NCBI GenBank assembly: GCA_048940645.1
Contig: JBHLOI010000067.1
Location: 1 to 16,696 of the forward strand
Source of the DNA: Promethearchaeota archaeon
Lineage (GTDB): Archaea; Asgardarchaeota; Lokiarchaeia; Sigyniarchaeales; SOKP01
Direction of reading: 5' to 3'
DNA: 16,696 nt
Shown: positions 1 to 16,696 of the stretch, one piece after another
How positions within the stretch are numbered: position 1 is the stretch's first letter
Layout of the letters: each line of letters begins with the position of its first letter
The notes under the pieces: model-generated
Told to the model about the DNA's origin: nothing
The model's database searches: none
What the model saw: only the letters and a program-made list of their open reading frames with translations
Translations under genes and position numbers: made by a program

Positions 1-19
1 ATTTTTAAATTAAAATAAC

Positions 20-52
20 TAGTTTTATATAGTATAGTTTTATATAAAACAA
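20..52. promoter_or_regulatory. Palindromic operator/TATA region upstream of the PNPOx-MarR-GNAT operon (candidate MarR site)
   Basis: Perfect 14-bp palindrome GTTTTATATAAAAC (37-50) inside a near-palindrome TAGTTTTATATAAAACAA (35-52). The 12-mer TAGTTTTATATA occurs twice (20-31, 35-46) and contains a TATA-like TTTATATA. Confidence 0.5.
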
Positions 53-70
53 AAAATAGTGAATTTTAAT

Positions 71-532
71 ATGGATATTAATCAAGTAAAAAAAGAAAGT
101 TTAAAATTAATGGAAGAGTCCAAAGCAGCTTATCTTACCACCATTGACCATAATGGAGCTCCTATTACCAGAGCAATGCTTAATCTAAGAAATAAAGAGC
201 AATTTCCAGAATTTTCCTCATTTTTTAAAAAGCAAGAAAATAAATTTCTTATCTACATATCGACTAATACATCATCTTCTAAAATAACACATATCGAAAA
301 GAATCCATCTATTAATGTCTACTTTTGCGATCCAGATGATTTTAAAGGAGTAATGTTAGGAGGAAAGGCAGAAGTGATTGGAGATAAAAAGCTTAAACAT
401 GAAATCTGGCTGGATTGGTGGACTAGATATTACCCGGAAGGAGTAGAGGATCCAGACTATACACTATTACGTTTAAAACCTAAGAATCTTAGATATTACT
501 ATAGGCTAAATCAGGAAATTTTGGAATTGTGA
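71..532 (+). CDS. Pyridoxamine 5'-phosphate oxidase-like / general stress protein 26-like FMN-binding split-barrel protein
   Basis: Motifs AYLTTID..G.P.TRAM, STNTSSSKI..I..NP, GVML.G.AEV and YYPEGVEDPDY.LLRL.P. The ORF track starts at GTG 59, but ATG 71 is more likely. Confidence 0.85.
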   Translation: MDINQVKKESLKLMEESKAAYLTTIDHNGAPITRAMLNLRNKEQFPEFSSFFKKQENKFLIYISTNTSSSKITHIEKNPSINVYFCDPDDFKGVMLGGKAEVIGDKKLKHEIWLDWWTRYYPEGVEDPDYTLLRLKPKNLRYYYRLNQEILEL

Positions 533-538
533 AAAACC

Positions 539-985
539 ATGGAAACTCAAAAGCAAGGAGGGTTTTTAATTGCTAAAATACATCAGTTATCCCAGAGGAT
601 TTTCGCAAGAATTCTTAAGGATGAAAACTTTACTGATTTGAATCCTGCTCAAGGGAGAATTATGTTTGTTTTATGGCGAGAGAATAACATTTCTATCCAC
701 CAGCTTTCAAAAAGAACACTTTTAAGTAAATCAACTCTGACGTCAATGTTAGATAGACTCGAGCAAGCAGGATTTATAAAAAGAATTCCTTCTAAAAAAG
801 ATAGAAGAGAGATTTTAATTCAATTAACTGAAAAGAACAAATTACTTCAAGAAAAATACATAGATGTTTCAAAAAAGATGACCAAAATATATTACAATAA
901 TTTCACTGACGAAGAAATAAATAATTTTGAGGCTAAATTACAAAAAATCCTGGATAATTTGGTAAATTATGATACGAAAAATTAA
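539..985 (+). CDS. MarR family transcriptional regulator
   Basis: LNPAQGRIMFVLW, wHTH L.KSTLTSMLDRLEQAGFIKR and wing DRR...I.LT; 148 aa. Confidence 0.95.
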   Translation: METQKQGGFLIAKIHQLSQRIFARILKDENFTDLNPAQGRIMFVLWRENNISIHQLSKRTLLSKSTLTSMLDRLEQAGFIKRIPSKKDRREILIQLTEKNKLLQEKYIDVSKKMTKIYYNNFTDEEINNFEAKLQKILDNLVNYDTKN

Positions 986-1460
986 TAATCACAAGATATT
1001 CAAGGTTCTTGAAGCGGGATCTAACGAACAATTGAAGAATGTGCGTAGAATTTTTAAAGATTATTCTAATTATTTAAATATTGATCTTGAATTTCAGGAT
1101 TTTGAAGAAGAACTTAATAATTTACCTGGAGAATACAAGCCTCCACTTGGTTGCATTTTGTTAGCATTCTATAATAATACTTTAATAGGTTGTGTAGCGT
1201 TAAGAAAATTTGAAGAAAAAATTTGTGAAATGAAAAGACTTTATGTTAAACCCCAATTTCGAAGTAGAGGTTTTGGAAAAAACTTAGCTAAAGCAATAAT
1301 TAATAAGGCTATAAAAATTGGCTATAAATCTATGCGTTTGGATACTCTCCCCTTCATGAAGGAAGCAATTTCTTTATATAAATCTTTAGGTTTCAAAGAA
1401 ATGAAACCCTACAGATATAATCCTTTCAAAGGTGCAAAATTTTTTGAATTAGAATTATAA
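969..1460 (+). CDS. GNAT family N-acetyltransferase
   Basis: GCVALR..CEMKRLYVKP.FR.RG.GK.L (acetyl-CoA motif A), MRLDTL..M.EA..LY.SLGF and PYRYNP. Overlaps the marR stop by 17 nt. Confidence 0.93.
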   Translation: MIRKINNHKIFKVLEAGSNEQLKNVRRIFKDYSNYLNIDLEFQDFEEELNNLPGEYKPPLGCILLAFYNNTLIGCVALRKFEEKICEMKRLYVKPQFRSRGFGKNLAKAIINKAIKIGYKSMRLDTLPFMKEAISLYKSLGFKEMKPYRYNPFKGAKFFELEL

Positions 1461-1534
1461 TATTTCTAAAAAATCTATTAAGGATTTCATACATAGAAAA
1501 ATTATAAATATCAATAGAATTAATTAATATTATT

Positions 1535-2356
1535 ATGCCGTATGCTGATATAAATGGAATTAAGATATATTATGAAATTCATGGAGAGGGTTATCCATTA
1601 TTTTTATTACATGGATATGGTGCCACGCATGAGATTTGGATTGGACAAGTTAGACCTTTATCGGAGCATTTTAAAGTAATAATATATGATTCTCGCAGTT
1701 CGGGGAAGTCAGACCACCCTGAAGAATCTTTTACTTTAGATACGCTTGTTGAGGATCTAAAAGGAATGATGGATTTTTTAGAAATTGAGAAAACACACAT
1801 TATAGGTCAATCCATGGGTGGGTGGGTCACTCAGAACTTTGTCTTAAAATACCCAAAACGTATTAATAGAATTGTTTTATTAGGTACGAACCATAAAGGT
1901 GATGGAATTCATATTTTTAAAAATACTCTGTTAGATCTTTATGAACTCGCAAAAGAGAATAAAGAACAAGCTTATTGGAAATATGCTAAGTTGACACATC
2001 ATAGGAAAATTATTAAAGAAATGCAAGCCGATCCAAAGAAAAAATTCCATGGATTATGGTCTGCAGAAGACCTAATGAAAGAATTAACTGAGAATCAAAT
2101 GGAGCCAAAAGATTATGAAAATCTTGCTAATGCTATCGAAACTCATAGTGTATTAGATAGATTAGGAGAAATTATGAATCCCGTTCTTTTAGTGTGTGCC
2201 AGCAATGATAAGTTATCTCCTAAATTGGTTATGGATGAGATGCATGATAAATTACCAAATTGCTCCATTGAATATATCGATAATACTGCTCATCATGTGT
2301 TCCTAGAAGAAGCTCCAAAAGTAAATGAATTAATAATAAAATTTTTGAAAGTTTAA
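1535..2356 (+). CDS. Alpha/beta hydrolase (lactone hydrolase/esterase-like)
   Basis: GEGYPLFLLHG, nucleophile elbow GQSMGG, acid in NDKL and His in TAHH..EE.P, giving a complete triad. Confidence 0.93.
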   Translation: MPYADINGIKIYYEIHGEGYPLFLLHGYGATHEIWIGQVRPLSEHFKVIIYDSRSSGKSDHPEESFTLDTLVEDLKGMMDFLEIEKTHIIGQSMGGWVTQNFVLKYPKRINRIVLLGTNHKGDGIHIFKNTLLDLYELAKENKEQAYWKYAKLTHHRKIIKEMQADPKKKFHGLWSAEDLMKELTENQMEPKDYENLANAIETHSVLDRLGEIMNPVLLVCASNDKLSPKLVMDEMHDKLPNCSIEYIDNTAHHVFLEEAPKVNELIIKFLKV

Positions 2357-2361
2357 TTCAA

Positions 2362-2372
2362 TTTTTTTCTTT
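2362..2372 (+). terminator. Oligo-T archaeal-type terminator
   Basis: TTTTTTTCTTT begins a few nt after the hydrolase stop. Confidence 0.4.
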
Positions 2373-2404
2373 CTAGTCTCAATTAATACAGTAAATGATC
2401 TATA

Positions 2405-3034
2405 ATGGTGGTATGTAAATTTTTAGGAAATGCGTGTATAGAATTAATTGGAGTAAATGACAATATCATCATTGATCCTGTTTTTTTATCTCCTCCTCGA
2501 AAAGGAATTGAACGGATTTTTATTACCCATCACCACCAAGATCATATTGAATTAAGTAAAATAAAAGAGATAGAGGAAAAATTTTCAGTAGAAGGGACTG
2601 AACTTGAGATATATGGCCCAGAATGCATATATGAAGAGTTGAATGTTGAATTTATTTTAATTATTCCTAATTTTAAAATATCATTACATAACGGTGAAAT
2701 TGAAGTATTTGAAAACAACTGTTGGAAAGCAGAGGGCTGTGTAGCTTATTTAATATCAATTGACAACAAGAAAATTTTGCATACTGCCGATTCAGCTACT
2801 TTTTCAGATGGATTAAGAACTCTTAAAAATCAAGTTGATTTGTGTTTTGTTGCTTGTTTTGAAGAAAATTTTGCAGATTATTTGAATTTCATAAAAGAAA
2901 TTTCGCCAAAACAAGTAATTCCATATCACTTTTCAACTGGAAAAGAACAAAACGGTAAAAAATTAAGTGAATATTTGAAAGATAATGGTTTTAATTCATT
3001 ATTCCTTTCAATTGGTGAGGAGTTAGAACTCTAA
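2405..3034 (+). CDS. Metallo-beta-lactamase fold hydrolase (UlaG/UPF0173-like)
   Basis: LGNAC, IIIDP, THHHQDH (HxHxDH), HTADS (HxGD variant) and VIPYH. Confidence 0.88.
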   Translation: MVVCKFLGNACIELIGVNDNIIIDPVFLSPPRKGIERIFITHHHQDHIELSKIKEIEEKFSVEGTELEIYGPECIYEELNVEFILIIPNFKISLHNGEIEVFENNCWKAEGCVAYLISIDNKKILHTADSATFSDGLRTLKNQVDLCFVACFEENFADYLNFIKEISPKQVIPYHFSTGKEQNGKKLSEYLKDNGFNSLFLSIGEELEL

Positions 3035-3579
3035 TGGAAAAGTTAAATGATCTTACTGTTCCATTGTTGAATAGGCTAGCAAAAGAATGTGGAGTTCAAT
3101 TTAAAAAAGGAGCTAAAAAGCCAGATAAAATTGCGACATTGGAAAATGCTGGAATCCCTAAGGAGAAAATGGAACAACTTATAACAAAATACTTAGCAAA
3201 GAAAGGAATTAAAAAAAGGAGTAGTAAAGATACTATTTTAGAATTAAAAGGCAGAATCAGATTACTTGAAGACCAAGTAAGATTCCTAATGTCAAAAATT
3301 AGTGTTACTGAAGTAAAAATTTTAAAAGATAAGGACAGAGATCTAATAACAATAACAAGTAATTTATCAGATATCAAGAAATTCATTAAATCTATGTTGT
3401 CACCAGGAGAATCCATAACTATAGATGATTTAATAGAAATAAAAGAACTGCAAAAAATCCCCTTAATTACAGTAAAACATGCTATTTATGATTTAATTGA
3501 GGAGGGAATTTTCGAGGTTTCAGAAGGGAGCTCGAGACAAAAAATAGGAGGAAAGATTGGTTTATTGACAAGACTTTAA
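3034..3579 (+). CDS. Hypothetical protein with N-terminal Rho-N/SAP/HeH-like motif, coiled coil and C-terminal winged HTH; putative nucleic-acid binder
   Basis: LNDLTVPLLNRLAKECGV..K.D.I..L resembles the Rho-N/HeH pattern. Heptads in ILELKGRIRLLEDQVRFL. SITIDDL...VKHAIYDLIEEGIFEV is wHTH-like. TAATG overlap with the upstream gene. Confidence 0.65.
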   Translation: MEKLNDLTVPLLNRLAKECGVQFKKGAKKPDKIATLENAGIPKEKMEQLITKYLAKKGIKKRSSKDTILELKGRIRLLEDQVRFLMSKISVTEVKILKDKDRDLITITSNLSDIKKFIKSMLSPGESITIDDLIEIKELQKIPLITVKHAIYDLIEEGIFEVSEGSSRQKIGGKIGLLTRL

Positions 3580-3588
3580 GAAGGATTT

Positions 3589-4608
3589 CTATAATTTGAT
3601 ATCCTTGCCACAGTATGGGCATATTTTGGCTGGGAGATCAACCAAATTCTCACAAAAAGAACACTTTATTTTATCAATTTTATCCATTTCATTCATTCTT
3701 AAACTTAAAATAAATTCATTTATGTAATCGTGATTTACAATTAAATACTTACCATCAATAATAAACTCAAATTTTTTTGCCCATTCAAAAACTTTGTCAG
3801 TAAATGTTTTTTCATCCATTTCTAATGCGGTTCGCATCATATCCAATTTAATTCGATCAGAGACCTCTACCATTGAGTATACTTTTTCAATTCTCTCTTT
3901 TTCTAGTTCCGTTAATCTAATCTGTTCAGAATCCTTATATGCCTTAACTTGATATAATAATTCGAGAAGCTTTTCTGTTTTATGTTTGTCCCTTATTAAA
4001 TATTTCATCCGTTTTTTAAGAGGCAGTAAAGTATATATTTTATCATCCTTAGTTATTAGTTTTATGAACACATTTGAACTTTTTATCTCTTCTAATACTT
4101 CTTTAATGTTTAAGACTTTTATTTGACTTAAATATTCTTCTTTAAGTGGTTTAAAAGAGATTATATTCTCTGTTAATAAGATTATTCCTTTCTTCAAGTT
4201 CAATTTCCAATTTATTGTTGGTGGAGATCCCTCCCAAAATGCACCCTTAGTTTCAAATAAAATTGGCCTCTCATTCTTAATATACAATCGAGTAATCTGT
4301 CTAAACAAATTTTCTGTTAAACTTTTTGAATAAGAGCGACTACTATCTTTAACAAGACGTGGAAAAAAAGTATACGTATTTCCTTGGGAATTTATTAGTT
4401 CAATAACAGGAATTCTATATCTCTTACTAATATAAAAACCTTTAATTTCAGACAGTTTAACTTCATACAGAATTTTATCAATATCTGATTGGAAAGATAA
4501 TTTTGTTTCGGTTAATTGGATAGTTACTCTTGCTCTTTTTGAAGTTAGAGCCCTAAAGGTTGGTATTCCGGAATTAAAGTTCCCAAAAGATTCAAAATGG
4601 AGTACCAT
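3589..4608 (-). CDS. Hypothetical protein with two tandem PH/GRAM-like domains, a winged-helix (PCI-like) domain and a C-terminal Zn ribbon
   Basis: Internal repeat (F.S.G.F..G.P...I.LTE..LSF...YTFFP / F.T.G.F..G.P...I.LTE..ISF...YTLLP). RIKLDMMRTALEMD...EWAKKF..IIDG..L is WH-like. Ends CSFC...CPYCG. Confidence 0.65.
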   Translation of the reverse strand: MVLHFESFGNFNSGIPTFRALTSKRARVTIQLTETKLSFQSDIDKILYEVKLSEIKGFYISKRYRIPVIELINSQGNTYTFFPRLVKDSSRSYSKSLTENLFRQITRLYIKNERPILFETKGAFWEGSPPTINWKLNLKKGIILLTENIISFKPLKEEYLSQIKVLNIKEVLEEIKSSNVFIKLITKDDKIYTLLPLKKRMKYLIRDKHKTEKLLELLYQVKAYKDSEQIRLTELEKERIEKVYSMVEVSDRIKLDMMRTALEMDEKTFTDKVFEWAKKFEFIIDGKYLIVNHDYINEFILSLRMNEMDKIDKIKCSFCENLVDLPAKICPYCGKDIKL

Positions 4609-4689
4609 TCTATATTCATAAAAAAAAATTTAGTAATAAATAATTTTACTTTCAAATATAATTTTAAAAAATTTATAAATTTGCATTCC

Positions 4690-4719
4690 TAGAAGAACTA
4701 AAAAGAAAATGTTCTTCTA
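4690..4719. promoter_or_regulatory. Inverted repeat (candidate operator) downstream of a TATA box
   Basis: TAGAAGAAC-N12-GTTCTTCTA with perfect 9-bp arms, between TTTATAAA (4672-4679) and ATG 4752. Confidence 0.45.
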
Positions 4720-4751
4720 ATATATAGAACACAGAGAAGAGGTTTAGAATT

Positions 4752-5540
4752 ATGGAAATTGTAGATCTTACTGAAGATTATAAAAAAACTTATTTAGTTT
4801 GCTTAGAAGACTGGTCAGATGAGATGAAAGAGGCAGGGGATCATAAAGGTAAGTGGTATGAAAAAATGAAAGAAAAAGGATTAGGTGTTAAACTTGCTGT
4901 AGATGATAATAAAACCGCTATTGGCATGATTGAATATATTCCAATTGAATATTCTAATGCGGAAGGTAAGGATTTATACTTTATAGATTGTATTTGGGTT
5001 CATGGTTATGATGAGGGAATCGGAAATCATCAAAAAAAAGGTGTTGGTAAAGCTTTGCTCCAAGCTGCTGAAGAAGATGCGAAATCGAGAGGGGCAAAGG
5101 GGATAGTAGCATGGGGGCTTTCAATGCCGTTCTGGATGAAAGCTTCATGGTATAAAAAACAAGGTTATGTTAAAGTTGATAAAGAAAGCATCGCAGTTCT
5201 GCTATGGAAGCCATTCAGTAATGATGCAATCCCTCCTAAATGGATTAACCAAAAGAAAACACCCCAAAAAATCCCTGGTAAAGTAACGGTTACTGCTTTT
5301 ATTAACGGTAATTGTCCTGCTCAAGCTATTGTCTATGAAAGAGCAAAAAAAGCTGCCTTAGATTTTGGGGATAATGTGGTATTTCAGGAAATTAACACAT
5401 CTAACAGAGAAACTTTTCTAGAATGGGGAATCTTCTCTGGCCTATTTATTGATGGCAAGGAAATCAGAACTGGACCCCCTCCTTCTTATGAAGATATTAA
5501 AAAGAAAATCGGTAAAAAGACTAAGAAATTAAAAAAATAA
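4752..5540 (+). CDS. YoaP-like GNAT acetyltransferase with C-terminal thioredoxin-like domain
   Basis: GMIEYIP.E, IDCIWV, QKKGVGKALL..AE.DA and WYKKQGY, then VTVTAF.NGNCP...LFIDG. AGAGG SD-like sequence upstream. Confidence 0.82.
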   Translation: MEIVDLTEDYKKTYLVCLEDWSDEMKEAGDHKGKWYEKMKEKGLGVKLAVDDNKTAIGMIEYIPIEYSNAEGKDLYFIDCIWVHGYDEGIGNHQKKGVGKALLQAAEEDAKSRGAKGIVAWGLSMPFWMKASWYKKQGYVKVDKESIAVLLWKPFSNDAIPPKWINQKKTPQKIPGKVTVTAFINGNCPAQAIVYERAKKAALDFGDNVVFQEINTSNRETFLEWGIFSGLFIDGKEIRTGPPPSYEDIKKKIGKKTKKLKK

Positions 5541-5567
5541 GGTTATGTTATTTTTATTTTATTATTA

Positions 5568-6359
5568 TTAATAAGGATCTAATTTTATAAATGAATATGG
5601 CTCGAATTTTTCCTGCTCTATTTCAGCTACGATTTCTCCTGGTTGCATTTGACTATTACACTTTAAATACATACAACCAAGCACTCTTTCTACTTCTAGC
5701 TCACTCCAAGGATCATATTTAGATTCATTTAATTTCACTTCAGCTTCACCCATAAGAAGTTCAGCTGCTTGCATTGTTATTTCTTCTCTCACTAAACGTG
5801 GATTGTAATCAAATCCTTCATAAAGTGGTGACCTAAAATATTTATAATTGTAAATAGTACTACCTGGTTTATTTGGGTCTAATCCTAAATCTAATGAAAT
5901 CTTCAAAGCATCTTTTTCATTTAGTTTGTTGTTAAGGTTCGCTTTTAATTCAAAATATTGTATTCCATGTCGTTCAACCCATCCTTCGAATTTTTTTTCA
6001 TCTTTTTTAAAATGGATATTAGCAATTTTTTTTGGATAACCAAATACTTCTCGTCCTCCAATCATTGCCATATCGTTATCTACTGGCATTGCAAGACAGT
6101 AAACCCCGATTACACCACCATATTCTCCAAACAAAAAGAGAGCTGCTTCTTTATAAATTACACCAAAATTCGTTCTAGGGTAATTGGCAATCATAGCCTG
6201 TACTACTGGATACTTAGCTGGTTTTAAAGGGGGTGGAAGTAAATGCTTAACTATTTCTGGTTTAGTCTCCCAAAATACCGTCAAAAATTCTGCATCATAA
6301 AAATCAAATGAACTTCTTCTTAATTCTTCTAATTCTTTTGGAGTTTTTACAAAACCCAT
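5568..6359 (-). CDS. Acetoacetate decarboxylase family protein
   Basis: LLPPPL.P, Y.EAAL, and GGREVFGYPKK carrying the Schiff-base Lys; DPW.ELEV. Confidence 0.9.
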   Translation of the reverse strand: MGFVKTPKELEELRRSSFDFYDAEFLTVFWETKPEIVKHLLPPPLKPAKYPVVQAMIANYPRTNFGVIYKEAALFLFGEYGGVIGVYCLAMPVDNDMAMIGGREVFGYPKKIANIHFKKDEKKFEGWVERHGIQYFELKANLNNKLNEKDALKISLDLGLDPNKPGSTIYNYKYFRSPLYEGFDYNPRLVREEITMQAAELLMGEAEVKLNESKYDPWSELEVERVLGCMYLKCNSQMQPGEIVAEIEQEKFEPYSFIKLDPY

Positions 6360-6488
6360 TATAATTCACTTTTTGTATTGAAATTCGATTAATAAAATAT
6401 GTAATTTGGTTGTTTAAAAAATTATTGTAAATTGAATTTATTTAATTGGCAACTAACCTTTTTACTGTTTTTACTTATTTAACAAGAT

Positions 6489-6517
6489 AATAACTTTCCG
6501 GAGAACCGGAAGTTATT
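6489..6517. promoter_or_regulatory. GC-containing inverted repeat in the adc / AbrB-arsM divergent intergenic region
   Basis: AATAACTTTCCGG-AGAA-CCGGAAGTTATT: 12-bp stem with a 1-nt bulge. Contains CGGAGAACCGGAAG. Confidence 0.5.
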
Positions 6518-6595
6518 TTATACTTACTAACTTGATATACCTTTTAAAACTAATTAATTTCAAACTTTTTAATTAAATTAATATAATATAGCAAT

Positions 6596-6630
6596 TCGGA
6601 TATATCGGATATCCGGAAGATTTATATATT
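6596..6630 (+). promoter_or_regulatory. Promoter of the AbrB-arsM operon: CGGA repeats abutting a TATA box
   Basis: TCGGATATATCGGATATCCGGAAG (CGGA at 6597, 6606, 6614; palindrome CGGATATCCG) is followed by TTTATATA at 6621-6628, about 25 nt before ATG 6651. Confidence 0.55.
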
Positions 6631-6650
6631 AAGATAGATATTTAGTACCT

Positions 6651-6965
6651 ATGAATAATAATTCTGATCAAACTTCTTGTTGTGACTCTGTAGATACAAA
6701 ATCAGGATGTTGTAATATTGAATCAGTGGTAACCGTTGATAATAAAGGCCAAATCTATCTTTCAAAAGAAATTAGAGACAAATTTAACATTGAAAAAGGA
6801 GATAAATTAGTAGTAGTTAGTATGTTTAAGGATGGTTTACCATGTTGTATGAACTTAATCAAAGCAGACTCTTTTGGAGGTATGGTTCGAAGATTTCTCA
6901 GTCCTGTTATGGAGGAAATAATACAAGGTAATAATATACAAGAAGTTGAGAAAAAGCGTATTTAA
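6651..6965 (+). CDS. hgcC: Cys-rich AbrB/MazE/SpoVT-fold protein, HgcAB-associated HgcC-like
   Basis: AbrB core VVTVDNKGQIYLSKEIRDKFNIEKGDKL, flanked by GCCNIESV and KDG.PCC..LIKAD as I recall for the HgcC family. Three vicinal Cys pairs. Confidence 0.75.
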   Translation: MNNNSDQTSCCDSVDTKSGCCNIESVVTVDNKGQIYLSKEIRDKFNIEKGDKLVVVSMFKDGLPCCMNLIKADSFGGMVRRFLSPVMEEIIQGNNIQEVEKKRI

Positions 6966-6993
6966 ATCTATAAAAAATAATGAGGTAAAACCT

Positions 6994-7878
6994 ATGGTAG
7001 AATTAGATGATGAAAAAATAAGAAAAATAGTAAGAGAAAGTTATGGAAAAATAGCAGATCGAAATAAAGGATATAGCTGTTGTTCACCTTCTTCGAGTTC
7101 AACTCAAACTTCTTCAAGTTCTTGTTGTGGAGATGTTAGTCTGACGCAAAACTATAGCTCTAGAATTGGTTATTCTGAAGAAGAACTTAGAAGTGTACCT
7201 GAAGGTGCAAATTTAGGGTTAGGATGTGGAAATCCTACTGCACTTGCTTCTATAAAAGAAGGAGAAGTCGTTGTAGATCTTGGCTCAGGAGCAGGTTTTG
7301 ATTGTTTCCTTGCAGCAAATAAAGTTGGAAAAAGTGGTAAAGTAATTGGAATTGATATGACTGCACAAATGATTGATTCAGCTCGAGAAAATGCTAAAAA
7401 AGGTGATTATGAAAATATTGAGTTCCGACTCGGTGAAATCGAAAATTTACCAGTCGCTGACAACACCGCTGACCTTATAATTTCAAATTGCGTAATTAAT
7501 CTTTCTCCAGATAAAGAAAGAGTGTTCCATGAAGCTTTTCGAGTTTTAAAATCAGGAGGTAGAATGATGATTTCTGATATCGTTTTAACAGAAGAATTAC
7601 CATATTTATTAAAGCAGAATTTAGAGGCATATGTTAGCTGTGTATCAGGAGCCCTTCTAAAGGAAAAGTATATCAGCATCATCCAAGATGTTGGATTTCA
7701 AAACATCGAAATAGTGGGAGAATCTTATTTTCCAATCCAATACATGATAACAGATCATAATGTGAATGAATTCAAGGATAAATTTAATTTAACTCCTGAA
7801 CAAGTTGAAGAAATTCGGAACTTCAATGGTGCAGTAATAAGCTTGAAAGTTAAGGCATTTAAACCTAATAATAATTAA
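6994..7878 (+). CDS. arsM: Arsenite S-adenosylmethionine methyltransferase
   Basis: VRESYGKIA, N-terminal CC pairs, GANLGLGCGNP, SAM motif VDLGSGAGFD, ISNCVINLSPDK and SCVSGAL (catalytic Cys set present). SD GAGGT at 6982-6986 favours ATG 6994 over TTG 6946. Confidence 0.95.
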   Translation: MVELDDEKIRKIVRESYGKIADRNKGYSCCSPSSSSTQTSSSSCCGDVSLTQNYSSRIGYSEEELRSVPEGANLGLGCGNPTALASIKEGEVVVDLGSGAGFDCFLAANKVGKSGKVIGIDMTAQMIDSARENAKKGDYENIEFRLGEIENLPVADNTADLIISNCVINLSPDKERVFHEAFRVLKSGGRMMISDIVLTEELPYLLKQNLEAYVSCVSGALLKEKYISIIQDVGFQNIEIVGESYFPIQYMITDHNVNEFKDKFNLTPEQVEEIRNFNGAVISLKVKAFKPNNN

Positions 7879-7885
7879 AATTAAC

Positions 7886-7900
7886 TTTTTTTCTTCTTTT
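7886..7900 (+). terminator. Oligo-T terminator after arsM
   Basis: TTTTTTTCTTCTTTT shortly after the stop. Confidence 0.45.
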
Positions 7901-8046
7901 AAAAATGTATCATTAAAAAGCTAATTTTTAGACCAAAATTGAGAATATTTTAATTCCTAAAATTTTTTTTCTTAACCTCTTCATAAACTTTTATAAATTG
8001 ACAGATTCTATTCTATAATTATTGAGTGAATAGTAAGTTGATAAAT

Positions 8047-9576
8047 ATGTCATCAAAAGAAGAAGCATATAAGGAAATTGAAAATATTGTAGGTTCACAA
8101 TATATTTCTAATAAGGATTTTATGAAAGCTGCTTATTCGAGAAATGTTGACCCTGCATTTCCCGATAGATGGGCAGATATGATTGTAAGGCCAGAAACCA
8201 CCGAACAAGTTTCTGAAATCGTAAAGGTTGCAAATAAATTTAAGATTCACATGGTTCCAAGAGGAGGTGGAGCAGATTTAGTGGGTGGCTCAGTAACAAA
8301 AGGAGGGATTCTGATCGATCTCACCAGAATGAATAAAATTATTGAAATCAATGAGACTGATTTTTATTGTGAAGTTGAATGTGGAATTACATGGGGAAAT
8401 TTAGTCTCAGAATTACACCATAAAGGTTTAACAACGGGTGTTCTTGGTCCGGGAAGTGGTTTTTCAGCAACTATAGGTGGTGGCCTTTCAAATAGTACTG
8501 CTGGTTTTGGTTCCACCAAATATGGGGTTGTGCCTGATATTTGTTTGGGAGTAGAAGTAGTTTTACCTAATTCCCAAGGTACCATTATAAGAACTGGCGC
8601 GGCAGCTAATAAATATGCCAAGTCATTCTGTAGATATGGCGTCGCTCCTGATTTTACTGGACTGTTTATGGGAGATGTGGGCACAATGGGCATTAAAACT
8701 AAAGCCTTTTTAAAATTGTTTCCAAAAACTCCTTATAAAGCACAAAGATATTATATGCTTAATAAAAATGATTATAATAAAGTTGTAGAGTTGTTATATA
8801 AGTTAAGGAAAGAGGTTCGGGATGGATTGCACGATGTGCTGGTAATCCCTTTAGCCTTATTACAGATCTTATCTATGATGGTTGAGAATAAACCTGCTAA
8901 AAGAGCAAGATTAAAAGGACCAGTTTTTTCGATCTTGGTGGAAGCAATGGATGAAGATATCTTGGAACTACATCTGAGAAAAGTTTCCAAAATAATGGAA
9001 AATGATACTAGACCATTTGAATACCAAGAAATGGACTTAGATGCACCACTCTCAAAAGATTGGAAGTTCAGCTTAAAGTATGCATATAATTACTTTAATA
9101 AATATATCTCAATTGTACCACCCAAAATTTCTTGTACAACATGTCATAAAATTCCTATCTCAGAAATTCCTGAAGCGGCAAAACTAAGTCATGAATTTGA
9201 TATTAAAAATAAAGGGGAATTTCCATCACAAAGCATCTCTTTATTTGCCACAGTTATATTTCTTATGCCGAATGGGCATTGTGTGATTGTAGGAGGATTT
9301 AATGCTGATAATGTAGATGATCAACGTCAAATCTCAATGAAGATGTGGCACAAAAAATTAAGAAATCAAGTTCGGTATGGTGGGGTTCATTATTGGCTGG
9401 GGGAGGCTATTTCCCAATCAATAGTAGAAGCTGATGCTTATACTCCCGAATTTATACAATTTTTTAAAGATATGAAAAAAACAGTGGATCCTAATTTTTT
9501 ATTAAGCCCAAACAAATTCCATATGTATAGTTTTAATGATGATATCACAAAGTATATAATCAAAAATGATAAATAG
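8047..9576 (+). CDS. FAD-binding oxidoreductase, VAO/PCMH family (GlcD / D-lactate dehydrogenase-like)
   Basis: IVRPETTEQVSEIVK.A, VPRGGG..L.GG, IDLTRMN, ATIGG, G..GTMGI.TK and C-terminal K..VDPN.LLSP.K. The ORF track starts at GTG 8026; ATG 8047 is more likely. Confidence 0.9.
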   Translation: MSSKEEAYKEIENIVGSQYISNKDFMKAAYSRNVDPAFPDRWADMIVRPETTEQVSEIVKVANKFKIHMVPRGGGADLVGGSVTKGGILIDLTRMNKIIEINETDFYCEVECGITWGNLVSELHHKGLTTGVLGPGSGFSATIGGGLSNSTAGFGSTKYGVVPDICLGVEVVLPNSQGTIIRTGAAANKYAKSFCRYGVAPDFTGLFMGDVGTMGIKTKAFLKLFPKTPYKAQRYYMLNKNDYNKVVELLYKLRKEVRDGLHDVLVIPLALLQILSMMVENKPAKRARLKGPVFSILVEAMDEDILELHLRKVSKIMENDTRPFEYQEMDLDAPLSKDWKFSLKYAYNYFNKYISIVPPKISCTTCHKIPISEIPEAAKLSHEFDIKNKGEFPSQSISLFATVIFLMPNGHCVIVGGFNADNVDDQRQISMKMWHKKLRNQVRYGGVHYWLGEAISQSIVEADAYTPEFIQFFKDMKKTVDPNFLLSPNKFHMYSFNDDITKYIIKNDK

Positions 9577-9587
9577 GTGGGTAATTA

Positions 9588-10802
9588 ATTACTGAATTTA
9601 ATCCAAAAGAAAAATTTAAGCATTTAAGTAAATTTGGTAACCTTCTCCTTCAGTGCATAAGTTGTGGTGATTGCAGAGAAGCTACAGATTATACGGCAAA
9701 TCCAGCAAAATGGGGTGTATGCGTAGCCAGAGATCATACCTCTGGCTTTGAACCCTTTTTTGGAAGGGGAAAAATGCAAATTATTCGATCACTTTGGCAA
9801 GGGAAATTGGAATTAAGCAGAGATATGGCAGAAGTCATTTATCAATGTCCTACCTGTAATGCTTGTACAGAAGCATGTGCTTATGAAATGGATAATGCGC
9901 TCATGTATGAAGCTCTACGGGCAGAATTAGTCGATGCCGGTTGTGGGTTAGAAGCACACATTCCAATGAATAAAGCTATGGTCGAGTTGCTAAATCCCTA
10001 TGAGCGTGATAATAAGCAAAAAAACGAGTGGGTCAGCAAATTAGATTTCAAAATCAAGGATGCGTATTCTGAAAAAGCAGATGTATTATATTTTGTTGGA
10101 TGTACAGCTGCTTTGACTCCCTTAATCCAAACTGTGGCAATAAATACAGCTAAGATTCTTAAAAAATTTAATGTTGACTTTGCAATATATGGGGAAAAAG
10201 AAATATGTTGCGGAAGTGTCGCATTAAGAACAGGAAATAGGGATGCATTTAATTCTGTTACAATTAACAACTATGAATTATTCAAAACGAGTGGAGTTAA
10301 AACAATCATAACAAGTTGCGCTGGTTGTTTTAGGACTTTAAAAGTAGACTATGCTGATTTTCTTGAAGATTTAAATATTGAAGTACTACATACAGCGGAA
10401 TTTATTAGAAATTTTATTGAAAAGAATGACATTGAAATGAGAAATTTAGGTATTAAGGTAACTTATCACGATCCATGTCATACGGGAAGAAATATTGGTG
10501 GTATACCTCTTTATGAGGCACCACGAGAACTAATAAGCAAAATTGCGAATTTAATTGAAATGAAAACAATTAAAGAAAATACAAAGTGCTGTGGTGCTGG
10601 TGGTGGTGTAAAGAAAGGATTCCCGGATCTAGCTTTAGAAATAGCTAAAAGTAGGATAAGAGAAGCAGAAGAGACTGGAGCAGATTATCTTGTTAGTATT
10701 TGTCCTTTTTGCTATAGAAATTTATCTGATGCGATTCACGCTCTCAATTCAAATCTTATAATGGCGGATTTGACCGAATTAATTTATAAAGCTCTAGATT
10801 AG
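9588..10802 (+). CDS. (Fe-S)-binding protein, GlcF/HdrD-like: two ferredoxin-type motifs plus two CCG domains; probable ATT start
   Basis: The frame is open from 9585. CISCGDC...C lies upstream of ATG 9774, followed by CPTCNACTEAC and the CCG motifs EICCGS/TSCAGC and YHDPCH/KCCGAGGG/ICPFC. SD-like AGGTGG at 9575-9580. The product call is firm; the start is uncertain. Confidence 0.88.
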   Translation: MTEFNPKEKFKHLSKFGNLLLQCISCGDCREATDYTANPAKWGVCVARDHTSGFEPFFGRGKMQIIRSLWQGKLELSRDMAEVIYQCPTCNACTEACAYEMDNALMYEALRAELVDAGCGLEAHIPMNKAMVELLNPYERDNKQKNEWVSKLDFKIKDAYSEKADVLYFVGCTAALTPLIQTVAINTAKILKKFNVDFAIYGEKEICCGSVALRTGNRDAFNSVTINNYELFKTSGVKTIITSCAGCFRTLKVDYADFLEDLNIEVLHTAEFIRNFIEKNDIEMRNLGIKVTYHDPCHTGRNIGGIPLYEAPRELISKIANLIEMKTIKENTKCCGAGGGVKKGFPDLALEIAKSRIREAEETGADYLVSICPFCYRNLSDAIHALNSNLIMADLTELIYKALD

Positions 10803-10903
10803 TATTACTTAAAAAGGCTCAATTAAAATTATTTAGATTTAAATTTATATTTGTCTTATTGTTTAATGTCCTTTATTTAAAATAAAATGAGGGTGTTATT
10901 CTT

Positions 10904-12748
10904 TTGTCATTAAAAACAATTTTTAAAAACATTATTAAAACATTTATTATAGGGACTGTAATTTTATTTGCGGGGCTAATTCTTACCTTTATACTTATGA
11001 ATCTCCTCCCAATAGATCCAGTACTAGCACATTTACCGCAACTTTTTACTCCTGAACAATATCAAGCAATGGCAGATCACCTTGGCTATGATGAGCCTCT
11101 TATTATACAATTTTTCATATTCCTTGGTAATTTTCTTACTGGAAATTGGTATAGATCGAGTAACATTTTACCTGGTATTCCAGTTACTGATTTATTGGTC
11201 GGAAGCGGAAGGCTTCAAAGAACCTTTGAGGTATTACTATTACCTTTAACAGTTGGAGCAATTGCGGGAATTTTGATTGGTTTAATCTCAATTAAAACTA
11301 GAAAGAAATGGCTAAAAATAATCATTCAAATTCTTAATGTGCTTGGTTACGCTGTGCCTGTAATATTCCTTGTGTTATTTTTCCAATTTGGAGCTTTCAT
11401 GTCGGGAAACTTGCCCACTTATGGATTTAAAAACATGGCTTATGGTGATCCGCCTTTTGTTACTGGCTTTCGAATATGGGATTCCATACTTGCAGGACGA
11501 TGGGATTTAGCATTTGATACAGCTCTCCATTACATTTTACCAGGACTTGTATTAGGCTTCACGATATCAGCCCTAATAGTAAAGCTTGTTCGTATAAATG
11601 CAGTGAATAAGGCCCAACGAACCTCTATAATATATAATACTGCCAGGATAGCTCTAATTTTTGGTTTAATACTTGGTTATGCGATATTAGTAGGTTATAT
11701 GTTTAACTTATACGAATTCGGTAAATTATTTGTAGATGCTCTACAATCGCAAGATTATTATGTAATTCAGGCATGCCTCTTTGTAGTTATTATCACTATT
11801 GTTTTGGTGACATTTGCCGCTAATATAATATATAGTATATACCATCACATGGTCGAAAAAGAAATATGGCCTACAACATGGATAAGAAAAGAGAAAATTT
11901 CACAGAAGGAAAATTCGAATGAGCTTAGCAGTAATGTAGAAAAAGAAAGAAACCCCAACACTTTCAAAGATTTTAAGTCATACTTTATTAGAAAACTAAA
12001 ATCCCCATTAACAATTATTGGATTAATATTCTTTCTTTTTTTTGTAGTAATTTCGATTGTTCCTCAAATAATAACTCCATATAGTCTTACTGAAGCTGTA
12101 AGTGCTTATCCAGATCCATGGATACCACCTTCTCCAGGGCATCCCTTTGGAACAGGATACCAAGGGCGAGATATATTAGCACTTGTGGTGTACGGCATTC
12201 AAGATGCATTAATTTTTGGCTTTTTAGTTGTTCTTATAGGAGTTGGTGGGGGTCTACTCTTCGGATTTTTCGCAAATAATCGATTTTATGATAACAAATT
12301 CCATAGATGGTTCGGTAGATGGGTAATTATGGGATTCCTCTTACTATTTTACATAATGCCTTTCTTTTTTCTTATTCCAGTGATCACGACTGCTTTTGGG
12401 TTAACTTATTTGACTTTCTTAATCATTATTGGTGTAATATTAATCCCGTTATTTACATGGATATTTGTCAGAACTGAATATAAAATTTTTGAAATTCTAA
12501 AAAAATTGATTATTTACATACCTTTATTCGTTGGATTTGCAACATTAATTTATGTTTCATTAGGTTTCTTAGGATTCCATGATTCCAATATAATCCATCA
12601 ATTAGGTAATACCATTGATCTTGGAAGAACTTATTTACTTATTGCTCCTTGGGCAACACTTATACCTGCAATATCCCTTTTTCTTTTAACTTTGGGCTTG
12701 TTTCTAATATACGAGGGATTTCAAGATCATGTAAAAAGAATAAGGTAA
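10904..12748 (+). CDS. Fused DppB-DppC (peptide/nickel ABC permease-derived) membrane protein, apparently lacking EAA loops; paralog 1
   Basis: DppB-type P.DPV..LG.D.PL..Q, TGF..DS...G.W...HYILP and QDY.VIQ. DppC-type PPSPGHPFGT...GRDIL and APW...P. TTG start with GAGGGTG SD. Confidence 0.85.
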   Translation: MSLKTIFKNIIKTFIIGTVILFAGLILTFILMNLLPIDPVLAHLPQLFTPEQYQAMADHLGYDEPLIIQFFIFLGNFLTGNWYRSSNILPGIPVTDLLVGSGRLQRTFEVLLLPLTVGAIAGILIGLISIKTRKKWLKIIIQILNVLGYAVPVIFLVLFFQFGAFMSGNLPTYGFKNMAYGDPPFVTGFRIWDSILAGRWDLAFDTALHYILPGLVLGFTISALIVKLVRINAVNKAQRTSIIYNTARIALIFGLILGYAILVGYMFNLYEFGKLFVDALQSQDYYVIQACLFVVIITIVLVTFAANIIYSIYHHMVEKEIWPTTWIRKEKISQKENSNELSSNVEKERNPNTFKDFKSYFIRKLKSPLTIIGLIFFLFFVVISIVPQIITPYSLTEAVSAYPDPWIPPSPGHPFGTGYQGRDILALVVYGIQDALIFGFLVVLIGVGGGLLFGFFANNRFYDNKFHRWFGRWVIMGFLLLFYIMPFFFLIPVITTAFGLTYLTFLIIIGVILIPLFTWIFVRTEYKIFEILKKLIIYIPLFVGFATLIYVSLGFLGFHDSNIIHQLGNTIDLGRTYLLIAPWATLIPAISLFLLTLGLFLIYEGFQDHVKRIR

Positions 12749-12753
12749 AATTC

Positions 12754-12764
12754 TTTTTTTTTTT
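12754..12764 (+). terminator. Oligo-T terminator between the permease paralogs
   Basis: Run of 11 T starting 6 nt after the stop. Confidence 0.5.
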
Positions 12765-12900
12765 AATTTCTTCTTGTTTTTCATTTGCTTTTCCAAGTAA
12801 GTCTCTTAACTTTTTATAAAAGTTAGGAATTATTTACAAAAATGTTTAAATTTATGCTTATCTTAGTGATTCATCGTCTGATTAAAAGGCGAAAATAATA

Positions 12901-14757
12901 TTGCCAAGAATACCTAATATTGTAAAAAACATCTTAAAATCGTTTATTATAGGGATTGTAATTTTATTCGGAGGATTAGTTATTATCGCTAATCTTGTAA
13001 GATTATTCCCGGGAGATATAGTAGCATCATATTTACCAGCACGTGCCACCCCAGAAGAATATTGGGCGAAATATTATGAATTGGGATTTCATCTACCGTT
13101 ATGGCAGCAATTTTTTTTGTTTCTTGGTAGGTTCTTTACTGGACAATGGGGATTTTCTATAAATGTTGCTAGAGGTGTGCCAGTTATTGAGTTAATAGGA
13201 GGGGGAAGGATTCAACATACCCTTGAAGTATTACTATTACCTTTAACAGTCGGGGCAATAGCGGGAACTATGATTGGTTTAATCTCAATTAAAACTAGAA
13301 AGAAATGGCTGAAGAGAATTATACAAATTCTTAATGTGCTTGGTTATGCGGTTCCTGTAATATTCCTCGGGCTATTTTTCCAATTTGGGGCTTATTTGTC
13401 GGGAAACCTGCCTACAATGCATTTTAAAAACCCTGCTTACCCTGATCCACCTTTTGTCACGGGTTTTCGAATATTGGATTCTCTAATCTCAGGGCAATGG
13501 TATTTAGCATTTGATACAGCTCTTCATTATATATTACCCGGACTTGTATTAGGGTTCACGATATCAGCTTTAGTAATAAAGGTTATTCGTATAAATGCAG
13601 TAAATAAAACAGAAAAAACATCTATAATCTATAATACTGCTAGGATAGCTTTTCTTTTTGGTTTAATATTTAGTTATGCTATGTTGGTAGATATGATATT
13701 CAATTTATTTGGTTTTGGGAATCTAGTTTTAGAAGCAATAACTGGCCGTGACTATAATGTAATTAAAGGATGTCTCTTTGTAGGTCTCATCATTATAGTT
13801 TTGGTAGCATTTACTTTTAATATAATCTACTGTGTTTACCACTATATGGTAGAAAAAGAAAAGTGGCCCACAACGTGGATAAGGAGGGAAAAAACAGTAC
13901 AAAAGGAAGGCTTGAATACTTTTAACCAACCATCAAATAACCCTAAGGTGAAGGAGAGAAATCCTAACTCTTTCAATGATTTTAAAGCATATTTTCTAAA
14001 AAAACTAAAATCTCCATTAACAATTATTGGATTGATATTTTTCCTCTTTTTTGTATTAATCTCTATCTTCCCCCAAATATTAACTCCTTATAGCATTGAA
14101 GAAGCAGATGCAATATATGAAATATATTGGACACCACCCTCCCCAGCTCATCCATTAGGAACCACCTATATGGGGCGTGATGTTCTCGCACGTGCAGTGT
14201 ATGGCATACGGGAATCATTAATATTTGGATTTTTAGCCACTCTTATAGGAGTGGGTGGAGGTTTACACTTTGGATATCTTGCTAATAACAAATTTTATGA
14301 AAGGAAATACCATAAATGGTTCATTAGATGGGTAATTATGGGATTTATGTTGCTTTTTTACTTACTTCCTATTCTTCTTTTTCTAATCGCGATAACAAGT
14401 ATTTTTGGGAGGGAATATACGATCTTATTAGTATCTAGTGGTGTATTATCAATCCCGATATTTACGTGGATCTTTGTTAAGACTGAATATAAAATTTTTG
14501 AAATCCTTAAAAAAGTGATTATTTACATACCGTTATTCGTTGGATTTATCATCATTATTTATAATTCATTAGGATTTATAGGATATAGTGATCCAGATTT
14601 TATTCAATTGGGCATGGATATCAGTAACGCTCGAGGGCATATTTTAATGGCACCTTGGGCTGTATTATCTCCAGGAGTTGCTTTTTTTCTTTTAACACTG
14701 GGACTATTCTTTTTGCATGAGGGATTCCAAGATTATCCTAGACATTCAAGGTATTAG
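12901..14757 (+). CDS. Fused DppB-DppC (peptide/nickel ABC permease-derived) membrane protein, apparently lacking EAA loops; paralog 2
   Basis: Colinear paralog of 10904-12748: PGD..., LGF..PLWQQF, HYILPG, RDYNVI, PPSPAHPLGT...GRDVLAR.VYG.R.SL and APW...PG. TTG start. Confidence 0.85.
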   Translation: MPRIPNIVKNILKSFIIGIVILFGGLVIIANLVRLFPGDIVASYLPARATPEEYWAKYYELGFHLPLWQQFFLFLGRFFTGQWGFSINVARGVPVIELIGGGRIQHTLEVLLLPLTVGAIAGTMIGLISIKTRKKWLKRIIQILNVLGYAVPVIFLGLFFQFGAYLSGNLPTMHFKNPAYPDPPFVTGFRILDSLISGQWYLAFDTALHYILPGLVLGFTISALVIKVIRINAVNKTEKTSIIYNTARIAFLFGLIFSYAMLVDMIFNLFGFGNLVLEAITGRDYNVIKGCLFVGLIIIVLVAFTFNIIYCVYHYMVEKEKWPTTWIRREKTVQKEGLNTFNQPSNNPKVKERNPNSFNDFKAYFLKKLKSPLTIIGLIFFLFFVLISIFPQILTPYSIEEADAIYEIYWTPPSPAHPLGTTYMGRDVLARAVYGIRESLIFGFLATLIGVGGGLHFGYLANNKFYERKYHKWFIRWVIMGFMLLFYLLPILLFLIAITSIFGREYTILLVSSGVLSIPIFTWIFVKTEYKIFEILKKVIIYIPLFVGFIIIIYNSLGFIGYSDPDFIQLGMDISNARGHILMAPWAVLSPGVAFFLLTLGLFFLHEGFQDYPRHSRY

Positions 14758-14807
14758 TATCCAGTTTTAAAATTTTCTTTATTTTTTATATAATATTATT
14801 AAAAAAA

Positions 14808-15737
14808 TTAAGTTGGAACTTTTGTTATTTCTAAATTTTTCTCCAGCTTTTTATTGTTCTGAATAGTTAAACTATTTTTTTTCCATAGAAATGAAGAAAT
14901 TATTGCTATAAAAACTATTAATAGTGGATAGATAATAACTTCCAATAGTGATGGATTGGCATTATATCCAAATAGAGTTTTTAATAATGAACCGATAATT
15001 TCAAGGAATTCTGGTGTTGCTGGATTACCATCAGGAAAACTTTCCGGCAAAATCGATTTTATATTCCAAACTTCTTCTATTATTGGATTTATTATACCTG
15101 CTTCTATTAATTCATGAATACCATATGTTATTAGGCCAGCAGCAAATAAAATTAGAAGTACATTTGTTATTTTGAAGAATTTTGTTAAGTTAATGGATTT
15201 AATTCCATAGAAAGTCAAAATTCCAATTAATGCAGAAACAGACAATCCAATTAAAGAACCAATAATTACATCTATTTGATTAAGTGAACCAACTGAAGTT
15301 GCTCCAGTTAAAAGAAGCACTAATTCAATTCCTTCTCGTATTATAATAACAAAAGTTAATGTCGTAATTGAAAAAGCCTTTTGTTTTTCAATTGATTTTT
15401 CAATTCTATTTTCAATGCTTTCCTTTAGTTTAGGACCTTCTCTACTCATCCATAAGATTAAAGTTATAATAAATATTCCTGAAATAATAAACGTAAAACC
15501 TTCAAAAATTTCTTCAAGAGTTCCACTAAAGCCTCCAAAAAAGCTATTGAATATTATGGCAAATAAGATACTCATGATAATAGCCATTACACTACCAAGA
15601 AAAACGTATTTGTAATAGTAGTTTTGTTTTGAATTTTTTAGGTATAAGATTATTATTACAATAACTAAAACTGCTTCTAATCCTTCTCTAAATGCTAGAA
15701 ATAATGGGACGGTTAGATCTATAACTGAAAATATCAT
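14808..15737 (-). CDS. FTR1/EfeU family iron permease
   Basis: Two RExxE motifs (FREGLE, IREGIE), EIFEG, FFKIT..LLILFAAGL..YGIHEL.EAG and LFGY. Confidence 0.95.
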   Translation of the reverse strand: MIFSVIDLTVPLFLAFREGLEAVLVIVIIILYLKNSKQNYYYKYVFLGSVMAIIMSILFAIIFNSFFGGFSGTLEEIFEGFTFIISGIFIITLILWMSREGPKLKESIENRIEKSIEKQKAFSITTLTFVIIIREGIELVLLLTGATSVGSLNQIDVIIGSLIGLSVSALIGILTFYGIKSINLTKFFKITNVLLILFAAGLITYGIHELIEAGIINPIIEEVWNIKSILPESFPDGNPATPEFLEIIGSLLKTLFGYNANPSLLEVIIYPLLIVFIAIISSFLWKKNSLTIQNNKKLEKNLEITKVPT

Positions 15738-15798
15738 ATTATTATCAAATTTTTTATCTTGTTTACTAAGAATTAAAAAATAAAAAATAATATAAATT

Positions 15799-15812
15799 TT
15801 AGGCTTATCTAA
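15799..15812. promoter_or_regulatory. Candidate DtxR/MntR-family metal-repressor box
   Basis: TTAGGCTTATCTAA (TTAG-N6-CTAA), about 60 nt upstream of the FTR1 start and next to a minus-strand TTTATA (15791-15796). Confidence 0.5.
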
Positions 15813-16011
15813 TATAAGAATTCTATTACTTAATAGGAAAAAACTTTATCATGTTTCTATAGAATTTTATAATCTAAAATTCTATTTTTAATGGTTAAAT
15901 GAGAGAAATATATTCTAAACTCACTAAATCTCTAAATAAAAACCAAAAAGATTAATTATAACCATTTTTATAAATCAAAAATTTTATCAATTTCCTTTAA
16001 TTTCAATCTAC

Positions 16012-16656
16012 ATGGATGTATATGCAATTTTATTCATCTATGGGACTTTATTTCTTATGGAATTAGGAGATAAAACGCAATTAATTGTATTTAATCTTGC
16101 TTTAGAGTACAAAAAGTTTTATAAAGTAGGTATAGGAGCTTGTATTGGATTTGCTTTAATAGTTACCATTGGAGTTTTCTTCGGAGCAATCATAGCTGAG
16201 TTAGTTCCTTCCTTTATCATATCGATTGTATCAGGAATTATATTTATAATAATTGGCCTTCTAGAGACACGTTCTCTTAAATCACTTTATTTTGATAGAA
16301 AGAATAAAAGTAAAGAAATTATTGAAAGTAAAAATGAAGAAAAAAAAGAATATCAAGAAAATAATAAGAAATTAAGATTTACAAAATTAAGGAAAAATCC
16401 TTATTTAGCAGGATTTGGTTTTATTTTTCTTATGGAGCTTGGAGATAAAACCCAAATAGCCACAATTTCCTTTGCTTCAACAAAACCTCTAATAGAAGTG
16501 TGGATTGGTTCATTTCTAGCTCTGATTACAGTAGCATGGATGGGAATTTTGATAGGTGCCTCAATTGCGAAAAAAGTTCCAAAATTTTATCTAAAATTGC
16601 TATCTGTATTAATTTTTATAATAGTTGGAATTATAACTATTATTACTTCTCTCTAA
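16012..16656 (+). CDS. TMEM165/GDT1 (UPF0016) family Mn2+/Ca2+ transporter
   Basis: Two E-x-G-D-K-T-Q motifs (LMELGDKTQL, LMELGDKTQI) separated by a charged loop. Confidence 0.95.
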   Translation: MDVYAILFIYGTLFLMELGDKTQLIVFNLALEYKKFYKVGIGACIGFALIVTIGVFFGAIIAELVPSFIISIVSGIIFIIIGLLETRSLKSLYFDRKNKSKEIIESKNEEKKEYQENNKKLRFTKLRKNPYLAGFGFIFLMELGDKTQIATISFASTKPLIEVWIGSFLALITVAWMGILIGASIAKKVPKFYLKLLSVLIFIIVGIITIITSL

Positions 16657-16696
16657 ACTTTACAAAATTCAGGGTCATTAATTGATATTAGTTGTA

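Follow-up and report, generated by a model that had tools for sequence, protein, structure and literature searches.

The window analysed here spans the entire 16.7-kb contig JBHLOI010000067.1 of a Promethearchaeota archaeon (Lokiarchaeia). On its forward strand we identified two intact tandem open reading frames, which the first-pass annotation had put at about 615 aa each and which are 64–65% identical to one another. Each encodes a fused permease composed of a DppB-type half (residues 1 to ~318), a linker of ~45 residues and a DppC-type half (~366 to the end).

10904–12748, + strand: gene 1, fused DppB-DppC-like permease, 614 aa, TTG start, without both EAA loops (open reading frame, domains, AF2 model)
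11858–11998, + strand: linker between the B and C halves of gene 1, cytoplasmic, residues 319–365 (model, dN/dS)
12901–14757, + strand: gene 2, tandem paralog of gene 1, 618 aa, TTG start, without both EAA loops

The fusion of a DppB-like to a DppC-like half, as first annotated, was confirmed by Pfam and NCBIfam. Together with phmmer comparisons to PDB entries and AF2/Foldseek analysis, these searches identified a DppB-like fold with the BPD_transp_1_N loop and a DppC-like fold with OppC_N in each protein. The AF2 model of gene 1 (pLDDT 89, pTM 0.90) matched DppB/OppB with TM-scores of 0.69–0.75 and DppC with a TM-score of 0.79 in Foldseek. Whole-protein scores for Pfam BPD_transp_1 (PF00528) were 27.9 and 32.9, just above the cut-off of 26.4, and all NCBIfam equivalog cut-offs were missed widely (best 93–95 bits versus 350). 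The closest relatives are canonical DppB and DppC of Lokiarchaeia (35% identity, E-value 5e-51), and a look-up in the ESM Atlas returned ordinary BPD_transp_1 clusters only. The linker of gene 1 is modelled as disordered, with pLDDT below 50 at residues 325–346. Linker sequences vary across the family and lack family-wide conservation; among close relatives they are under purifying selection (dN/dS 0.13–0.19). Neither an ATPase gene nor a binding-protein gene was found within the 16.7-kb window, in agreement with the first-pass annotation.

Alignment to the canonical DppB and DppC of the same genome (contig C68) showed that each half has one clean gap, 23 residues long in B and 25 residues long in C. 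In both genes, the two gaps fall precisely on the EAA coupling loops. The initial estimate by eye, that about 20–25 residues including the EAA loop are missing from each of the four halves, was thus accurate, and the positions first given for the four shortened loops were likewise correct.

11606–11626, + strand: turn between TM4 and TM5 in the B half of gene 1, 7 residues (235–241), within the shortened loop 11591–11626; site of the canonical DppB coupling helix, 23 residues missing
12470–12484, + strand: turn between TM4 and TM5 in the C half of gene 1, 5 residues (523–527), within the shortened loop 12470–12505; site of the canonical DppC coupling helix, 25 residues missing
13603–13623, + strand: short turn in place of the EAA loop in the B half of gene 2, within the shortened loop 13588–13623
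14479–14493, + strand: short turn in place of the EAA loop in the C half of gene 2, within the shortened loop 14479–14514

In phmmer alignments to solved structures, query residues 234 and 236 of the B half correspond to residues 229 and 254 of E. coli DppB, and query residues 512 and 529 of the C half correspond to residues 174 and 216 of OppC. The Pfam BPD_transp_1 match of gene 2 skips profile positions 80–105, with just 3 residues in between. Structure prediction bore out the loss, as the models of gene 1 and of a homolog from Ca. Lokiarchaeum ossiferum have short turns at these sites and contain neither a cryptic nor a divergent full-length coupling helix. Both deletions are present in all full-length relatives examined (56/56), with turns of 5–9 residues. 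Candidates for an intermediate, namely canonical DppBC fusions with intact EAA loops, were rejected, because the long open frames in question proved to be separate dppB and dppC genes. The literature searched contained no relevant account of EAA-less or orphan permeases. The coupling helices are the only canonical docking sites for the ATPases, and with both excised DppD/DppF lack their known means of driving the core. We therefore infer that canonical coupling to nucleotide-binding domains (NBDs) is absent from the fused proteins.

The family comprises about 80 clusters with intact frames and is found almost exclusively in one family of Lokiarchaeia, with a distant member, locus NEF87_001678, in the cultured Ca. 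L. ossiferum. Tandem duplicates have been retained. The dN/dS ratios are 0.19–0.32 overall and 0.13–0.32 in the helix-turn-helix segments, compared to 0.06 for DppB, 0.11 for DppC and 0.30 for a substrate-binding protein (SBP) from the same genome pair. The genes are therefore maintained by selection, and the proposal of selection rather than decay is upheld by these ratios and by the family-wide loss of the loops. In about 12 genomic contexts surveyed, no NBD or SBP gene adjoins a family member and none of the members is operonic with dppD/F. The genome studied here has one DppD/F pair only, located in the canonical operon on C68. Canonical dppB and dppC genes are also scattered as orphans in these genomes, and the missing gene linkage is for this reason weak evidence. 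Peptidase genes recur close to family members. Large proteins of ~980–990 aa are encoded upstream of three members, two of them being mutual orthologs, but a role as conserved partner was rejected, since homologs in the present genome lie on another contig (C104) that has no fused gene, and the neighbour in Ca. L. ossiferum is unrelated.

Conservation relative to the canonical proteins is unevenly distributed and is highest at the outer face. The first outward loop of the B half is homologous to the scoop motif region with which DppB docks DppA.

11006–11209, + strand: first outward loop of the B half of gene 1, residues 35–102, 48% identical to the canonical DppB of the same genome
13006–13206, + strand: first outward loop (scoop region) of the B half of gene 2, 68% identical to the canonical DppB of the same genome, flanking helices ~30%

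Identity of gene 2 to the resident canonical proteins is 73% in outer loops versus 27% in helices for the B half and 69% versus 33% for the C half; the corresponding values for gene 1 are 49% versus 29% and 45% versus 25%. In canonical-to-canonical controls, helix conservation equals or exceeds loop conservation. One fused copy in a second genome (G113) shares 75% of its loop residues and 31% of its helix residues with the DppB of its own genome. This strong loop match (at least 70%) is limited to two lineages, with 43–58% in others. The most diverged parts are the pathway-lining helices, namely TM5 and TM6 in the B half and TM3 and TM4 in the C half. Inside sub-clades the helices are well conserved (74–92%).

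Trees calculated from helix and loop columns differ. Helix columns place the fused proteins in a single clade (support 100/99), whereas loop columns group gene 2 with the resident canonical DppB and the G113 copy with the canonical DppB of G113. This conflict is significant (AU tests, p = 0.001, 1e-120 and 4e-6) and recurs in the C half. Recent gene conversion was rejected as the source of the loop similarity, because synonymous sites in the loops are saturated (dN 0.21, dS saturated) and the fractions of identical codons equal those in the helices. The similarity may stem either from ancient conversion or from independent origins. A third class of motorless membrane protein, encoded on contig C73 of the same genome, carries this scoop region as well, on an otherwise very different body.

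Selected, loop-less DppBC fusions that keep the face for peptide-binding proteins suggest an importer core working without its motor. Judged from sequence, we read the fused proteins as putative importer cores that are uncoupled from the motor, continue to dock family-5 binding proteins and may provide either an ATP-free peptide route or a non-transporting receptor. Each gene would encode a complete Dpp/Opp-type translocator core in one chain, in which the outward face is kept along with its scoop region, the part that reaches into the binding protein. As the outer face of gene 2 closely matches that of the resident canonical DppBC, it most likely receives the same family-5 peptide-binding proteins, and we infer docking at this face for the fused proteins. 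Binding proteins outnumber canonical permeases in this genome (nine SBP_bac_5 domains versus one canonical DppB), and among the proteins detected in a cultured Loki relative, a family-5 SBP was the most abundant (PMC11284389). A liganded binding protein would dock and hand its peptide to the fused core, through which the peptide would pass down its own gradient without ATP, cytoplasmic peptidases upholding the inward gradient. To a peptide fermenter starved of energy, the fused core would thereby offer a cheap uptake route in addition to the ATP-driven DppBCDF. Transport and its direction are speculative. We hold the explanation as a whole, a single-chain Dpp/Opp core without coupling helices that is fed by SBPs and lets peptides pass free of ATP, only tentatively and at somewhat under an even chance; its more specific form, a type I ABC importer core that shed its ATPases and became an ATP-free uptake path with an outer face matched to the binding proteins of DppBCDF, is doubtful. 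Several observations count against it. The divergence of the pathway-lining helices may reflect loss of the canonical translocation path, SBP genes are adjacent in none of the contexts examined, and the strong loop match is confined to two lineages. In known type I importers, moreover, the binding protein opens and the core turns outward-facing only with ATP bound to the NBDs (PMC12136057), which makes the cycle of a motorless core hard to account for.

The fused proteins could instead be docking platforms that bind liganded binding proteins at the outer face and move nothing. They would then serve as sensors whose signal runs through the cytoplasmic linker, compete with DppBCDF for binding proteins as a brake or decoy, or anchor these proteins at the surface. 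The contrast between the best conserved outer face and the least conserved pathway helices, both relative to canonical proteins, fits such a role, as do the recurrence of the scoop region on the very different body of the C73 protein and the precedent of E. coli DppA, which is shared by DppBCDF and the Tap chemoreceptor. Against it, conservation of the helices inside sub-clades exceeds the need of a mere anchor, the linker is disordered and not conserved across the family, and neither a signalling domain nor a partner gene accompanies the fused genes. We consider this alternative possible, if unlikely.

A free-standing facilitator or channel derived from the permease fold and independent of binding proteins, as envisaged in the first-pass annotation, would agree with the absence of nearby SBP and NBD genes and with helices that are far from canonical yet conserved within clades, as expected of a new pathway. 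It accounts neither for the outward loops being better conserved than any other part nor for their match to the resident DppB in two lineages, with its significant tree conflict. Of that proposal, the lack of canonical NBD coupling stands; the free-standing role appears improbable, because the well-kept outer face and the resident DppB match make a role dependent on binding proteins more likely. It is comparably improbable that the proteins are still ATP-driven through DppD/F or an unrecognised ATPase bound at another cytoplasmic surface (linker, TM2-TM3 loop or C-terminal tail). The scattering of Loki ABC genes, which weakens the argument from missing linkage, and purifying selection on the linker among close relatives speak for this option, but the docking helices are cut to short turns in every member, the linker is disordered in the model and not conserved across the family, and coupling without an EAA helix is not known in any type I importer (PMC12136057). 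Decaying or functionless dppBC duplicates, to which faster amino-acid change than in canonical DppB/C and the variable genomic context might point, are very improbable in view of the intact frames, the low dN/dS ratios, the identical clean deletions throughout the family and the retained tandem duplicates.

Among known systems, the fused proteins are closest to the Dpp/Opp permeases (TC 3.A.1.5; E. coli DppBCDF, 8z1v; M. tuberculosis OppABCD, 8j5q), with which they share the fold of both halves, the six-helix topology, the N-terminal scoop region and the OppC-type outer loop. They differ from these in being one chain with both EAA helices deleted and no linked NBD, and in their strongly diverged helices (25–35% identity), which contrast with well-kept outer loops. 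Two BPD_transp_1-type halves in one chain also occur in FbpB of the ferric importer FbpBC (9j4r), a weak Foldseek match at rank 22. Both halves of FbpB have their coupling helix, and FbpB operates together with an NBD dimer; the fused Loki proteins have neither feature. In the TRAP (DctPQM) and TTT (TctABC) transporters, which are ion-coupled, a high-affinity extracytoplasmic binding protein feeds an ATP-free membrane component. Their likeness to the proposed logic is an analogy without sequence or fold relationship: Pfam and NCBIfam gave no match to DctQM or TctAB in the fused proteins, and the fold is DppBC-like. Solitary BioY S-components (ECF) are the membrane part of an ABC-type importer apparently used without a motor, as in the proposed reading, but differ in fold and class, being of the ECF/type III fold, binding the substrate themselves without a binding protein and having lost no defined coupling element. 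One binding protein serves both a transporter and a second membrane receptor in the DppA-Tap and MBP-Tar pairs; that receptor is a chemoreceptor unrelated to the transporter, whereas the fused proteins would themselves be derived from the translocator.

No type I ABC importer is considered able to do without the coupling helix. A selected family that has dropped it from both halves raises the question of how far an importer core remains capable once its motor is gone, and offers a natural test object for the share of the alternating-access cycle that membrane domains and binding protein account for by themselves. Expression and localisation could be studied in the cultured Ca. L. ossiferum, which has a homolog. 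The family belongs to the archaeal lineage closest to eukaryotes, whose physiology relies centrally on peptide uptake. If the fused proteins are decoys or sensors, they would represent a new way of regulating ABC import. If ATP-free uptake is true, they would be the first natural ABC importer membrane domains to function without nucleotide-binding domains, and an adaptation by which Loki-type Asgard archaea save energy in a life close to the thermodynamic limit.

The two genes are co-directional, lie 152 nt apart on a 16.7-kb contig (C6), which the window covers in full, of a 3.83-Mb genome (~30% GC, 89.6% complete), and encode proteins with a mutual identity of 64–65%.

10904–12748, gene 1, fused permease, 614 aa
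12901–14757, gene 2, fused permease, 618 aa

Pfam and NCBIfam matches (BPD_transp_1_N plus BPD_transp_1 in the DppB-type B half, OppC_N plus permease core in the DppC-type C half, with a linker of ~45 residues between them) agree with the first-pass annotation, which had described two intact, fused open reading frames of ~615 aa. Names on close homologs assigned the family to Loki-type Asgard archaea (Promethearchaeota/Lokiarchaeota). TTG is the first codon of both genes and of their orthologs in three other genomes (G099, G141, G121). It is probably the real start, because the first internal Met would cut off TM1. Conservation of this weak start codon may point to translation at a low level.

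The annotation had also claimed that the EAA loop, the coupling helix between TM4 and TM5 at which the nucleotide-binding domains (NBDs) DppD and DppF dock, is missing from all four halves, with ~20–25 residues lost each time; all comparisons below bore this out. Searches against solved structures with phmmer split each half into two blocks either side of the loop, leaving no counterpart of E. coli DppB residues 230–253 in the B half and of ~25 residues of OppC/DppC in the C half. Aligned to the canonical, EAA-bearing DppB and DppC of this genome (contig C68), both proteins and distant family members have a single clean gap over the EAA motifs, of 23 residues in the B half and 25 in the C half, and in gene 2 the Pfam profile match breaks off at position 79 and resumes at 106, with only three residues between. 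The AlphaFold2 model of gene 1, built from a 56-sequence family alignment, was confident (pLDDT 89.1, pTM 0.90) and joins TM4 to TM5 by a 7-residue turn in the B half (200–234 and 242–267) and a 5-residue turn in the C half (502–522 and 528–555); no hidden coupling helix beneath the membrane was found in either half. Among E. coli and M. tuberculosis transporters, Foldseek matched this model to DppB/OppB chains at a TM-score of 0.69–0.75 and to DppC/OppC chains at up to 0.79. Both proteins are thus a DppBC fold in one chain from which both coupling helices have been excised. Every contact between membrane domains and NBDs in the DppBCDF structure is made via this helix (PMC12136057), and we infer that canonical-style driving by an NBD is impossible.

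An exhaustive profile-free search delimited the family to 81 clusters at 50% identity (E below 1e-30), beyond which scores drop to ordinary DppB. The deletion recurred across 56 full-length members, in which the distance bridging the B loop is 51–61 residues (~78 in canonical proteins) and that bridging the C loop mostly 24–29 (~51 in canonical proteins), reaching 30–44 in the most divergent members. A divergent member is present in the cultured Ca. Lokiarchaeum ossiferum; its model (pLDDT 81) turns within nine residues in the B half, has lengthened TM4 and TM5 with a 5-residue turn between them in the C half, and contains no coupling helix. Among 151 genomes of the phylum searched with one query, full-length matches were found in about 11 of 13 genomes of the same genus (this one included), one sister-genus genome and one genome of a neighbouring family, and in none of 124 genomes of other families; many further matches with E<1e-30 were canonical DppB aligning only up to the deletion point. 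The fused EAA-less family is therefore narrow and Loki-specific.

No ATPase or binding protein (SBP) gene lies in the window, as had been noted. FTR1 and GDT1 follow the fused genes, and the other genes are unrelated (a PNPOx-like gene, MarR, GNAT, a hydrolase, acetoacetate decarboxylase and an ArsM-like methyltransferase). The start of the ArsM/UbiE-type methyltransferase (6946–7878), whose N-terminal stretch is rich in Ser and Cys, is overlapped by 20 nt by a small MazE/AbrB-like ORF (6651–6965). An oxidase and a CCG protein lie directly upstream of gene 1.

8026–9576, FAD_binding_4 oxidase
9774–10802, CCG-domain (GlcF/HdrD-like) protein

Together they may form a dehydrogenase of the D-lactate or glycolate type. 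The pair also accompanies the fused gene in G121, a genome that shares the window synteny and has one fused gene instead of two; no functional connection of the pair to the permeases was evident. Neighbours varied across ~12 other contexts (ATP-citrate lyase and isocitrate dehydrogenase, a large surface protein, ABC exporter half-transporters on the opposite strand, an orphan canonical dppB), and none of these contexts had dppD/F or an SBP gene beside the family member. A conserved neighbour of ~980 aa was checked as a candidate partner and discarded. Canonical dppB or dppC genes also stand as orphans among unrelated neighbours; in G109 and G057 it is a dppB that adjoins a fused EAA-less gene.

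C40, L023:6161–7171, orphan canonical dppC or dppB with EAA loop
G109, L041:10865–11884, orphan canonical dppB with EAA loop
G057, L042:4844–5863, orphan canonical dppB with EAA loop

ABC importer genes are scattered across these genomes, and absent linkage therefore says little by itself.

The organism has one complete canonical operon (contig C68: SBP, two small genes without assigned role, dppB, dppC, dppD, dppF), and nine SBP_bac_5 domains (L012–L020 on contigs C28, C11, C46 and C68) compared with one canonical DppB, two DppC and one DppD/F pair. On C28, a single open frame of 2167 aa carries two SBP_bac_5 domains. Equal-sized genes are found at the place of the two small genes in the G099 operon, and in G147 and G071 they precede dppB; the two may be additional Loki Dpp components.

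L022:4104–4961, small gene, 285 aa, no Pfam match
L022:4973–5428, small gene, 151 aa, no Pfam match

Peptidase genes recur: M28 beside the canonical operon, and the following a few kilobases from family members of different lineages.

G057, L042:229–3810, C25 gingipain-like gene, 1193 aa
L024:5221–6330, M29 aminopeptidase
L026:5822–6931, M29 aminopeptidase

Purifying selection acts on the fused genes, with dN/dS of 0.19–0.29 between gene 1 and its orthologs, 0.30 between the paralogs gene 1 and gene 2, 0.13–0.32 in the TM4-turn-TM5 segments and 0.13–0.19 in the linker. Controls between this genome and G099 (same pair, similar dS) gave 0.06 for DppB, 0.11 for DppC, 0.13–0.15 for DppD/F and 0.30 for the SBP. 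The fused genes are therefore kept by selection, as the annotation had proposed, although they evolve faster than canonical permeases.

Partitioning the alignment by model topology into outward loops and membrane helices revealed a bias towards loop identity that is reversed or absent between canonical proteins.

Amino acid identity in outward loops and membrane helices
Gene 2 B half, own canonical DppB: loops 73%, helices 27%
Gene 2 C half, own canonical DppC: loops 69%, helices 33%
Gene 1 B half, own canonical DppB: loops 49%, helices 29%
Gene 1 C half, own canonical DppC: loops 45%, helices 25%
Canonical pair, Loki paralog: loops 52%, helices 65%
Canonical pair, bacterial DppB: loops 35–41%, helices 36–38%

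Loops of gene 2 and the canonical proteins differ with a dN of 0.21 and a dS of ~2 in the B half (0.9 in the C half, a noisy value from 64 codons only), and the identical-codon fraction among conserved residues is similar in loops and helices; loop similarity is therefore held at the protein level, and recent gene conversion was ruled out. One copy of a tandem pair in G113 (G113a) likewise matches its own canonical DppB (loops 75%, helices 31%), its loops being only 50% identical to DppB of this genome and 51% to gene 2; this is an independent recurrence of the pattern. With loops 43–58% and helices 26–35% identical to canonical proteins in the other lineages, the loop bias as such is family-wide, and the strong match is established for two lineages only.

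Helix columns recovered one fused clade (100/99), within which gene 1, gene 2 and their orthologs form one clade (100/100), whereas loop columns grouped gene 2 with the canonical DppB of this genome (95/77) and G113a with that of G113 (96/87). Run on loop columns, the AU test rejected monophyly of the fused proteins (p = 0.001); run on helix columns, it rejected the groupings of the loop tree (p = 1e-120 and 4e-6; groups named after the trees were inspected). Quick trees of the C half agreed. The mosaic may stem from old, selection-filtered conversion or from differential rates after separate origins; under either origin, the outer face must have been held by selection to a form resembling that of the resident translocator.

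The outer face of known Dpp systems touches the binding protein only, and the first outward loop of DppB contains the scoop motif that docks it (PMC12136057). This face is preferentially conserved and in places partner-matched, and the helices lining the pathway are the most diverged from canonical proteins. Both proteins probably still dock family-5 (SBP_bac_5) binding proteins. A further cluster on contig C73 has no ATPase gene nearby.

C73, L021:2115–13763, four tandem genes, 720–1035 aa

One copy matches Pfam 12TM_1 in its N-terminal part, and copy 1 has only a weak, split BPD_transp_1 match. The DppB-like domain at the C-terminal end of copy 4 has neither an EAA motif nor a second outward loop, yet its scoop region closely resembles those of canonical DppB and gene 2. 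The same binding-protein-facing module is thus shared by several membrane proteins of this organism that lack a motor.

ATP-independent facilitators, channels or receptors had been proposed for these proteins. We tentatively rank first an ATP-free path in which the fused core would pass peptides handed over by a binding protein and would operate alongside ATP-driven DppBCDF, attractive for a syntrophic peptide fermenter, since the top protein detected in a cultured Loki relative is a family-5 SBP (PMC11284389) and peptidase genes lie near several of the genes concerned. A close second is a protein that transports nothing and serves binding proteins as receptor, brake or decoy, a reading favoured by the divergence of the pathway-lining helices. 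The channel part of the proposal fared less well: a channel independent of binding proteins, set beside the conserved outer face, is improbable. Cryptic coupling to an NBD is equally doubtful given the excised helices, and decay is very improbable at the dN/dS values obtained.

Both proteins descend from the Dpp/Opp permease superfamily, lack its defining functional feature and score far under every equivalog cut-off, and should not be labelled ordinary ABC transporter permease subunits. Similarities in single aspects exist to the fused permease FbpB, solitary ECF S-components, TRAP/TTT systems and DppA-Tap sharing, but none of these unites all aspects, and the literature searched held no account of EAA-less or orphan permeases. 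The loss of the EAA loop is real and reproducible across the family, and for such fused permeases the current ABC transporter mechanism offers no account.
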